Assembly: GCA_947493945.1 (NCBI GenBank)
Contig: CANLSR010000004.1
Coordinates: 138,748 to 202,747, forward strand
Source of the DNA: an uncultured bacterium
GTDB taxonomy: Bacteria; Bacteroidota; Rhodothermia; Rhodothermales; Rubricoccaceae
Direction: 5' to 3'
Length of the DNA: 64,000 nucleotides
The position numbers and the translations under genes are program-made. The notes beneath the pieces were generated by a model, which had not been told where the DNA came from, ran no database searches, and worked only from the letters and a program-made list of their open reading frames with translations. This document shows positions 1 through 64,000 of the stretch, piece after piece; position 1 is the first letter of the stretch; each line of letters begins with the position of its first letter.

Positions 1-278
1 AGGACCGGCACGCCGGCGCGGGCGGCGGCGACGACCGGGCCGAGGTGGGCGTGGTTGGGCGTGGCGACGTAGACCGCGTCCAGGTCGAGCACCAGCAGCT
101 CGTCCAGGTTGTCCGTCCGCGTCATCTCGTGCTCGGGCAGAAAGGCCGCCAGCGCGGCGGCGTCGAGGTCGCAGGCGCCCACGAGTCCGCCGTTGCGACT
201 CTCTGCGATGGCTGGGCCGACGTAGTCCCGCGCCACCCAGCCCGTCCCGACCACGCCCCAGCGGATCTCACGTCCCAT
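1..278 (-). CDS. Gfo/Idh/MocA-family NAD(P)-dependent oxidoreductase, N-terminal part (runs off the window)
   Basis: Not in the ORF track because it is truncated. The minus-strand ATG at 278-276 shares one nt with the TGA of the upstream gene. The translation MGREIRWGVVGTGWVARDYVGPAIAESRNGGLVGACDLD... shows the Rossmann GxGxxG start typical of this family. The frame is GC3-rich. Confidence 0.7.
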   Translation of the reverse strand, partial: MGREIRWGVVGTGWVARDYVGPAIAESRNGGLVGACDLDAAALAAFLPEHEMTRTDNLDELLVLDLDAVYVATPNHAHLGPVVAAARAGVPV

Positions 279-1399
279 CACGACCCGAGCTCGCGGCGTT
301 CCAGGTGCGCGATCTCGGTGCCGTCGTCCAGCACGCGGCCGTCCTCGCCGCCCGGCCCGCCCGCCAGCGGCGACTCGGCCGGGACCGCGCCGTGCCCGCC
401 CGCCTCGTAGCTGCCCGACGGAGACGCCTCGCCCCGCTGGCGGTCGGTCTCGGCAGGGCTAGAGCCGTCGGCGTCCCACACGCCGGCACGACGGAGCACG
501 TCCTGCTGGAACGACTGGTAAAAGCCGGGGTGGCAGATGTCGAGCTGGCCGGCGTCGGTGTCGCGGCCCAGCGCGTCCGCGAGCCTGAACCGGGCAGCCG
601 TCTCGTGCCATTCCATCTCCAGCACCCTGTCGAGCACGTCGGCGGCGTGGAACGCCTGGGCCTCGGCGGTCTCGAACCGGTCGCGGTCGGTCGTTGCCAG
701 CGCCCCGCGCACGCGCTCCGCCAGCGCGTCGGGAAGGTCGTTCAGCGCGCGCTCCGTCGCGGCGTCCATCATGGTCGCCAACCGGTCGGCGCCGATCAAC
801 TCGTCGCCGGCGTAGCCCGCGTCCGGCAGCGTGGTGTTGAACAGGTGGTGCGCCAGGCCCGTCAGAAAAACGGAGGCCGGATCTGCGCCGAAGCGCGGCG
901 CCAGCAGCACGCCAAAGGCGGCCACCGAAAAACAGTGGTCGGCGTGGCTCTCGGCCGGCTCCAGCACCAGGCGCCCCAGCCCCGGATGCGTCGCGCCCGC
1001 GCGCGGCTGGCGGACCAACTCGGCGACGAACGCGGGGGCGTCAGCGCCCGACGGGAGCGGCCCCAGCGTTGCGCGGAGGCGGCCATGCAGGCCCGCGTCC
1101 AGCGGGCCCGCCACGTCGTCGAAGGCGGCGCCGAGCACGTCGGCCGCGTCGCTATCGCTTAGTCCGTGCGCCCACATCGTCGCCGCGTCCAGCCCCGCCA
1201 GCCGGACGGCCGCGACGGCCGCCGCCGTCTCGGAAAGGGCGACGGCCTTCAGGTCCTCGCCGCCCGCCAGCCGCGCCCAGGCGCGGGCAAACTGGCGCTC
1301 GGCCAGCGACCGCGGGCCCGACGCGTCCCGGACGCGCTTGAGGTCGCCCAACTGGCGGAGCAGGCCGGCGAGCGGCGCGAGGTCGCGAGCGGCGGTCAT
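278..1399 (-). CDS. hypothetical protein with degenerate HD-domain-like core
   Basis: 373-aa ORF whose ATG overlaps the stop of the upstream synthase (ATGA at 1396-1399). The segment ESHADHCFSVAAFGVLLAP...LTGLAHHLFNTTLPDAGY resembles the H..HD..D pattern of YfbR-like HD phosphohydrolases, but with HH in place of HD. The C-terminal ~60 aa is low complexity and carries REP-like half sites (361-370, 434-443). Confidence 0.55.
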   Translation of the reverse strand: MTAARDLAPLAGLLRQLGDLKRVRDASGPRSLAERQFARAWARLAGGEDLKAVALSETAAAVAAVRLAGLDAATMWAHGLSDSDAADVLGAAFDDVAGPLDAGLHGRLRATLGPLPSGADAPAFVAELVRQPRAGATHPGLGRLVLEPAESHADHCFSVAAFGVLLAPRFGADPASVFLTGLAHHLFNTTLPDAGYAGDELIGADRLATMMDAATERALNDLPDALAERVRGALATTDRDRFETAEAQAFHAADVLDRVLEMEWHETAARFRLADALGRDTDAGQLDICHPGFYQSFQQDVLRRAGVWDADGSSPAETDRQRGEASPSGSYEAGGHGAVPAESPLAGGPGGEDGRVLDDGTEIAHLERRELGS

Positions 1400-2694
1400 T
1401 CGGGGTCGTTGGTCGTGGACGCGACCGCCGCGTCACGGACGCGGAGGCCGCCGAGCCAGTTCAGGAACGCCGTCTGCTGCTTGCCGAAGTCGTGCTCCGG
1501 CGCAGCCCCGTCGGCCGTCATCGGCCCCTTGAAAAAGACGCCCATCGGCTCCTGCACGCCGCCTCGGCCGGCGCGCTGCGCCAGGTCCAGGCACCGTGCG
1601 ATCTCGATGGCCAGCGGCGCGGCCAGGATCGAGTCTCGGCACAAAAAGTTGACCTTGAGCTGCATCCGCTGCCCCAGGAAGCCCACCAGGTCCACGTTGT
1701 CCCACGCCTCCTTGGCGTCGCCGCGCGGGCGGTAGTAGTTGATCTTGACCACGTGGTCCTCGACCGGGTAGCCCAGGATCTGGTCTAGGACGGAGCCCTT
1801 GGTCCCGATCTTGGACGCGAGCGAGCCCGCCTCGCGCAGTGCCTCGCCGTCGCGGTTGCCCAGGATGTTGGTCGAGAACCAGCCCTCGACGCGCAGCGCG
1901 CGGTCGCGCAGGCCCGGCGCCATCAGCGTCTTGATGAACGTCTGGCCCGTCTTGCCGTCCTTGCCTGCCAGCGGCACACCCTCGCGCTCCGCCAGCTCGA
2001 CCAGCGCCGGCACGTCGGCGCCAACCGAGGGCGTAAAGTTGCCGTAGGGACAGCCTTCCAGAATCGCGGCGTAGGCATAGAGCATGGCCGGCGGCACCTG
2101 CTCGTCGTCGGCGTCGATGGCAGCCTGGAAGGCGTCGGCGGTCTGGAAGAGGCCGGCGTCGAGGTCGGGCCAGGACTCGGTCGAGGCCAGGTTGATGACC
2201 ACGGCGCGGCCGAGCTCGTTGTCCTCTTTAAACTGGCGGAGGTCGGCGCGGAGGGCGTCGACCGACTGGCGGAGGCCGAGGTCGGCAGCCTGGCAGTGGG
2301 TGCCGGTGACGCCTCGGCAAAAGCGGTCGTCGCCGTAGGCGGGCCAGGGCGTGATCTGGCTCAACGCCTCGCGCGTCGCCTCGTACTGGGCCAGGTCGAG
2401 GACCGAGTGGTGGCGCGTGGCCGAGGCCAGGTCGCCGTCGTAGAGGTCCCATCCGCCAAACACCAGCCCGTCGTAGGGCGCGAGCCCAGCCGACGGCTCG
2501 CCGGGAAGCGCCGCCAGCGGCAGGCCGTCGAGCCCGGCCTGGCCGGCTCGGATGAGTTCGATGCCCGCCACGGCCGTCGTGGCGACGGCGCCGCCCAAAC
2601 CCACGATGGCGACGCCCAAGCGGTCGGAGGCGTCGGCGGAGGTCGAAATGGAGGCGGGCTGGGTCGCGCCGTCCCCGGTGGAAAGCGAAGGCAT
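1396..2694 (-). CDS. ino1: myo-inositol-1-phosphate synthase
   Basis: 432 aa. N-terminal dinucleotide-binding VAIVGLGGAVATT and the family hallmark WFSTNILGNRDGEAL plus SKIGTKGSVLDQILGY. Confidence 0.9.
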   Translation of the reverse strand: MPSLSTGDGATQPASISTSADASDRLGVAIVGLGGAVATTAVAGIELIRAGQAGLDGLPLAALPGEPSAGLAPYDGLVFGGWDLYDGDLASATRHHSVLDLAQYEATREALSQITPWPAYGDDRFCRGVTGTHCQAADLGLRQSVDALRADLRQFKEDNELGRAVVINLASTESWPDLDAGLFQTADAFQAAIDADDEQVPPAMLYAYAAILEGCPYGNFTPSVGADVPALVELAEREGVPLAGKDGKTGQTFIKTLMAPGLRDRALRVEGWFSTNILGNRDGEALREAGSLASKIGTKGSVLDQILGYPVEDHVVKINYYRPRGDAKEAWDNVDLVGFLGQRMQLKVNFLCRDSILAAPLAIEIARCLDLAQRAGRGGVQEPMGVFFKGPMTADGAAPEHDFGKQQTAFLNWLGGLRVRDAAVASTTNDPE

Positions 2695-2817
2695 ACGGTC
2701 GGGTTGTGGATAGGCGCGCAGTCGCGCGTGGGGAGCCTGGGGGTTAACCCCCGGTGCGGCACCTGCCGTTCCTCTGGATCAGGGGTGTCCGGGGGTTCCT
2801 GGCATGGGATCGGCTGG

Positions 2818-3255
2818 CTAGAAGTCGATGGCGATCAACTCGACCGACTCGCCGCCCGGGCCCCGGACAAAGCTGTAGCGGCACGGCACGGGCGGGTCGC
2901 CCTCCAGCACGAAGTCCTCGGGTCCCTCCTCCAGCGCCGCGCCGGCGTCGACGGCGCGCCGGGTCGCGTCGTCGCAGTCGGCCACGTGCAGCGCGAGGTG
3001 GAACAGCGCCGGACCGCCCGGCATCGGGCCGCCGGCGGCGTCGGGTCCGGCGTCGGTCGGCGAGAACAGCTCGACGTAGGTCCCGTCGCCGGTGTCCAGC
3101 ATGACCACGGTGTGGCCCGGCTCCTGGAACCGCAGCCGCTCGACGCACCCCAGCGCGTCGACGTAGAACTGCAGGCTCGCGTCGAGGTCGCGGGCCTCGA
3201 CGGCGACGTGGTGGATCCCGCCGCCGCCCAGCTTGGCGTTGAGCCCGCGCCTCAC
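2818..3255 (-). CDS. VOC (glyoxalase/bleomycin-resistance/dioxygenase) family protein
   Basis: The C-terminal part of track ORF 2818..3780. IHHVAVEARDLDASLQFYVDALG...VELF...HLALHV is a typical VOC beta-alpha-beta-beta-beta module. The GTG at 3255 overlaps the stop of the upstream gene (GTGA). Confidence 0.8.
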   Translation of the reverse strand: MRRGLNAKLGGGGIHHVAVEARDLDASLQFYVDALGCVERLRFQEPGHTVVMLDTGDGTYVELFSPTDAGPDAAGGPMPGGPALFHLALHVADCDDATRRAVDAGAALEEGPEDFVLEGDPPVPCRYSFVRGPGGESVELIAIDF

Positions 3256-4022
3256 GACGGCACCTCGCCCGACGCGCCGCCGCGCTGGCGGCCGGTCTCG
3301 GCGGGCTGGTCGGTGTCGCCAGCGGCCGGCAGGACCTCGTAGTCGATGGGCTTGAGCGCGCCGTTGTTGGTGCCCTCGGCCGCGCACGCCGTCAGCCCAA
3401 CGACCAGGTCGACCTCGGCCCGAAACGTGATGTGGTCGCCGGGCCGGCTCGTCGGCGTCTCGACCGAGAGCGAGCCGTCCGGGCGGACGGGCACGTTCAT
3501 GAAGATGTTGAACGTGGTCGGGACGCGGTCGCGGTCGACGCCGTATGGGCCGAGGTGCAAGGCCAGGTTCGTCAGGCACGACGGGTGGTCGTGGCCCTCG
3601 GGCAACCCGTAGAGCAGCCGGTACATCTCGGGGCTGCACGGGGTGAGCAGGAAGTCGTGGACGCCGCACGTGTCCTCCTCGATCGTCATCAGCACCCGGC
3701 TCCGGTTGCTCCACAGCCGGTTGCCGGCCGTGATCCGGATGGTCTCCTCGTAGTCGAACGTGCGGCCGGACGACAGCCACTCGCCCACGTCCAGGCCGTC
3801 CGGGGTGTCGGCGAACGCGAGCAGATCCGAGACCTGCTCGCCCTCGGGGTCGGTCACGCGCAGGCGCTGCCCGGCCGCCAGCCGGAAGGCGACGCCGCTG
3901 GACGCCGCGATCCGGTGGCGCACGCCGGGCTCGGGCCGGTCGCTGTCTACGCCGTCGGCCGCCAGCGCGTCGGGGAGCGGGGCGAGCATGGCGGGGGCGA
4001 GGTCGGAGGTGTCAGTCGGCAT
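3252..4022 (-). CDS. DUF1989 (urea-carboxylase-associated-like) family protein
   Basis: 256 aa. The pattern AGQRLRVTDPEGEQVSDLLAF...SSGRT...CGVHDFLLTPCS...HPSCLTNL fits DUF1989 as I remember the family. It overlaps the upstream YqcI/YcgG gene by 11 nt. Confidence 0.75.
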   Translation of the reverse strand: MPTDTSDLAPAMLAPLPDALAADGVDSDRPEPGVRHRIAASSGVAFRLAAGQRLRVTDPEGEQVSDLLAFADTPDGLDVGEWLSSGRTFDYEETIRITAGNRLWSNRSRVLMTIEEDTCGVHDFLLTPCSPEMYRLLYGLPEGHDHPSCLTNLALHLGPYGVDRDRVPTTFNIFMNVPVRPDGSLSVETPTSRPGDHITFRAEVDLVVGLTACAAEGTNNGALKPIDYEVLPAAGDTDQPAETGRQRGGASGEVPS

Positions 4023-4824
4023 CGGAGGCGGGCTCTGCGGAGGGGTGCGCGGCGGCGTCGGGGCGCGGCTGGAACGGGCACCGCCAGTCGGCGCCGGCGG
4101 CGCGTCCGGCGTACTGCCGCGCCTCGCTGGTGGTCCCGAAGTCTTGGAGCGACGGGTTGACGCTGCCCTGGAGCGCGCGGTCGCGGTCGCGGATCGTGTT
4201 CCTGACGGACTGGTAGCGGCCGTCGCGGCGCAGCGCCTCGAACTGGCTGTGCAGGTTGAACGCGATGAGAGGGCGCGGGAACCGCCGCGCCTGCCGCGAC
4301 GCGCCCGGGTGCATCCCGACGACGTAGAACGCCCGCCCGCCGACCGAAAACGAGAACTGGGGATGCTCCGGGTCCGCGGCGACCGACGGGTCCCACGGCG
4401 CGCCGTCGGCGTCGTGGACGCGGGCGAGCGTGGCCCAGAACAGCCGCTCGAACTCGGTCTCGGAGATGGCTTCGCTGGGCCGCTCGAACACCGCCAGGAA
4501 CGAGCGGTAGCCGCGCTCGGGCTCCGGCTCCTGGGCGTACGCCGTCAGGTCGGCGGCGAGCTGGCGGGCGCTCTCGGCGTCGTCCAGCGCGTCGTAGGGC
4601 CGGACGCAGTACTGCTCCGTCTTGACGACCGACTTGGCCATGATGCACGGGTAGTCGGCGTCCGAGACCCAGCGGTCGAAGGCGTCGCGGGCGTCGTCCG
4701 CCCAGCGGGGCCGGTCGGTCTCGGCGTGGTCGTCCCCGTCGGCGAGCGGAACGTCCTCGGACGAGGCGGAGGCCGGAGGGGCAGGCGCGGCGCGGCGGCG
4801 CGCGCGGGCGGGGGGCGAGACCAA
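4012..4824 (-). CDS. YqcI/YcgG family protein (heme-dependent oxygenase-like family)
   Basis: 270 aa. YPCIMAKSVV near the N-terminus and FYVVGMHPGASRQARRFPRPLIAFNLHSQFEALRRDGRYQSVRNTIRDRD are the family signatures. Confidence 0.8.
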   Translation of the reverse strand: MVSPPARARRRAAPAPPASASSEDVPLADGDDHAETDRPRWADDARDAFDRWVSDADYPCIMAKSVVKTEQYCVRPYDALDDAESARQLAADLTAYAQEPEPERGYRSFLAVFERPSEAISETEFERLFWATLARVHDADGAPWDPSVAADPEHPQFSFSVGGRAFYVVGMHPGASRQARRFPRPLIAFNLHSQFEALRRDGRYQSVRNTIRDRDRALQGSVNPSLQDFGTTSEARQYAGRAAGADWRCPFQPRPDAAAHPSAEPASDAD

Positions 4825-4981
4825 GGCGGGGCGGGGGGATGCCCTTTGATTCCCCGCCGACCCGGGAGCGGTTTCGGCGCCCGATCGGTCTCAGGCCCCA
4901 CCTCCGATCACGATCCGGCGCTTCCCCACCTGCGACACGACGCTGTCGCCCCACTCGTTCGGCTATCGGCCCCCACTGCCC

Positions 4982-5003
4982 ACTGGCGGCGCGCATCGCC
5001 AGT
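4982..5003. repeat. REP family 1, degenerate copy (ACTGGCG-N8-CGCCAGT)
   Basis: Inverted repeat 11 nt downstream of the dnaB stop. Confidence 0.5.
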
Positions 5004-5013
5004 CGGACGGGCG

Positions 5014-6621
5014 CTAGAAGGGCGCGTCGGTGGCCGGCGGCGGGAGGGGCGGCGGGCCGTCCGAGAACCCGTCGCCACCGGGCGGTAGTGGCGGCGCGCC
5101 CGGGCCGTCCAACGGCGGGTAGTCGTCGTAGCCGCCCGACGTGTCACTCTTGACGTAGCTCGTGAGGTTCTCGAAGCGGGCGTACTGGTTCACGAACGCC
5201 ACCTTGACGTCGCCGATCGGCCCGTTGCGCTGCTTCCCGATCAGGAGCTCGCCTAGGCCCTCGGTCGAGTTGCCGTTTTCGTCGACCGTGATCCCGTAGC
5301 GCTCGGCGCGGTAGATGAACATCACCACATCGGCGTCCTGCTCGATAGAGCCGGACTCACGCAGGTCGCTCAGCTGGGGCCGCTTGTCGCCGCCCCTCGT
5401 CTCGACAGCGCGAGACAACTGCGAGAGCGCGATCACCGGCACGTCGAGCTCCTTGGCGAGCCCCTTGAGCGACCGCGAGATCTGGGCGATCTCCTGCTCC
5501 CTATTGCCGCTCTGGGTGGCCGCCGTCCCGTGCATGAGCTGGAGGTAGTCCACGATCACCAGCCCGATGTCGTGCTCGGCCTTCAAGCGCCGGCACTTGG
5601 CGCGCAGCTCCAAGATGCCCAGCCCGGCCGTGTCGTCGATAAAGATGTTGGACGCCGACAAGCGGCCGGCGGCGCGCGCCAGCTTGGGCCAGTCGTCGTC
5701 GTGCAAGCGGCCGGTCCGGGCGCGCTGGGCGTCGACGCGGGCCTCGGACGTGAGCAGGCGCTGGGCCAGCTGCTGGGCGCTCATCTCGAGCGAGAAGTAG
5801 GCCACGCCCGCCGGTTTTTCCGGGTGCAGCGCCGCGTTCCGGGCGATGGCCAGGCTGAACGCGGTCTTGCCCATGGATGGCCTGGCGGCCACGATCACCA
5901 TGTCGGACGGCTGCCAGCCGCCGGTCATGGCGTCCAGCGCCGAGAAGCCGGACGGCACGCCCGTGATGCCGCCCTCGCGCCCGTGGATCGACTCCAGGTG
6001 CTGCATCGTCTGGTGCACCACGGAGTTCATGTCGACGGCGCCCTTGCGGAGCTGGGACTCCGAGATCTGGAAGATCTCGCGCTCGGCGTTGTCGAGCAGG
6101 TCGAAGGCGTCCGTCGTCGGGTCGAAGGCCTGGCCGACCACGCCGGTCATGGTCGTGATAAGCTTGCGGAGCAGGCTCTTCTCGGCAATGATGCGCGCGT
6201 GGTACTCGACGTTCGCGGCGCTGGCGACGTGCGTCGTCAGCTCGGTGAGGTAGTATCCGCCGATGGCGTCGTAGTCGCCGCGCCGCTTGAGCTCCTCGGT
6301 GAGCGTGATCAGGTCGACCGGGTTGCCGCGCTCGAAGAGGGCCTCCATCGCCTCGTAGACCCGTTGGTGCTTGGGGTCGTAGAAGGCGTCGGCGGGCAGG
6401 ATCTCGATGGCCTTCGGGATCGCCTCGCGCTCGATGAGCATGGCGCCCAGGACCGACTGCTCAACCTCGGTCGCCTGGGGCGGCATCCGGCCGGCCTGCT
6501 GCTGCATCGGCAGCACGTTGAGCGGGCGCCGCTTGGCGCCGGCCATCTTCTCCAAGGGCACGCCGGGCATGTCCTCGTCGATGCGGAGCGGCCGCTGCTG
6601 GAAGTCGTCGGGTTCAGCCAT
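5014..6621 (-). CDS. dnaB: replicative DNA helicase DnaB
   Basis: 535 aa. EVEQSVLGAMLIE N-domain, Walker A AARPSMGKTAF, IVDYLQLM, SQLSRAVE and RESGSIEQDADVV. The start is uncertain because the N-terminus has ~45 extra aa. The C-terminal tail is proline-rich. Confidence 0.95.
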   Translation of the reverse strand: MAEPDDFQQRPLRIDEDMPGVPLEKMAGAKRRPLNVLPMQQQAGRMPPQATEVEQSVLGAMLIEREAIPKAIEILPADAFYDPKHQRVYEAMEALFERGNPVDLITLTEELKRRGDYDAIGGYYLTELTTHVASAANVEYHARIIAEKSLLRKLITTMTGVVGQAFDPTTDAFDLLDNAEREIFQISESQLRKGAVDMNSVVHQTMQHLESIHGREGGITGVPSGFSALDAMTGGWQPSDMVIVAARPSMGKTAFSLAIARNAALHPEKPAGVAYFSLEMSAQQLAQRLLTSEARVDAQRARTGRLHDDDWPKLARAAGRLSASNIFIDDTAGLGILELRAKCRRLKAEHDIGLVIVDYLQLMHGTAATQSGNREQEIAQISRSLKGLAKELDVPVIALSQLSRAVETRGGDKRPQLSDLRESGSIEQDADVVMFIYRAERYGITVDENGNSTEGLGELLIGKQRNGPIGDVKVAFVNQYARFENLTSYVKSDTSGGYDDYPPLDGPGAPPLPPGGDGFSDGPPPLPPPATDAPF

Positions 6622-6660
6622 AGGGGGCGGGGGGCACTGGCGCGCGGCCTCGGCGGCGGG

Positions 6661-7713
6661 CTACTGGCCGCTGGCGTCCGCCAGCTGGTCGTAGCGGGTG
6701 CGGAGCAGCTTGACGTCCTCCCAGGTCGGGCGTTTCCACTGGGGGTTGCGGAGGAGCGCTGCCGGATGGTACGTCACCATCATCGGCAATCCGTAGTAAT
6801 CGTTGAACTTGCCCCGCAGCGACGCCAGCGACGACTTTTTGCCCAGCAGCCCGTTCCCCGCGCTCTTGCCGACGGCCAGGATCATCTTGGGCCGCACGAG
6901 AGCGATCTGCTTGTACAGGATCGGGATGTGGGCCTCGACCTCTTCGGGCAGCGGGTCGCGGTTGTTGGGCGGCCGGCTCTTCAAGATGTTGGTGATGTAG
7001 AGGTCCCCACGGTTGAACAGGACCGCCTCCATGATCTTGTCGAGCAGCTGGCCGCTGCGGCCGACGAATGGCTCGCCCAGGCGGTCCTCGTCGGCGCCGG
7101 GCGCCTCGCCGATCACCATGAGGTCGGCGTCGGGGTCGCCGGTGCCCAGGACGGGGTTGATCCGCTCCCGGTCGATGGGGACGAGCTCGGTCTCCGCCAG
7201 CCACCCGTAGATCTCGTCCAGCGAATCCAAGCCGTGGAGCGGCGAGTCCTCGGGGATGAGGGCCTCGATGCGCTCGTAGGGCGAGAGGCCCTCGTCCTGG
7301 CTGGGGTCGGGGAGGGCGCCAAACAAGTCAGGCACGTCGTCGGTGGGGAGGGGAGAAGGCGGGGGCGGCGCGGTCGGCGCGGTCGTCTCAGACGGATCGG
7401 GCGAGCCGGTCGGCTCGGCGGGGCGCGGCGCCAGCGCCACGGGCGGAGCCGCTGGCGGCTGGTCTCGGGCGGGCTCGGCCGGGGCGGGCTCGGCCGGGGC
7501 GGGCTCGGCCGGGGCGGGCTCGGCACCCGCGAGAACACGCGTCGGCCCTACGATTCGGCGCTGGAGGTCGAGGACGGAGCGGGCCTCGCGCAACAGGTCG
7601 GCGAGCAGCGGGGCCCCGTCGGGCCGGGGAGGGGGGGCGTCGGCCACGGTGCGGTCGGGGGGATCTCTAAGGTAGGCGGCGCGGCCCGTTTCGGGCAACG
7701 GCCGTGCGCACAC
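6661..7713 (-). CDS. family-4 uracil-DNA glycosylase with long Pro/Ala-rich N-terminal extension
   Basis: The C-terminal ~200 aa carries GEAPGADEDRLGEPFVGRSGQLL and HPAALLRNP. The ORF is open up to 7854, but that start would overlap the upstream SGNH gene by 62 nt. In-frame GTG at 7713 or TTG at 7722 are more plausible. The start is uncertain. Confidence 0.75.
   Translation of the reverse strand: MCARPLPETGRAAYLRDPPDRTVADAPPPRPDGAPLLADLLREARSVLDLQRRIVGPTRVLAGAEPAPAEPAPAEPAPAEPARDQPPAAPPVALAPRPAEPTGSPDPSETTAPTAPPPPSPLPTDDVPDLFGALPDPSQDEGLSPYERIEALIPEDSPLHGLDSLDEIYGWLAETELVPIDRERINPVLGTGDPDADLMVIGEAPGADEDRLGEPFVGRSGQLLDKIMEAVLFNRGDLYITNILKSRPPNNRDPLPEEVEAHIPILYKQIALVRPKMILAVGKSAGNGLLGKKSSLASLRGKFNDYYGLPMMVTYHPAALLRNPQWKRPTWEDVKLLRTRYDQLADASGQ
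7467..7526. repeat. 15-bp tandem repeat x4 (GGGCGGGCTCGGCCG)
   Basis: Read directly from the sequence. It encodes (AEPAP)n in the UDG N-terminal extension. Confidence 0.9.
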
Positions 7714-7792
7714 GGTGGACAAGGATGTGGAAAACTTCGTCCCGCGCCACGACGGCACCGGGCCGTTCGGGTAGCGCCCGAGGCCGGCCGGC

Positions 7793-8428
7793 CTAGTCGG
7801 CCAGGGCGGCGCGGGCGGCCGGCTCGATCCGGTCGGTCCAGGCGGCGTAGGCACGCGCGTCGGGGTGGAGGTCGTCGCCGACCGTCTGGTGGCCCTGCTG
7901 GCGGGACAGGTCGGTGACGTCTACCCAGGCGACGGCCCGGGCCTCGGCCTCGGCCTGGGCGACGGCGTTGAAGGCCCCCACCCGCTCGGCGATGCGGGCG
8001 GGGCCGCGGGCGTCGGCGGCCCCGAACGGCGTCACGCCCCAGTCGGGGATCGAGACCACGACGACGCGCCGCGCCGACCCGCCGGCGAGCGCGACGGCGC
8101 GGTCCATGAGCGCCCCCACCCCGTCCCGGTACGCCCCGACCGGCGCCCCCCGGTACTGGTCGTTGACCCCGATTCCCAGCGTCACGAGGTCGAACGGACC
8201 GCGCGGACCCGCCGCGTCCAGGCCCTCCGCCAGCTCGGCGGCCGTCCAGCCCGTCGCGGCGACGACTCGGGGCGCCGCCACCGCCACGCCCGACTGGCGC
8301 AAGCGGCGGGCGAGTTGCTCCGGCCAGCGATCAGCCGGGGCCACGCCCTCGCCGACGGTGTAGGAGTCGCCCAACGCCAGCAGGCGGAGGCCGTGGCGGG
8401 GCTCGGCGGACGGTGGGCCGTCGGTCAT
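7793..8428 (-). CDS. SGNH/GDSL hydrolase-family protein
   Basis: Starts MTDGPP, with ATGA overlap on the coaBC stop. Block I LALGDSYTVGEG, block III GIGVNDQ, block V DDLHPD. Confidence 0.8.
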   Translation of the reverse strand: MTDGPPSAEPRHGLRLLALGDSYTVGEGVAPADRWPEQLARRLRQSGVAVAAPRVVAATGWTAAELAEGLDAAGPRGPFDLVTLGIGVNDQYRGAPVGAYRDGVGALMDRAVALAGGSARRVVVVSIPDWGVTPFGAADARGPARIAERVGAFNAVAQAEAEARAVAWVDVTDLSRQQGHQTVGDDLHPDARAYAAWTDRIEPAARAALAD

Positions 8429-9702
8429 GCTGCCGGCGGGCCGACCACGTCCAGCAGCGCCTCGGCCACGTCGCGCTTGGGGCCGAGCGGGATCTCGACG
8501 CGCGCGCCCTCGGCCGAGAGCATCGTCAGGCGGTTGGTGCCGGTGCCGAAGCCGGCGTCGGGCTCGGCGGCCGAGTTGAGCGCGATCCAGTCGAGCCGCT
8601 TGCGTGCCAGCTTGCCCCGCGCGTGGTCCTCGCCGTCGTGGGTTTCGAGGGCGAAGCCGACCAGCGTCTGGCCGTCGCGCCGGCGCTCGCCCAGGGCCGC
8701 CAGCACGTCGGGCGTGCGGCGCAGGCGGAGCACCAGGTCGTCGTCGCCCTTTTTGAGCTTTCGGTCGGTCGCGTGGGCCGGCGCGTAGTCGCTCACGGCC
8801 GCCGCGGCGATCACCACGTCGGCGTCGGCGTGGGCGAGGGCGGCGCCCAGCAGGTCGTCGGCCGTGACCACGTCGACGCGGTCCACGCCGGGCGGCGTCG
8901 CCAGCGCGACCGGCCCGGCGAGCAGCGTCACGCGCGCGCCCCGGCGGGCGGCGGCCGCGGCGATCTCGAAGCCCATCGTCCCCGTCGAGCCGTTCGACAA
9001 AAAGCGGACCGGGTCGAGGGCCTCGCGCGTGGGCCCAGCCGTGACCAGCACGTGGAGGCCCCCCAGAGGCCCAGGGCTCTCTGCCCGTGCCTCTGGCGCC
9101 CCGTCCGGGCCGAGCGCCTCGCTGGCCGAACCTTGATCGGGCCCAGGGCGCCCCAGCCACTCGCCGACCCGGGCCGCCAGCGCGGCGGGCTCGGGCAGGC
9201 GGCCGTCGCCGACCAGGCCCGACGCCAGCTCGCCGTGGGCCGGCGCCACGACCTCGACCCCGTCGGCCTGGAGCTGGCGGACATTCCGTTGGGTGGCCGG
9301 GTGGCCCCACATGTCGTGGTCCATGGCCGGCGCCACCATCACCGGGCACCGGGCCGAGAGCACGACGGCCGTCAGCATGGAGTCGCAGAACCCGCCGGCC
9401 AACTTGGCCAGCGTCTGGGCCGTCGCCGGCGCGATCACGACGCCGTCGGCCCACAGGCCCAGCTCGACGTGCTTGGTCCAGGCCGTCTGGGCGTCTCCGG
9501 CCCGGGGGAACAGCTCGCCCAGCACCTCGCGCTTGGCCAGCGTCGCGATGGTCAGCGGCGGGATAAAGCGGGCGGCGGCGGCGGTCATCACCGGCTGCAC
9601 CTCGGCGCCGGCCTTGACCAGCTGGCGGACCAGCTCGGCGGCCTTATAGGCCGCGATGCTCCCGGTGACGCCGAGGACGAGCTTTTTGCCTTCGAGCGAC
9701 AC
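8425..9702 (-). CDS. coaBC: bifunctional phosphopantothenoylcysteine decarboxylase / phosphopantothenate-cysteine ligase
   Basis: 425 aa. KKLVLGVTGSIAAYKAAELVRQL flavoprotein domain, PAMDHDMW, and C-terminal CoaB domain LVTAGPTREALDPVRFLSNGSTGTMG. Confidence 0.95.
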   Translation of the reverse strand: MSLEGKKLVLGVTGSIAAYKAAELVRQLVKAGAEVQPVMTAAAARFIPPLTIATLAKREVLGELFPRAGDAQTAWTKHVELGLWADGVVIAPATAQTLAKLAGGFCDSMLTAVVLSARCPVMVAPAMDHDMWGHPATQRNVRQLQADGVEVVAPAHGELASGLVGDGRLPEPAALAARVGEWLGRPGPDQGSASEALGPDGAPEARAESPGPLGGLHVLVTAGPTREALDPVRFLSNGSTGTMGFEIAAAAARRGARVTLLAGPVALATPPGVDRVDVVTADDLLGAALAHADADVVIAAAAVSDYAPAHATDRKLKKGDDDLVLRLRRTPDVLAALGERRRDGQTLVGFALETHDGEDHARGKLARKRLDWIALNSAAEPDAGFGTGTNRLTMLSAEGARVEIPLGPKRDVAEALLDVVGPPAA

Positions 9703-9734
9703 GGCGGCCGGGGCGGAGGTGGCGGCGCGCCGGT

Positions 9735-10040
9735 CTAGACCTCGCTGCCCGTGTTGGGGTTGCGGAAGTACAGCTCGCCCTCCAGCAGCTCCTCGATGGC
9801 CGCGCGCGTCGGCTTGGCCTGGCGCTCGTACTCGAGCGAGATCCGGAGCTGGTCCTCGTTGGAGCGGAGCTCCTCGGCGGGGTCGAGCGACAGGTCCTCG
9901 AAGTAGCTCAGGCGCTGGTCCAACTCGGCCTTGGTCTTGGAGGCGAGCTGCCGGGCGCGCTTGGAGATGATCGAGACGGTCTCGTAGAGGTTGCCGGTCT
10001 CGGCCGCCAGCTGGGCCGTGTCGAGGGTCTGGATCGCCAT
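9735..10040 (-). CDS. rpoZ: DNA-directed RNA polymerase subunit omega
   Basis: 101 aa. NLYETVSIISKRARQL motif. Classical rpoZ-gmk neighbourhood. Confidence 0.85.
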   Translation of the reverse strand: MAIQTLDTAQLAAETGNLYETVSIISKRARQLASKTKAELDQRLSYFEDLSLDPAEELRSNEDQLRISLEYERQAKPTRAAIEELLEGELYFRNPNTGSEV

Positions 10041-10170
10041 GGGGTCGGGGGTCGGTGTGGAGCGCAGAGCAGAACAGGCTACGCCCGGAGGGCGCCGCAG
10101 ACCGCTAAGAAGGGGGGAAGCCCACGCGCCGCTGGCGCCAGCCGTCGGAGGCCGGGCGTCTCCGGCGGCG

Positions 10171-10749
10171 CTAGGCCCCGGCCGGCTCCTCCAGGAACGC
10201 GCGGACGTGGGCGACGGTCTCGGCCACGGCCGCGTCCAGGTCGTCGTTGACCACCACCACGTCGAACTCGTGCGCCATCGCGATCTCCATCTCGGCCCGC
10301 TCTAGGCGCACCGCGATCCGCTCGTCGTCCTCGGTCCCGCGCGCCTGGAGGCGGGTGGCCAGCGCGGCCAGGCTCGGCGGCTGGACGAACAGCGTACGCG
10401 CGGCGTCGCCGTAGAGCCGCTTGATGTTGACGGCCCCCTTGACGTCGATGTCGAGCACCACCGCGCGCACGTCGGCGCGCGCGGCGAGCGCTTCCAGCTC
10501 GGGCCGGAGCGTGCCGTAGAGGCGCCCGGGGTACACCTCCTGGTGCTCCAGGAACTCGCCGGCCGCCAGCCGCGACGCGAACTCCTCGGGCGTGAGGAAG
10601 TGGTAGTGCACGTCGTCGGCCTCGCCGGCGCGGGCGGGCCGCGTGGTCGCGCTCACCGAGAACCGCAGGCCCGGCACCTCGGCCATCAGCCGCCGCGCGA
10701 TGGTCGTCTTGCCGGCGCCGCTGGGAGCGGTGAGAACGAGGAGCTTCAT
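10171..10749 (-). CDS. gmk: guanylate kinase
   Basis: Starts MKLLVLTAPSGAGKTTIARRL (P-loop), followed by SVSATTRPAR and YHF. The longer track ORF upstream is low-complexity shadow. Confidence 0.9.
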   Translation of the reverse strand: MKLLVLTAPSGAGKTTIARRLMAEVPGLRFSVSATTRPARAGEADDVHYHFLTPEEFASRLAAGEFLEHQEVYPGRLYGTLRPELEALAARADVRAVVLDIDVKGAVNIKRLYGDAARTLFVQPPSLAALATRLQARGTEDDERIAVRLERAEMEIAMAHEFDVVVVNDDLDAAVAETVAHVRAFLEEPAGA

Positions 10750-10808
10750 AGGGGGAGAGATGGGGGACGGGGGACGAGGGGGCCGGTCCCTTGTCCCCCG
10801 CCCCTCGT

Positions 10809-11699
10809 TCACACGACGTTCTGGACCTGCTCGCGGATCTTCTCCACCTCCTCCTTCATCGAGACCGCCAGCCGAGTGATCTCGGCGTCGTTGGCCTTCG
10901 ACCCGACCGTGTTGACCTCGCGGCCGATCTCCTGGGACAGGAAGTTGAGCCGCCGCCCGACGGGCTCCTCGACCGGGGCCGCGGCCCCGAGCGACTGGCG
11001 GAACTGGTCGAGGTGCGACCGCAGGCGCACGACCTCCTCGGTGACGTCGAGCTTGTCGGCCAGGAGCACGGCCTCGGCCTCCAGCCGGCCCGGGTCCAGC
11101 GACGCGTCGGCCAGCTCCGCCAGCCGGTCGCGGAGCCGCTGCCTCGCCTGGTCGAGCCGCTGGGGCGCGCGCGCGTCGACGGCGGCGGCGGCGGCCTCGA
11201 CGGCGTCGGCCCGAGCGGCCAGGTCGTCTCGGAGCGCGGCGCCCTCGGCCTGGCGCATGGCCTCCAGGCGGCCGAGCGCGTCGGCCAGCGCGGCCTGGAC
11301 GGCGGCCCAGGCGTCGGGGTCGTCTTCGCCCGCGCGGTCGTCGGGGACCAGCACGCGGCCCGCGCGCAGCACGTCGTCCAGCCGGACCGAGTCGGGAGGC
11401 AGGCCGGCCGCCTGGGCGGCGTCGCGCAAGAGGGCGCCGACGGCCTGGGCCGCAGCGCGGTCGAGCCTCAGGCCCGTGCCCGCCGCGTCCGTCGTCACCG
11501 ACACGAGGACGGTCGCCGTGCCCCGGCCGATGGCCTCCTTGACCGCCCGCTGGACCTCGGCCTCGTGGCCCGCCAGCGGCCCGAGCCCGCGCACCGTCGC
11601 CTCGGCGTAGCGCCCGTTGACGGTGCGGACCTCGACGGTCGCCTCGGCGGCGTCCACGCGTGCGGTCCCGCGTCCAAATCCGGTCATGCTGCGGAGCAT
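10809..11699 (-). CDS. yicC: YicC-family stress-induced protein
   Basis: 296 aa. MLRSMTGFGRG start and C-terminal DUF1732-like EIGREVNTVGSKAND. Confidence 0.9.
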   Translation of the reverse strand: MLRSMTGFGRGTARVDAAEATVEVRTVNGRYAEATVRGLGPLAGHEAEVQRAVKEAIGRGTATVLVSVTTDAAGTGLRLDRAAAQAVGALLRDAAQAAGLPPDSVRLDDVLRAGRVLVPDDRAGEDDPDAWAAVQAALADALGRLEAMRQAEGAALRDDLAARADAVEAAAAAVDARAPQRLDQARQRLRDRLAELADASLDPGRLEAEAVLLADKLDVTEEVVRLRSHLDQFRQSLGAAAPVEEPVGRRLNFLSQEIGREVNTVGSKANDAEITRLAVSMKEEVEKIREQVQNVV

Positions 11700-11871
11700 C
11701 GGGGGCCGTCGTGGGGTGGTGAATGACGAGGCGCCAAACTACGTCCCGCCCCAGCGGAGCCGCTGTCAAGGTGACGCGCGGTCCGGACCCGCGGCACCGG
11801 CCGGGAGCCCGTCGCCCCGCTGGCGGTACCTGTCGGCGAGGCCCCCGCTTTGTCCCTCCCCGTTCCCCGAC

Positions 11872-11898
11872 GTCCCCGATGTCCCCGATGTCCCCGCG
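11872..11898. repeat. 9-bp tandem repeat x3 (GTCCCCGAT GTCCCCGAT GTCCCCGCG)
   Basis: Read directly from the sequence. It spans the two candidate ATGs of the downstream esterase (MSPMSPRL). Confidence 0.85.
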
Positions 11899-12604
11899 TC
11901 TCGCCTTCGCCCTGGCGCTCTCGGTCGCCACGCCCGCCCTCGCCCAAGCGCCCGGCGCCCCGTTCTCGGCGCACGCGCTCCGCGACACCCTCCGCCAGCC
12001 GGTCGGGCTGGAGTACCTCGTCGCCTTGCCCGACGGCTACGAGGACGGGGACCAGAGCTGGCCGCTGCTCCTGTTCCTGCACGGCGCCGGCGAGCGCGGC
12101 GACGACCTGAGCCGCGTGGCGGTCCACGGCCCGACGCGGCGGGTGGCCGAGGGCGAGCGCTTCCCGTTCATCCTCGTCGCGCCCCAGGCCCCCGAGGGCA
12201 CGTGGTGGGACGCCCGCGAGCTGGGCGCGCTCCTGGACGAGGTGGAGCGGGCGTACCGCGTGGACCCCGACCGCGTGATGGTGACGGGCCTGAGCATGGG
12301 CGGCTTCGGCGCGTGGTCGTTGGCCGAGGCCTTCCCCGACCGCTTCGCGGCCGTCGCGCCGGTCTGTGGCGGAGGCACGCCGGGCCGCGTCTGCGCCGCC
12401 GCCGACGTCCCCATCTGGGCCTTCCACGGTGCCCTCGACGACGTGGTGCCGGTCGAGCGGTCGCTCGAAATGGTCCAGCGGCTCAGGCGGTGCGGCGGCC
12501 ACGTCCGCCTGACGCTCTACCCCGACGCCGGCCACGACAGCTGGACCGAGACGTACGCGAACCCCGCTCTCTACGACTGGCTCCTGGCCCAACGCCGGGA
12601 GTAG
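11879..12604 (+). CDS. secreted alpha/beta-hydrolase (carboxylesterase / PHB-depolymerase-like)
   Basis: Signal peptide MSPMSPRLAFALALSVATPALAQA, LLFLHGAGERGDD, nucleophile elbow GLSMGGFGAW, HGALDDVVP and AGHDSW. The upstream part of the track ORF looks non-coding. Confidence 0.75.
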   Translation: MSPMSPRLAFALALSVATPALAQAPGAPFSAHALRDTLRQPVGLEYLVALPDGYEDGDQSWPLLLFLHGAGERGDDLSRVAVHGPTRRVAEGERFPFILVAPQAPEGTWWDARELGALLDEVERAYRVDPDRVMVTGLSMGGFGAWSLAEAFPDRFAAVAPVCGGGTPGRVCAAADVPIWAFHGALDDVVPVERSLEMVQRLRRCGGHVRLTLYPDAGHDSWTETYANPALYDWLLAQRRE

Positions 12605-12706
12605 CGGCGGGAGGTCGGGGCGGCGCTTCGGGGTCGGTCGCGCGTTGGGCCGCCGGCCTCGCCAGCGGCCGCCGCCAGCGCTCGGCGGGCCGCCCGCGCC
12701 TCCCCG

Positions 12707-14056
12707 TCAGCGGCCGAGCGCGGCGCCGTGGCTACGGACGATCTCGGCGTAGGCGCGGGCGCTGTCCTTGGGCGTCCGCGCCAGCGTCTCGTAGTCCACG
12801 TGGACCAGGCCGAAGCGCTTGGTGTAGCCGTGCGCCCACTCGAAGTTGTCCAGCAGGCTCCACGCGAAGTAGCCGCGCACGTCGGCGCCCCGCGCGATGG
12901 CGTCGCCGACGGCGCCGACGTGGTCGCGGAGGTACCGCACGCGCAACGGGTCGTGGACGCGCCCGCTGTGTGCCCGGGGCGGGTCGTAAAAGGCGGCGCC
13001 GTTCTCGGTGACCCAGAGCGGCGGCCCGCCATACGTCTCGGCCACCCAGAGCAGCGTGTCGGTCAGGCCGGGCGGGTGCACCTCCCAGCCCATCTCGGTG
13101 TAGGTGCTGCCCGGCTGGCGGACCGTCTCGGCGCGCGCCGGCCACGCGCCGGGCGCGTCGCGGACGGTCTCGCGGAGGTAGTAGTTGACGCCCACGAAGT
13201 CGGGCCGGGCGGACGCGATCCGGGCGAGGTCGGCGGCGGGGAAGTCGGGCCAGGCCCGGCCGAACATCTCCGCCATCTCCTCGGGGTAGCGGCCCCGGAA
13301 CAGCGGGTCCAGAAACAGGCGGTTGAGGTAGGCGTCGGCGCGGCGGGCGGCGGCCTGGTCCCCGGGCGTGTCGGTCGCGGGCACGCGGGGCGTGAGGTTG
13401 ACCACGATGCCCACCTCGCCGGCGCCGGCCGCGCGCGCGGCCTCCGCCCCGGCGGCGTGCGCCAGCAGGAGGTGGTGGGCCACGCGCGGCGCCTCGAACG
13501 CGTTGCGGTGGCCGGGCGCGAGGTCGCCCGTCACGTAGCCGTCGTGGAAGCTGACCCAGGGCTCGTTCAGCGTCGTCCAGGCGTCGACGCGGTCGCCCAG
13601 GCGGCGGACGACGGCGTCGGCGTAGTCGGCGAACCAGCCGGCGGCGTCGGGGTTGAGCCAGCCGCCGCGGTCGTCGAGCGCCGCCGGCAGGTCCCAGTGG
13701 TAGAGCGTCGGGAACGGGCGGATGCCGCGCTCCAGCAGCCCGTCCACCAGCCGGTCGTAGAACGCCAGGCCGGCCGGGTTGAGCGGTCCCGTCCCTTGGG
13801 GAAACACGCGGCCCCAGGCGACGCTGAAGCGGTAGGCGTCGAGCCCGAGGCCCGCCATCAGGTCCAGGTCGCCGCGCCACTGGCGGTAGTGGTCGCAGGC
13901 GACGTCGCCCGTCGCGCCGTCGGCCGTGCGGCCGGGCGTGTGGGCGAACCGGTGCCAGATCGACGCGCCGGCGCCGTCGGCCAGCGGCGAGCCCTCGATC
14001 TGGTAGGCGGACGTGGCGGCGCCCCAGGCGAACGACGGCGGAAACGGAGACGGCAT
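12707..14056 (-). CDS. bglA: GH1 beta-glucosidase
   Basis: 449 aa. FAWGAATSAYQIEG, acid/base TLNEPW, nucleophile VTENGAAF. Confidence 0.95.
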   Translation of the reverse strand: MPSPFPPSFAWGAATSAYQIEGSPLADGAGASIWHRFAHTPGRTADGATGDVACDHYRQWRGDLDLMAGLGLDAYRFSVAWGRVFPQGTGPLNPAGLAFYDRLVDGLLERGIRPFPTLYHWDLPAALDDRGGWLNPDAAGWFADYADAVVRRLGDRVDAWTTLNEPWVSFHDGYVTGDLAPGHRNAFEAPRVAHHLLLAHAAGAEAARAAGAGEVGIVVNLTPRVPATDTPGDQAAARRADAYLNRLFLDPLFRGRYPEEMAEMFGRAWPDFPAADLARIASARPDFVGVNYYLRETVRDAPGAWPARAETVRQPGSTYTEMGWEVHPPGLTDTLLWVAETYGGPPLWVTENGAAFYDPPRAHSGRVHDPLRVRYLRDHVGAVGDAIARGADVRGYFAWSLLDNFEWAHGYTKRFGLVHVDYETLARTPKDSARAYAEIVRSHGAALGR

Positions 14057-14069
14057 GCGGGTGTGGGGG

Positions 14070-16565
14070 TCAGTAGAGGCCGACGGGGTCGACGTCGAGG
14101 TTGACGCGGTGGCCCGACGGCATCCGCACGCTGGCCTCGGCCGCCTCGACGACGGCCGCCAGGACGGACGCCGGCAGCGTGCGCGGGGCCTTGACGATGA
14201 TCTGGAACCGCCACCACTTTTTGATCCGCCCGATCAGCGCCGGGATCGGCCCCAGCACGTCGACGCCGGCCACCCTGCCCGCCTCGGTACGGAGCGCCGC
14301 GCCCCAGCGCTCGGCCAGCTGGCGGGTCGAGCCCTCGTGCGGTCCCTTGACCTCGACGCCGATCATCCGGCCGTACGGCGGGTAGCCCAGGGCCAGCCGC
14401 TCCGCGAGCTCGCCGACGGCGAAGCCGTGGAAGTCGTGCGCCAGGGCGTACTGGATGGCGGGGTGCTCCGGGTTGCGGGTCTGGAGCAGCACCTCGCCTT
14501 CGAGCTCGTGGCGCCCGGCGCGGCCGGCCACCTGGGCCAGCAGCTGGAACGTCCGCTCGGCGGCGCGGAAGTCGGGCAGCAGCATCCCGGTGTCGGCCTC
14601 GACCACGCCCACCAGCGTCACGCGCGGGAAGTCGAGGCCCTTGGCCACCATCTGGGTGCCCAAGAGGATGTCGGCGTCGCCTCGGCCGAAGGCGTCCAGG
14701 ATCTTGCGGTGGGCGCCCCGGCGCGAGGTGGTGTCGAGGTCCATCCGCAGCACGCGGGCCGTGGGGAACACCTCGGCGATCTCGTCCTCGACGCGCTGGG
14801 TGCCGGCGCCCAGCATCCTGAGGTCGTCGGCGCCGCAGTCGGGGCACGGGTGGGGCACGTGCTGCGCCCAGCCGCAGTAGTGGCACCGCATCCGCCCCCC
14901 GCCCGGGCCGCCCTTGTGGACGGTGAGCGTGACGGCGCAGTGGGGGCACGTCGGCGTCCAGCCGCAGTCCTCGCACGTCAGCACCGGCGCGAAGCCGCGG
15001 CGGTTTTGCAGCAAGATGGTCTGCTCGCCTTTCTGCAAACGGTCCTCCATGGCCAGCCGCAGCTCGTGGCTCAGCGCCCCCTTGAGCCGGCGCACCTTCT
15101 TCTCGCGCGCCAGGTCCAGCACGCGGACCGGCGGCAGCGGCGCCGGCTGGCGGAGCGTGCCGCCAGCGGCGCGGACGGGCACGCGCTCGGGCATCTCCAG
15201 CCGCGTGTACTTGCCGGCGTTGGCGTTGGCGACGGACTCCATCGACGGCGTGGCGCTGCCCAGCACGCACACGGCGCCGGCCCGGTGGGCGCGCATCACG
15301 GCCACGTCGCGGGCGTGGTAGCGCGGCGCCGGGTCGAACTGCTTGTAGCTCGCCTCGTGCTCCTCGTCGACCACGATGAGGCCGATGTTTTCGAGCGGCG
15401 CGAACACCGCCGAGCGCGGGCCGATGACGATGGGGTAGACGCCGTCGCGGATGCGGGTCCAGGCGTCGAGCCGCTCGCCGGCGCTCATGCGGCTGTGCAG
15501 GACCGCCACGCGGTCGCCAAAGTGGGACCGGAAGCGGCGGACGGTCTGGGGCGTGAGCGCGATCTCGGGGACGAGCACGATCGCCGTCCGCCCCAGCGCG
15601 AGGGTGGCGCGCAGGGCGCGGAGGTAGACCTCGGTCTTGCCCGAGCCGGTGACGCCGTGGAGCAGGAACGTCTCGGCCCGGCCGGCGCCGACGGCGTCCA
15701 CGACCGCTTCCAGCGCGCTGACCTGGGCCGGGTGCAAATCCAGGGCCGGCGCCGCGACCGCGACCTCGCCGTCGAGCCCGTCGGCGCGGCGCTCGACCTC
15801 GGCGTCGAACGCCTCCACGAGCCCGCGCGCTTGCAGGCTTTTGACCGTGCTGCTGGCGGCGCCGGTGGCCGAGAGCGCGTCGGCCTGGAGGACGCCGTCG
15901 GCGCCAGGCTGGCCGTCGCCGGCGGCGGCGAGGTACTCCAAAAGCGCCTGCTGCTTGGCGCCCCGGACCGGCTCGGCCTCGCCGGCGCGCTCCGCCAGCC
16001 GCAGGTGGCGGGCGGTCTTGGCACGCGCCCGCGCCTCTTGCACCTCGGCGTCGACGCGGAGCACGCCGGCGGCCTCCATCCGCCGCAACAGGTTCTGGGG
16101 CACCGTCTTGCGGCCGAGCACGTCGGCGATCTGGGCGACGGGGAGTCCGCTCCCGTTCTTCTCGGCGAGCGCGCGCAGGATCTTGCGCCCGCGCGGGTCG
16201 TCGGCCCAGGCGTCGGGCGGGGCGGTGGCGTGGACCACGCGGTGGCCCTCGACCTCGGTGCCGCTGGGCAGCGCCGCCTTGACGGCCTCGCCCCAGGCGC
16301 ACAGGTAGTAGTCGGCGGTCCACCGCGTCAGCGCCAGCAGCTCGGGCGTGAGCGCGGGCCGGGCGTCCAGGACGTCGTGGAGCGGCTTGAGCCCCTCGGC
16401 GCTCCCCTCGACCCGCTCGGCGACGACGCCGGTGATCTGGCGCCGCCCGAACGGGACCAGCACCCGGGCGCCGGCCACGGCCTCGGCCTCCATGCCCGCC
16501 GGCACGCGGTAGGTGTAGACGCCCGCGACGGACGTGAGCGGGACGACGTGGGCGAGCGCGGGCAT
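14070..16565 (-). CDS. priA: primosomal protein N' (replication restart helicase PriA)
   Basis: 831 aa. Walker A GVTGSGKTEVY, DEEH box, Cys-rich zinc region CEDCGWTPTCPHC...CHYCGW...CPDCG. Confidence 0.95.
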   Translation of the reverse strand: MPALAHVVPLTSVAGVYTYRVPAGMEAEAVAGARVLVPFGRRQITGVVAERVEGSAEGLKPLHDVLDARPALTPELLALTRWTADYYLCAWGEAVKAALPSGTEVEGHRVVHATAPPDAWADDPRGRKILRALAEKNGSGLPVAQIADVLGRKTVPQNLLRRMEAAGVLRVDAEVQEARARAKTARHLRLAERAGEAEPVRGAKQQALLEYLAAAGDGQPGADGVLQADALSATGAASSTVKSLQARGLVEAFDAEVERRADGLDGEVAVAAPALDLHPAQVSALEAVVDAVGAGRAETFLLHGVTGSGKTEVYLRALRATLALGRTAIVLVPEIALTPQTVRRFRSHFGDRVAVLHSRMSAGERLDAWTRIRDGVYPIVIGPRSAVFAPLENIGLIVVDEEHEASYKQFDPAPRYHARDVAVMRAHRAGAVCVLGSATPSMESVANANAGKYTRLEMPERVPVRAAGGTLRQPAPLPPVRVLDLAREKKVRRLKGALSHELRLAMEDRLQKGEQTILLQNRRGFAPVLTCEDCGWTPTCPHCAVTLTVHKGGPGGGRMRCHYCGWAQHVPHPCPDCGADDLRMLGAGTQRVEDEIAEVFPTARVLRMDLDTTSRRGAHRKILDAFGRGDADILLGTQMVAKGLDFPRVTLVGVVEADTGMLLPDFRAAERTFQLLAQVAGRAGRHELEGEVLLQTRNPEHPAIQYALAHDFHGFAVGELAERLALGYPPYGRMIGVEVKGPHEGSTRQLAERWGAALRTEAGRVAGVDVLGPIPALIGRIKKWWRFQIIVKAPRTLPASVLAAVVEAAEASVRMPSGHRVNLDVDPVGLY

Positions 16566-16609
16566 GGGTCCAAGCTAGCCCGACCGCGGCGCCGGTCCCG
16601 GGCCCGCCG

Positions 16610-16638
16610 CCCGCTGGCGGGGCGCCTCCGCCAGCGGG
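16610..16638. repeat. REP family 1 (CCCGCTGGCGG-loop-CCGCCAGCGGG)
   Basis: 11-bp perfect stem, 15 nt downstream of the RAYT stop. Confidence 0.85.
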
Positions 16639-16652
16639 CGGCGCCCGTGGGT

Positions 16653-17210
16653 TCAGGCGCGGTGGCCGTCGCGGCGCTCGCCGCGCGAGGCCCAGCGCGC
16701 GGGGTTCTCGGCGACGGAGCGGCGGATGGCCTCGGCCTCGCGGTCGGTCCGGACGACGCGGTCGTAGTAGCCGCGCTGCCATACCGTGCCGACCGTCGCC
16801 ATTCCACGCCTACGTACGCCGCGGGTGACGGCGCCCTTGTACCCACGGATGACCGCGCCGACGGATCTTGATGGCGACCCAAACCGCCGATTCTCGCTCG
16901 TAGGGGCGTATTGCAATACGCCCCTACCGCTGCCTGGCGGGACCGCGGTGGCACCCGGCTCGGCAATCCCGAACAGCAGGTGCACATGGTCGGGCATCAC
17001 CACGAACGCGTCCAGGATCACGTCGGGCCAGACGACACCCGTCTGCATCCACTCGTTGTGGGCGATCTGCCCGGCGGCCGACCGCTGCATCTGACCGCCC
17101 ACGACCGTTCACAACAGAGGGCGCCGTTCCGCCGTGCAGACGGTCACGAAATGCAGCCCGCCGCGGTAGTCGTGGGCGTGCAGGCGGACCGAACGGCGGC
17201 GGAGCGGCAT
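16653..17210 (-). pseudogene. REP-associated tyrosine transposase (RAYT, IS200/IS605 Y1 family) interrupted by an in-frame TGA
   Basis: From the ATG at 17210 the frame reads MPLRRRSVRLHAHDYRGGLHFVTVCTAERRPLL, then TGA (17111-17109). The same frame continues TVVGGQMQRS...FVVMPDHVHLL (HUH motif)...WQRGYYDRVVR (catalytic Tyr region). The track ORF 16653..17102 is only the distal part. Confidence 0.8.
16900..16927. repeat. 28-bp perfect palindrome inside the RAYT ORF (GTAGGGGCGTATTGCAATACGCCCCTAC)
   Basis: Self-complementary as read, with an AT-rich core in a very GC-rich context. It encodes GVLQYAPT between the HUH and Tyr motifs. Confidence 0.9.
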
Positions 17211-17252
17211 GCCCGACAGACCCCGCCGCGCCCGTCCGCCCAACCCCGCCGC

Positions 17253-17275
17253 CCGCTGGCGGACGTTCTCCGACC
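17253..17275. repeat. REP family 1, partial copy (intact left arm, decayed right arm)
   Basis: CCGCTGGCGGAcgttcTCCGaCC. Confidence 0.4.
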
Positions 17276-17297
17276 CGCGACGGCAGGCTTCACCTCG

Positions 17298-17322
17298 CGC
17301 TGGCGGACGGCGCCCGCCAGCG
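17298..17322. repeat. REP family 1
   Basis: CGCTGGCGGacggcgcCCGCCAGCG. It lies between the RAYT start and the stop of the next gene, whose stop codon follows immediately. Confidence 0.85.
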
Positions 17323-17324
17323 GG

Positions 17325-18254
17325 TCACTGGCAGGCGACGGCGCTCCAGTTGCTGTGGCCGCGGCCGGGCTGGCAGCGCACCTGACGGCCGGCCTGGACC
17401 AGGTCCCACGTGTCGCCGACGCGGGTGTAGGTCAGCCGCAGCCGCTCGTCGCGGACCGAGTCGTCGCGCAGGTCCAGGAGCGTCACCAGCGCGACGGCCT
17501 CGTACGGCGACTCCGACAGCACGTCGACCGTCGTCCGGCCGGCGTCGTCGCTGTAGCGCCGGGCGATGGCCTGGGCAGCGACCCCGGGCGCAGACGCGGA
17601 GTTGAGGCCGCGGAGCACGTCGTCGGCGGGGGCGAACGCGCCCAGGTCGGAGGCGCGTGTCGGCGCCGGGCCTCGGGTGCCCGACGTGAGCAGGCGCAGG
17701 CCCGAGACGATCTGCGCGCCCTCGTCCAGCGACACCGGCCGGCACCCGCCCTCGGTGTCGCTCAGGAACAGGGCCGCGGCGCCGTCGAGCTCGATAAAGT
17801 CCGACACGACCGTGTTGATCCCCCAGACCTGGGCGCTCGTCGCGTCCGGCACGTCGGCGGCCCGGTACACCAGGACCGTCTGGCCGAGGTCGGCGATGTG
17901 GGCCTTGGTGAAGACGAGCGGCAGCTCCGGCCCGCCGAACCCGTCGTTGCCCCCGCTCACCTCGAAGCAGGAGCCGTCGGAGCGGCGGTAGCCCAGGGCG
18001 TAGCTGGCGCCCGTGCCGACGCGCCCGGCCTCGAAGTAGGCGAGCTCGAACGCGTCGAGGACGGCCGGGACCAAGACCGGCACGCCGAGCGCGAGGAGCT
18101 GATCCGACTGGTCGTCGGTGAGCCCCCGGACCTTCACGTCGTTCCCCTCGGGGAACGCGTTGGGGGACAGGTTCGAGCAGGCGGAGACCGCCAGCAGGAC
18201 GGAGGCGAGGAGGGCGGGCGCGGTCAGGTGTCTCGCGGGTCGGGTCGGAAACAT
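17325..18254 (-). CDS. hypothetical lipoprotein
   Basis: 309 aa. Lipobox-type signal LLASVLLAVSAC. GC3-rich frame. No family recognised. Confidence 0.6.
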   Translation of the reverse strand: MFPTRPARHLTAPALLASVLLAVSACSNLSPNAFPEGNDVKVRGLTDDQSDQLLALGVPVLVPAVLDAFELAYFEAGRVGTGASYALGYRRSDGSCFEVSGGNDGFGGPELPLVFTKAHIADLGQTVLVYRAADVPDATSAQVWGINTVVSDFIELDGAAALFLSDTEGGCRPVSLDEGAQIVSGLRLLTSGTRGPAPTRASDLGAFAPADDVLRGLNSASAPGVAAQAIARRYSDDAGRTTVDVLSESPYEAVALVTLLDLRDDSVRDERLRLTYTRVGDTWDLVQAGRQVRCQPGRGHSNWSAVACQ

Positions 18255-18302
18255 GGCGTCGGCGTGGGGGGCGTTGCCTACGCCGCCGGAACGATGAGGT
18301 GC

Positions 18303-18968
18303 CTAGGCCCGAAACGTCGTCGCCTGGCGGAAGGCCTCGACGTTGCGGGCCACGTCGCCCTTGAACACCGCGCTTCCAGCGACGAGCACGTCGGCGCCGG
18401 CCTCGACCAAGGCGCGTGCGTTGTCGGGCGTGACGCCGCCGTCGACCTCGATCAGCGGGCGCTCGCGGAGGCCCGAGAGCATCTCGCGCAGCCGCCGCAC
18501 CTTGCCCACCGTGCCCGGGATGAACGTCTGGCCGCCGAAGCCGGGGTTGACCGACATCACCAGGACCAGGTCGAGGTCGGCGGCGATGTCCTCCAGCATC
18601 ACCAGCGGCGTGGCCGGGTTGAGCGCCACGCCGGCCCGGCAGCCCAGCGCCTGGATGGCCTGGACCGTCCGGTGGAGGTGCGGACACGCCTCCTGGTGGA
18701 CCGTGATGGACGCCGCGCCGGCCTCGGCGAAGTCCTCCAGGAAGGTGTCCGGGTCCTCGATCATCAGGTGGACGTCCATCGGCACGTCGAACTCGCGCGC
18801 GAGGCCCGCCAGCCCGCGCATGACCGGCGCGCCGAACGAGATGTTGGGCACGAAGTGGCCGTCCATCACGTCGATGTGGAGCCAGTCGGCCCCGGCGTCG
18901 AGCGACTGGCGGGCGTGGTCGGCCAGGCGGCCAAAGTCGGCGGCCAGGACGGAGGGGGCGAGGGTCAC
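18303..18968 (-). CDS. rpe: ribulose-phosphate 3-epimerase
   Basis: GTG start (VTLAPSVLAADFGRL). HIDVMDGHFVPN, DVHLM, MSVNPGFGGQ and VDGGV motifs. The upstream part of the track ORF is shadow. Confidence 0.9.
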   Translation of the reverse strand: MTLAPSVLAADFGRLADHARQSLDAGADWLHIDVMDGHFVPNISFGAPVMRGLAGLAREFDVPMDVHLMIEDPDTFLEDFAEAGAASITVHQEACPHLHRTVQAIQALGCRAGVALNPATPLVMLEDIAADLDLVLVMSVNPGFGGQTFIPGTVGKVRRLREMLSGLRERPLIEVDGGVTPDNARALVEAGADVLVAGSAVFKGDVARNVEAFRQATTFRA

Positions 18969-19000
18969 GGGTAGAGAGGGGTCAGATCGGAAAGCTAGGG

Positions 19001-19396
19001 CTAACGGCTCGCCGACCGGCTCCGCCAGCGGAGCGCGGCCCCGCCGAGGCCCGCCAGCGCCACGCCGAACGACTGGAACAGCGGCACCGCCAGCGGCGCC
19101 GACGCGCTCTTGGGCCCGGGCGCCAGCACGAACGCCAGCGCGTAGAGCCCGACGGCGAACGCCACGGCCAGCACCAGCCCGCCCAGCACCAAGGCCTCGG
19201 CCTCCAGCACGCCCGACACCCACCGGCTCAGGGCCACGAACGCGACGTAGGGCAGGAGCGAGATCATGACGACGGCCGCGACCGACTGCCACGGCCGGTC
19301 GCCCGCGGTCGCGAACACGACCACGGTGGTGGCCACCACGGCCGCGGCGGCGGTGAGTCGGGTGATCCGGGCGAGGTCGCCGGGCTGGACAGTCAT
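19001..19396 (-). CDS. hypothetical membrane protein (about 4 TM)
   Basis: 131 aa and hydrophobic. The last codons (LRWRSRSASR) and the stop lie in a decayed REP-like sequence. Confidence 0.5.
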   Translation of the reverse strand: MTVQPGDLARITRLTAAAAVVATTVVVFATAGDRPWQSVAAVVMISLLPYVAFVALSRWVSGVLEAEALVLGGLVLAVAFAVGLYALAFVLAPGPKSASAPLAVPLFQSFGVALAGLGGAALRWRSRSASR

Positions 19397-19434
19397 GGCG
19401 GTCAGGGAGGCCGAAAGCTAGCCCACCGCTCGCC

Positions 19435-19459
19435 CCGCTGGCGGGGCGCGTCCGCCAGC
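19435..19459. repeat. REP family 1
   Basis: CCGCTGGCGGggcgcgtCCGCCAGC, intergenic. Confidence 0.8.
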
Positions 19460-19590
19460 AGGAGACGGGTCGCGGTCTGGGGGGCGATCGCGAAACGGCC
19501 GGCGGAATGCCCCGCGCGCACGTGGGATTTAAGAACCTGCAAAGAGCGCCGATCTACCACGTACCCGGATCCCACCTTTCTAGAGAACCC

Positions 19591-19866
19591 ATGGCCCAGA
19601 CGTCTGCCCTCTCGTGGCGCCGCATCGCCGGCGTCGACCCCGACGTGCTCCACGCGATCCGCGAGGTGTTCGAGGAGGAGCGGGCCCCCGGCGCCGCCGT
19701 CTTCGCCCTCCGCGAGCCCGGGTCCCAGACCGCGTACCTGTCGCCGCTCGCCGACGTGCCCGTCGACGCCCCCGCCGTCCCGTGCGGGCCGCCCCCCGAC
19801 CACCCCCGCCTCCGGCTCATCGCCGGGGACCGGACCTTGTGGAGCACCGTGGTCGGCCACCTGTAG
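19591..19866 (+). CDS. hypothetical small protein
   Basis: MAQTSALSWRRIAGVDPDVLHAIREVFEEE... Strong GC3 periodicity from this ATG. No family recognised. Confidence 0.45.
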   Translation: MAQTSALSWRRIAGVDPDVLHAIREVFEEERAPGAAVFALREPGSQTAYLSPLADVPVDAPAVPCGPPPDHPRLRLIAGDRTLWSTVVGHL

Positions 19867-19927
19867 GCGATCGCCGGGAGCGGGGTAGGCGCGGCCCGCC
19901 CGCAGGCGTACGCGTGTCAAGAGGCCG

Positions 19928-19958
19928 TCGCGCTGGCGGACGCGCTCCGCCAGCGCGA
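19928..19958. repeat. REP family 1 (13-bp stem TCGCGCTGGCGGA / TCCGCCAGCGCGA, loop CGCGC)
   Basis: Perfect hairpin between the convergent small ORF and tkt. Confidence 0.9.
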
Positions 19959-19964
19959 CGCGAG

Positions 19965-22010
19965 CTAGGCGCCCATGGCCCGACGGGCGGCCTCGACCAC
20001 GGCGTCGGCCGTGATCCCGAGGTCGGTGAGCGCCTCCGTGCCCGGCGCGCTCGTCCCGAAACGGTCGAGGGCCACCACCACGCCGTCCAGGCCCACGATG
20101 CGGCCCCAACCGAACGGGCTCGCCGCCTCGACGGCCACGCGCGCCCGCACCGAGCGCGGGAGCACGGACTCGCGGTAGCCCTCGTCCTGCTCCCAGAACA
20201 GGCGGTCGCACGGCATCGAGACCACCCGGGCGCCGGCGCCCAGCGTCTGCTTGGCCTCCATCGCCAGCCCGACCTCGGAGCCGGACGCGATCAGGATCAC
20301 CTCGGGCTCGCCGTCCGAGTCGGACACGACGTAGGCGCCCCGGGCGACGCCGTCGGTGGCGCGGCTCTGGGTCTCGGCCATCGTCGGCAGCGCCTGACGG
20401 CTCAGGGCGAGGGCCGTCGGGTGGTCGCGGGTTTCGAGGGCCAGCTTCCAGGCCGCGGCGGTCTCGTTGGCGTCGGCCGGGCGGATCATGCGCAGGCCGG
20501 GGATCGCGCGCAGGCCCGCCAGCTGCTCGACGGGCTGGTGCGTCGGGCCGTCCTCGCCCAACCCCACCGAGTCGTGCGTGAACACGTGGACCACCGGCGC
20601 GCCCATCAGCGCCCCCAGCCGCACGGCCGGCTTCATGTAGTCGCTGAAGATCAGGAACGTGCCGCCGTACGGGCGGATGGCGCCGTGCAGCGCCATCCCG
20701 TTCATGGCCGCCGCCATCGCGTGCTCGCGGATGCCGTAGTGGACGTAGCGCTGGGCCGGCGTGCCAAACTGGAAGTCCTCCATGCCGGCGGCCTTGGTCT
20801 TGACCGACGGCGTCAGGTCCGCCGAGCCGCCCATCAGCTCGGGCAGGACGGGCGCCAGCGCGTCGAGGACCTTGCCGCTGGCGGCCCGGCTGGCCATCCC
20901 CTTGGCGTCGGCGTCGAACGACGGGAGCGCGTCGAGCCACCCCTCGGGCAGTTCCCCAGAGATGCGGCGGCGCAGCTCGGCGCCCTTGTCCGCCTCGTCG
21001 GCTTGGAACGCGTCCATGTCGTCGTCCCACTGGCGCTGGGCGTCGGCGCCGCGCGCGGCCTGCTCGCGGAGGAGCGTCGTCGCGTCGTCCGCCACGTAGA
21101 ACTCGGGCTCGAGCGGGATGCCGAGGTGGTTTTTGGTCGCCTCCAGCTCGGCCTTGCCCAGCGCGTCGGAGTGGATCGTGTGCTGGCCGGCCAGGTTGGG
21201 CGAGCCGTAGCCGATGGTGGTGCGCACCTCCAGGAAGCTGGGCCGGTCGAGCACGTTGCGGGCCGTCTCGATGGCCGCCGCGACTGCCTCGCGGTCGTGC
21301 CCGTCGATCTCGCGGATCACGTGCCAGCCCAGCGCCTGGTACCGCCCGGCGCGGTCCTCGGTAAACGACAGCTCGGTGTCGCCGTCGATGGAGACGTGGT
21401 TGTCGTCGTAGAGGACCACCAGCTTGCCCAGGCCCAGGTGGCCCGCCAGCGAGCACGCCTCGTTGGTGACGCCCTCCTGGAGGTCGCCGTCCGACGCGAT
21501 CACATACGTGTAGTGGTCCACGACCACGTGGTCGCCGGTGTTGAACTGGGCGGCCAGGTGGCGCTCGGCCATCGCCATGCCCACGGCCGTCGCCAGCCCC
21601 TGGCCGAGGGGTCCGGTCGTGGTCTCGACGCCCGGCGTGTGGTGGACCTCGGGGTGGCCCGGCGTCATCGACCCGAGCTGGCGGAACCGCTTGAGCTGCT
21701 CCAGCGGCAGACTGTAGCCGCTCAGGTGGAGCAGGCTGTAGATCAGCATCGAGCCGTGGCCGGCCGAGAGCACGAACCGGTCGCGGTCGAACCACGCGGG
21801 GTCGTCCGGGTTGTGCTTGAGGAACCGGCTCCAGAGCACGACGGCGGCGTCGGCCATGCCCATCGGCAGCCCCGGGTGGCCCGAGTCGGCCGTCTCGATG
21901 GCGTCGATGGTGAGCCCACGGATGGCGTTGGCCGCGCTCTCCTCCAGGCGCGCCCGCTCGGCGGCGTCGCGGTCGGTGGCGTCGGGGGCGGGGGCAATCG
22001 TGTCGGGCAT
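19965..22010 (-). CDS. tkt: transketolase
   Basis: Starts [50 protein letters not shown]. Confidence 0.95.
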
Positions 22011-22191
22011 GACGTGCGGGAGCGGAGGGGTACGGTGGGATCGGAGGCGGCCAGAGATACGGAGCGCCTCCGGTTTCGATCCCCCGGACGCGCCCGGCCC
22101 CGCCGCCCAATGGGCGGCCCACGAGTCCGGCCTCGTTTCCACCGGGCCCACTTAAGGACGGCGGCCCGCGTGCCGAAAACAGGGGTATGCT

Positions 22192-23634
22192 ATGTCGTCC
22201 TCCTCTCCCACGTCCCCGATGACCGCGGTCCCGCCAACCGCCGGCGCTCGGAGAGCGACCCGAGCGATCGAGTGGTTTATCCCCACGCGTAGCCCCGACC
22301 CCGTCGAGCACCTGCGGACCCAGCTCTACGTCGTGTTCTCGTTTTTGGTCGCGGCCAACGGGGCGCTCTTCGGCACCCTCCACGCCGTCCACCACCTGCC
22401 GGGGTCTAGCTGGACGGTCGTGTGGGTGCTCGCGCTGATCTGCGGCGCCAGCCTGTGCTTCCCGTGGCTGCTCCGCGCCGGGGGCTCGCTCCGCGTCCTG
22501 GTGCCGGCGTTCATGGTGTTCTTCGAGGTCGCCGTCGTGGCGGTGACCTTGTTCGACGGCGGGCTCCGGTCGGGGGCCGTGTTCTGGCTGGTGTTCCTGC
22601 CGCTGGTCGCCGCGTTCATCGGCGGGGCCCGTCTGGGGTGGGCCATCGCGGCCGTCTCGGCCATCGTCGGGGCGTCGTTGTTCGGGGCCCACATGGCGGG
22701 CTGGGCATTCTCCACGGCCCTGACGCCCGAAAAGTCGGCGCTCCATTACGTCCTCAACTTCGTGTGCGCCGTGGCCCTGACGGGCGTGCTCGCGGCGCTC
22801 TACGAGGGGCCGATGGTCCGGCACCTGGGCGCGGTCTCCGACCAGCTGGAGGAGGCGAACGACGCGCTCCGGAGCGAGCTGGCCGAGCGCCGCCAGGCCC
22901 AGGCGCGGGCGGAGGCCGCCAGCCAGGCCAAGGACGCGCTCTTGTCCAACATGAGCCACGAGTTCCGGACGCCGCTCACGGCCATCCTGGGCTTTACCGA
23001 TATGCTGGTCGCCGAGGTGGACGCCGACCAGAGGCCGTTCCTCCAGGCCATCGACCGGGGCGCCCAGCGGCTGCTCGGCACGTTGGACGGCGTGCTGGAG
23101 CTGAGCTGGATCGCCAGCAGCACGGACCTCCCGTGCGAGCCAGTCGCGATGGGCGACCTCGCCCGCGCCTGCGCCGCCACGGCCCGGCTGGAGGCGGCGG
23201 GCCGGGAGCTCTCGGTCGAGGTCGTGGGCGACGGCATCGCCCGGGCGGACCCGAGGGCCGCCGGCCTGGTGCTCGCCGCGCTCGTCCACAACGCGGTCCG
23301 GTTTACCGACCGTGGCCGAATCGTGGTCACGGTCGTCCAGGGCGCCGACGAGGTCCGGGTGGACGTTGCCGACACGGGAATCGGAATGCCAGCCGAGTTC
23401 GTCGGCGTCGCCACCGAGCCGTTCCGGCAGGCCTCTGAGGGCCACGCCCGGACGCACGAGGGCGTAGGGCTGGGGCTGACCATCGCGCAGCAGCTTACGC
23501 GCAAGATGCACGGCCGGCTGGAGATCGCGAGCCTGGAAGGCCGCGGTACGACCGTCTCCGTCTGCCTCCCGGCCGCCCCCGTGCCGCCGCCCGCCGCCGA
23601 GAGCCGGCCGAGGTCTCGCGTAGGCGTGGCCTGA
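22192..23634 (+). CDS. membrane-bound sensor histidine kinase
   Basis: 480 aa. About 6 N-terminal TM segments, a coiled linker, HisKA MSHEFRTPLTAILGF, HATPase GIGMP...GVGLGLTIAQ. Confidence 0.85.
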   Translation: MSSSSPTSPMTAVPPTAGARRATRAIEWFIPTRSPDPVEHLRTQLYVVFSFLVAANGALFGTLHAVHHLPGSSWTVVWVLALICGASLCFPWLLRAGGSLRVLVPAFMVFFEVAVVAVTLFDGGLRSGAVFWLVFLPLVAAFIGGARLGWAIAAVSAIVGASLFGAHMAGWAFSTALTPEKSALHYVLNFVCAVALTGVLAALYEGPMVRHLGAVSDQLEEANDALRSELAERRQAQARAEAASQAKDALLSNMSHEFRTPLTAILGFTDMLVAEVDADQRPFLQAIDRGAQRLLGTLDGVLELSWIASSTDLPCEPVAMGDLARACAATARLEAAGRELSVEVVGDGIARADPRAAGLVLAALVHNAVRFTDRGRIVVTVVQGADEVRVDVADTGIGMPAEFVGVATEPFRQASEGHARTHEGVGLGLTIAQQLTRKMHGRLEIASLEGRGTTVSVCLPAAPVPPPAAESRPRSRVGVA

Positions 23635-23852
23635 CCCTGACGCGCGGGACCACGACCGGCGTTCCTCGCGGGTGGAGGGCAGAGGTCACGGCGCCGGCCA
23701 CCACCAAAGAGTCCCCCGAGCCGGCGGCGTGGCGGCCGGTACCAGCGCCCCCGCCCGGTACGTTGACCGCCGCCGACCGGCGGGCCACCGCTCGCGGCCG
23801 TGCATCCACGCGGCGGTTGGCCCGTAGGTCTGCACGCCCGTCCGCCCCCGAC

Positions 23853-26726
23853 ATGCCCGACACTGCCCCGACCGTCTCTCTCTGGCGCCGCCTGCTCGCC
23901 CGGCTGGCGGCAGCGCTCCGCCAGTCGGTCGCGTGGTTGTGGGCGCGGCTGCGCGCGGCCGCCGCCGCCGTCGGGGGCCACGTCCGCGACGCCGAGCTCC
24001 CGACCTGGAAGCGCGCGGGCTGGGGCGCCGGCGGGCTGGCCGGCGCCGGCGCGCTCGCCGGAGGGGCGCTGGTGCTCGGCGTGCTGCTCTACGCCCTCGT
24101 GCTGTGGCCGTTCACGCCGTCCGTGGCCGACTTGCGCGGCGCCCGGGAGGTGGACCCGGCCACCGTGGTCTCGGCCGACGGCACGACGCTGACGCACTTT
24201 TCCCGCCGCAACCGCGAGTGGAAGACGCTGGACGAGATCTCGCCGGCCGTCGTCCAGGCGCTCGTGGCGACCGAGGACCGGCGCTTCCGCACGCACGGCG
24301 GCATCGACCTCTACGGCTGGGGCGCCGTCGCGGCGGGCGCGGCGACGGGCAAGGGGCTGCGGGGCGCGTCCACGATCACCCAGCAGCTCGCCCGCAACCT
24401 GTTCCCCGACGAGATCGGCAACGACGCCTCGCTGACGCGCAAGCTCAAGGAGGCCGTCACGGCGCGCAAGATCGAGGGCGTCTACTCCAAGGACGAGGTC
24501 CTGGAGCTCTACCTCAACACCGTCCCGTTCCTCTACAACGCGTGGGGCATCGAGATGGCCGCGCGCACCTACTTCTCGACCGACGCGGGCTCTCTCGACC
24601 GGCTCCAGGCGGCGACGCTGGTCGGGATGCTCAAGGGCACCTCGTCCTACAACCCGTACCGCAACCCGTTGCGCGCCAAGGCGCGGCGCAACGTGGTCCT
24701 GGGCCAGATGGTCCGGTTCGGGGGCCTCGACCCGGCCGAGGCCGACCGGCTGAAAGAGCAGCCGCTGGGCCTGCGGTTCGAGCGCCAGCCGATGGAGCGG
24801 AGCCGGGCGCCCCACTTTACCGAGCACGTGCGGATCGAGCTGGAGGACTGGGCCGACGACGCCGGCTACAGCCTGTACGGCGACGGCCTGACGGTCCACA
24901 CCACGCTGGACTGGCGGATGCAGCAGCACGCCCAGGCCTCGGCCGAGAAGTTCGGCGACGCGCTCCAGTCCGTCGCCGACGTCGAGTGGGGACGCGCTGG
25001 GACGGACCGTCTCGGCCCAACCACCTCGCCCTACGTCACCGCCAGCCGCCAGACCCAGGCCTTCGAGCGGTTCTGGACGATCCGCCGCGCCGCCGCCGAC
25101 GCCTTCGTCCGCGACACGCGCGCCTACCAGCGCGCCGTCGGCCAGGGCCGCGACGCCGGCTCGGTGATCGACAGCCTGCGCGCCCAGCCGACGTTTCTGG
25201 ACTCGCTCCGCGCCGTCAAGATGCGGCTGGAGATCGCGATGACGGCCGTGGAGCCCGCGACGGGCGAGGTCAAGGTCTGGGTCGGCAGCCGCGACTTTCG
25301 GAAATCAGCCTACGACCACGTCGCGCGTGCGCGCCGCCAGCCGGGCTCGACGTTCAAGCCGTTCCTGTACGCGCGTGCGTTGGAAGAGGGCTTCCGCCCG
25401 GACGATCAGATCCCCGATCAGGACGTCTCCATCGAGATGGACGACGGCGTGGTCTGGCAGCCGACCAACGCCAGCGGCTCAGCCTCGGGCGAGATGGTGA
25501 CGTTGCGCGAGGGGCTCGTCTACTCCAAAAACACCGTCGCCGCCCGGCTGGTGCAGGAGGTCGGCGCCAGGGACCTGGCGCGGACGGCGCGGCGTCTGGG
25601 CGTGACCAGCAAGCTCAAAGCGGTCCCGTCGCTGGCGCTGGGCACGAGCGACGTGTCGCTCCTGGAGATGACGGGCGCGTATGCCACCCTCGCTGCTGGC
25701 GGCGTGCGCCACCCGCTGGTGACGGTCACGCACATCACCGACCGTGACGGAAAGGAGATCGCCCGGTTCGCGCCTGAGCCTCAGACCGTCCTCGACGCGG
25801 AGGTGGCGACGGACCTGGTGGACATGATGCGCGGCGTGGTGGACGAGGGGACGGGCCGCGACGTCCGCGCCCGGTTCGGCGCGCGCGGCGACCTGGCCGG
25901 CAAGACCGGCACCACCCAGGACGGCGCCGACGGCTGGTTCCTGCTCATGCACCCGGACCTGGTCACGGGCGCCTGGGTCGGCTTCGACGACCCGCGCGTC
26001 ACGTTCCGCTCGGCGTACTGGGGCCAGGGCGGCCACAACGCGCTGCGCGTCGTGGGCGACTTCGAGCGCGCCGTCCAGCGCGATGGCTTGGTCGACACCG
26101 GCCGCGAGTTCCCTCGGCCCGACCAAGTGGATGAGCGCGGCCCGAGCCTGTGGGGCCGCTTTTCAGGATGGCTCGGCGGGCTGGCGGACCGCGCCTTCGA
26201 CCGCGCCACCGGTGGCGCGGACGTACCCGACGACTACGGTCCGCGCACACCCGGCCGCCGCGCGGGCGAACCGGACGAGCGAAACCGACCCGACGACCGC
26301 CGTGACCGCCGCGACGACCGCGACCGCCAGCGGGACGCGGTCCTGGCCGACAACCTCGACTGGCTCCGCGACGCCTGGGCCGACGTGGACGACATCGACG
26401 ACCCCGACGCCCGCCGCGCCGCCGCCGAGGTGCTGCGCCGAGCCGCACGGGAGTTCGAGCGCGGCGACGCCGGCCGCGGCTGGACGGATCGCGTCAACGA
26501 TGCCCTCGACCGGGCCGTGGACGAGGCGCAGCGCGAGGCCGAGCGGGCCGTCCGCCGCGAGGTCGAGGACCGCGGGTTCCTGATCGACGAGGTGGTGCCC
26601 TACGACGAGGGCGCCGTCGAGCTGGAGCCGCTGGAGGAGGTGCCGGTTGCCCCCGACGCGCCCCCGGCGCCGACGGGCCGCGAGCCCGAACCGGGCCGCG
26701 ACTACGACGGCCGGATCGGCTGGTAG
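23853..26726 (+). CDS. mrcA: class A penicillin-binding protein (PBP1A-type transglycosylase/transpeptidase)
   Basis: Likely start MPDTAPTV. Transglycosylase EDRRFRTHGGID and RKLKE. Transpeptidase QPGSTFKP, SKN and KTGTT. The C-terminal tail of ~200 aa is highly charged. Confidence 0.9.
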   Translation: MPDTAPTVSLWRRLLARLAAALRQSVAWLWARLRAAAAAVGGHVRDAELPTWKRAGWGAGGLAGAGALAGGALVLGVLLYALVLWPFTPSVADLRGAREVDPATVVSADGTTLTHFSRRNREWKTLDEISPAVVQALVATEDRRFRTHGGIDLYGWGAVAAGAATGKGLRGASTITQQLARNLFPDEIGNDASLTRKLKEAVTARKIEGVYSKDEVLELYLNTVPFLYNAWGIEMAARTYFSTDAGSLDRLQAATLVGMLKGTSSYNPYRNPLRAKARRNVVLGQMVRFGGLDPAEADRLKEQPLGLRFERQPMERSRAPHFTEHVRIELEDWADDAGYSLYGDGLTVHTTLDWRMQQHAQASAEKFGDALQSVADVEWGRAGTDRLGPTTSPYVTASRQTQAFERFWTIRRAAADAFVRDTRAYQRAVGQGRDAGSVIDSLRAQPTFLDSLRAVKMRLEIAMTAVEPATGEVKVWVGSRDFRKSAYDHVARARRQPGSTFKPFLYARALEEGFRPDDQIPDQDVSIEMDDGVVWQPTNASGSASGEMVTLREGLVYSKNTVAARLVQEVGARDLARTARRLGVTSKLKAVPSLALGTSDVSLLEMTGAYATLAAGGVRHPLVTVTHITDRDGKEIARFAPEPQTVLDAEVATDLVDMMRGVVDEGTGRDVRARFGARGDLAGKTGTTQDGADGWFLLMHPDLVTGAWVGFDDPRVTFRSAYWGQGGHNALRVVGDFERAVQRDGLVDTGREFPRPDQVDERGPSLWGRFSGWLGGLADRAFDRATGGADVPDDYGPRTPGRRAGEPDERNRPDDRRDRRDDRDRQRDAVLADNLDWLRDAWADVDDIDDPDARRAAAEVLRRAAREFERGDAGRGWTDRVNDALDRAVDEAQREAERAVRREVEDRGFLIDEVVPYDEGAVELEPLEEVPVAPDAPPAPTGREPEPGRDYDGRIGW
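23903..23924. repeat. REP family 1 copy inside the PBP1A N-terminal cytoplasmic tail
   Basis: GCTGGCGGcagcgctCCGCCAG, translated in frame as RLAAALRQS. Confidence 0.6.
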
Positions 26727-26736
26727 CCATCCGCTG

Positions 26737-26790
26737 CTGGCGGTTCGTCTCGCTGCGCCGCCGACGCGCGCCGCGAGCGGCTGCCGCCAG
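26737..26790. repeat. REP-like half sites in inverted orientation with long spacer
   Basis: CTGGCGG (26737-43) and CCGCCAG (26784-90), filling the PBP1A/nuoH convergent spacer. The arms are only 7-8 bp. Confidence 0.35.
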
Positions 26791-26793
26791 TGG

Positions 26794-27870
26794 CTAGTAG
26801 ACCACGAAGAACTGCCACAGGCCGACGAGCGCGGCGACCACCAGGATGTTGGCGATGGCGATGGGCAGCATGTACTTCCAGCCCAGGTTCATCAGCTGGT
26901 TGTACTTGAAGCGCGGGAGCGTCCAGCGGATCCAGATAAAGCAGAAGGCGATAAACGACGTCTTGAGCAGCACCATCAGCACGCCCAGCAGCGTCAGGAG
27001 CACGCCGCCCAGGCCCAGGTATTCCACCATCAGGGACTGGCCGGGGACGAGGTAGCCGCCCAGGAACAGCGTGGTCACGATCAGGCTCGCCACCCACAGG
27101 TTGACGTACTCGGCCAGGAAGAACATCCCGAACTTCATGCCCGAGTACTCGGTGTGGTAGCCGCCCACCAGCTCCTGCTCGGCCTCGGGCAGGTCGAACG
27201 GCGCCCGGTTGGTCTCGGCCAGCGCGCACACGGCGAAGACGACGAACCCGACCGGGTTGCGGAAGAGGTTCCACCCGAAAAAGCTGCCCAGGTGGTCCTG
27301 GCTCTCGACGATGTCGAACAGGCTCAGGCTGCCGCTGTAAAGGACCACCGACAGCGCCGCGGCGCCCATCGCCAGCTCGTACGAGATCATCTGGGCCGAC
27401 GACCGCAGCCCGCCCAACAGCGAGTACTTCGAGTTGGAGGACCAGCCGGCCAGCGTCACGCCGTAGACCGTCACCGAGGTCATGGCCAGCACCACCAAGA
27501 GCCCCACGCCGATGTCGGCGATGGCGAGCGCGCCGCCCGACGGCGTCCGCGCCCACGGGATCAGCGCGCCGGTGGACATCGCGATCACCACCATCAGCAC
27601 CGGCGCCAGGCTGTGGATGAACGGGTTGCCCTGGGTCGGCACGATGTTCTCCTTGAACATCAGCTTGAACACGTCGGCGAACGACTGCAAGATGCCGCCC
27701 GGCCCGACGCGGTTGGGGCCGTTGCGCTCCTGGATAAACGCCGACACCTTGCGCTCGGCGTAGACCAGGAGCGACGCGGTGATCAGGAAGACGTTGAGCA
27801 TCAGGAAGATGACGATCGGCAGATCGATCACATTCCAGACGGAGACGACGGCGTTGAGGAAGGAGTCCAT
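26794..27870 (-). CDS. nuoH: NADH-quinone oxidoreductase subunit H
   Basis: 358 aa. AERKVSAFIQERNGPNRVGPGGILQSFADVFKL and PFDLPEAEQELVGGYHTEYSGM. Confidence 0.95.
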   Translation of the reverse strand: MDSFLNAVVSVWNVIDLPIVIFLMLNVFLITASLLVYAERKVSAFIQERNGPNRVGPGGILQSFADVFKLMFKENIVPTQGNPFIHSLAPVLMVVIAMSTGALIPWARTPSGGALAIADIGVGLLVVLAMTSVTVYGVTLAGWSSNSKYSLLGGLRSSAQMISYELAMGAAALSVVLYSGSLSLFDIVESQDHLGSFFGWNLFRNPVGFVVFAVCALAETNRAPFDLPEAEQELVGGYHTEYSGMKFGMFFLAEYVNLWVASLIVTTLFLGGYLVPGQSLMVEYLGLGGVLLTLLGVLMVLLKTSFIAFCFIWIRWTLPRFKYNQLMNLGWKYMLPIAIANILVVAALVGLWQFFVVY

Positions 27871-28039
27871 TGCGGGTGATGCGGGGCGTCCAGGGGCCGG
27901 ACGTTAGCTCAATCTCTCAGGCGCCGTCTCAGACACGGCGAGAATCCATGCGATGTCAGCGCTCTGAGTGGGCCGTGGCATGGGCCCCGCCTGCGCGGGG
28001 GAGAGACGGGAGGGGCCGTGTGAGGCGCGGCCGCGCCGC

Positions 28040-28062
28040 GCTGGCGGAGGCCGTCCGCCAGC
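28040..28062. repeat. REP family 1 (loop GGCCG)
   Basis: GCTGGCGGAggccgTCCGCCAGC, 12 nt downstream of the nuoG stop within the nuoG-nuoH spacer. 22 nt are identical to the copy at 46850. Confidence 0.85.
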
Positions 28063-28074
28063 TGGGCGCGGGGT

Positions 28075-29796
28075 CTAGGCCGTGATCTGGGGCACGTCGG
28101 CGTCCTCGGTTTCGAGCGGGACGCCCAGGAGGTCCATCGCGCCGTGCGTGGCGCCGGCGAACGCCGGCTGCGCCGAGACCTCGGCCATGATCTTGGCCGG
28201 GCTCTTGAACGTCAGGTCGACGCCCAGCGCGGCGGCCACCTGGGGGATGGTGGCCCAGCCCGGCAGGCAGTCGACCTGGTTGGCCTCGTCGTGCCAGCGG
28301 TCGAACGGCGTGCCCACGCGGTCGTTGCGGCTCTGGCCCGTGCCGACGGCCATCAGCAGCGACCGGTTCATGGCCTTGACCATCTTGGCCGGGCGCAACA
28401 GCTGGGCGCGGCCGTCGCGGTTGACGTAGGTGCCCAGCGTCTCGACGGACATCGCGAGCGGGAGCGAGACCGTCGCCGGCGTCCGGTGCGTCACGTGCGT
28501 GCCGTGGAGGACCACGGGCGTGCCTTCGAGGTCCTCCACGCGGAGGACCTCGGCCTGGACCGGGTCGTCCTGCAAGATGTAGACCAGCCGGGCGCTGGCG
28601 GCGGCGCTGGGCAGCAGGGCGGGGTCGACGGGCTTCATGCCCAGCCGCAGGCAGCCCTCGGTGTTCGGCGCCGGGTCGTCGGAGACCAGGAACCCGTCGT
28701 CGGCCTGGCTGCCGCGGCGGTCGACAAACTGGGGCGCCGGCGCGCCGACGGCCTCCGCCAGCCGCATGAGCAGGTAGTTGTCCTCGACGGTGGCGTACGC
28801 CGAGCCCAGGAACAGGACGTCCGAGCCGGCCTCCTGGACCATCCGCCCGGCCTCGCGCGCGGCCGCCTCCCACGTCGTCGGCGTGCCGTTCAGGGTGGGG
28901 CCCGAGGCGCGGCCCTCGTTGTAGGTCTCGTAGATCAGCCGCGCCGCGTCCGGCATCCAGTACTCGTTCGCGTCCAGGTTCTGGCGCGGCGTGATGCGCA
29001 GCACCTCGTTGTTCTTGGTCCAAACATCGACGTTGATGCCAGCCGAGCCGAAGTCGCTGATCGTGGGCGTCTTGGCCATCTCCCAGACGCGCGCCTGGAA
29101 CCGGAAGTAGTCCTCGGTCAGGGCGCCGACGGGGCAGATGTCGGTGGTACACATCGAGTAGGCGTCGTCGAACACCTCGCCCGGCGCCGTCATCGGGTGG
29201 TTCTTGTCGCCCCGGTTGATGATGGTGAGCTGGTGCGTCTCGGTGATCTCGGCCGTGAAGCGGGTGCAGCGCGTGCAGTTGATGCACCGCTCGGCATCCA
29301 TCACCACGTTCGGGCCGAGCTGGACGCGCTTGGGCTTGTGGACCTTCGCGAACTCGAAGCGCGACCCTTCCGGCCCGTACTTGTAGGCCTGGATCTGCAG
29401 CGGGCACTGACCGGCCTGGTCGCAGATTGGGCAGTCGAGCGGGTGGTTGATCAGCAGCAGCTCCAGGTTGTCGGCCTGGGCCGCGGCGACCTCTTGGGAC
29501 GAGAGCTGGGTGTGGACCACCATCCCGTCGGTGACGTCGAGCGAGCAGCTGGGCTGGAGCTTGGGGCCGAAGTTGATCTTCTGCTCGCCGTTCTCGTCCA
29601 GGACCGGCTCCTTGGTCTCGCGGTCGAAGATCGGCGTGCCGGCCTTGACCAGGCACTGGCGGCAGTTGGCCGGGACCGACATGGCCGGGTGGTAGCAGAA
29701 GTGCGGGATCTCGGTGCCCGCGTCGAGGCAGAGCTGGAGCAGCTTGGCTCCGGGCTCGAACTCGTGCGTCGTCCCGTCGATGGTGACCTGCGGCAT
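28075..29796 (-). CDS. nuoG: NADH-quinone oxidoreductase subunit G (short form)
   Basis: 573 aa. 2Fe-2S CRQCLV, HPLDCPICDQAGQCPLQ, and 4Fe-4S CINCTRCTRF...CPVGAL. Confidence 0.9.
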   Translation of the reverse strand: MPQVTIDGTTHEFEPGAKLLQLCLDAGTEIPHFCYHPAMSVPANCRQCLVKAGTPIFDRETKEPVLDENGEQKINFGPKLQPSCSLDVTDGMVVHTQLSSQEVAAAQADNLELLLINHPLDCPICDQAGQCPLQIQAYKYGPEGSRFEFAKVHKPKRVQLGPNVVMDAERCINCTRCTRFTAEITETHQLTIINRGDKNHPMTAPGEVFDDAYSMCTTDICPVGALTEDYFRFQARVWEMAKTPTISDFGSAGINVDVWTKNNEVLRITPRQNLDANEYWMPDAARLIYETYNEGRASGPTLNGTPTTWEAAAREAGRMVQEAGSDVLFLGSAYATVEDNYLLMRLAEAVGAPAPQFVDRRGSQADDGFLVSDDPAPNTEGCLRLGMKPVDPALLPSAAASARLVYILQDDPVQAEVLRVEDLEGTPVVLHGTHVTHRTPATVSLPLAMSVETLGTYVNRDGRAQLLRPAKMVKAMNRSLLMAVGTGQSRNDRVGTPFDRWHDEANQVDCLPGWATIPQVAAALGVDLTFKSPAKIMAEVSAQPAFAGATHGAMDLLGVPLETEDADVPQITA

Positions 29797-29909
29797 GTCT
29801 TGGATGGAGCGTGCTCTCTAGAGTGTAGCGGTAAGAGGGGTCCGTGGTGCGCGGTGCGTGAGGGGAATCCGGCCCGGCGTGGGGTCACGGAGGGGTCACG
29901 CCCGGCGCA

Positions 29910-30464
29910 CTACGCACCTCGGGCCTGCGGCTGGCGGACGACTTCGGCGCCCATCGCGGTAAAGACCAGGGTCTGCTTGGGCGCGGTGATGGCCTCGACC
30001 TCGTCGGGCGTGGCGCCGCCGTCGCGGGCGTAGTGACGCTGGTCCTCGACCGACTCGGTCTCGACCGCCAGCTGGCCGGCCACGCGGACGGTCTGCCCCG
30101 AGGCGTCCGTGGGGAACGTGAAAACGTAGCTCCCGCTCTCGTCGCGCGGCACGTTGATGCGGACCGTCCGGTTTTGGGCGTCGGCCATCGTCAGCCAGCA
30201 GCCCTCCATCTGGCACACCTCGCGCACGTCGCCCTCGACCACCACGGTCTTGCCGGCGTAGTCGTCGGCCTTGGCGATCAGCTCGTCGGGCGTGAGGGCG
30301 TCGCCGTCGGGCACCGTCTCGCCCAGGTCGATCTGGGCCAGGTCGTCGGCGGGGAAGTCGGTCGCCGCGTCGCCCGCCGTCGGGCCGCTGGCGGCTTCGT
30401 CGGCGCAGGCCGCCAGCGGGGCGAGCGACAGCAGGGCGAGCGAGAAAAGGAGCGTGCGGGTCAT
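29910..30464 (-). CDS. DUF4920-like lipoprotein
   Basis: 184 aa. Signal LLSLAPLAAC. VEGDVREVCQMEGCWLTM matches my recollection of DUF4920. There is a 4-nt gap to the nuoF stop. Confidence 0.55.
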   Translation of the reverse strand: MTRTLLFSLALLSLAPLAACADEAASGPTAGDAATDFPADDLAQIDLGETVPDGDALTPDELIAKADDYAGKTVVVEGDVREVCQMEGCWLTMADAQNRTVRINVPRDESGSYVFTFPTDASGQTVRVAGQLAVETESVEDQRHYARDGGATPDEVEAITAPKQTLVFTAMGAEVVRQPQARGA

Positions 30465-30468
30465 GGGG

Positions 30469-31860
<1,392 letters not shown>

Positions 31861-31864
31861 GGGT

Positions 31865-32527
31865 CTAGTGGGTTCGGATGCGGTGGAGCGGGGCCGGGGC
31901 GGCGGCCTGCTCCTGGTCAATAATGCGGTCGATCAATAGGTCCGCCAGCCGGACGGACTCGTCGAGCTGGACGCCCTCGTCCTCGGCGTCGGACAGCTCG
32001 CGGAGCGCCTGGTAGATCCACAGCCGCCGCCGCGTCGCGCGGTAGCTGGAGACCATCGTGGCCGCCATGCTCGCCGCTAGCGCGAGGCCGAGCCCGATGT
32101 CGAGCCCGGCCGACCACGTTAGTGGGTCGCCCAGGTGCGTGAGGACCTTGCTCCAGACCAAGGCAAGGTAGAACGACCCGACGAGCCCGACGAGCCACGG
32201 GCGCTTGCGGAGCTGGCGCTCCATCTTGGCCGTCTCGCGGTCGATGAAGGCCACGTCCAACGTCTTGAACAGCTTGTGCCGCTCTTGGTAGGAGATCCAG
32301 GACTTGCCGCCCTTGTGCATCCGCTCGAGTTCTTTGAGCAGGACCGCCTTGACCCGCCGTTCGCGGCGCGTGAGCCCGCTGCCGGTCGGCGCGCTCGCCC
32401 CGCTAGCTGGCGCTGTCCCTAGCGGGGTGGCGGACGGGGTCAGGCGGGACGAGAGCGGGCCGCGCACGTCCAGCGCCTGGGCGTCTCGGATGCGGCGGTC
32501 GGCCACGGTGCGGAGGGGGGCGGCCAT
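31865..32527 (-). CDS. hypothetical 2-TM protein, paralog 1, embedded in the nuo operon
   Basis: 220 aa. It shares an N-terminal ADRRIR..LDVRGP motif, an LT..ERRV helix, two TM segments and a C-terminal IYQALREL..LIDR with the gene immediately upstream. TGATG overlap with that gene, and a 4-nt gap to nuoF. Confidence 0.6.
   Translation of the reverse strand: MAAPLRTVADRRIRDAQALDVRGPLSSRLTPSATPLGTAPASGASAPTGSGLTRRERRVKAVLLKELERMHKGGKSWISYQERHKLFKTLDVAFIDRETAKMERQLRKRPWLVGLVGSFYLALVWSKVLTHLGDPLTWSAGLDIGLGLALAASMAATMVSSYRATRRRLWIYQALRELSDAEDEGVQLDESVRLADLLIDRIIDQEQAAAPAPLHRIRTH
32398..32436. repeat. palindromic element family 2 (CCCCGCTAG-loop-CTAGCGGGG + TGGCGGACG), intragenic
   Basis: 39 nt, the exact reverse complement of 33210-33248. 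Read in frame as ATPLGTAPASG in paralog 1. Confidence 0.9.
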
Positions 32528-33372
32528 CAGCTCCGTACCCGCTGGCGGCGGCCGGCGACGGGCGTGGCGCCGACCTCGTCAGGGGCGACGCCAGCTAGCC
32601 GGTCGATAAGCCGGTCGGCCTGCTGGAGGGCGCCGGAGACCGGCGCGTCGTCCACGAGCAGCGCCAGCTCGCGCAAGGCGCGGTAGATGGCCAGCCGTTG
32701 CGGCCCAGCCGGCGTTCCGACCCGGCGCGAGGCCAGCGAGACGGCCGCCACGACGGCGAGGACGAGGAAGAGGCCCGTCTCGAACAGGGGCTTGCCCGTC
32801 GCGAGCGCCAGCGGGAAGGCGGCCCCGAGTGCGAGCGCCAGCGCTACCCAGCGGGCGCCCTTGAACGACGGACGAGCCTCCATCTTGGCGATCTCGCCGT
32901 CGACAAACGAGAGGTCGAGGGTCGCCAGGCGCTTTTTCTCGGCGTAGCTCAACCCGTCGCTCACGCCGTCGCGGGCGTTGTCGATGGCGAGCGTGTCGAG
33001 CAGGATCCGGTGGACGCGGCGCTCGTCGGCGGTCAGCCCGGAGAGCGTGGCCGGCGGCTCGGGGGGGGCAGGCCGAGGCTTCCGCGTCGGCCACGGCGCG
33101 GCGTCGAATGGCTTGACCACGCGCGGCGCCGCCTTCGACCGGCTAGCGGTTGGCGCCGGCGTGGTGTCGGGGGCCGCCGTCTCGTACAGGTCGGCCGTCT
33201 CGCCCGGCTCGTCCGCCACCCCGCTAGGGACAGCGCCAGCTAGCGGGGCGGGCGGCACCGCGATGCCGGCCCGGCCCAACGCCTGCGACACCGGCCCGCG
33301 CACGTCGAGGCCCGGCGCCGCCCGGAGGGAGGCGGCGCGGATCCTGCGGTCGGCGGCCAGGCGGCTGCTCAT
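32527..33372 (-). CDS. hypothetical 2-TM protein, paralog 2, embedded in the nuo operon
   Basis: 281 aa with the same architecture as paralog 1 plus a Pro-rich insert. It starts 22 nt after the nuoE stop. Confidence 0.6.
   Translation of the reverse strand: MSSRLAADRRIRAASLRAAPGLDVRGPVSQALGRAGIAVPPAPLAGAVPSGVADEPGETADLYETAAPDTTPAPTASRSKAAPRVVKPFDAAPWPTRKPRPAPPEPPATLSGLTADERRVHRILLDTLAIDNARDGVSDGLSYAEKKRLATLDLSFVDGEIAKMEARPSFKGARWVALALALGAAFPLALATGKPLFETGLFLVLAVVAAVSLASRRVGTPAGPQRLAIYRALRELALLVDDAPVSGALQQADRLIDRLAGVAPDEVGATPVAGRRQRVRS
33210..33248. repeat. palindromic element family 2, intragenic, opposite orientation
   Basis: CGTCCGCCA + CCCCGCTAGGGACAGCGCCAGCTAGCGGGG. Read in frame as PLAGAVPSGVAD in paralog 2. 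Confidence 0.9.
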
Positions 33373-33394
33373 GCTCGTGGGCGGTCTCCGGGAC

Positions 33395-34087
33395 CTAGTG
33401 GATGGTGTCCGAGACCGGCGGCGTCTGGTACGTCTCTACCGCTTGGGCGTCGGTGCGGCGGTTGCCGCCCATCTCGTCCCCGTCCTGGGGCAGCGTCACG
33501 CTCTCGAACGGGAGCTCGGCCCCCTGGCGGAGCGCGTCCACCAGCTGGTCGATCTTGGCCTCGGTCAGGTTGTGGACGTAGGGGCCGTTCGTGACCTGCA
33601 GCATCGGCGCCGAGCCGCACGCGCCCAGGCACTCGGCCTCCTGGACCGTGAACAGGCCGTCCTCGGACGTGCCGCCCTTGACCACGCCCAGCTTGTCCTC
33701 CAGGTAGTGCAGCATGTCGTAGCCGCCGCAGACCTGGCACGAGAAGCACGTGCAGACGTCGAACACAAACGTCCCCTTCTCCTCCTTGAAGTACTGCGTG
33801 TAGAACGTGGCCACGCCGTAGACCTTGGCGTAGGGGACGCCCAGCGTGTCGGCGACCAAGTGCATGGTCTCGGGTGGCAGCCAGCCCCACTTGCGCTGGG
33901 CCAGCCACAGCGTCTTCATCACTGCCCCGTCGGGCGTCGGGTACTGGGCGCGGAAGGTCTCGATCTGGGCCGCCTCCTCGTCGGTCCAGACCAACTCGGC
34001 GTCCGGGATCACGCGCGGGGGCGCCTGGCCGGGCACGTACTGCGGCTGGGGCGAGACGGAGGGGCCGGGGGTGTCGGGAGTCATCAT
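33395..34087 (-). CDS. nuoE: NADH-quinone oxidoreductase subunit E
   Basis: 230 aa. GVATFYTQY, DVCTCFSCQVCG, ECLGACGSAPM (2Fe-2S ligands). Confidence 0.9.
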   Translation of the reverse strand: MMTPDTPGPSVSPQPQYVPGQAPPRVIPDAELVWTDEEAAQIETFRAQYPTPDGAVMKTLWLAQRKWGWLPPETMHLVADTLGVPYAKVYGVATFYTQYFKEEKGTFVFDVCTCFSCQVCGGYDMLHYLEDKLGVVKGGTSEDGLFTVQEAECLGACGSAPMLQVTNGPYVHNLTEAKIDQLVDALRQGAELPFESVTLPQDGDEMGGNRRTDAQAVETYQTPPVSDTIH

Positions 34088-34106
34088 TGCCGGTTCGGGG
34101 GTCGAT

Positions 34107-34156
34107 GGTTCAGGGTTCGCTCAGGTGAGGGCTCTTGCGAACCTCAACCCTGAACC
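34107..34156. repeat. 11-bp perfect inverted repeat GGTTCAGGGTT / AACCCTGAACC with 28-nt spacer
   Basis: Fills most of the nuoD-nuoE spacer. Relatively AT-rich and not a REP family 1 sequence. Confidence 0.7.
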
Positions 34157-34157
34157 G

Positions 34158-35588
34158 CTACTTGTCGCTGTCGCCGATGACGGGGTCCACGGAGCCGATC
34201 AGGACGACCGAGTCGGCCACCATGGCGCCCTCCATCATCGTCTCCAGGCCCTGGAGGTTCTTGAACGAGCCCGTCGTGGCCTTAACGCGCCACGGCGAGC
34301 CGGTCCCGTCCGAGACTAGGTGGAAGCCCAGCTCGCCCTTGGGGCTCTCGATGGCGTGGTAGGACTCGGCGCCCTTGGGGGGCGCGACGCCGGTGTCGGT
34401 CATCATGAAGTCGTGGATCATGCCCTCCATCGAGTAATAGACCTCGTCTTTGGAGGGGTAGGCCGCCTTGGCGTTGTCCACGCGGACCGGCCCCTTGGGC
34501 AACTTCGCCAGGCACTGGCGGATGATCTTGACCGACTCCTCCATCTCCTCAATGCGCACGAAGTAGCGCGCCAGCGAGTCGCCCTCGGTGCGGATCGGGA
34601 TGTTGAAGTCGAGCTGGTCGTAGACCAGGTAGGGCTCGAAGATGCGGATGTCGTGCTCGACGCCGGACGCCCGGATGCACGGGCCGGTGTAGCCCTCGGC
34701 GATGGCCTCGTCGGCCGTCAGGACGCCGACGTCCTTGTTGCGGTCGATCCAGATCCGGTTGCGGTTGAGGAGCTTTTTCCAGTCGGCGATCTGCTTCTCG
34801 AAGTCGTCGCAGAAGCTGGCGATCATGGACAGCGACGTGTCCGAGTAGTCGAACGCCAGGCCGCCGATGCGGCTGTGGGAGACCGTGAAGCGGGCGCCGG
34901 CCACCTCGTCGAAGATGGAGTAGATCTCCTCGCGGTACTTGAACGTCCACAGGAAGACCGACAGCGCGCCGGCGTCCATCACCATCGTGCCCACCCAGAG
35001 CAGGTGGCTCGAGATCCGCGCCAGCTCGCAGCCGATCGTCCGCAGCCAGGTCGCCCGTGGGGGCGCCTCGATGCCCGCCAGCTTCTCGACCGCGAGGCAC
35101 CACGCCACGTTGTTCGAGTACGGCGACATGTAGTCCATGCGGTCCGTGTAGGGCATGAACTCCTGGTAGGTCTTGACCTCGGCCAGCTTCTCGATGCCGC
35201 GGTGGAGGTAGCCCAGGTCCAGCAGGCACTTGTCGATGGTCTCGCCGTCGAGCTGGCACACGATGCGGAGCGCGCCGTGGGTGGCCGGGTGCTGCGGCCC
35301 CAGGTTCAAGATCATCCGGGATTCCAGCGGGTCCTCGGCGATCATGGGCACGGCCGAGACGTCGGCGCCGTCGCCGGCCACGACCCGCTGGCGCTCGCCG
35401 CCAGCGGCGGCGCGGGCGTCCTCGACGGCCGCTTGCTCGGCGGCCTGCTCGATCTCGACCTGGGTGTGGCGGTCGGCCAGGGCCTGGTAGATGGCCGCGT
35501 TGTGGCGGGGCCAGAACGTGAACAGGTCCTCCGCGGAGCCGGGCGCCGCCGCGTTCATGTTCGGCGTGTTCTGGTCGGTAACGGACAT
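34158..35588 (-). CDS. nuoD: NADH-quinone oxidoreductase subunit D with ~80-aa N-terminal extension
   Basis: 476 aa. LNLGPQHPATHGALR, YLHRGIEKL and the C-terminal IGDSDK-type end. The extension (35346-35588) has near-complete GC3 periodicity, so it is probably translated. The alternative start is ATG at 35345. Confidence 0.9.
   Translation of the reverse strand: MSVTDQNTPNMNAAAPGSAEDLFTFWPRHNAAIYQALADRHTQVEIEQAAEQAAVEDARAAAGGERQRVVAGDGADVSAVPMIAEDPLESRMILNLGPQHPATHGALRIVCQLDGETIDKCLLDLGYLHRGIEKLAEVKTYQEFMPYTDRMDYMSPYSNNVAWCLAVEKLAGIEAPPRATWLRTIGCELARISSHLLWVGTMVMDAGALSVFLWTFKYREEIYSIFDEVAGARFTVSHSRIGGLAFDYSDTSLSMIASFCDDFEKQIADWKKLLNRNRIWIDRNKDVGVLTADEAIAEGYTGPCIRASGVEHDIRIFEPYLVYDQLDFNIPIRTEGDSLARYFVRIEEMEESVKIIRQCLAKLPKGPVRVDNAKAAYPSKDEVYYSMEGMIHDFMMTDTGVAPPKGAESYHAIESPKGELGFHLVSDGTGSPWRVKATTGSFKNLQGLETMMEGAMVADSVVLIGSVDPVIGDSDK
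35385..35407. repeat. REP family 1 copy inside the NuoD N-terminal extension
   Basis: CCGCTGGCGctcgcCGCCAGCGG, in frame as AAGGERQRV. Confidence 0.65.
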
Positions 35589-35608
35589 GTCGGGTGCGGG
35601 GTGCGCGG

Positions 35609-35653
35609 CGCTGGCGGGCCGCGCCGGCCCTTGAGGGGCGGCGGGCGCCAGCG
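35609..35653. repeat. REP-like inverted repeat with long spacer (CGCTGGCG-N29-CGCCAGCG)
   Basis: Occupies the nuoC-nuoD spacer. The spacer contains its own GGGCCG/CGGCCC hairpin. Confidence 0.5.
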
Positions 35654-35661
35654 GGGCGGGG

Positions 35662-36468
35662 CTAGTCGTCGGCGTCGGTGCTCAGGTCCTTCGGGATCTG
35701 GCCATGAGCGCGCGGGAACGGGTCGGGCTGGAGCTCGCCGTCGGGGTGGTTGGGCGGCAGCGGGAGCGAGCCGGGGATGCCCAGCGTGGGGAATTCCTTC
35801 CGGGCCGGGTGGTACTCGAAGTCCTCTGGCATGTAGATCCGGCGCATGTCGGGGTGGCCACTAAAGCGGATGCCCATCATGTCCCAGGCCTCGCGCTCGT
35901 GCCAGTTGGCCCCCTTCCAGACGCCGGTGACCGTCGGCACGACCGGGTCCTCCTCGTCGACGAGCACCTTGAGGCGGATCCGCTTGCGGGCCTTGAGCGC
36001 GCACACGTTGTAGAACACCTCGAACCGGTCCTCCTCGGTAAAGCGGTCGACGGTCCCGATGTCGGTCAAGTAGTCGAACCCGACCTCGTCGCGCAGGAAC
36101 AGGCACACGTCGGCGATGGCCCCCTTCTCGACAAACACCGTCGTCTCGCCGGCGTAGCCGACGACGTCGGTGACCGCGTCGGCGAACCGGTCTTGGAGCG
36201 CGGCGATCACCTTGGGCACCTGCCAGGTGGCCTTGGCGTGCGGGTTCTCGTTCTGGAGCCGCTCCATCTCGCCCGCCAGCGCGGCGCGCGGCGTAAAGTG
36301 GAACTTGAGCGTCTGGGCCTGCTCGGCCGGGTCCACGAACGGCGCGTCGTCCGGGCCGCCGACGAGGGCGCCGGCGACGGGCGCGAGCGCGACGGTCGGG
36401 GGCGGCGTCGGCTCCGGCTGGCGGTCGGCGTCGCCGGCGGCGAGGTCGGGGTCGGGGGTCTCAGGCAT
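35662..36468 (-). CDS. nuoC: NADH-quinone oxidoreductase subunit C
   Basis: 268 aa. WHEREAWDMMGIRFSGHPDMRRI signature. The N-terminus of ~50 aa is Pro/Ala-rich. Confidence 0.9.
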   Translation of the reverse strand: MPETPDPDLAAGDADRQPEPTPPPTVALAPVAGALVGGPDDAPFVDPAEQAQTLKFHFTPRAALAGEMERLQNENPHAKATWQVPKVIAALQDRFADAVTDVVGYAGETTVFVEKGAIADVCLFLRDEVGFDYLTDIGTVDRFTEEDRFEVFYNVCALKARKRIRLKVLVDEEDPVVPTVTGVWKGANWHEREAWDMMGIRFSGHPDMRRIYMPEDFEYHPARKEFPTLGIPGSLPLPPNHPDGELQPDPFPRAHGQIPKDLSTDADD

Positions 36469-36472
36469 GGGG

Positions 36473-37018
36473 CTAGGCGGCGACGGGCGTGCCGTCCGGG
36501 GTCACGAGCCGGCCCTCGATGAGCCGGTTGGGCTCGTCCTTGAAGCGGACGTCCTTGGCGACCGACTCGGTCACCCGGATCTTCTCCTGGATGTCCATCA
36601 GCGCGTGGAGCACGGCCTCAGGGCGCGGCGGGCAGCCGGGGATGTAGACGTCGACCGGCACGAAGTTGTCGATGCCCTGGACCACGCCGTAGCACCGGTG
36701 CATCCCGCCCGTGGACGCGCACGCGCCCTGGGCGATGCACCACTTGGGCTCGGCCATCTGGTCCCAGATCCGGCGGACGGTGTGGGCCATCTTGTAGGAG
36801 CACCAGCCAGCCACGATCATCAGGTCGGCCTGGCGGGGGCTGAAGCGCATGGCCTCCGACCCGAACCGGGCCGCGTCGTACTTCGGCCCGGCAAACCCCA
36901 TCATCTCGATGGCGCAGCAGGCCAGGCCCATGGGCATGGGCATGAGCGAGTTGGACCGCGCCCAGTTGACGACCGAGTCGACGGTCGTGGTCAGGAATCC
37001 GCCTTCTTCGCTAAACAT
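36473..37018 (-). CDS. nuoB: NADH-quinone oxidoreductase subunit B
   Basis: 181 aa. [16 protein letters not shown] and GCPP motifs. Confidence 0.95.
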
Positions 37019-37117
37019 GGGGGTCGGGGCTTGGGGGCGTGTGGTACCGGAACGGCCGGGCGGGGTTCGGCGTGCCGGCCGCTTTCACTCTAGACTGAAA
37101 CGTCGGGGCGGCGGGCG

Positions 37118-37495
37118 TTAGTCCCAGTCGAGCCCGCCCTTTTTGATGTCGTAGATCAGCCCCACCACCAGGATGGCGATAAAGACGCCGATCACGCCCA
37201 GCGACACCAGCGCCGCGCCGCCGCCGGCCGCCAGGAACGTCCGGTACGAGACGGCCCACGGGTAGAGGAACACCAGCTCGACGTCGAACACGATGAAGAT
37301 CATCGCGACGAGGTAGAACTTGACCGAGTACCGGTCGCGCGCCGTCCCCACGGGGTCCTGGCCCGACTCGTAGGGGCTCTCCTTGATCGCGTTCGGCTGG
37401 TGCGGCCCGAAGTACTCGGCCACCTTGAGCAGCGTCAGCGCCAGCCCCAGGGCCAGCAGGATCATCAGGAACAGGGGGACAAACTCGACGATCAT
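37118..37495 (-). CDS. nuoA: NADH-quinone oxidoreductase subunit A
   Basis: 125 aa, 3 TM. YESGQDP...FDVELVFLYPWA. Confidence 0.9.
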   Translation of the reverse strand: MIVEFVPLFLMILLALGLALTLLKVAEYFGPHQPNAIKESPYESGQDPVGTARDRYSVKFYLVAMIFIVFDVELVFLYPWAVSYRTFLAAGGGAALVSLGVIGVFIAILVVGLIYDIKKGGLDWD

Positions 37496-37637
37496 GGGCC
37501 GGGTGGTCGGGCGGACGCGGAAGCTACCACGGCGCCGGGCCGCCGGCCGTCAGGAGCGGCCCCGAACCCGTGGACATCACGGGAAGCCCGACAGCGCACG
37601 GCGTCGGGGCACGGCCCCCAGGCCGTCGCCCGTCGCG

Positions 37638-37663
37638 CCCCGCTGGCGCCGGGCGCCAGCGGG
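37638..37663. repeat. REP family 1 (CCCGCTGGCGC-loop-GCGCCAGCGGG)
   Basis: 11-bp stem, upstream of nuoA and downstream of the T9SS-tailed gene. A further half site sits at 37675-37688. Confidence 0.8.
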
Positions 37664-37791
37664 ACCGGGCTCTGACTGGCGGAATGCCCCGCAGCCTGCG
37701 GACGGCGCCGGAAGTCGTCGCCCGCTTCGCGTTCCCTGTCGGCGGCCCCCGGCGCCCGCCCTCGGCCGCGTTCGGGATCGCCAGGCGGAGC

Positions 37792-38436
37792 CTAGCGCGT
37801 CACGGTAAACCGGCGCTGGGACAGCCCCCCGTCGCTGCGCACCTGGCACACGTAGGTCCCGCTCGCCAGCATCGAGGCGTCGAGCGGGAGGACGTGGTCG
37901 CCCGCGTCCAGCGGACCGTCGAGCAGCGTCGCCACGCGACGGCCGAGCGCGTCGATCACGTCCACGCGCACCCGGCCGGCGGTGGCCAGCGAGAGCGGGA
38001 TCTGGGCGCTCTGCACCACGGGGTTCGGGCGGACCAGGCCGAGGCCGCTCTCTGGCACGGCGTCATTCGCGTCCAGAGCGGGGCCCTCGGCCCGGCTCAC
38101 GACGTACACCCCGTCGGGCTCGAACCCCTCGTTGGGCGCGAGCGCCGTCTGGAACGTGAACGCGATGGAGGTGACGGGGCGGCCCTGGTCATCGGGCGGA
38201 TACACGGCAAACGAGACCACGTCGCCGGCGTTCAGCCCGTCCAACGCCTCGGTGTCCGGGTCGTCGGCCCAGAGCGTGAGCGCGGTCCCGGTGCTGTCCC
38301 ACTCGCTGATGCCTACGCACAGGCCGTCGGGGCCGATGGCCGCGATCTGGTCGCCGGGTTGGAGGTCCGCGCCGCTGAAGAGCGCGGCGGGGTTGTCGGG
38401 GATCAGGACGACGGCGCTGGCCCACGAGTGGTCCAC
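37792..38436 (-). CDS. secreted protein with T9SS (Por) C-terminal sorting domain
   Basis: The C-terminal ~80 aa (LVRPNPVVQSAQIPLSLATAGRVRVDVIDALGRRVATLLDG...LASGTYVCQVRSDGGLSQRRFTVTR) fits the T9SS CTD pattern. The frame stays open upstream and encodes a signal-peptide-like segment without a canonical start (see findings). Confidence 0.6.
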   Translation of the reverse strand: MDHSWASAVVLIPDNPAALFSGADLQPGDQIAAIGPDGLCVGISEWDSTGTALTLWADDPDTEALDGLNAGDVVSFAVYPPDDQGRPVTSIAFTFQTALAPNEGFEPDGVYVVSRAEGPALDANDAVPESGLGLVRPNPVVQSAQIPLSLATAGRVRVDVIDALGRRVATLLDGPLDAGDHVLPLDASMLASGTYVCQVRSDGGLSQRRFTVTR

Positions 38437-38755
38437 GCACGTGGGCGGGTCTGGGGTGGGCGCGGTGGTCGCGGAGGACGAGAGCGGGACGAGGGCGGCG
38501 GCAGCAACGTGCGCCGCAAAACGGAGGGAAAACAGAGCGGTGGGGCGGTGTGGTGAACAAGTCCCAGCGCGTCGGACGCATCCGCCGGCGTGCTCGAGCC
38601 GCAGGCCGGCCGGGCCGTGGCAGATCGGCAGGCCGTGTGGCGACGTCGCCCGTTCTGCGCTGGAGCCGCAACCTATCGGACCGTCCGCTGGCGGCGTAGG
38701 CGCGGGGCCTTCATCGTCTGGACTTTGCCTAGGAAACCATCGGCATATCGGACCT

Positions 38756-38793
38756 CAAAACGCCCTCAGGGCCGGTCAGGGCAATCCTGAGGG
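38756..38793 (-). terminator. candidate intrinsic terminator downstream of purB
   Basis: On the minus strand: CCCTCAGG-15 nt-CCTGAGGG followed by CGTTTTG. The loop is long, so confidence is moderate. Confidence 0.5.
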
Positions 38794-38906
38794 TTCTCCG
38801 AGGAATGCCTCAGAGGCGATTCGTCACTCGGGGTTCACCTGGGCGTGGGCCCTAACGCGCCTGACGACACCGCCTGCGGACGGCCGCCGCGCGCGTGGTC
38901 GCGTCC

Positions 38907-38930
38907 CGCTGGCGGACGCGCTCCGCCAGC
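38907..38930. repeat. REP family 1 (loop CGCGC)
   Basis: CGCTGGCGGAcgcgcTCCGCCAGC, 18 nt downstream of the purB stop. The core is identical to the copies at 19931 and 54791. Confidence 0.85.
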
Positions 38931-38947
38931 CGCTCGCGCAGCCGGGC

Positions 38948-40291
38948 TCAGCCCAGCCCGACGCGCTCAAAGATCTCGTCCACGTGCGCCTGGTGCGTGG
39001 CCGGGTCGAAGGCGTCGGCGATCTGGTCGGCCGAGAGCACGTCGGTGATGGCCGGCGCGGCCCCGACGATGTCGCGGAACGAGCGGCGCTCACTCCAGGC
39101 CCGCATCGCCAGCGGCTGGACGGCGTCGTAGGCGGCCTCGCGGCTGTGCCCGGCGTCGATCATCGCCAGCAGCAGGCGCTGGCTGTAGACGAGCCCGTAG
39201 GTGCGGTCCAGGTTCTCCAGCATCCGGTCGGGGTAGACCGTCAGGTTTTCGACGATCCGCGCCATCCGCGCCAGCGCGTAATCCAGGACGATGGTCGCGT
39301 CGGGCAGGATCACGCGCTCGACTGACGAGTGGCTGATGTCGCGCTCGTGCCACAGCGCCACGTCCTCGTAGGCGGCCACCATGTAGCCGCGCAGGAGCCT
39401 GGCCATGCCGGTCAGGTTCTCGCTGCCGATCGGGTTCCGCTTGTGCGGCATCGCGCTCGACCCCTTCTGGCCCTTGCCGAACGACTCCTCGGCCTCCAGG
39501 ACCTCGCTCCGCTGCAAGTGGCGGATCTCGACGGCGATGGTCTCGATGGTGGTCCCGACCAACGCGAGCGCCCCGAGGTACTGGGCGTGCAGGTCGCGCG
39601 GGAGCACCTGGGTCGAGATCGGGGCCGGGCGCAGGCCCAGCCGCTCGCACGTCAGCCGTTCGACCTCGGGCGGGATGTTGGCGAACGTGCCGACGGCGCC
39701 CGACAGCTTGCCCACGCGGACGGCCTCCGCGGCGGCGTCGAACCGCTCGATGTCGCGCTGGACGGCGTCGTAGAACCGGGCCAGCTTGAGCCCGAACGTC
39801 GTCGGCTCGGCGTGGACGCCGTGCGTCCGCCCGACGGTCACGGTGTGCTTGTGCTCCACGGCCCGCTGGCGGAGCACGTCCGCCAGCCGGACGAGGCCGG
39901 CGCGCAGGATCTGGTTGGCCTCCTTGAGCCGGACGGAGCCGGCCGTGTCTACCACGTCCGACGAGGTCAGCCCGTAGTGGACCCACTTGCGCTCCGGCCC
40001 CAGCGTCTCGGAGACGGCGCGCGTGAACGCGACCACGTCGTGACGCGTCTCGGCCTCGATCTCGTGGATCCGGTCGACGTCGAAGCCGGCGTCGGCGTAC
40101 AACGTCTCCACGTCCGCCATCGGGATCTGGCCGGTCGCTTGGGACCACGCCCAGCAGGCGGCGAGCTCGACGTCGAGCCAGGCCTGGTACTGGGCCTCCT
40201 CGGTCCAGATGGCGCCCATCTCGGGGCGGGTGTAGCGGTCGATCATGGCGGCGGCGGCGGTGGGGAGACCGCTAAAGTCGGGGACGGGCAT
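38948..40291 (-). CDS. purB: adenylosuccinate lyase
   Basis: 447 aa. [10 protein letters not shown] and the signature [11 protein letters not shown]. The conserved N-terminus [10 protein letters not shown] starts at 40246, so the first 15 codons may not be translated. Confidence 0.95.
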
Positions 40292-40521
40292 GGGGGGAAT
40301 CCCGAACCTTCGCCGAAACCGGCCCGGTGCCTTCCCTCACGATCGGACGATGAAGGGCTTGGGCGGGCACGCGGGCCTACCGCGGGGCGACGAGCGGCCC
40401 GACGCCTGTTCCGTTGGGACTTGTGCTCCACGGCTGAATAGAGTAACGTCGGGTCCTTCACACTACGTCCGCGATCCGTTCTCGGGTTCTTGGGCATTCC
40501 GGCTCCCACCACTGCCTCCCC

Positions 40522-41667
40522 ATGCGCATTTCCCACCACCTCGCATCCGCCGCTCTAGCGGGCGCCCTCGTCCTCTCCGGCTGCGACGCCGTCGGCCCCG
40601 ACTCGGCCGGCGCGACCAGCACCGATATGGTCGCGGCGGACGCTAGGGGCGGCGTCACCGAGTCGTACATCGTCGTGTTCAAGGACGACGCCCCCAACGT
40701 CCGCGGCCTCGCCCAGCGTCTGGCCAACGGCAACGCCACCCACGTCTACGAGAACTCGATCAAGGGCTTCGCGGCCCAGTTCTCGCCCCAGGCCGCAGCG
40801 GCGCTCACGCGCAACCCGCACGTCGCCTTCGTCGAGAAGGACCAGGCGATGGTGCTCAAGCGGCCGGGCACTGGCGGTGGCGGTGGGGGCGCCAGCCAGG
40901 TCATGCCCTACGGCATCACGCGCGTCAACGGCGGCGTGGCGTCGAACGGCCGCGCCTGCGTGCTCGACTCCGGCGTGGACCTCGACCACCCCGACCTCCG
41001 GGTCGACGTGGGCGCCAGCCGGACGTTCATCACGAGCGGGAAGGACGCGCGCAGCGCCGACGACGGCAACGGCCACGGCACGCACGTCGCCGGCACCATC
41101 GGCGCGCTCGACAACAGCCAGGGCGTGATCGGCGTGGCCGCCGGCGCGACCATCGTCGGCGTCAAGGTGCTCGACAGCCGCGGCAGCGGCGCCTACTCGG
41201 CGGTCATCGCGGGCGTCGACTACGTGGGCTCGGGGGCCCCGAACTGTGCCGTCGCCAACATGAGCCTGGGCGGCCCGATCTCGGAGGCGCTCGACGCCGC
41301 CGTGCTGGCGGCGGCCGCCAACGGCGTCATCTTCGTGCTGGCGGCCGGCAACGAGTCGGACGACGCCAGCAACCACTCGCCGGCACGGGCCGGCGGCGTG
41401 AGCGCGACCGACAACGTGTACTCGATCTCGGCGATCAACTCGAGCGACGTGTTCGCCTCGTTCTCGAACTACGGCTCGGACGTCGCCTTCGCCGCGCCCG
41501 GCGTGGCGATCCAGTCGACGTGGAAGGGCGGTGGCTACAACACCATCAGCGGGACCTCGATGGCGAGCCCGCACGCGGCCGGCGTGTTCTTGCTCGGCAG
41601 CGCCCGCACCAGCGGGACGGCGGTGAACGACCCGGACGGCAACCCGGACCCGATCATCGTCCACTGA
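40522..41667 (+). CDS. S8 (subtilisin-family) serine peptidase with I9 propeptide, lipoprotein signal
   Basis: Signal ALVLSGC. Propeptide YIVVFKDD...FVEKDQ. Catalytic Asp VLDSGVDLDHPDL, His HGTHVAGTIGA, Ser SGTSMASPHAAG. Confidence 0.9.
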   Translation: MRISHHLASAALAGALVLSGCDAVGPDSAGATSTDMVAADARGGVTESYIVVFKDDAPNVRGLAQRLANGNATHVYENSIKGFAAQFSPQAAAALTRNPHVAFVEKDQAMVLKRPGTGGGGGGASQVMPYGITRVNGGVASNGRACVLDSGVDLDHPDLRVDVGASRTFITSGKDARSADDGNGHGTHVAGTIGALDNSQGVIGVAAGATIVGVKVLDSRGSGAYSAVIAGVDYVGSGAPNCAVANMSLGGPISEALDAAVLAAAANGVIFVLAAGNESDDASNHSPARAGGVSATDNVYSISAINSSDVFASFSNYGSDVAFAAPGVAIQSTWKGGGYNTISGTSMASPHAAGVFLLGSARTSGTAVNDPDGNPDPIIVH

Positions 41668-41693
41668 TAAACGGGCTTTGCCCGGCCCCACAG

Positions 41694-41726
41694 GCGCCCG
41701 CCCTCCCTGGAGGGCGGGCGCTTTTG
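41694..41726 (+). terminator. Rho-independent terminator of the S8 peptidase gene
   Basis: GCGCCCGCCCTCC / GGAGGGCGGGCGC, a 12-13 bp stem followed by TTTTG, 27 nt after the stop. Confidence 0.8.
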
Positions 41727-41824
41727 AATGGGGGTGCGCCCGCTCGGTTTGGCGGCCAGCCGGCGCACGGCCTCGGCGCCCAACCCGCCCGCGTCCGACT
41801 GGCGGTTGGCGAGCGAGGGGCGGC

Positions 41825-42919
41825 TCAGCGCCCGGCCCGCGCGCGCGCCGTCCGGAGCCGGCCGAGCACGTCGAACGCCAGCGCCGACGCGTCGGTGGTG
41901 CGGTTGGTCAGGATCACCAGGCCGATGCGGTCCTGGGGAAGCGCGGCGGCAAACGACGCGAAGCCCCCGGTGCCGCCGTCATGGAAGGCCATCGTGTTGC
42001 CGCCGTTGAGTTCGAGCAGGAGCCAGCCGAGCCCTTGCCCCATGCGGTCCGCGACGGGAATGCGCGGCTGGAGCGTCAGGGCGAAGGCGTCGGCCAGCGG
42101 TGTGGCTTCGGGCCGGATGGCCGCCTCGGCAAACGTGAGCACGTCGGCCGCCGTCGAGCGCAGGCCGCCCGCGCCGACGGTCGCGTCCTGCAACGTCCAG
42201 TGCGGCGTCGGGGCGCCGGCGCCGTCGTGGCCGGTCGCGAACCGACTCGCTAGGGCGTCGGGGACCGTCACGAACGTCTCGGCCATGCCGAGCGGAGTCA
42301 GAACACGGTCGGCTACGAGCGCGGCGTACGTCGTGTCGGCCTGGCGCGCCAGGGCGTAGCCGAGCGCGCCGACGGCGGCGTTGGAGTAGTCGTGCTTGGC
42401 GCCGGGCGCTGCCGAGGGCTGGACGGTCTCCAAGAACGCCGCCAGTCGGTCCGGGCCGTAGACCGCGTACGGGTCGGCCGGGTCGAAGCCGGGCAGAAAC
42501 ATCATGGCCGCGTCCAGCCTCGGCCAGCCCGAGGTGTGCGTCGCGAGGTCCACCAGGCGCACCGGCCCGTCGGCATGAGCCGCCACTGGGAGCCCGAGCA
42601 CGTCGGCGAGCGGCGTCTCCAGCGTAGTCTCGTCCCTACCGACGGCGTCCGCCAGCAGCAGCGACGTGAACACCTTGGTGATGGACCCGATCTCGTAGAG
42701 CGTGTGCGCGTCCGGCGCCGCGCCGTCCACCTCGCCCACGCCGACGACGTGGCGGTCGCCGTCCACCACGACGCCGAGGACCAGCGACGGCAGGCCGTTG
42801 GCGTCGGCGAAGGCTCGGGCGAGCGAGTCCAGCGGGACGCCGTGCGGCGCGGCCGGCTGCGCGCTGGCGGTGGCGGTCGCCAGTAGCACGAGGAGCAGGG
42901 GGCGGAGGGCGTTAGGCAT
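41825..42919 (-). CDS. serine hydrolase (class C beta-lactamase / PBP-like family)
   Basis: 364 aa. Signal peptide and active-site YEIGSITKVFTS (SxxK). Overlaps the upstream gene by 8 nt. Confidence 0.85.
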   Translation of the reverse strand: MPNALRPLLLVLLATATASAQPAAPHGVPLDSLARAFADANGLPSLVLGVVVDGDRHVVGVGEVDGAAPDAHTLYEIGSITKVFTSLLLADAVGRDETTLETPLADVLGLPVAAHADGPVRLVDLATHTSGWPRLDAAMMFLPGFDPADPYAVYGPDRLAAFLETVQPSAAPGAKHDYSNAAVGALGYALARQADTTYAALVADRVLTPLGMAETFVTVPDALASRFATGHDGAGAPTPHWTLQDATVGAGGLRSTAADVLTFAEAAIRPEATPLADAFALTLQPRIPVADRMGQGLGWLLLELNGGNTMAFHDGGTGGFASFAAALPQDRIGLVILTNRTTDASALAFDVLGRLRTARARAGR

Positions 42920-43457
42920 GGTCGAGGTCGTGGAGGTGGGCCGCGAACGCGTCCCGAGTGGTCATAAGATCGTCGGCGGCCTTCCAGTTGGCCCACGACA
43001 GGGCGGCGCCGAGGAGGCCGACGACGGTGAGGTAGACCGGCCGGCCGTGGCCGTCGGACAGGTCGAAGGCGACGACGCCGGCGGTGATGGGGAGCACGTA
43101 CCAGAGCCACGCCCAGCGCAGCAGCGCCGTCTGGGCGGAGAGCCAGCGGTGTTCGGCCCGCAACGAGTCGCGGAGCGGCATCCAGGGACTGGCCCGAGGG
43201 AACCGGAGCCGCACGCTTAGGATCACGCCGCCGATCCACAGGCTGAGGCCGACGAGCCCTAGGGCGCCCCACGGGAGCTCGGGCGCCACCGCCGCGCGCA
43301 CGCTAAAGATCAGCGCTACGACCGCCACAGCGGCCAGCTCTCGGACGTCCCGCCAGCGGAGCGTCCGGTCGAGCCGGGCAGCCCGGTCTCGGAGCGACTC
43401 GGGGACGGGCGGCGGCGCGTCGGCCGTCTGCCACAGCGTTTGGAGGTTGTCGTTCAT
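42912..43457 (-). CDS. hypothetical membrane protein co-transcribed with ECF sigma (possible anti-sigma partner)
   Basis: 181 aa with about 4 TM segments. ATGA overlap with the sigma-factor stop. No recognisable zinc-finger anti-sigma motif. Confidence 0.5.
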   Translation of the reverse strand: MNDNLQTLWQTADAPPPVPESLRDRAARLDRTLRWRDVRELAAVAVVALIFSVRAAVAPELPWGALGLVGLSLWIGGVILSVRLRFPRASPWMPLRDSLRAEHRWLSAQTALLRWAWLWYVLPITAGVVAFDLSDGHGRPVYLTVVGLLGAALSWANWKAADDLMTTRDAFAAHLHDLDHA

Positions 43458-43966
43458 AGCGGGACGGGGTCGGTGAGAGCGGCCGCCAGTCGGGCGCGGG
43501 CGCGGTGCAGGCGGACGGCGACGTTGGAGACCGTCAGCCCGAGCACCTCGGCGATCTCGGCGTGGGGCCGCTCCTCCAGCGACAGCACCACCAAGGCGCG
43601 GTCGATCTCGGGCAACTGGCGGACGGCGGCGAAGAGTCGGGCGAGAGCGTCCGAGCGGTCGGCGGCGGCGTGCGGGTCGGGCTCGCGGTCGGGCGCGGCG
43701 TCCACGGCCAGCGGGGCGTCGACCGTTTTGCGGACGTCACGCGAGCGGACGGCGCCCAGCGCCACGTTGAAGGCGATGCGCGTGAGCCACGTCCGCTCGG
43801 CGGCGTCGCCGCGGAACGACGGGAGGGCGCGCCAGATCTGGAGCAGCATCTCTTGGTAGAGGTCCTCGCGGTCGGGTCGCGTCCGGGCGTAGGCACCGGC
43901 GATGCGCCACAGCGCGGGGCCGTGGGCGTCGAGGAGGGCGGCAAACCGGGCGTCGGTCGGGGACAC
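43454..43966 (-). CDS. ECF-type RNA polymerase sigma-70 factor
   Basis: GTG start (VSPTDARF). Region 2 DLYQEMLLQIWRALPSF...RIAFNVA. Region 4 LSLEERPHAEIAEVLGLTVSNVAVRLHRARARL. Confidence 0.8.
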   Translation of the reverse strand: MSPTDARFAALLDAHGPALWRIAGAYARTRPDREDLYQEMLLQIWRALPSFRGDAAERTWLTRIAFNVALGAVRSRDVRKTVDAPLAVDAAPDREPDPHAAADRSDALARLFAAVRQLPEIDRALVVLSLEERPHAEIAEVLGLTVSNVAVRLHRARARLAAALTDPVPL

Positions 43967-44040
43967 GCGAGGGGGAGGGGATACCGGGTTGGTCGCGCCG
44001 CCCGTGTGCACCTTACACCAGGCCGCTTTCTTCCGCCCGC

Positions 44041-44099
44041 CCCGCTGGCGCACTCTCTGGCGAGTGGTCGAGGCCCCGCCGACGCGGTCCGCCAGCGGG
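44041..44099. repeat. REP-like inverted repeat with long spacer (CCCGCTGGCG-N39-CGCCAGCGGG)
   Basis: 10-bp arms in the divergent sigma / membrane-protein spacer. Confidence 0.5.
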
Positions 44100-44161
44100 T
44101 CAGCCTCCGGGGATCGTCGGACCCCGCGGCCCGTCCAACGAGGCGTTTCCCCATCCTCCCC

Positions 44162-44890
44162 ATGCCCCTCGCCCTCCTCCAAACCGACGGCGGTCTGGTC
44201 ATCGACTGGACCCAGATGCCGACCTACAACACCATCATGTCCGTCGCGGTCGGCGCGGGGCTGCTCCTGCTCGTCCGCGTGGCCCGCCAGCTCCGCGCGG
44301 CGCCGGGCGAGGTGTCGGCCGAGGGGTACGCGCTGGCGTTCGGGGTGCTGGGCTTCGTGCTCACCGCCACCGGCCTCCACATGACGCTGACGTGGCCGCT
44401 GGCCGCCTACTTCCCGTTCGACAACATCGTGTTCGGCGAGCCCAGCCTGGGCTTCGGGGTGCTGATGCTGGCCGCGGCGGTCTACGGCTGGACGCGCGGG
44501 CCGGCGGCGCTGGCGGGGCCGGAGCCCGAGGCGACCATCCTAAAGGTGATCGAGCCGGTGTCGCTGTTCGCGGCCGGCCTGGGTCTGGGAATGTTCGGGA
44601 TCGCGGCGGCGGGCATCGGCTACCAACTGTTCGCCGCGCCGCCGGAGGAGCCCATCGCGGGGTGGTTTGCCGAGTGGCCTTTGCTGGAGGCGGCGTTCAT
44701 CTCGGGCCTGTTCGCGCTCGTCGGCGTGGGCGCGGTGGCGCTGCCGTGGGCGCTGCGCGACGCCGGCCCGGCCCGCCGCATCGCCGGCACGGCCTGGACC
44801 GTCGCCGGGTGGACGTTCCTGCTGTTCGGGGCGATGAACTTCTTTACCCACATCGGCCTGATCGTGAACACGATGGAGACCGCGCCCTGA
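44162..44890 (+). CDS. polytopic membrane protein (possibly DUF981-like)
   Basis: Starts MPLALLQTDGG. About 6-7 TM segments. The family assignment is from memory only. Confidence 0.6.
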   Translation: MPLALLQTDGGLVIDWTQMPTYNTIMSVAVGAGLLLLVRVARQLRAAPGEVSAEGYALAFGVLGFVLTATGLHMTLTWPLAAYFPFDNIVFGEPSLGFGVLMLAAAVYGWTRGPAALAGPEPEATILKVIEPVSLFAAGLGLGMFGIAAAGIGYQLFAAPPEEPIAGWFAEWPLLEAAFISGLFALVGVGAVALPWALRDAGPARRIAGTAWTVAGWTFLLFGAMNFFTHIGLIVNTMETAP

Positions 44891-44897
44891 GCCGTCC

Positions 44898-44918
44898 CGC
44901 TGGCGGAGCCCGCCAGCG
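44898..44918. repeat. REP family 1 (short loop)
   Basis: CGCTGGCGGagcCCGCCAGCG, 8 nt after the stop at 44890. An extra right-arm copy lies at 44950-44961. Confidence 0.75.
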
Positions 44919-45058
44919 AGGCGAAGCCCGCACTCTTCGCCGGCGCCGGCCGCCAGCGGGGCGAGCGCAGATTCCCAGGCGCTTCGCAACCTCCCGAGAC
45001 CGTCGCGGTAGATTGGTCCCGCCGGCCGCCCCGACGCCTCCGCGTCCAGGCCCGCCGG

Positions 45059-45171
45059 CAGAGTGAGGGCACGTCCCGTACGGCCAGCTCCCTTCGAACC
45101 CCGCCAGGGCCTGACGGCAGCAACGGTAGAAGGTCGACGCGGCGCGATACGGATCGCGTGCCCTCACTCTG
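45059..45171 (+). ncRNA. ffs: candidate small (4.5S-type) SRP RNA
   Basis: 113-nt long hairpin closed by a perfect 15-bp stem (45059-45073 / 45157-45171). The exactly central apical hairpin GCC-UGAC-GGC is flanked by 5' CAGG and 3' AGCA, as in SRP domain IV (E. coli CAGG UCC GGAA GGA AGCA). An A/C-rich 5' asymmetric loop (GAACC) lies below. The tetraloop is not GNRA. Confidence 0.45.
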
Positions 45172-45195
45172 TTCCAGGCCCTCCGCCCCGTTCCG

Positions 45196-45507
45196 ATGCT
45201 GACGCTCCTCCCGCTCGCCCAGGCCGCCCCCGCCGGCGGCGGCTTGTTCGGCAACCCGCTCCTGCTCCTGGGCCTCTTGTTTGTCGTGATGTGGTTCACG
45301 ATGATCCGCCCCCAGACCAAGCAGGCCAAGGCCCACCGCGAGCTGATCGCCGGGCTCAACAAGGGCGACAAGGTGGTCACGGTCGGTGGCATCCACGGCA
45401 CCATCCGCCAGGTGGACGAGCGGACGGTGCTCGTCGAGGTCGACGGCGGCACCAAGCTGCGCATCGACAAGGGCAAGATCGGGGCCACCCTGGCCGAGCC
45501 CGCGTAA
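45196..45507 (+). CDS. yajC: preprotein translocase subunit YajC
   Basis: 103 aa. One TM, then [33 protein letters not shown]. Confidence 0.9.
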
Positions 45508-45572
45508 GCACGAGCGCCCAGAGCGGGTCTAGAGGGCGCCGGTCCCGACCCCGTCCCCCATCCTGCGCGCTC

Positions 45573-46838
<1,266 letters not shown>

Positions 46839-46847
46839 TCACGCGAG

Positions 46848-46874
46848 CCGCTGGCGGAGGCCGTCCGCCAGTGG
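46848..46874. repeat. REP family 1 (loop GGCCG)
   Basis: CCGCTGGCGGAggccgTCCGCCAGtGG, between convergent ribBA and the GH-like gene. Confidence 0.85.
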
Positions 46875-46881
46875 GGCGGCG

Positions 46882-47958
46882 CTAGGAGCCGCAGGACACG
46901 TTCGCGAAGGCGTCGAACGCCTCGGTCGACTCGCCGTCTGCCGCGACGAGGAACGAGTTGGGGTGCGCGATGTCGGCCCCGGGCTCTTCGACCAGCTTGA
47001 AATAGTACGCCCGGTCGATGTCCATCTCGCCTAGCGCCGAGACGTACTGGCGGACCCGTTCCGCGCGGAACGCCTCGCCGCCGGGTTCGAGCGTGGGGTG
47101 CGGCCCGCCGAACTCGCTGACGACGAACGCGACGTCCTCCGGCCGCTTGCCGACCTCGCGGAGCGACTGCTCCACGGCCTCCCGGTACAGCGGCCAGTTC
47201 CACACGTCGTCATACAGGTGGAGATCGACGGCGTCGGCCTCGACCCCGCCGAAGACGGCGCGGTAACGCGCTTGGAGCTCTGCGGAGGCGGCCCGAGCCT
47301 CCGCCAACTGATCGTCGGAGTACAACGGCTGTCCGTCGAAGACCACGTTGTCGATGCGGCCTTGCGCAAAGGCGAGCGCGCGCAGGCCGTCGATGGAGAG
47401 CGAGCCGAGCACCACGTCGGGCCGCTCGGCCTCGGGGAGCCGCCCGACCTCCTGGCTCAGCACCGCCGCCAGCCGCACGAACGCGTCGGTGTCGCCCCCG
47501 AGGTAGCGGTCGACCTCCCAGTTCCACTCGTTGCCGAACTGGACGGCCGCCAGGCGCGACCCGGCCCGCTCCAAGAGCGCGCGGACGTACTGGCGGAACT
47601 CGGCCTCTCGCTCCTCCGGGGACAGCGCGGCCAGCCAGCCGGGCATCCCCTTGAGCTCGAGCGTGAGAAAGACCTGGACGCCGGCGGCCGCAAAGCCCGA
47701 GAGGCGGTCGTCCAGCGGCCCCCAGACCCAGCGGTCGCGCTCGGGCTCGCGCAGCACCCACCGCTGCCCGAACCGGACGTGGGGCGCGCACAGCGCGTCC
47801 AGGCGCGAGGTCGTAAACGCCCGCTCGTCGGCGCTGGCGGACGGCGGAAAGGCGACGCCCAGAGACAAGCCCTCAGGCGCCAACGTCGGTTCGTCGGGAC
47901 CAGCCGCCGAGCATCCGGCCAACGCAACCAACAGAAAGAGTCGGAAGAACGTCGGCAT
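46882..47958 (-). CDS. lipoprotein, clan GH-A-like glycoside hydrolase fold (family not assigned)
   Basis: Starts MPTFFRLFLLVALAGC. FGNEWNWE (NE acid/base-like) and VVSEFGGP (nucleophile-like) suggest a (beta/alpha)8 glycosidase. Confidence 0.55.
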   Translation of the reverse strand: MPTFFRLFLLVALAGCSAAGPDEPTLAPEGLSLGVAFPPSASADERAFTTSRLDALCAPHVRFGQRWVLREPERDRWVWGPLDDRLSGFAAAGVQVFLTLELKGMPGWLAALSPEEREAEFRQYVRALLERAGSRLAAVQFGNEWNWEVDRYLGGDTDAFVRLAAVLSQEVGRLPEAERPDVVLGSLSIDGLRALAFAQGRIDNVVFDGQPLYSDDQLAEARAASAELQARYRAVFGGVEADAVDLHLYDDVWNWPLYREAVEQSLREVGKRPEDVAFVVSEFGGPHPTLEPGGEAFRAERVRQYVSALGEMDIDRAYYFKLVEEPGADIAHPNSFLVAADGESTEAFDAFANVSCGS

Positions 47959-48026
47959 GGCGAAAGATTCGGGAACGCTAGCCTTGGCAACCGTGACCAA
48001 CCCGCGAGCAATCTAGGTGCGGCGGC

Positions 48027-48053
48027 CGACTGGCGGACGGCCTCCGCCAGCGG
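48027..48053. repeat. REP family 1
   Basis: CCGaCTGGCGGAcggccTCCGCCAGCGG, abutting the stop of the quinone oxidoreductase gene (48055). Confidence 0.85.
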
Positions 48054-48054
48054 G

Positions 48055-48999
48055 TCAGGGCGTCAGCACCAGCTTGCCGTGGACGCCGCCCTCTTGGATG
48101 CGGCGGTGCGCGTCGGCCGCGTCCGCCAGCGGGAGCACGTCGGCGACGAGCGGCTCCAGGTCGCCGGTCTCGACGAGCCCCGCGATCCGCTCCATCATGC
48201 CGCCGGAGCGCTCCATCATCATCGGGAAGAAGGCGGCGTTTTTCTGGTAGGCCCGGCCAAAGTCGCCGCCGGCGTCGCCCACGATGGACACCAGGCGGGC
48301 GCGCGGCGCCAGCGCGGGGATGCTCTTGACGAGGGTGTCGCCGCCGACGGTGTCGAACACCACGTCCGCGCCCACGCCGTCGGTCAGGTCCAGGACCGCG
48401 CCGGTCCCGTCCGACTGGCGGTAGTCGACGAAGGCGTCGGCGCCGAAGTCCAGGAGCGCGTCCTCCATCTCGGCGCTGCCCACCACGACCACGCGCGCGC
48501 CGGCCGCGTGCGCGATCTGGACCGCAAAGTGGCCCACGCCGCCGCCGCCGTGGATCAGGACCGTCTCGCCCAGCTCCAGGCCCGCGCGGTCGATCAGCGC
48601 CTGCCACGCCGTGCTCGCCGCGAGCGGGATGGCGGCGGCCTCGGTGTGCGTCAGGTCGTGCGGCTTGACGACCACGATGTCGGCGTTCTCGACGTGCAGT
48701 TCGGCGTAGGCGCCCTCGGCGTTGATCTCGGCGGTGTAGAACACCTCGTCGCCCTCCACCAGGTCCTCGACGTCGTCGCCGACGCCCTCGACCACGCCCG
48801 AGACGTCGTAGCCCAGGATGGCGGGCGGCTCGACCCCGTAGTCGCCGCCCCGCTGGCGGACCTTGGTGTCGACGGGGTTGACCGACGTCGCGTGGACGCG
48901 GACGAGCACCTGGCCCGGGCCGGGCGTGGGCTCGGCGACGTCGTTGCGGAGGGAGAGGGCGTCGGGGGAGCCGAACTGGTCGAGGACGATGGCGCGCAT
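48055..48999 (-). CDS. NADPH:quinone oxidoreductase (MDR superfamily)
   Basis: Starts MRAIVLDQFG. VHATSVNPVD and IHGGGGGVGHFAVQIA. Confidence 0.85.
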   Translation of the reverse strand: MRAIVLDQFGSPDALSLRNDVAEPTPGPGQVLVRVHATSVNPVDTKVRQRGGDYGVEPPAILGYDVSGVVEGVGDDVEDLVEGDEVFYTAEINAEGAYAELHVENADIVVVKPHDLTHTEAAAIPLAASTAWQALIDRAGLELGETVLIHGGGGVGHFAVQIAHAAGARVVVVGSAEMEDALLDFGADAFVDYRQSDGTGAVLDLTDGVGADVVFDTVGGDTLVKSIPALAPRARLVSIVGDAGGDFGRAYQKNAAFFPMMMERSGGMMERIAGLVETGDLEPLVADVLPLADAADAHRRIQEGGVHGKLVLTP

Positions 49000-49054
49000 G
49001 GGCAGAGAGAGCCGGTGAGAGGGGACGGAGTCAACGCGGGCGAGGCGCCGACGT

Positions 49055-50485
49055 TCAGCCCTGGGGCCGGCCCTCGACCGCCTCCACCTCGTCGCGGACG
49101 CGGTCCTGCAGCACCTCCTGGGCACCGACGGGCCGCTTCCAGGTGCCGCGCCAGAACCACACCAGCGCGACGACGGCGGCCAGCGCGTTCGAGATCGGGA
49201 ACGCCCACCACAAGCCGTCGGCGCCCATCGCGGTCCGCTCCGACAGGAACCAGGCGACGGGGAAGCGGAACACCCAGAGCGCGACGATGGCCAGCACCAT
49301 CGCGATAAACGTGTGGCCCGCGCCTCGGAATGCGCCGCCCAGCACCTGCTGCACGCCGATCAGCCCGAACGTGGGCGCCATGATCTTGAGAAAGCGCGCG
49401 CCCACGGCGACGACATCGGGCTGGCCCGGCAGGAACGCGCCTACGATCTGGTCAGCGAACACGAACCCGACGAGGCCAGCCAGCGACATGCCGGCAAACC
49501 CGATCAGCGTGCCCATCTTGGCCACGCGCTCGGAGCGGTCCACGCGGCCGGCGCCGATGTTCTGGCCCACCAGCGTCGAGGCGGCCATCGACAGGCCCAG
49601 GGCCGGGATGATGACAAACGAGACCACGCGCACGCCGATGCCGTAGGCGGCCACGACCTCGCTGCCGAAGCCGGCCACCAGGACCGTCATCACCGTGAGC
49701 CCCAGCGCCCGCGTCGACTGCTCGACGGACGCCGGGAAGCCCAGCCGGATCAGCCGCGACTGGAGCGGCCAGTCGGGCCGAAAGTCCGCCAGGCGGATCT
49801 GGATGCCGTAGCGCCCGCTCAGGAGCACGCCCACGCCGATGACGGCCGCCAGCCCCTGGGTGGAGAGCGTGGCGAGCGCCGCGCCGGCCACGCCAAGCGC
49901 GGGCATCGGCCCCCAGCCCTGGATAAAGAGCGGGTCGAGGACGAAGTTGAGCAGGACCGTCCCGAACACGATCACCGCCGGCGTCTTGACGTCGCCCACG
50001 CCGCGCATCAGCGACTGGAACACGAAGTAGCCGAACAGGAAGATCAGCCCGGCAAACGAGTACTGGAGGTACTCCGTGGCCATCGGCAGCACGTCGGGCG
50101 CGGCGCCCATCAGCCGCATCACCGGCCGGGCGGCTGTAAACCCGAGGACGGCCAGCGGCACGGACGCGGCCACGGACACCAAGAGCGTCTGGGCCGCGGT
50201 GTGGTTGACGCGCTCGGGCTCGCCGGCGCCGTCGTACTGGGCCACCAGGATGGTGCCGGCGATGCCCAGCCCGCCGCCGACCGAGATCAGGAAGAACAGG
50301 ACGGGGAAGCTGAGCGAGACCGCGGCTACGGCCTCGACCCCCAGCCGGCCCACCCAGAACGTGTCGGTCAGTTGGTAGACCGTCTGGAACAGGTTGGCGA
50401 GCACGATCGGCCCGGCCAGCGACAGCAGCCCGCGGACGATGGGGCCTTGGGTAAGGTTGGCGGACGGGCGGCGGGCGTTGGGCAT
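49055..50485 (-). CDS. MATE-family efflux transporter
   Basis: 476 aa, 12 TM. N-terminal GPIVRGLLSLAGPIVLANLFQTVYQLTDTFWVGRLG. Confidence 0.9.
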   Translation of the reverse strand: MPNARRPSANLTQGPIVRGLLSLAGPIVLANLFQTVYQLTDTFWVGRLGVEAVAAVSLSFPVLFFLISVGGGLGIAGTILVAQYDGAGEPERVNHTAAQTLLVSVAASVPLAVLGFTAARPVMRLMGAAPDVLPMATEYLQYSFAGLIFLFGYFVFQSLMRGVGDVKTPAVIVFGTVLLNFVLDPLFIQGWGPMPALGVAGAALATLSTQGLAAVIGVGVLLSGRYGIQIRLADFRPDWPLQSRLIRLGFPASVEQSTRALGLTVMTVLVAGFGSEVVAAYGIGVRVVSFVIIPALGLSMAASTLVGQNIGAGRVDRSERVAKMGTLIGFAGMSLAGLVGFVFADQIVGAFLPGQPDVVAVGARFLKIMAPTFGLIGVQQVLGGAFRGAGHTFIAMVLAIVALWVFRFPVAWFLSERTAMGADGLWWAFPISNALAAVVALVWFWRGTWKRPVGAQEVLQDRVRDEVEAVEGRPQG

Positions 50486-50630
50486 CGGACGCGTCTACCG
50501 CTGGCACCCCGGATCGCTCCCGGTGCGCGCGGTCTCCACAGGCGCCCCGCTGGCGGTGCTCGCCGGCGACGTCCCCAGCGGACCGCGGCGGCGGCTGGCG
50601 CGTCTGATGCCGGCCTGCCTCCCGGCCGCC

Positions 50631-51251
50631 ATGTCCCGTCTCGTTCTCATCGCCCTCATGACCCTCGTCGCCTGCGCCGAGCCCCCGACCGGTCCGCCCG
50701 GCCCGCTGGCGGAGGCTCCCGCCGTGCCGGCCGATTCCGTCGGCGCGATGCCGACGGGCCGGCCGGAGGCGGTCCGGGACACGATCCAGGTCGAGGGCAT
50801 GGACCAAGCCGTGACGCTCCGCCTAGTCTCGTTCCCCGACGTCCCGCTGCCGTTCTCGACCTACGTCCGGGAAGGGTGGCGGAGCGGCACGGTGGCGTCG
50901 GGGGAGGGGACGGCCGTGCGCCTGACGACGGGCGAGCCGCCGCGGCAGGGGCTGGTGAGCCTGTTCGTCCCCGCCGATGCTGCGTCCGAGGCCGAGGTGG
51001 CCGAACTCGCCCAGGCCTCCGCCGAGTCCTACGGCGGCGCTCGGGAGCGGGACGCCGCCGAGACGTGGGCGCGCCGGTCGTGGACGTTCCAGGACGGCGA
51101 CACGGTCGGGTCGGTCCGCCTGGGCGAGCACGCCGGGACGTTCTTCTACGTCCTGGAGGCGTACCCCATCGACATGGGCGACGGGTTCGCGCCCGCAGCC
51201 CGCGTGGCGCTGGACCGCCTTTGGTGGCTGGACGACGGGACAGCGCTCTAG
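50631..51251 (+). CDS. hypothetical lipoprotein
   Basis: MSRLVLIALMTLVAC lipobox and GC3-rich frame. The alternative ATG is at 50607. Confidence 0.55.
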   Translation: MSRLVLIALMTLVACAEPPTGPPGPLAEAPAVPADSVGAMPTGRPEAVRDTIQVEGMDQAVTLRLVSFPDVPLPFSTYVREGWRSGTVASGEGTAVRLTTGEPPRQGLVSLFVPADAASEAEVAELAQASAESYGGARERDAAETWARRSWTFQDGDTVGSVRLGEHAGTFFYVLEAYPIDMGDGFAPAARVALDRLWWLDDGTAL

Positions 51252-51282
51252 CCGCTGGCGGTCGCTCCTGAACGCTCGCCGC

Positions 51283-51891
51283 TTACTCCGGCGGCCCCGC
51301 GCCCAGCTCGGCCGCCAGCGCGTCGGCGGCGGCCCACAGGGCGGCCAGGTCGCCGGCGTTGTCGATCACTACGTCGGCCCGCTGGCGGGCGGCCTCGGGG
51401 TCGATCTGGTGCTGCATCCGGGCGCGGACGGCCTCGGGCGGCACGTCGTCGCGCGCCGCGGCCCGGGCCACGCGCGTCTCGACGGGCGCGTCGACCCAGA
51501 CCGTGCGGTCGACCACGGCGTCGCCGCCGGTCTCGAACAGCAGCGCGGCCTCGTAGACCAGCACCGCGAGTCCGTCGGCCTCCGCCTGCTCCATCGCGTG
51601 CGCCAGCGCGCGGCGCACGGCCGGGTGGACGATGGCGTTCAGGGCCGCGACCTCGGCGGCGTCGCCGAACACTCGGCCCGCCAGATACGCCCGGTCGAGG
51701 GCGCCGTCCGCCCCGAACGTCTCCGGCCCGAACCGCGCCACCAGCTGGCGGCGCACGTCGGGGTCGTCGGCCATCAGGCGCTTGGCGACGTCGTCGGCCA
51801 GGACCGTGCGCACGCCGGCGTGCCGGCCCAGCCGCGCCGCCAGCGCCGACTTGCCGCTCCCGATCCCGCCGGTGACGCCGAGCGTAGTCAT
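51283..51891 (-). CDS. coaE: dephospho-CoA kinase
   Basis: Starts MTTLGVTGGIGSGKS (P-loop), followed by ADDVAKRLM and VYEAALLFE. Confidence 0.9.
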   Translation of the reverse strand: MTTLGVTGGIGSGKSALAARLGRHAGVRTVLADDVAKRLMADDPDVRRQLVARFGPETFGADGALDRAYLAGRVFGDAAEVAALNAIVHPAVRRALAHAMEQAEADGLAVLVYEAALLFETGGDAVVDRTVWVDAPVETRVARAAARDDVPPEAVRARMQHQIDPEAARQRADVVIDNAGDLAALWAAADALAAELGAGPPE

Positions 51892-52012
51892 GAACCGGAG
51901 GAGACGCGAGGGGCCGGCAGACCACCGAGACCCCCGACGGTCGCGGCCCTGTAGAGACGCCACGGCGTGGCGCCTCCCGGCGCCGTGCGCCGCGTCGGGG
52001 TCGCGCCCGCCG

Positions 52013-52393
52013 TCAAAACGGCGCGTCGTGCGTGACCGCCACGGCCAGCCGCCAGCTGTCGGCGCTAGGGACCAAGGTGTAGGTCGTGGCGAAGGTCCAG
52101 GCCATGCGGCTCCTCGACCGGCCCAGCCGCCAGTCGACGCGGGCCGTCGCGTGGCCCGGCCCCTCCTCCAAGAGCGTCACCTCCGCCGGGCGCACGGTCT
52201 GGACGTCCCAGGCGCGGTGCAGGTCGAGCAGCGCCGCGACGCTCGCCGCGACGTCGTCCTCGGTGGCGAGGGCCGTGGGGAGGCCGTCGCGCACCAGCAG
52301 GCACGGCACGACGTAGCAGGCCGCGATGGCGTCCGCGTCGTAGGCGGCGAACGCCTGGGCGTAGCGCTTGAAAAAGGGGCGGACGGCTTCCAC
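52013..52393 (-). CDS. NTF2-like (SnoaL/DUF4440-type) small protein
   Basis: 126 aa with a GTG start directly after the RidA stop. The FFKRYAQAFAAYDADAIAACY opening is typical of NTF2-like folds. Confidence 0.5.
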   Translation of the reverse strand: MEAVRPFFKRYAQAFAAYDADAIAACYVVPCLLVRDGLPTALATEDDVAASVAALLDLHRAWDVQTVRPAEVTLLEEGPGHATARVDWRLGRSRSRMAWTFATTYTLVPSADSWRLAVAVTHDAPF

Positions 52394-52771
52394 CTAGCCG
52401 ACCTCGGCGATCACCTCGATCTCGACGCGCGCGCCGACCGGGAGCCCGACCACCGCCACCGTCGACCGCGCCGGCCGGTGGCTGCCGAAGGCCTCGGCGT
52501 AGACGGCGTTCATGGCCTGGAAGTCGTCCATCGTCTGGAGGTAGACGGTCGTCTTGACCACGTCGCCGAGCCCGACGCCGGCCTCGGCCAGCACCGCGCG
52601 GACGTTGTCGAACACGCGCCGGGTCTGGGCCGCCACGTCGCCGCCGACGAACGTGTCGGTCTCGGGGTCGAGGGCCACCTGGCCGGAGCAGAACAGCAGC
52701 CCGCCCGTGCGGACGGCGTGGCTGTAGGGGCCGACGGCGGCGGGGGCGCCGGACGCGCTAACGATGGTCAT
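52394..52771 (-). CDS. ridA: RidA-family reactive-intermediate deaminase
   Basis: Starts MTIVSASGAPAAVGPYSHAV. KTTVYL and ARSTV motifs. Confidence 0.9.
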   Translation of the reverse strand: MTIVSASGAPAAVGPYSHAVRTGGLLFCSGQVALDPETDTFVGGDVAAQTRRVFDNVRAVLAEAGVGLGDVVKTTVYLQTMDDFQAMNAVYAEAFGSHRPARSTVAVVGLPVGARVEIEVIAEVG

Positions 52772-52884
52772 GGAGTCGGGGGAGCGAGAGCGTTCAATAT
52801 CGCGCGGCTGCGCGCTGGCGGTGGGGGTCAGCGACACCGTCGGATTTCGTAGGGGCACGCCGGTGGTGTGAGCGTGACCGCGAT

Positions 52885-53940
52885 CTAACGGTTCAGGTCC
52901 GAGATCCGGCCGCGCTCGATGACGGCCGCCGCTTGGCGCCCGCACGCCCGGACGACCTCAATGAGCGCCTCAAAGCGCGGGTCCGAGGCATGACCCTCTT
53001 TCCAGCGCTTGTAGATCTGCTGCGCGATCACCGCCAGCTTGACGAGGCCGTAGACGGTGTAGAACACGGCGTCGCCGGGGTCGCGGCCGGTCCGCTGGCG
53101 GTAGGCGTCGACCAAGCCCTGGCGGGTCGGGTTGCCGGGCCACCACGTCGGGCTGAGGGCGGCGGCGCGCAACGCGGGCGGGTCGGTCGCCTCGACCCAG
53201 TAGCCCAGCGTCGAGCCCAGGTCCATCAGCGGGTCGCCGACCGTCGCCAACTCCCAGTCGAGCACGGCGCGGACCTCGCGCAAGTCGGGGTCGAACACCA
53301 GGTTGTCGTACTTGGCGTCGTTGTGGATGAGCGCCGCGCCGGACTCGGCCGGCTGGTGCTGGCGCATCCACGCGAAGGCGCCTTCCAGGTCCGAGATCGT
53401 GTCCGTCGCGGCGCGTTGGTAGCGCCGCGACCAGCCCTCGACCTGGCGCTCGACGTAGCCCTCGGGCTGCCCCATCTCGCCCAGGCCGACCGCCTCCACA
53501 TCAACGGCGTGGAGGTCGGCGAGGGTGGAGACGAACGCGTCCGCCACGCGCGCCATCGTGTCGGGCGGCTCGGGCTCGGCGCCGGCGCGCAGGATCACGC
53601 CCTCGACGTGCTCCATGACGTAAAACGGCGCGCCCAACACGTCGGGGTCGGGCTCGTAGGCCAGCGCCTGGGGGACGGGCACGCGGCCGTGGAGCGCGCG
53701 CAGCAGACGCACCTCTCGGCCCATGTCGTGGCCGCCCTTGACGTCGGCGCCGGGCGGCGGGCGGCGGAGGACCAGCCGCCGGCCGGGCAGGTCCAGGCGA
53801 TAGGTCAGGTTCGAGAAGCCCGACGGGTACTGGCGGATCTCGGGCGTGTCGTCGACGTCCAGCGTCTTGCGGAGCCAGTCCGCCAGCGCGGCGGCGTCGA
53901 GATCATTGCGGACGGCGGCGGGGCGGTCGAGGTCGGCCAT
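52885..53940 (-). CDS. APH-fold phosphotransferase (ACAD10/11-associated kinase type)
   Basis: Starts MADLDRPAAV. FSNLTYRL and catalytic loop LIHNDAKYDNLVF...VLDWE. 1-nt gap to the upstream hydrolase stop. Confidence 0.85.
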   Translation of the reverse strand: MADLDRPAAVRNDLDAAALADWLRKTLDVDDTPEIRQYPSGFSNLTYRLDLPGRRLVLRRPPPGADVKGGHDMGREVRLLRALHGRVPVPQALAYEPDPDVLGAPFYVMEHVEGVILRAGAEPEPPDTMARVADAFVSTLADLHAVDVEAVGLGEMGQPEGYVERQVEGWSRRYQRAATDTISDLEGAFAWMRQHQPAESGAALIHNDAKYDNLVFDPDLREVRAVLDWELATVGDPLMDLGSTLGYWVEATDPPALRAAALSPTWWPGNPTRQGLVDAYRQRTGRDPGDAVFYTVYGLVKLAVIAQQIYKRWKEGHASDPRFEALIEVVRACGRQAAAVIERGRISDLNR

Positions 53941-53941
53941 G

Positions 53942-54757
53942 TCAGGCGGAGAGCGGGTGGCGGGAGAGCCAGTCGAGCACCAGCGCCTGGACGCGCTCGG
54001 GCGCTTCGACGGGCGGCGTGTGGCCGACGTCGGCCAGCTCGACAAACTCGGCGTCGGGCAGGCGCTCGGCGTCGGCGCGGGCTTGGGCGGGCGGGTGCGG
54101 CCGGTCGTGCTCGCCGGTGACGACGAGCGTCGGCGTGCGGATCTGGGCGAGCCCGCCCGAGACGTCGTCGCGGTCGAAGATGCCGCGGCCGGCGCGGAAT
54201 ACGCCCTCGCGCGAGTTGGTCTGGACGATGCGGCGCTGCTCGCCTACGCCCCGCTGGCGGTCCGGGTCGGCGAGGAACGTGGGGCCGTAGAGGATGGGCA
54301 TCACCTTGTCCAACACGGCGCGGTAGCCGAGCAGCCGGAGCGCCCACAGCAGCACGCCGTACTGGCGGAGCGCGTCGGCGCCCTCGGCCTGGGCCGTGGT
54401 CCCGATCTGGACCAGGCTCGCCACGCGGCCGGGCGCCCTGAGCGCCAGCCGCCAGCCGACGTAGCCGCCCATCGAGTGACCGACGTAGTGGAAGCGGCGG
54501 ACGCCCAACGCGTCGAGCAGCGCCAGCGCGTCGGCGGCCAGGTCCCACGGGTCGTAGCCGTCCGGGGTGACCTCGCTCCGGCCCTGGCCCCGCCAGTCGG
54601 GGGCGATCACGCGGTAGCCGGCCTCCACCAACGCCGGCACCAGCCGGTCCCACAGCGCCGACGTCATAAGGTAGCCGTGGCCCAGCACGACGGTCTCCGG
54701 CCCCCGCCCGCTGTCGTGGTAGAACAGGTCGGCGCCGAGGGCGCGGAGAGTGGGCAT
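53942..54757 (-). CDS. alpha/beta-fold hydrolase
   Basis: Starts MPTLRALGADLFY. VVLGHGY, nucleophile elbow VGHSMGG, C-terminal GHTPPVE. Confidence 0.85.
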   Translation of the reverse strand: MPTLRALGADLFYHDSGRGPETVVLGHGYLMTSALWDRLVPALVEAGYRVIAPDWRGQGRSEVTPDGYDPWDLAADALALLDALGVRRFHYVGHSMGGYVGWRLALRAPGRVASLVQIGTTAQAEGADALRQYGVLLWALRLLGYRAVLDKVMPILYGPTFLADPDRQRGVGEQRRIVQTNSREGVFRAGRGIFDRDDVSGGLAQIRTPTLVVTGEHDRPHPPAQARADAERLPDAEFVELADVGHTPPVEAPERVQALVLDWLSRHPLSA

Positions 54758-54790
54758 GGCAGCAGCGTGGCGAGGGGGACCGGTACGCCG

Positions 54791-54815
54791 CGCTGGCGGA
54801 CGCGCTCCGCCAGCG
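54791..54815. repeat. REP family 1 (loop CGCGC)
   Basis: CGCTGGCGGAcgcgcTCCGCCAGCG in the ACAD-hydrolase spacer. 25 nt are identical to 19931-19955. Confidence 0.9.
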
Positions 54816-54830
54816 GGCCGAGGGGCGGGG

Positions 54831-56063
54831 TCAGCGGTAGCGCTTGAGCTCCTGGCGCGCCACGACGCCCTTGTGGACCTCGTCCGGCCCGTCGTAGATG
54901 CGGGCGGCACGCTCGTGGCGGAACCAGAAGGCGAGCGGCGTGTCGTCGAGCACGCCCAGCCCGCCCAGCGCCTGGACGGCGCGGTCCAGGACGCGGCCCA
55001 GCGTGCCGGCGACGGTAAACTTGATGGCGCTCACCCCGGCGCGCGCCGCACGCGCGCCGTCGCGCTCGATGGCCTGGGCCGTGTCGAGGACGTAGAGCCG
55101 GGCCGCGTCGGTCTCGGCGCGGCTCTCGGCGATCCAGAACCGAACCGCCTGCTGCTCGGCGAGCGCCCGCCCCGGCGCGATCTCACGCGCGAGTGCTCGG
55201 CGGCACATGAGGTCGATGGCGCGCTCGCAGACGCCGATCCAGCGCATGCAGTGGTGGATCCGGCCCGGCCCGAGCCGCTCCTGGGCCAGCTGGAACCCGC
55301 CGCCGCGCGGTCCCAGCAGGTTCCCTTCGGGAACGCGCACGCCGTTCAGGCGGATCTCCGAGTGCGACAGCCAGCCGGCGCCCTCGTCGCCCATCACCGG
55401 CAGCCGGCGGACGTGCTCGACGCCGTCCGCGCCGGTGGGCACCAGGACCATCGAGGCGCGCTTGTAGACGCTGGCCTCGGGGTCGGTGACGGCCATGACC
55501 ACCATCCAGTCGGCGCCGTCGAAGCCGGTCGTAAACCACTTGTGGCCGTCGAGCACCCACTCGCCCGCCCCGCTGGCACCCTCCGCCACCCCGCCAGGGA
55601 CAGCGCCAGCTAGCCGGGCGGTCGTGGACATGACGGTCGGGTTGGAGCCGGCGTGCTCGGGCTCGGTCATGGCAAAGCACGACCGCGCCGCCCCGTCCAA
55701 CACGGGCTGCAAAAACTGGCCGCGCTGCGCGTCCGTGGCGTGCGCCAAGAGCAGCTCCATGTTGCCGATGTCGGGCGCCTGACCGTTCGTGGCCCAGTGG
55801 CCGAGCGGGCTCCACCCCAACGCCTCCGACACGCGCCCGAACTCGGGCAGCGGCAGGCCGGCCCCGCCGTGGTCGGCGTGGAGCGCCAGGTTCCACAGCC
55901 CGTCGGCCCGGGCCTTGTCCCGCACCTCGTCCATCGCCTCCGCCAGCGCGGCGTAGTCGTGGTTCAGCAGCAGCGGTTCGAGCGGCACGCACTCGTCGGC
56001 GACAAACTGGCGGACGCGGTCGAGCAAGGCGTCGAGGTCGGGGGCGGGCGGGGCGGCAGTCAC
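54831..56063 (-). CDS. acyl-CoA dehydrogenase, ACAD10/11-like subfamily, with repeat-derived insertion
   Basis: 410 aa. [23 protein letters not shown] and [11 protein letters not shown]. The loop between them carries the extra segment [18 protein letters not shown], encoded by the family-2 element. Confidence 0.9.
55581..55618. repeat. palindromic element family 2, diverged copy inside the ACAD gene
   Basis: CTCCGCCA + CCCCGCCAGGGACAGCGCCAGCTAGCCGGG. Two stem mismatches relative to 33219-33248. Preceded by a decayed REP-like CGCTGGCacccTCCGCCA. Confidence 0.8.
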
Positions 56064-56191
56064 GGGGGCGGGGCGCGGGGTGGGGGAACCTAAGCCCCAC
56101 CCCGCGCGGTGTTCGGGTCCGAGACGGCCCCGGCCCGGCGCCGCTCAAGTGCCGCCCGGCTCCGCCGATACCCGAGAGACAACTCCCAGAC

Positions 56192-57925
56192 ATGCAGCCG
56201 ACCGCTCCCCCCCTCCACTTTGGCATCCAACGCGCGCTCCTTGTCCTGACGGGCGTGGCGGGGCTGGGCATCAACTTTGGGCTGTACGACGGCGACCCCG
56301 GGTGGTCACTCGCCGTCATCACCGTGCTCTACGGGGCCCCGCTTGTCGCGGCCCTCGCCGTGACCCGGAGCGCCCGGGCGCGGACGTGGACGCGCGAGAT
56401 CGTCCTCGCGACGGCGTACGGGGTCTCCTTCGGCGACGTAGTCAAGATCATGATGTTCGGGGGGCCGGAGCGGATGGTGTGGCTCGTCCTCCTGCTCACG
56501 GCGACTCCGACCGTCGTCGGCGTCTTCGCGCGCCGGTGGTGGGAGGTGGCGGCCTACGGCGCGTCCGGCGTCGCGCTCTTGGGGGCGGGGTGGGCGGCCG
56601 GCTGGCTGTCGGGCCGGGAGGCGTCCATCGTCGTCGTCGCGACGACGGTCGCCGCGACCGCGCTCTCGCTCGCGACGGCGGCCCGGGTCCGGGCGGAGTC
56701 CGGCCTCCGCCAGTCGAACGAGGACCTGGTCCGGGCCCGCGCTGAGGCCGAGGCCGAGCGGGCGCGGGCCGAGACGGCGGCCCAGGCCAAGGGCGAGTTC
56801 CTGGCCTCGATGAGCCACGAGATCCGGACGCCCATGAACGGCGTCGTGGGCATGGCCGACCTCTTGGCCGACACGGCGCTCGACGCCGAGCAGACCGAGT
56901 GCGTCCAGACCATCCGCACGAGCGCCGACGCCCTGCTGTCGCTCATCAACGACATCCTCGACCTGTCGAAGGTCGAGGCCGGAGGCGTCGAGATCGAGGC
57001 CGTCCCGTTCCGCCCCGGCCAGCTTGCCCAGGAGGCCGCGTCCGTGCTCCGCCTCCAGGCCCTCGGGCGCGGGCTCTCGCTCACGGTCGACGTCGGCCCG
57101 TCGGTCCCGCCCGTCGTGCTGGGCGACCCGACGCGGGTCCGCCAGGTGCTCCTCAACCTGCTCTCGAACGCCGTCAAGTTTACGCACGAGGGCGGGGTGA
57201 CCGTCCGCGTGGAGGGCGCCCCGGGCCGGCTCCGGTTCGCGGTCCAAGACACCGGCGTCGGCGTCGCCGCGGACAAGCTCGACGGCCTGTTCGACCCGTT
57301 CACCCAGGCCGACGCCTCGACGACGCGCGAGTACGGGGGGACGGGGCTCGGGCTCGCCATCAGCCGCCAGCTGGTCGAGCTCATGGGCGGGGAGATCCAC
57401 GCCGAGAGCGTGCCCGGCCAGGGCTCGACGTTCGCGTTCACGGTCGCCGCCGAGCCCTCGGCCGAGCCGGCTCCGACCGAGCGCCCCGCCGTCTCGCCGC
57501 CGACCTCGGCGCGGGGCGCGCTCCGCGTGCTCGTGGCCGAGGACAACGTCGTCAACCAGAAGGTCGTCGTGCGGACCCTCGAACGGCTCGGCGTCGCCGC
57601 CGACGTGGCCGGCGACGGGTCTGAGGCGCTCGCCGCGCTCCGCCGGGCGACCGAGGCGGGGCGGCCGTACCAAGCCGTGCTGATGGACGTCCAGATGCCG
57701 GTGATGGACGGGCACGAGGCCACGCGCCGGCTCCGGGCCGAGCTGCCGGCGGACGTCCAGCCCTGGGTGGTCGCACTAACGGCGAACGCGATGGAGGGCG
57801 ACCGCGAGGCGTGCCTGGCCGCCGGCGCCGACGCCTACCTGTCGAAGCCGGTCCGCCGCGAGGCGCTCGCCGCCGCGCTCGACACGGCCGCGGCCCAGCG
57901 CCCGGCGGCCACGCTCGCCGCCTGA
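56192..57925 (+). CDS. hybrid sensor histidine kinase / response regulator
   Basis: 577 aa. About 5-6 TM segments, His[13 protein letters not shown], HATPase [11 protein letters not shown]-terminal receiver VLVAEDN...[12 protein letters not shown]...LTA. Confidence 0.85.
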
Positions 57926-58037
57926 GCCCGCCCCACGCCGCCGGCTGGCGGACGCGGCCGGAGAGGGGTTCAGGGTGTGAAGAGGGGACGACGGCTGTCA
58001 ACCTTCAGCCCGGGGCTATCGCATACTTAGCGAGCAT

Positions 58038-58171
58038 GTCATCCTGGACGACCGCGCAGCGACGGCGCAGACAACGTGAAGGATCTCGACGCGGACTCCC
58101 CCAGGTTATCGGTGCCGGTCCCGACGGCTAGCGGCGTCGGCGTCGAGATCCTTCGCTGCGCTCAGGATGAC
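58038..58171. repeat. 134-bp inverted-repeat element (MITE-like or structured RNA)
   Basis: The right arm (58140-58171) read on the opposite strand is GTCATCCTGAGCGCAGCGAAGGATCTCGACGC. The left arm (58038-58092) is the same sequence interrupted by 7-nt and 16-nt insertions. It lies in a locally low-GC convergent spacer. Confidence 0.6.
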
Positions 58172-58217
58172 GCTGTAGAGAGTATGCGGTAGCTCTGCCT
58201 TCGACCCCACGCATCCC

Positions 58218-58985
58218 TCACCTCGTGAGTTGTCCGCCGTCGATGAGGAAGCGGGCGCCGGTGACGAACGACGAGGCGTCGGAGGCGAGGTAGAGCGCCA
58301 GCGGCGCCAGCTCCTCCGGCTCGGCGATGCGCTGCTGGGGGATCATCCGCTTGAGCTGCTTGGCGCCCGCCTCGTCCTGCCACAGCACCGACGAAAACTG
58401 GGTCTTGACAAAGCCCGGCACGATGGCGTTCACGCGGACGTCCGGCGCCAGCTCGGCGCCCAGCACCTCGGTCAGCATCAGCACGGCGGCCTTGGAGATG
58501 CCGTAGACGCCCATGCCCGGGATCGGCCGCTCGCCGGCCACGCTCGCCACGTTGATCACCGAGCCGCCGCCGCGCGCGGTCATCGACGGCGCGCACGCGC
58601 GGATGGTGCGGAAGTAGCCCTTGACGTTGACGTCGTAGGTCTTGTCCCACTGCGACATCTCGCTCGTCAGGATCGGGCCGAAGTGCGGGTTGGTGGCCGC
58701 GTTGTTGACCAGCACGTCGACGCCGCCCCACTCGTCCGTCACGCGCCCGACCAAGGCCTCCACCGCCTCGTCGGAGCCGGTGTGGGCCGCGACCGCCAGC
58801 GCCTGGCCGCCCCGCTGGCGGATGGCGTCGGCGGCGACGTCGAGGTCCTCCTGGGTGCGGCTGGCGAGGGCCACCCGGGCGCCGGCGTCGGCGTAGGCGT
58901 CGGCGATGGCCCGGCCGATGCCCCGGCTGGCGCCGGTGACGATGGCGACTTTTCCGTCGAGGCTGAGGGAGTGGGCGTCGGGCAT
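58218..58985 (-). CDS. SDR-family oxidoreductase
   Basis: 255 aa. [24 protein letters not shown]. Confidence 0.9.
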
Positions 58986-59056
58986 GGGGGAGCGGCGGGC
59001 GAGAGGGTAGAGGATAGAGAATGGAGAGCGGGGCCGATTGATCCGCGACGCCCTGT

Positions 59057-60652
59057 CTAGGCCTCGACCACCTCCGCCACGCCTTGGTCGGCGCCGACCT
59101 CGGTCCCGCGGCCGGGCTCGGGCTCGAACGTCTTGCGCAGCGGCAGGCTCGGCACGGCCAACGTCAACAGCCAGCCGACCGCGACGAACCCGAACGCTAG
59201 CGTGTACACGTGGCGCGTGGCGAGCGCGTACGCCTGACGGACCGGCTCGGGCGGAGGCCCCGCCTGCTCCGTCGCGACCGGCGCGCCCTCGACCGGCGCG
59301 CCGCTAGCAGCGCCCGGCCCCAGCGCCGTCACCAGCGTCAGCGCCAGCACGGCGCCCAGCGCGGCCGTGCCCACGGCGCCTCCGATCTGGCGGAAAAACT
59401 GCGCCGCCGAGGTCGCCTGGCCCAGCTTCCGCACGTCGACGGCGTTCTGGACGGCGAGCGGGAACAGCGGAAGCGTCGGCCCGATGCCCAGGCCGCAGAC
59501 GACCATCAGCAGGATCACCGTCGAGAACTCGGTGTCCACCGACAGTCGGGTCAGGCCGAACATGCCGACCGCCAGCACCAATCCGCCGGACACCATGAAC
59601 GCCTTGTAGCGCCCGATCCGCGAGACCAGCTGGCCGCTGACCGTCGCCCCGAACACGACGCCCAGCGAGAGCGGGATCAGCGCCACGCCGGCCGCCGTCG
59701 CCGAAGCGCCCAGCACGTTGACGAGGTAGAGCGGCAGGAACACGACCAACCCCAGGAAGCCCGCGCCGTAGCAGAACAGCGCCGCGACCGACGCCGAGAA
59801 GATCCGCTGGCGGAACAGGCCCAGGTCCAGCAGCGGGTCGGACGTCTTGAGCGAGCGCACCACAAACCCCGCCAGCCCGACGGCGCCCGCCGCCCCGAGC
59901 CCCAGCGTGACGGTGCCGGTCCAGGGGTACGCTCCCTTGTCGAGCTGGAGCGCCAGCACGGCCGGCACCAGCCCGGCGATCAGCAGCGCCGCGCCCAGGA
60001 AGTCCAGGCGCCCGCCCTCGGCCGGCTCCAGCGGCGGCATCCGGCGGAGCACGAACCACAGCGCCACGGCCCCGAACGGCACGTTGACGTAGAACACCCA
60101 GCGCCAGCCGGCCACGCCGGGGATCCACCCGTCGGCGTAGTCGGTCAGGAAGCCGCCCAGGACCGGCCCCAGCACGCTCGCGATGCCGAACGCGGCGCCG
60201 ACGAACCCCTGGTACTTGCCGCGCTCGGCCGGCGGGAACAGGTCGGCGATGACGATAAAGGCCATCGCGAACAGGCCGGCCCCGCCCAGACCTTGGACCG
60301 CGCGGAAGATGATGAGCTGGGACATCCCGTCGCCCAGGACCGGCAGCGGCCCGAACTCGCCGGCCAGCCCGCACAGCGCCGAGCCGAGCAGGAACAGCCC
60401 GATGGCCCACAGCTCGATGGTCCGGCGGCTGGCGATGTCGGCCAGCTTGCCGTAGATCGGGACCATCGCCGTGGACGCGAGGAGGTAGGCCGTCGCCACC
60501 CAGGCGTAGCGCGTGACGCCGCCCAGGTCCTGCACGATGCGCGGCAGCGCCGTGGCGACGATGGTCTGGTCGAGCGCGCCCAGGAAGAGCGCCAGCAGGA
60601 CGGCGAACAGCGTCAGGTTGCGGTCGCGGGGGGACAGGTCGGCAGCGGACAT
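59057..60652 (-). CDS. MFS transporter, DHA2 (14-TM EmrB/QacA-like) type
   Basis: 531 aa. [23 protein letters not shown], 14 hydrophobic segments. Confidence 0.9.
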
Positions 60653-60745
60653 CGGCAGCGTGTGGTGGAGCGGCCCGTGAACGCCGCCGGTGCGGAAGGG
60701 TCCGCCGGCGCGGCACTCTCACGAACGCCCCGACGGGCGGCCCGT

Positions 60746-60773
60746 CCGACTGGCGGAGAACGTCCGCCAGCGG
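60746..60773. repeat. REP family 1
   Basis: CCGaCTGGCGGAgaacgTCCGCCAGCGG in the MFS / oxidoreductase spacer. Confidence 0.85.
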
Positions 60774-60956
60774 GGCGGCGCGAGCGCCGGTGGGTCGTCG
60801 GTCTCGCTCCCCCCGCCACTGCCGCCATCGCTTCGCTCCGTGCGGCATCGGCTGTCCACCTCACGAGTGCGGGGGACACGTTGAGTAACGGCGCTAGCCG
60901 GCGCGATGGGCGCACGGACGGGGGGAGCCGCGGCGTGCGGGAGACGGGCCGCCGCG

Positions 60957-61949
60957 CTAGCTCATCTTGACCACCACCTTGCCGCGCGAGGCGCCGCTGT
61001 GCAAGTGCTCGACGGCCTCCACGACCTGGCCGACGCCCTCGAAGTCGGTCTGGTCGATCTCGACGCGCAGCTGGCCGCCCTGCATCAGCCCGACCAGCTT
61101 CTGGACGTGCTCGCGGTAGTCGCGCACAAAGTGGGGCAGGAAGAACGCCCGGATGCTGCCCGACTTGGCCAGGAGCGGCGCGTAGAGGCGCGGCCCCGTC
61201 GTGTCCTCCAGCCCGTCGACGTACTCGCTGACGTAGCCGATCACCAACAGACGCCCGCGGACGGCCAAGTTCTGGAGCGCGAGGTCGAAAAAGCGGCGGC
61301 CGACGCTCTCGTACACCACGTCGAACGGCCCGGCTTCTTTGAGCACGGCCTTCAGGTCCGCGTCGCGGTAGTTGATGGCCTGGTCGACCCCCAACTCGCG
61401 CAGGAAGTCGGCCTTCTCGTCGCTGCCGCACGTCCCGACGACGGTCGCGCCGGCGAGCTTCGCCAGCTGGACGGCGTACTGGCCGGTCCCGCCGGCGGCG
61501 GCGGTCACCAGGACGGTCTCGCCGGGCTGGACCTCGCCCAGCACGTCGAGCGCGATGGACGCCGTGATGCCGCTGACGAAGATCGACAGCACCTCGGGGC
61601 TCGCCTCCGGGACGGGCACGGCGTGCTTCGCAGCGACGGTCTGGACCTCGCGGTAGCCTCCGCCCATGCCCATCGTCGCGACCGGCTGACCGACCTCCCA
61701 CCCCGCCACGTCGGCGCCGACGGCCTCGACCACGCCGACGGCCTCGGCGCCCAGGTCGAACGGCACCCTGACGCCCGGCGCGTACCGCCCGGCTGTGATG
61801 TTGACGTCGGTCGCGTTGACGCCGGCCCAGCGGTTGCGCACCAAGAGCTCGCCCGGCCCCGGCTCGGGCACCTCGGCCTCGACGACCTCGGCCGCGGCGC
61901 GGAAGTCCGGCGTGATCTGGCTAGCGACGAGCTTCTGGTAGGTAGGCAT
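60957..61949 (-). CDS. zinc-type alcohol dehydrogenase / quinone oxidoreductase-like (MDR) protein
   Basis: Starts MPTYQKLV. AGVNATDVNITAGRY and VTAAAGGTGQYAVQLAK. Confidence 0.85.
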   Translation of the reverse strand: MPTYQKLVASQITPDFRAAAEVVEAEVPEPGPGELLVRNRWAGVNATDVNITAGRYAPGVRVPFDLGAEAVGVVEAVGADVAGWEVGQPVATMGMGGGYREVQTVAAKHAVPVPEASPEVLSIFVSGITASIALDVLGEVQPGETVLVTAAAGGTGQYAVQLAKLAGATVVGTCGSDEKADFLRELGVDQAINYRDADLKAVLKEAGPFDVVYESVGRRFFDLALQNLAVRGRLLVIGYVSEYVDGLEDTTGPRLYAPLLAKSGSIRAFFLPHFVRDYREHVQKLVGLMQGGQLRVEIDQTDFEGVGQVVEAVEHLHSGASRGKVVVKMS

Positions 61950-62072
61950 GGGTGGGACGAGGGGAGAAGGCAGAACAGGACGGTTGGGCGGGCCGCCAGG
62001 GAGCGCCCACACCCGCGGGCCCGTGGTGACGTCTGGCAGAGGCGGCCCCCGGTGCCCCGTCCGGCCGGCGCC

Positions 62073-62110
62073 CCGCTGGCGGTCACGGCCGGCGAGACCA
62101 ACCGCCAGCG
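62073..62110. repeat. REP-like inverted repeat with 19-nt spacer
   Basis: CCGCTGGCGG...CCGCCAGCG downstream of the DUF2237 gene. Confidence 0.5.
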
Positions 62111-62147
62111 ACAGGCGCCAGTAGGTGGCTGCGCCGTCGCTTTGCGG

Positions 62148-62543
62148 TCAGGCGGGCGCGGCGTGAGACTGGAGGTCGTCTAGGGCGACCGTGTCGAGCG
62201 CCCGGGCGTTCGTGGCCTCCAGCACCACCGGCGGCGCGACGCCGGCCGCCAGCGCCTCGGCCCACCGGCCGACGCACAGGCACCAGCGGTCGCCCGGCGA
62301 CAAGCCGGGGAAGCCCCACTGGGGGCGCGGCGTCGAGAGGTCGTTGCCGCGGCCCTTGGTAAAGTCCAAAAACTCGGCCGTCATCACGGCGCAGACGACG
62401 TGGGTGCCGGCGTCGTCGGGGCCGGTCTCGCAGCGGCCGTCGCGGTAGAAGCCCGTGAGCGGGTCGCGGCCGCACGCTTGGAGCGGGCCGCCCAGGACGT
62501 TTCGGGTCGCGGCGCCGTCGCCGCTGGCGCCAAGGTCAGGCAT
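62148..62543 (-). CDS. DUF2237 family protein
   Basis: 131 aa. NVLGGPLQACG..PLTGFYRDGRC..GPDDAGTHVVCAVMT..FL. Confidence 0.8.
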   Translation of the reverse strand: MPDLGASGDGAATRNVLGGPLQACGRDPLTGFYRDGRCETGPDDAGTHVVCAVMTAEFLDFTKGRGNDLSTPRPQWGFPGLSPGDRWCLCVGRWAEALAAGVAPPVVLEATNARALDTVALDDLQSHAAPA

Positions 62544-62970
62544 CGGAGTCGGGGGCGTCGGTGGGGAAGTCGGCCTCGGTCCAAGCGCGCCAGCCGCCGT
62601 CCATCGACGCCACGTCGGTGTAGCCCATCTCGCCCAGCGAGGCCGCCGCCAGCGCCGAGCGGTAGCCGCCGCCGCAGTAGAGCACGAGCGGCGCGCCGAG
62701 GATCGGCACGGCCGCTTCGACGTCGCGCTCCAGCACGCCGCGCGGCATCGAGACGGCGCCGGGCAGGTGGCCCGCCGCGTACTCGTCGGGCTCGCGGACG
62801 TCGATGAGCGTGAAGCCGCCGGCGTCGTCCGCCAGCCGGGCGCGGACGGCTTGGGGAGTCGTCTCCGCCACCCGCTGGCGGGCGCGGTCGACCAAGGCGA
62901 CGAAGCGGGGGGAGTGGTCCATGGGGGTCACCGTGCGGATGGGGACGTGGGGAGAGGCGGTCGCAGCCAA
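62536..62970 (-). CDS. rhodanese-like sulfurtransferase
   Basis: LIDVREPDEYAAGHLPGA and active-site loop LYCGGGYRS. The start is uncertain (62970 or ATG at 62922). Overlaps the DUF2237 start by 8 nt. Confidence 0.8.
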   Translation of the reverse strand: MAATASPHVPIRTVTPMDHSPRFVALVDRARQRVAETTPQAVRARLADDAGGFTLIDVREPDEYAAGHLPGAVSMPRGVLERDVEAAVPILGAPLVLYCGGGYRSALAAASLGEMGYTDVASMDGGWRAWTEADFPTDAPDSDA

Positions 62971-62991
62971 GGCCTCCGCGCCGGGCGTTCC

Positions 62992-63759
62992 CTAGGCGAA
63001 CTCGCCGCCGGCGACGACCTTGTGGGCCCGCTCGAGCCGCTCCGTCGTGCCGACATCGAGGAACGCGTTGGGCTGCGCGTCGGTCCCGTCGAAGGCGGCC
63101 ACGCGGCGGCCGTCGCGAGCCAGGCCGAGGTAGACGTCCATGACCGAGAACTTGGCCTCGTCGCGCGCCTCGACGCGGTCCAGCAGGTCGGGCGCGCAGG
63201 CCTGGACGCCGCAGAAGTCGACCAGCCGTCCCTCGCCCTGGGCCTCGCGCATGGGTTTCGGCTCGCCGCCGTCCAACGTGTAGCCGGCCAGGCCGCCGTC
63301 ATCAAAAAGAAGCGCGCGGTCGGTGCGGGCCGGCGCGACCGCCAGCGTGGCGAGGCGGCCGTCGGTCGCGTCGCGCTGGCGGCGCCAGAGCGCGGCCAGG
63401 TCGACGGTCGTCAGGATGTCGGCGTTGTGGACGAGGAACGGTGCGCCGCGGCGGAAAAAGCCGGCGGCCTTTTTGATGCCCCCGCCGGTCTCCAGCGGCC
63501 CGTCGGGCTCGTCGCTGACGCGGACCTCGACCCGCTCGCCCGACGGCGTCCGCCAGTCGGCGGCGTCGACGTAGGCCTGGACCTGGTCGGCGAGGTAGGA
63601 CACGTTGACGAGCAGCCGGTCGGCCCCGGCGCGGAGCAGGCGCCGGGCCACGCGCTCGAGCATCGGCACGCCGTCGACCTCGACGAGGGCCTTGGGCGTC
63701 GTGTGGGTGAGCGGGCGCAGGCGCGTGCCCAGGCCGGCGGCGAGGATCATGGCGTCCAT
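62992..63759 (-). CDS. sugar-1-phosphate nucleotidyltransferase (MurU / mannose-1-P guanylyltransferase-like)
   Basis: Starts MDAMILAAGLGTRLRPLTHTTPKALVEV. The upstream 78 codons of the track ORF are shadow. Confidence 0.85.
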   Translation of the reverse strand: MDAMILAAGLGTRLRPLTHTTPKALVEVDGVPMLERVARRLLRAGADRLLVNVSYLADQVQAYVDAADWRTPSGERVEVRVSDEPDGPLETGGGIKKAAGFFRRGAPFLVHNADILTTVDLAALWRRQRDATDGRLATLAVAPARTDRALLFDDGGLAGYTLDGGEPKPMREAQGEGRLVDFCGVQACAPDLLDRVEARDEAKFSVMDVYLGLARDGRRVAAFDGTDAQPNAFLDVGTTERLERAHKVVAGGEFA

Positions 63760-63873
63760 GGGGTGTTCGGGGGTGGGGTCGGAGATCGGGGAGCGCGCTT
63801 TGAAGGCGTCAGAGCGGAGAACCGGGTTGGAGCGGTCCGGTTCAGAGCGTGCCCCCGACCACCCCCGCTCCAG

Positions 63874-64000
63874 ATGGACCTCGACCCCCGCCCCCCCACC
63901 GCCCTCGGCGTCGTCCACGGCTACGGGCTGGCGGGCGCCGGCTCCAACCTGTGGACGCGCGCCATCCTGCGGGCCCTCGCGCGCGGCGGGCACACCGTCC
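63874..64000 (+). CDS. partial CDS, possibly a group-1 glycosyltransferase N-terminus
   Basis: MDLDPRPPTALGVVHGYGLAGAGSNLWTRAILRALARGGHTV, GC3-rich and divergent from the nucleotidyltransferase. Only 42 codons are visible. Confidence 0.35.
   Translation, partial: MDLDPRPPTALGVVHGYGLAGAGSNLWTRAILRALARGGHTV

Follow-up and report, generated by a model that had tools for sequence, protein, structure and literature searches.

A probable recent pseudogene of a REP-associated transposase, probably of subclass 2.4, with a REP inside the gene and palindromes of another kind around it

Escherichia coli TnpAREP shows how active enzymes of this kind work. Its HUH histidines bind a metal ion together with the Asn of the Y-x-x-x-N-P motif. 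The W-Q...R region recognizes the GTAG foot on the 5′ side of a REP hairpin in single-stranded DNA, and the Tyr of Y-x-x-x-N-P carries out cleavage and rejoining via a phosphotyrosine link. The catalytic tyrosine of this enzyme is Y115 and the metal ligand is N119 (Messing et al. 2012, PMC3479197), and W94/Q95/R104 have been implicated in GTAG recognition (PMC6006769). REP-associated tyrosine transposases (RAYTs) have been described as single-copy, vertically inherited genes (PMC5581495). In the classification of TnpA-Y1 proteins by Quentin, Siguier, Chandler, and Fichant (2018, PMC6006769), subclass 2.4 corresponds to RAYT group 4 of Bertels et al. 2017, and its key motifs are NH[IFV]H, WQ, and YIxNNP (Table 1 of that paper). 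The same work describes two features as unique to the subclass. One is a REP carried in frame in the stretch from HuH to Y. The other is the double-foot REP, 5′ GT[AG]G ... C[TC]AC 3′, in which the base of the stem consists of three G-C pairs. The supplement of the paper enters GTAGGGGCGTATTGCATACGCCC as a subclass 2.4 REP (PMC6006769).

The window, by which we mean the whole 64,000-nt stretch of DNA analyzed here, has a G+C content of 72.9%, and its host is a Rubricoccaceae-like bacterium of 73% G+C. On its minus strand, at 16653..17210, lies a gene that had been predicted from the letters alone to encode a Y1 transposase of the RAYT type and to be the only transposase-like gene present. The first prediction holds. 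Translation, Pfam, NCBIfam, and the 331 homologs found at E ≤ 1e-3 in a protein-collection search point to a RAYT (TnpA-Y1, REP-associated tyrosine transposase), and a search for a second Y1 gene across the 64-kb window found none. The ORF runs from ATG at 17210-17208 to TGA at 16655-16653, which amounts to 185 codons plus the stop (186), and its translation reads MPLRRRSVRLHAHDYRGGLHFVTVCTAERRPLL*TVVGG...MPDHVHLLFG...GRGVLQYAPT...VWQRGYYDRVVR...AIRRSVAENPARW...HRA*. When codon 34 is taken as Gly, the protein scores 24.9 bits on the Pfam Y1_Tnp profile (PF01797), above the curated cutoff of 23. The top NCBIfam match is REP_Tyr_transpos (NF047646; 54.4 bits, E = 1.2e-14), a score under the equivalog cutoff of 80, and the transpos_IS200 profile gives 21.9 bits against a cutoff of 55. 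The closest homologs, at 69–77% identity, come from marine metagenome assemblies, and the closest named ones are those of Rubrivirga and Rubricoccus. All conservation figures given here refer to an alignment of 111 homologs, each of at least 160 aa. The locus is probably a vertically inherited RAYT that was inactivated not long ago; it belongs to TnpA-Y1 class 2 and fits subclass 2.4 best.

The N-terminal DYRGGLHFVTVCT, the MPDHVHLL segment, and WQRGYYDRVVR are each found in the RAYT-frame translation. The HUH motif, H75-V-H77 within MPDHVH (16980..16988, minus strand), is intact in the alignment, and H75 and H77 are each conserved in 99–100% of the 111 homologs. WQRGYYDRVVR had been taken for the Tyr region of the protein. 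Alignment to E. coli W94/Q95/R104 shows that it is the W-Q...R motif instead (W144 Q145 ... R154; 16749..16781, minus strand), which is likewise intact. The catalytic Tyr of the family is the Y of Y-x-x-x-N-P: the family profile aligned to E. coli TnpAREP (PDB 4ER8, subclass 2.2) places this motif on Y115-I-Y-I-N119-P, with N169 on N119. In proteins of the RAYT family, the catalytic Tyr is to be sought there and not in the W-Q region. The two proteins belong to the same HUH/Y1 fold family, with the equivalents of HUH, W94/Q95/R104, and N119 aligned, and both genes are chromosomally fixed, bracketed by palindromes, and, as far as the 64-kb window shows for the gene here, single-copy. Their sequence similarity is weak, however (profile E = 7.7e-5), and E. 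coli TnpAREP, unlike the window copy, is an intact enzyme that has no REP within its gene and is flanked by GTAG-footed REPs. The TnpA proteins of IS200/IS605 (subclass 1.1) share the catalytic core of HUH and Tyr and the recognition of hairpins on single-stranded DNA, but their Y motif is Y-x-x-x-Q, whereas the RAYT family here has N-P. IS200 elements are also multi-copy and near-identical with subterminal hairpins, whereas the RAYT here is syntenic across genera.

Two loci of related Rubricoccaceae, L082 and L084, carry an intact RAYT (P0004, 185 aa, and P0003, 190 aa, respectively) in the same context as the window, namely ribulose-phosphate 3-epimerase (rpe), a lipoprotein-like gene of ~300 aa, RAYT, and priA. 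Between the window and these two loci, PriA is 84–87% identical and RAYT about 70%. In Rubrivirga sp. SAORIC476 (L208), an intact RAYT ortholog again lies immediately upstream of priA. As judged from gene order, the conserved rpe-lipoprotein-RAYT-priA locus appears to match the single-copy, vertical behavior described for RAYTs, unlike that of insertion sequences.

Between HuH and W-Q, at 16900..16927, the gene contains a perfect 28-nt palindrome, GTAGGGGCGTATTGCAATACGCCCCTAC, which is in frame and encodes GVLQYAPT. The palindrome spans codons 95–104, both ends partial, and so falls between H77 and W144; it has a 12-bp stem and a 4-nt loop, and its DNA fold has z = −5.0. It parses as GTAG-GGG-CGTAT-TGCA-ATACG-CCC-CTAC, a double foot on a stem whose three basal pairs are G-C. 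The 28-mer is identical or one base off in L082, L083, L084, L001, L208, and L205. Identical copies are found in genes that are 58–70% identical as proteins, and in a Nitrospinota gene at 43%. The coding sequence around the 28-mer varies freely, and its codons GTA, TTG, CAA, and CCT are atypical for a genome of ~95% GC3. A perfect hairpin with a GT[AG]G foot is present within the gene at 39 of the 59 related loci that could be parsed, and the same stem appears again in the flanks at 10. At least 120 metagenome contigs of 31–69% G+C contain the exact 28-mer, mostly in extragenic positions; in 10 of these contigs, a RAYT-like gene contains or adjoins it. A full-text search of the literature for the 28-mer found no paper. 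The RAYT of Rubricoccus marinus has no in-gene copy, and GTAG REPs with the same GGGGCGTAT stem lie on both of its flanks. From these occurrences, we take the 28-nt GTAG...CTAC palindrome to be the canonical REP type of this enzyme lineage.

TnpA-Y1 subclass 2.4 appears to be the best-fitting class for the gene. The points of likeness are the W-Q motif, the x-x-x-N-P part of the Y motif, a length of ~185 aa against a subclass median of 194, a variable HuH-to-W-Q insertion that here is the in-frame REP, a double-foot REP (GTAG...CTAC) whose stem has a base of three G-C pairs, and an apparently low copy number; the subclass is also found in Bacteroidota-related phyla. In contrast to the subclass, the HuH motif is DHVH, with D replacing the N of NH[IFV]H throughout the Rubricoccaceae clade, the immediate flanks are non-GTAG palindromes and not canonical REPs, and the window copy is dead, with Ser for the catalytic Tyr and a premature stop. 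The orthologs read Y[VI]xxNP, where the residue ahead of NP is E, D, A, or H. Because HuH departs from NH[IFV]H and the NCBIfam equivalog cutoff is missed, the assignment to subclass 2.4 derives mainly from the in-gene REP. This REP is carried in frame within a tolerant loop. The original prediction made no mention of the palindrome at 16900-16927.

The palindromes that surround the gene belong to a different family, which we call family 1. The 3′ copy (16605..16643; z = −3.75) has a 16-bp stem free of mismatches and a 7-nt loop and occupies the gap that separates the RAYT stop from the start of priA. The 5′ copy (17298..17322) has a 9-bp stem and lies 3 nt past the stop of the upstream lipoprotein-like gene. 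A degenerate copy occupies about 17245..17286, and its first part, 17245-17262, is identical to 16603-16620. All three had been predicted and are real; the 3′ hairpin proved larger than described, and the copy that had been called partial is a degenerate full one. The claim that the gene is bracketed by a dispersed palindrome family also stands, with 12 exact copies of the core CTGGCGG-N7-CCGCCAG in the window (16 with at most one mismatch) against 0.15 expected from shuffled sequence. Family-1 palindromes are mostly intergenic, 3–20 nt past stop codons, about one-quarter of intergenic gaps hold one, and the family is multi-copy in related runs too. CTGGCGG-N7-CCGCCAG is a genuine, abundant, lineage-specific palindrome family. 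The CGTC-tagged REP superfamily (Di Nocera 2013) was considered for these flanking elements and rejected: a few copies have CGTC before them but the majority do not, and the A/T first positions that define the superfamily are missing from the stems.

The arrangement had further been described as a classical REPtron. This description is correct in that over-represented palindromes flank the gene. It fails in that the GT[AG]G foot is missing from family-1 palindromes and that a search of the 64-kb window for an extragenic GTAG REP found none, the in-gene palindrome being the only GTAG-footed hairpin. With a likelihood a little short of even, the CTGGCGG palindromes are not RAYT substrates at all. 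They would then be terminator or mRNA-stabilizer hairpins at gene 3′ ends, or a family that spreads independently, adjacent to RAYT through their density, and the GTAG palindrome would be the sole cognate REP. The missing foot and the lack of extragenic GTAG REPs are consistent with this explanation, as are the placement of family-1 copies just after stop codons window-wide and their occupancy of about one-quarter of the gaps. Two comparisons point the same way: L084 has no clear family-1 copies at the orthologous flanks, and in R. marinus the RAYT is flanked directly by GTAG REPs with the in-gene stem. Yet RAYT copies at three genomic places (the window and L082; L083; L001) are bracketed by family-1 copies on both sides. 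Given that about one-quarter of intergenic gaps carry a copy, bracketing at three RAYT sites is unlikely to arise by chance, which we estimate at roughly 0.06 per locus. In two other genera, moreover, RAYT is again flanked by the genome's own non-GTAG palindrome, of a CCTCGG type in Rubrivirga SAORIC476 and of a CCTCTGGCG type in R. marinus. The link between family-1 palindromes and RAYT is so far one of position only.

A further reading, which we hold to be unlikely, is that the Rubricoccaceae subclass 2.4 RAYT keeps its GTAG REP as a single in-ORF "seed" conserved at the nucleotide level, and that the bracketing elements that have proliferated are genus-specific non-GTAG palindromes. If so, either hairpins other than GTAG ones are mobilized by this enzyme clade, or the in-gene REP serves some purpose in its own right, for example, in autoregulation or in re-seeding REP populations after transfer.

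The inactivation of the window copy is indicated by two lesions. The first is the premature TGA at codon 34 (17109..17111, minus strand), whose predicted coordinates are confirmed. As had been proposed, the TGA replaces the Gly of an L-F-G motif: the aligned residue is Gly in 97% of the 111 homologs, and none shows a stop there. Codon 33, just upstream (17112..17114, minus strand), is TTG (Leu), a mild change, with Phe in 87% of homologs and Leu in 13 of them.

The second lesion lies at the active site. The frame had been described as otherwise intact, and it is indeed free of frameshifts, but the codon for the catalytic Tyr of Y-x-x-x-N-P, codon 165 (16716..16718, minus strand), is TCC (Ser). 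The window reads AIRRSVAENP in this region. Tyr occupies the position in 111/111 homologs and Ser in 0/111. N169-P170 of the class 2 signature Y-x-x-x-N-P are kept, so that only the Y is replaced. In Logan contigs from related populations, T instead of G at +16717 gives TAC (Tyr), with a depth of 11.5/11.5 in run X2 and 3.25/3.25 in run X5. Codon 20 (17151..17153, minus strand) is CAT (His) where 94% of homologs have Tyr, within the GLYFVT of the β1 strand, and Y20H makes a third unusual change.

Because the HUH, W-Q, and N-P motifs are intact and the frame has no frameshift, while the TGA and Tyr165Ser are both present, the gene appears to be dead as a nuclease and its death recent. Inactivation, one of several readings offered in the original prediction, is on the basis of TGA and Tyr165Ser the best one. 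Translation ends at codon 34, and re-initiation at GTG 17102 or ATG 17090 would yield a protein without strand β1 and with Ser replacing Tyr at the position of the nucleophile. We infer that the product would be unable to cleave REPs, and REP mobility in the source genome would be either frozen or reliant on a paralog elsewhere. Pairwise dN/dS values are 0.30–0.40 for pairs that include the window copy against 0.27–0.33 for other pairs. Together with relative branch lengths, these values show no clear relaxation and are weakly suggestive at most; the case for decay comes from what kind of lesions these are and not from a rate.

Both the TGA and the Ser165 codon are read from one assembly, and a sequencing or assembly error at codon 34, with GGA as the true codon and a full-length RAYT encoded, would be a rival explanation, since a one-base G/T difference at the first position separates TGA from GGA (Gly). 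We nevertheless consider it improbable. The orthologs use GGC or GGG at this codon, and the difference extends beyond a single base: codons 33–35 are TTG TGA ACG in the window, TTC GGC GAG in L082, and TTT GGG GAG in L084, so that a run of six neighboring bases holds five differences. Even with Gly34 restored, the catalytic Tyr would still be Ser and Tyr20 still His. With at least two disabling lesions (TGA and Tyr165Ser), activity would not be regained if only the TGA were a sequencing error, and two or three errors that all strike key residues of a 558-nt gene are unlikely. Public sequencing runs were searched for the source genome and none contains it, the best share of sampled words being no more than 0.11. 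Contigs over 17092-17223 were sought in public runs at 85% and 80% likeness, and none was found.

Downstream of the TGA, a residual ORF (16653..17102, minus strand) can start at GTG 17102 or ATG 17090, and gene callers predict from it a 145-aa product, P0001. The ORF is open and retains the HUH, W-Q...R, and N-P motifs, and dN/dS is below 1. These features would suit a noncatalytic REP- or hairpin-binding protein of 145–149 aa started at either codon, a step of further domestication in which cleavage was lost and binding kept. We regard this alternative as highly improbable. P0001 lacks both the catalytic Tyr and strand β1 of the core sheet, and with this strand the conserved GLYFVTVCT, and the start context of the truncated product is not conserved. 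The absence of Ser at the Tyr position among the homologs gives no sign of a selected Ser variant, and dN/dS reflects a long shared history rather than the time after the lesions. We find it scarcely credible, even though the frame is open on either side, that the TGA is decoded in a programmed way as selenocysteine, Trp, or Gly, the tolerated read-through of the original prediction. TGA is the ordinary stop of both the RAYT gene itself and its upstream neighbor, and homologs encode Gly at codon 34 and never a stop. The RNA at the TGA and in the sequence that follows it shows no notable folding (z = −1.9, with 10 of 200 shuffles folding equally well). No SECIS-like structure was seen near the TGA, and an Rfam search of 16300-17600 gave no match. 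Recoding would also leave Tyr165Ser in place.

With recent inactivation as the preferred reading, the gene is of a known kind, a "domesticated" transposase, and an ordinary, recently dead member of the described RAYT family; current understanding of RAYTs is unchanged by this locus. For annotation, the locus is a RAYT pseudogene, and neither a 145-aa hypothetical protein nor an active transposase. The useful corrections concern the catalytic Tyr, which lies elsewhere than first assigned and is lost here, the canonical REP within the gene, and the noncanonical character of the flanking palindromes. The locus also offers a natural comparison, in which a syntenic RAYT is dead in one genome and intact in close relatives, with the same dispersed palindrome family in all. 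From it one could learn whether REP populations decay once RAYT is lost, and whether the non-GTAG palindromes depend on the enzyme at all.

RAYT copies are also found at other genomic sites. L083 carries a RAYT paralog (P0005) at a different locus and comes from the same sample as L082, with a coverage of 110x against 116x; relatives probably carry two or more RAYT copies, which makes another copy elsewhere in the source genome plausible. In the RAYT copy of L001, ~55 nt of the N-terminal coding region are missing, a deletion that could be an assembly error, given the contig coverage of 2x. A candidate "empty site" in run X2, joining 16628 to 17330, was rejected, as the contig simply ends 22 nt into a REP. 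Just 5′ of the RAYT ATG, at 17211..17243 (minus strand), the window copy has a conserved leader, GGTTG.GCGGA.GGG.CGCG.CGGGTCT, which it shares with L084 and, at other genomic sites, with the RAYT copies of L083 and L001.

The exact 28-nt palindrome GTAGGGGCGTATTGCAATACGCCCCTAC that lies within the RAYT pseudogene (window 16900-16927) is present in at least 120 metagenome contigs. Among the matches listed, these contigs range from 31 to 69% G+C, and the sequences flanking the palindrome are unrelated from one contig to another; thus, a single REP sequence, identical letter for letter, is common to very different organisms. Among the same matches, only 8 of the 126 occurrences fall inside a recognizable RAYT ORF, and a RAYT-like gene is found on 10 of the 120 contigs.

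The in-gene REP is absent from the RAYT of Rubricoccus marinus (locus L207, 9793-10551). GTAG-GGGCGTAT REPs stand on both sides of this gene, nested within outer GGCCTCTGGCG palindromes. The RAYT of Rubrivirga sp. SAORIC476 (locus L208, 8572-10100) contains the 28-mer, and its flanks carry a further palindrome type, GCCGCCTCGG...CCGAGGCGGGC. Between these two genera, the GTAG stem is constant, whereas the outer palindromes vary.

The RAYT start codon is adjoined on its 5′ side by a leader of ~35 nt, GGTTG.GCGGA.GGG.CGCG.CGGGTCT (window 17211-17243, minus strand). Because this leader is conserved among RAYT copies that reside at distinct genomic locations (the window and the related loci L084, L083, and L001), it belongs to the segment that underwent duplication or relocation. 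The leader might act as a promoter or as a site of regulation. The copy at L001 (2935-3005), a second RAYT from a related metagenome, has a broken reading frame and lacks ~55 nt of the N-terminal coding region; coverage of this contig is only 2×. Several more homologs (P0052, P0058, and P0114) are truncated. Copy decay may be common in this RAYT clade, with the 2× coverage of the L001 contig to be borne in mind.

In the window, members of the dispersed CTGGCGG-N7-CCGCCAG family typically lie 3 to 20 nt 3′ of a stop codon (19926-19960, 28040-28062, 38908-38930, 44898-44918, 46851-46871, 48030-48050, 54791-54815, and 60750-60770), and several begin as TGA-CCC-GCTGGCGG. A T-run is absent from all of them. 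However they spread, these elements may function as hairpins at mRNA 3′ ends.

Two other strong hairpins in the window bear no relation to the REP family. In one (41694-41721), TTTT comes directly after GCGCCCGCCCTC-cctg-GAGGGCGGGCGC, and the whole resembles an intrinsic terminator; the other (56073-56107) has a 13-bp stem, GCGCGGGGTGGGG-N9-CCCCACCCCGCGC. Separately, a pair of 45-nt inverted repeat arms (32392-32436 and 33210-33254), 98% complementary and spaced 773 nt apart, is situated in long high-GC3 ORFs or at their margins. Both arms form hairpins of their own, CCCCGCTAG-N12-CTAGCGGGG, and their palindrome type differs from that of the RAYT locus.

Follow-up and report, generated by a model that had tools for sequence, protein, structure and literature searches.

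Two tandem genes of an uncultured Rubricoccaceae bacterium carry the same short sequence, read in frame and in opposite orientations, within the 64,000-nt stretch of DNA that we analyzed (hereafter the window). This raises two questions, namely what exactly was inserted into these genes and by which process it could have reached them. The original prediction had taken the repeat for a mobile palindrome. Comparison with orthologous sites instead points to a much smaller, non-palindromic unit, which recurs at one fixed position of a highly abundant octamer.

A 24-nt cassette within the inverted repeat

The genes and cassette copies of the window on which the analysis is based are the following:

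31865–32527, minus strand: short paralog gene, 220 aa without a Pfam family, containing copy A
32527–33372, minus strand: long paralog gene, 281 aa without a Pfam family, containing copy B and an old C-terminal copy
32405–32428, plus strand: copy A, the 24-nt cassette AGCTGGCGCTGTCCCTAGCGGGGT in the short paralog, with the antisense reading TPLGTAPA
32396–32436, plus strand: copy A and the target that it splits, CGCCCCGCT + cassette + GGCGGACG, 41 nt that make up the originally predicted element
33218–33241, minus strand: copy B, the same cassette within the long paralog's linker, reading (L)AGAVPSGV(A)
32573–32596, minus strand: older copy, 5 mismatches, in the long paralog at its C-terminal IDRLA^D site, reading GVAPDEVG
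54831–56063, minus strand: acyl-CoA dehydrogenase (ACAD) gene, host of copy C
55588–55611, minus strand: copy C, the consensus cassette (G variant) in the ACAD gene, reading (L)AGAVPGGV(A)

The inverted repeat itself had been described accurately. Positions 32398–32436 are the exact reverse complement of 33210–33248, and the exactness runs 2 nt further to a total of 41 nt (98% complementarity over 45 nt). Both copies are in frame and in opposite orientations in the two tandem minus-strand ORFs, which are indeed paralogs (36% identity, E = 4e-16), and they encode ..ATPLGTAPASG.. and ..PLAGAVPSGVAD.., as first reported. It also holds for the window's variant that each orientation has only one TAG-free frame. 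The 30-nt core occurs three times in the window, compared to 0 occurrences expected from 100 dinucleotide shuffles; the third one, with 2 mismatches, is at 55589–55618.

The boundaries of the repeat unit were set by comparing filled with empty orthologous sites. Judged from this comparison, the unit is a 24-nt cassette, AGCTGGCGCTGTCCCT(G/A)GCGGGGT (consensus AGCTGGCGCTGTCCCTGGCGGGGT), and not the palindrome that had been proposed, while the remainder of the 39–45 nt common to both copies is a split target. That the encoded peptide is an insertion was borne out, as exactly these 24 nt are missing at the site from orthologs of the two paralogs, the ACAD and a phosphodiesterase. Because 24 nt correspond to 8 codons, the reading frame is kept. 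On its own, the cassette has no terminal repeats, no self-complementary arms and no hairpin, and its ends are motif-like. The 9-bp stem previously ascribed to the element draws on 7 nt of the target's flank and on a G-to-A change, which is derived and confined to the two copies of the source genome (A and B); on the sequence comparison, the perfect stem is thus incidental. Hairpin stability relative to shuffled sequences was ordinary for 72% GC DNA (z about −0.15), and since the hairpin was no better than shuffled sequence, we dropped structure as a defining feature. TAG occurs in two of the six cassette frames (four of six in the window's variant), and the canonical copies seen are read only in the two frames that stay open throughout, one of which encodes TP(P/L)GTAPA.

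Element-free alleles, which had been suggested as a check, were found for both paralogs. The orthologs of the short paralog in L125 (ACC GCC AGC GGG GCG) and L124 lack copy A, the flanks of which correspond to the ancestral 14-mer CGCCCCGCTGGCGG of the empty L125 ortholog; this extended form of the target is itself repeated. Copy B is shared by the window and L122, its site being empty in L124, L125 and L126 (CCR CTG GCG G..), and L123 has a partial form, CTA GCG GCA, at this linker. Nor are copies A and B the only ones, as the window contains four, all of them genic. Copy C is absent from a 93%-identical ortholog (P0001, L003; CGG CTG GCG GAG), and the AlphaFold model has its insert in a loop of low confidence that connects two strands. 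The site of the older copy is empty in L122, L125 and L126 (RLADAD; CGG CTG GCG GAC), with related inserts in L127, L128 and L123. Five mismatches alone would be borderline, and it is this ortholog pattern that supports its assignment as a diverged cassette.

The cassette occupies a fixed position of an abundant octamer

In all copies compared, the junction and the orientation relative to the asymmetric octamer GCTGGCGG were identical, with the cassette always between GCT and GGCGG of this motif (GCT^GGCGG(A)). There was no target duplication, apart from a possible 1 nt. Four copies in unrelated genes match at 23–24 of the 24 positions, and the internal CTGTCC has no template in any local flank, the flanks varying between sites. 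Read from these junctions, copies of the cassette have repeatedly entered the octamer that is most abundant in these genomes, each time at the same fixed position.

With 138 sites in 64 kb, or about one per 460 bp, GCTGGCGG is the most frequent octamer in the window. An extended 9-mer of the motif was observed 51 times against 2.2 expected, and arithmetic on the site counts places the enrichment of GCTGGCGG above a rough codon-usage estimate as well. By strand, 59 sites are on plus and 79 on minus, counted in a single 64-kb window. About 31% of the sites are outside called genes (intergenic or uncalled). The motif also forms nine perfect hairpins in the window, one of them just downstream of the ACAD gene:

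54792–54814, no strand: perfect motif hairpin, GCTGGCGG-N7-CCGCCAGC

This target accounts for the arrangement in the two paralogs. The inserts had been placed at equivalent positions after DVRGP, and they do start 14 or 23 residues past the start of this motif; the codons are non-homologous, however, which leaves only a rough equivalence. The insertion sites themselves are not homologous either, one being a PLAD run with the motif on the sense strand and the other an SAS run with the motif on the antisense strand. The cassettes have opposite orientations because the motif is on opposite strands, at different places of disordered linkers. Independent insertion at a preferred target, one of the two histories originally put forward, is supported by the filled and empty orthologous sites, and copy A was probably copied from, or homogenized with, copy B 800 bp away.

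Presence and absence of cassettes among relatives

At least seven independent sites in Rubricoccaceae genomes differ between relatives in the presence of a cassette, and all copies are in linkers, termini or a surface loop. For the phosphodiesterase site (filled in L001 and L132, empty in L131), the outcome was predicted before look-up. Three sites with inserts in relatives are empty in the window:

36417–36424, plus strand: nuoC target CCGGCT^GGCGGTCG, N-terminal tail
46800–46818, plus strand: ribBA site, C-terminus, HDRQAL
50705–50713, plus strand: lipoprotein target GGCCCGCT^GGCGGAGGCT, gene at about 50631–51251

The lipoprotein ortholog of the closest relative, L003, has a cassette with 3 mismatches at 15453–15476 (PPAGAVPGGTVD). 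In nuoC, two tandem diverged cassettes occupy the exact site in L126, with the window and L122 empty, and at the ribBA site the closest relative contains 24 extra nt, with a core that is related and a junction that looks different. An unbiased list of the largest indels between the window and the closest relative had three of five in the cassette family. Since each of the two has copies that are absent from the other, sites are still being filled or emptied. Copies C and D match at 24/24 nt although they are in different genes of different species, which suggests sequence constraint or recent transfer.

In about 220 kb of Rubricoccaceae DNA, the regions not covered by called genes yielded no cassette, and 185,579 species genomes contained a single further exact copy of the 19-mer. 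Several candidate matches were rejected. A match in Nocardioides (L002) was a chance 19-mer with unrelated flanks, and all 116 matches of a metagenome scan with GCTGGCGCTGTCCCTRGCGG were unrelated LALSLA-coding sequences (CTG GCG CTG TCC CTG GCG) with different flanks. A 33-nt insert in nuoE of L122, adjoining CCGCCAGC, showed a vague likeness in the wrong orientation and was left uncounted. Scans of viral contigs returned no match, or chance matches in 42% GC DNA. Judged by local search tests, real copies of the cassette peptide would reach only E = 3–26. We also considered an adaptor or assembly artefact, which we rejected because copies are present in several assemblies, respect reading frames and have lineage-specific substitutions.

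How the cassette may have spread

We consider the cassette to be best explained as a REP/RPE-like, non-autonomous mini-insertion that would be mobilized in trans, a reading to which we assign a probability of about 0.45 and which we favor over copying through microhomology. A sequence-specific enzyme acting in trans, for example a nuclease or transposase with its cut site inside the octamer, would place the cassette, and selection would then purge all but the harmless in-frame copies. Filled and empty sites at the DNA level, the single junction and orientation, and the abundance of the motif speak for mobilization in trans. So do the reading frames used, the turnover between the window and its closest relative, the share of the family among the largest indels, the identity of copies C and D, and the precedent set by REPs. 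Several observations speak against it. Among the called genes of the window there is no transposase or REP-associated tyrosine transposase (RAYT), nor any other enzyme candidate; the cassette lacks terminal repeats or a hairpin and has target-like ends. Copies are very few compared to the number of targets, and none of those seen is intergenic despite the share of motif sites outside called genes. Furthermore, the partial form in L123 is unlike a product of clean excision, and the junction of the ribBA insert looks different.

If mobilization in trans is true, a repeat far below the size of a MITE and devoid of a hairpin is still able to act as a targeted insertion, and would keep supplying 8-residue indels to housekeeping proteins (here complex I subunits, an acyl-CoA dehydrogenase, lipoproteins and RibBA), within their linkers and loops. 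A stronger version of this reading, which we regard as rather unlikely, would make the 24-nt cassette, with no structure of its own, the smallest target-specific mobile DNA described to date, written into one phosphodiester bond of a Chi-like octamer by a candidate site-specific activity. Such an activity could be a trans nuclease or recombinase, or an RNA- or ssDNA-templated insertion, and the extreme abundance of the octamer and the cassette would then be two faces of one system.

The main competitor is passive copying through microhomology with no dedicated enzyme, the cassette being flanked by a hyper-abundant motif; it is a serious, if less probable, possibility. Single-stranded DNA or a nascent strand from a filled site would anneal via 8–9 nt on each side (CGCCCCGCT / GGCGGAC), and patch repair or template switching would incorporate the 24 nt. 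Donor fragments could be endogenous or stem from relatives whose DNA had been taken up, and the far more numerous empty motifs could delete copies in the same way. Motif-like cassette ends and the shared flanks, which amount to the extended motif consensus, fit this process well, as do the small number of copies, their patchy distribution among relatives and the exactness of the empty sites. Copy A is identical to copy B, lies 800 bp off and is inverted, a geometry that favors template switching. The L123 partial form and the lack of a transposase gene among the window's called genes likewise speak for it, and the long paralog is a mosaic among relatives, indicating that recombination is active at the locus. 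Yet the intergenic motif hairpins, which would match the donor flanks best and be the easiest recipients, contain no cassette, and identical 24-mers in different species would, for a passive sequence, require recent transfer. Events of this kind are also known to be extremely rare, judging by short-patch illegitimate recombination in Acinetobacter. The cassette would offer a testable system, in which both the 24-mer and the cut site are defined and natural targets number in the thousands, to ask whether short intragenic repeats spread by an enzyme or by microhomology patch repair. The same question applies to the Rickettsia elements and to transposase-less REP families.

Local, independent origins by slippage, tandem duplication or snap-back synthesis, with convergent similarity, are improbable. 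Stretches of the cassette do look like the motif (GCTGGCG, TGGCGG), its 3′ part could pair with the usual left flank, and L126 has a tandem doublet, but the common, non-templated core CTGTCC and the match at nearly all positions despite differing flanks contradict such an origin. It is still less probable that the cassette is an excision footprint of IS5-family elements flanked by CTAG. The window's variant does have CTAG...CTAG, and CTAG-flanked IS5-like elements with ends GGCTCTGTC.. are present in L003 and L124. However, the empty sites (GCT^GGCGG) have no CTAG or TA to duplicate, the ancestral cassette has a single CTAG, and the same 24 nt at more than 6 sites would require identical imprecise excisions. 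Finally, both copies follow soon after the same conserved N-terminal motif, as an ancestral peptide or an element present before the gene duplication and later inverted in one copy through its hairpin would, but we discount this almost completely: orthologs of both paralogs are empty, the same DNA is also in unrelated genes, and hairpin-mediated inversion after duplication, the other history originally put forward, is excluded, since the duplication is old (the two share only 36% identity, and each type occurs across the Rubricoccaceae) and the asymmetric flanks are inverted along with the core, which a stem-mediated flip of the loop cannot achieve. We also rejected, by reasoning only, an invertible 773-nt segment between the arms, inversion of which would put antisense sequence into both genes.

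Comparison with known repeats and motifs

The cassette is REP/RPE-like, a new and very small addition to the short in-frame intragenic repeats of bacteria. REPs measure 20–40 bp, and some are intragenic and in frame, adding short peptides (Di Nocera et al. 2013, PMC3733652). There are GTAG- and CGTC/TGTC-tagged super-families with intragenic members, several families have no known transposase, and the GTAG-23 REPs of Thermomicrobium roseum sit within a small palindromic target in hundreds of copies (PMC3733652). The cassette falls within this size range and, like REPs, is dispersed and non-coding in origin. However, a REP unit includes an 8–9 bp stem with a short loop, whereas the cassette has a stem only together with target flank. 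As for the unpaired GTAG or CGTC (or TGTC) tag at one end of REPs, the cassette has no GTAG, and its TGTC (canonical copies) or CGTC (L126 copies and the window's old copy) is internal. REPs can also go with a RAYT (Y1 transposase) gene flanked by the repeats, and the called genes of the window include none. REPs are numerous and mostly extragenic, downstream of genes; cassettes are few, and every copy seen is genic. The asymmetric octamer with its fixed bond and the host, a member of the Rhodothermales (Bacteroidota), further distinguish the cassette.

The predicted likeness to Rickettsia palindromic elements stood as far as reading in frame is concerned and failed on other defining features. 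RPE-1 and the shorter RPE-4 and RPE-6 likewise occur in frame in unrelated ORFs and have element-free orthologs; both they and the cassette are tolerated as additional peptide segments, with presence or absence varying between relatives. RPE-1 is about 100–150 bp long and has its own hairpin. Such a stable hairpin is part of the RPE unit, in contrast to the 24-nt cassette, which has no internal stem and is set apart by length and host (Rubricoccaceae) rather than by alignment of consensus sequences. Its host is free-living with 72% GC, and a strict target motif is evident for the cassette. MITEs, at 70–300 bp, have terminal inverted repeats and a target duplication, of which the cassette shows none beyond the 1-nt ambiguity.

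The octamer has parallels of its own, and is marked out for functional study in Rhodothermales. A single base separates it from E. coli Chi, GCTGGTGG, and it appears among the candidate Chi variants of some Proteobacteria (bioRxiv 10.1101/2020.08.13.249359). Strong over-representation of a fixed 8–10-mer is common to Chi, uptake-sequence-like motifs and GCTGGCGG, although the latter has no clear strand polarity within the window and is far denser than Chi. Neisseria uptake sequences are often found as inverted pairs at gene ends, and GCTGGCGG is likewise often in such pairs there.

An inverted repeat in two tandem paralogs

The inverted repeat of the original prediction was confirmed: 32398-32436 and 33210-33248 are exact reverse complements of each other, with exact identity spanning 41 nt and 98% complementarity across 45 nt. 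Its 30-nt core occurs three times in the window (GC content 70-76%), compared with zero occurrences expected from shuffled sequence. Homologs assign the window to Rubricoccaceae (Rubrivirga-like, Rhodothermales). Copies A and B lie in a short and a long paralog that share 36% identity and for which a Pfam search matched no family; the third, copy C, lies in an acyl-CoA dehydrogenase (ACAD) gene.

Core copies, host genes and neighbours in the window
31865-32527, minus strand: short paralog, 220 aa, adjoining the long paralog; hosts copy A
32527-33372, minus strand: long paralog, 281 aa; hosts copy B
33395-34087: nuoE, complex I operon, on one side of the pair
30469-31920: nuoF, complex I operon, on the other side
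54831-56063: ACAD gene
55589-55618: third core copy, two mismatches

The pair occupies the nuoE-nuoF interval in tandem in the window (31865-33372) and in the related loci L124 (9132-10636), L126 (10001-11508) and L127 (2603-4107). It is conserved across Rubricoccaceae, a homolog search found it in no other group, and it could be a lineage-specific complex I accessory; the short paralog is absent altogether from L122 and L123. Both paralogs combine an ADRRIR..DVRGP motif at the N-terminus with a Pro/Ala linker that varies, a GLTxxERRV motif and hydrophobic segments. A Uma2-family gene (PF05685) stands between nuoE and the long paralog in L122 (9234-10882), L123 (9387-10891), L124 (8365-9135) and L127 (1977-2606), and is missing from the window. 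In the long paralog, the C-terminal half is of two types, ..LLVDDAPVS.. and ..LLADPDDVTSDAL.. (window 32527-32800 versus proteins P0123, P0150 and P0151). Since their distribution is out of step with relatedness in neighbouring genes, and the window matches its closest relative at 62% in the long paralog versus 93% in ACAD, the data point to recombination at this locus.

Empty sites define a 24-nt insertion

The closest ACAD ortholog is 93% identical and has eight residues fewer at the insert site, where the Pfam middle domain is stretched relative to its profile and solved homologs are gapped too. Comparing the empty DNA, GCC CGG CT|G GCG GAG, with the filled DNA, GCC CGG CT[A GCT GGC GCT GTC CCT GGC GGG GT]G GCG GAG, showed that the inserted unit is 24 nt long and splits GCT^GGCGGA; the other bases common to the copies are target, not insert. 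In the long-paralog linker, CT and GGCG are separated by the 24 nt in the window and in L122, and orthologs are empty (L126, CCC GCC CCG CTG GCG GAA; L125, CCA CTG GCG GAG; L124, CCA CTG GCG GGC). The short-paralog site, TCC GCC [24 nt] AGC GGG GCG in the window, is empty in L125 (ACC GCC AGC GGG GCG) and L124 (GCC GCC AGC GCG), and represents the same type of event on the opposite strand. Element-free alleles, which had been proposed as a check, thus exist at the DNA level for both paralogs.

The opposite orientation of copies A and B is real; it arises because the target motif lies on opposite strands in the two genes, and not from inversion of the element. Their supposedly equivalent positions are in fact different, P-L-A-D codons (motif sense) versus S-A-S codons (motif antisense), both within a Pro/Ala-rich linker of very variable length among ~100 homologs. 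Nor was the palindrome borne out as the inserted element: its stem combines target flank with a derived substitution. At the variable cassette position, G (CCCTGGCGGGG) is found in the copies of ACAD and of a Rubricoccaceae MAG as well as in most older ones, and the orthologous linker copy of L122 has GAC there. In copies A and B, an A creates a second CTAG and, with the left flank CCCCGCT, a perfect 9-bp stem, the predicted folding energy of which is ordinary for such composition. As this derived base is common to two inverted copies 800 bp apart, one probably derives from the other by copying, or both were homogenised. Since A is also found in an old copy in L127, the change may be a recurrent one.

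The target is the commonest octamer of the window

With 138 sites in the window (~1 per 460 bp), the target GCTGGCGG outnumbers every other octamer; the 9-mer GCTGGCGGA occurs 51 times versus 2.2 expected, and the 14-mer CGCCCCGCTGGCGG 11 times. By crude gene calls, ~31% of the sites fall outside genes. The most frequent genic readings are x-L-A-x (47 sites), antisense x-R-Q-x (25) and antisense A-S (11). Density is 1.2-1.7 per kb in most related loci and lower in the L004/L123 contig. Nine perfect hairpins GCTGGCGG-N6/7-CCGCCAGC, several immediately 3' of genes, probably correspond to the "first palindromic element" of the original prediction.

GCTGGCGG-N6/7-CCGCCAGC hairpins in the window
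15146-15167, 16613-16635, 17299-17321: hairpins 1-3
19437-19459, 19932-19954, 28040-28062: hairpins 4-6
38908-38930, 39865-39887, 54792-54814: hairpins 7-9

The octamer is one base away from E. coli Chi and is listed among candidate Chi variants in Proteobacteria (bioRxiv 10.1101/2020.08.13.249359); no clear strand polarity was seen in the window (59 versus 79 sites). Candidate roles are Chi-like, uptake-like, REP stem or terminator stem.

Insertions are in frame and tolerated

The 24 nt preserve the reading frame. TAG occurs in two of the six cassette frames. The window's variant has it in four, and for this variant the earlier statement that only one frame per orientation is open held true; canonical copies occupy only the two always-open frames, as judged from predicted readings. 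All host sites are linkers, N- or C-terminal tails outside Pfam domains, lipoprotein tethers or loops. The ACAD AlphaFold model (mean pLDDT 81) places the insert in loop 152-167, which separates strands 148-151 and 168-177, with pLDDT <50 at residues 158-165.

Further copies, gain and loss

An exact 19-mer scan over 185,579 species genomes yielded one more copy, in the Rubricoccaceae MAG; a Nocardioides match was a chance hit. The MAG copy sits just past a phosphodiesterase's lipobox cysteine, has a 12-residue reading and matches the ACAD copy at 24/24 nt. The advance prediction for this site was an empty ortholog with the reading x-L-(A/V)-E; an 83%-identical ortholog has CGA CTG GTG GAG and is insert-free, and a 99%-identical one is filled. 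A census of all fetched Rubricoccaceae loci (~220 kb of related DNA; controls showed that hits with ≤4 mismatches are not expected by chance) added three sites, in a lipoprotein gene, nuoC and the long-paralog C-terminus; copies are not confined to the two paralogs. In an unbiased list of the indels of at least 6 nt that separate the window from its closest relative (~37 kb aligned at 87-90% identity), the five largest include three of the cassette family, one of which is the ribBA insert tabulated below.

Additional sites
L003, 15453-15476: lipoprotein copy, closest relative, 3 mismatches; window ortholog empty at 50705
L126, nuoC: two tandem diverged units, exactly where the window (36417) and L122 keep an intact motif
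Window, 32573-32596: old copy, long-paralog C-terminal IDRLA^D site
L003, 17535-17558: 24-nt insert at the ribBA C-terminus, closest relative; window equivalent 46800-46818

The nuoC units are read in the R-Q frame, which is TAG-free in the L126 variant. At IDRLA^D, related inserts are found in L127, L128 and L123, and L122, L125 and L126 have an empty RLADAD. The RibBA insert (predicted reading APAGDGAA) has the core GCGCCGTCCCCTGCGGGG in common with the L126 variant, and its junction with the motif is unlike that of every other copy. The long-paralog linker copy is common to the window and its closest relative, both of which also have private copies, so gain or loss continued after their split.

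In L123 (10001-10891), the linker site reads CCG CTA GCG GCA GAC, which, a single synonymous difference aside, is a filled site less 21 nt; this may reflect partial deletion of a cassette and not a site that was never filled. Near 9071 in L122 (window equivalent 33524, C-terminal part of nuoE), a 33-nt insertion adjoins a CCGCCAGC motif, with only vague cassette similarity and the wrong orientation.

Possible mechanisms of insertion

One 24-nt sequence has been inserted repeatedly, in a fixed orientation, at a single bond of a single motif, and relatives show exact empty sites. This agrees with independent insertion at a preferred target, as originally suggested; the hairpin-mediated inversion after duplication offered alongside it is contradicted by the data, and so are convergence through local slippage, ancestral origin of the peptide, an IS footprint and an artefact. 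We tentatively favour (probability roughly 0.45) placement of the cassette by a sequence-specific activity that would act in trans, as proposed for REPs. Three points speak for this: the junction is invariant, copies are identical across species, and REP families inserting into a small target of high abundance set a precedent (PMC3733652). The main alternative, somewhat less probable, is passive copying through the motif flanks (8-9 nt on either side) by template switching or short-patch repair; it is consistent with the motif-like ends of the cassette, the low number of copies, L123's partial form and the lack of a transposase among the window's called genes. Neither trans placement nor passive copying accounts for the absence of copies outside genes in the ~220 kb of Rubricoccaceae DNA; selection keeping motif hairpins intact is one possibility.

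The cassette resembles intragenic REP and Rickettsia palindromic element (RPE) repeats in being short, dispersed, in frame and variably present among relatives. The proposed likeness to RPEs therefore stands for these traits and fails for length, an own hairpin and lineage, whereas classical REPs differ in their own stem-loop and extragenic abundance; where they have a terminal tag, the cassette has an internal TGTC, or CGTC in L126 and in the window's old copy. Nor is the cassette a MITE. What sets it apart is a unit of merely 24 nt without structure of its own, a strict site inside the genome's commonest octamer and a Bacteroidota host.

CTAG-flanked IS5-family elements (DUF4096 + DDE_Tnp_1_2) were seen in L003 (6313-7232) and L124 (~13325-14160) and are absent at the corresponding places of the window. 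No tRNA gene was found in the window, and its only Rfam match was a Bacteroidales-type small SRP RNA at 45060-45167 on the plus strand (RF04183, 96.6 bits).
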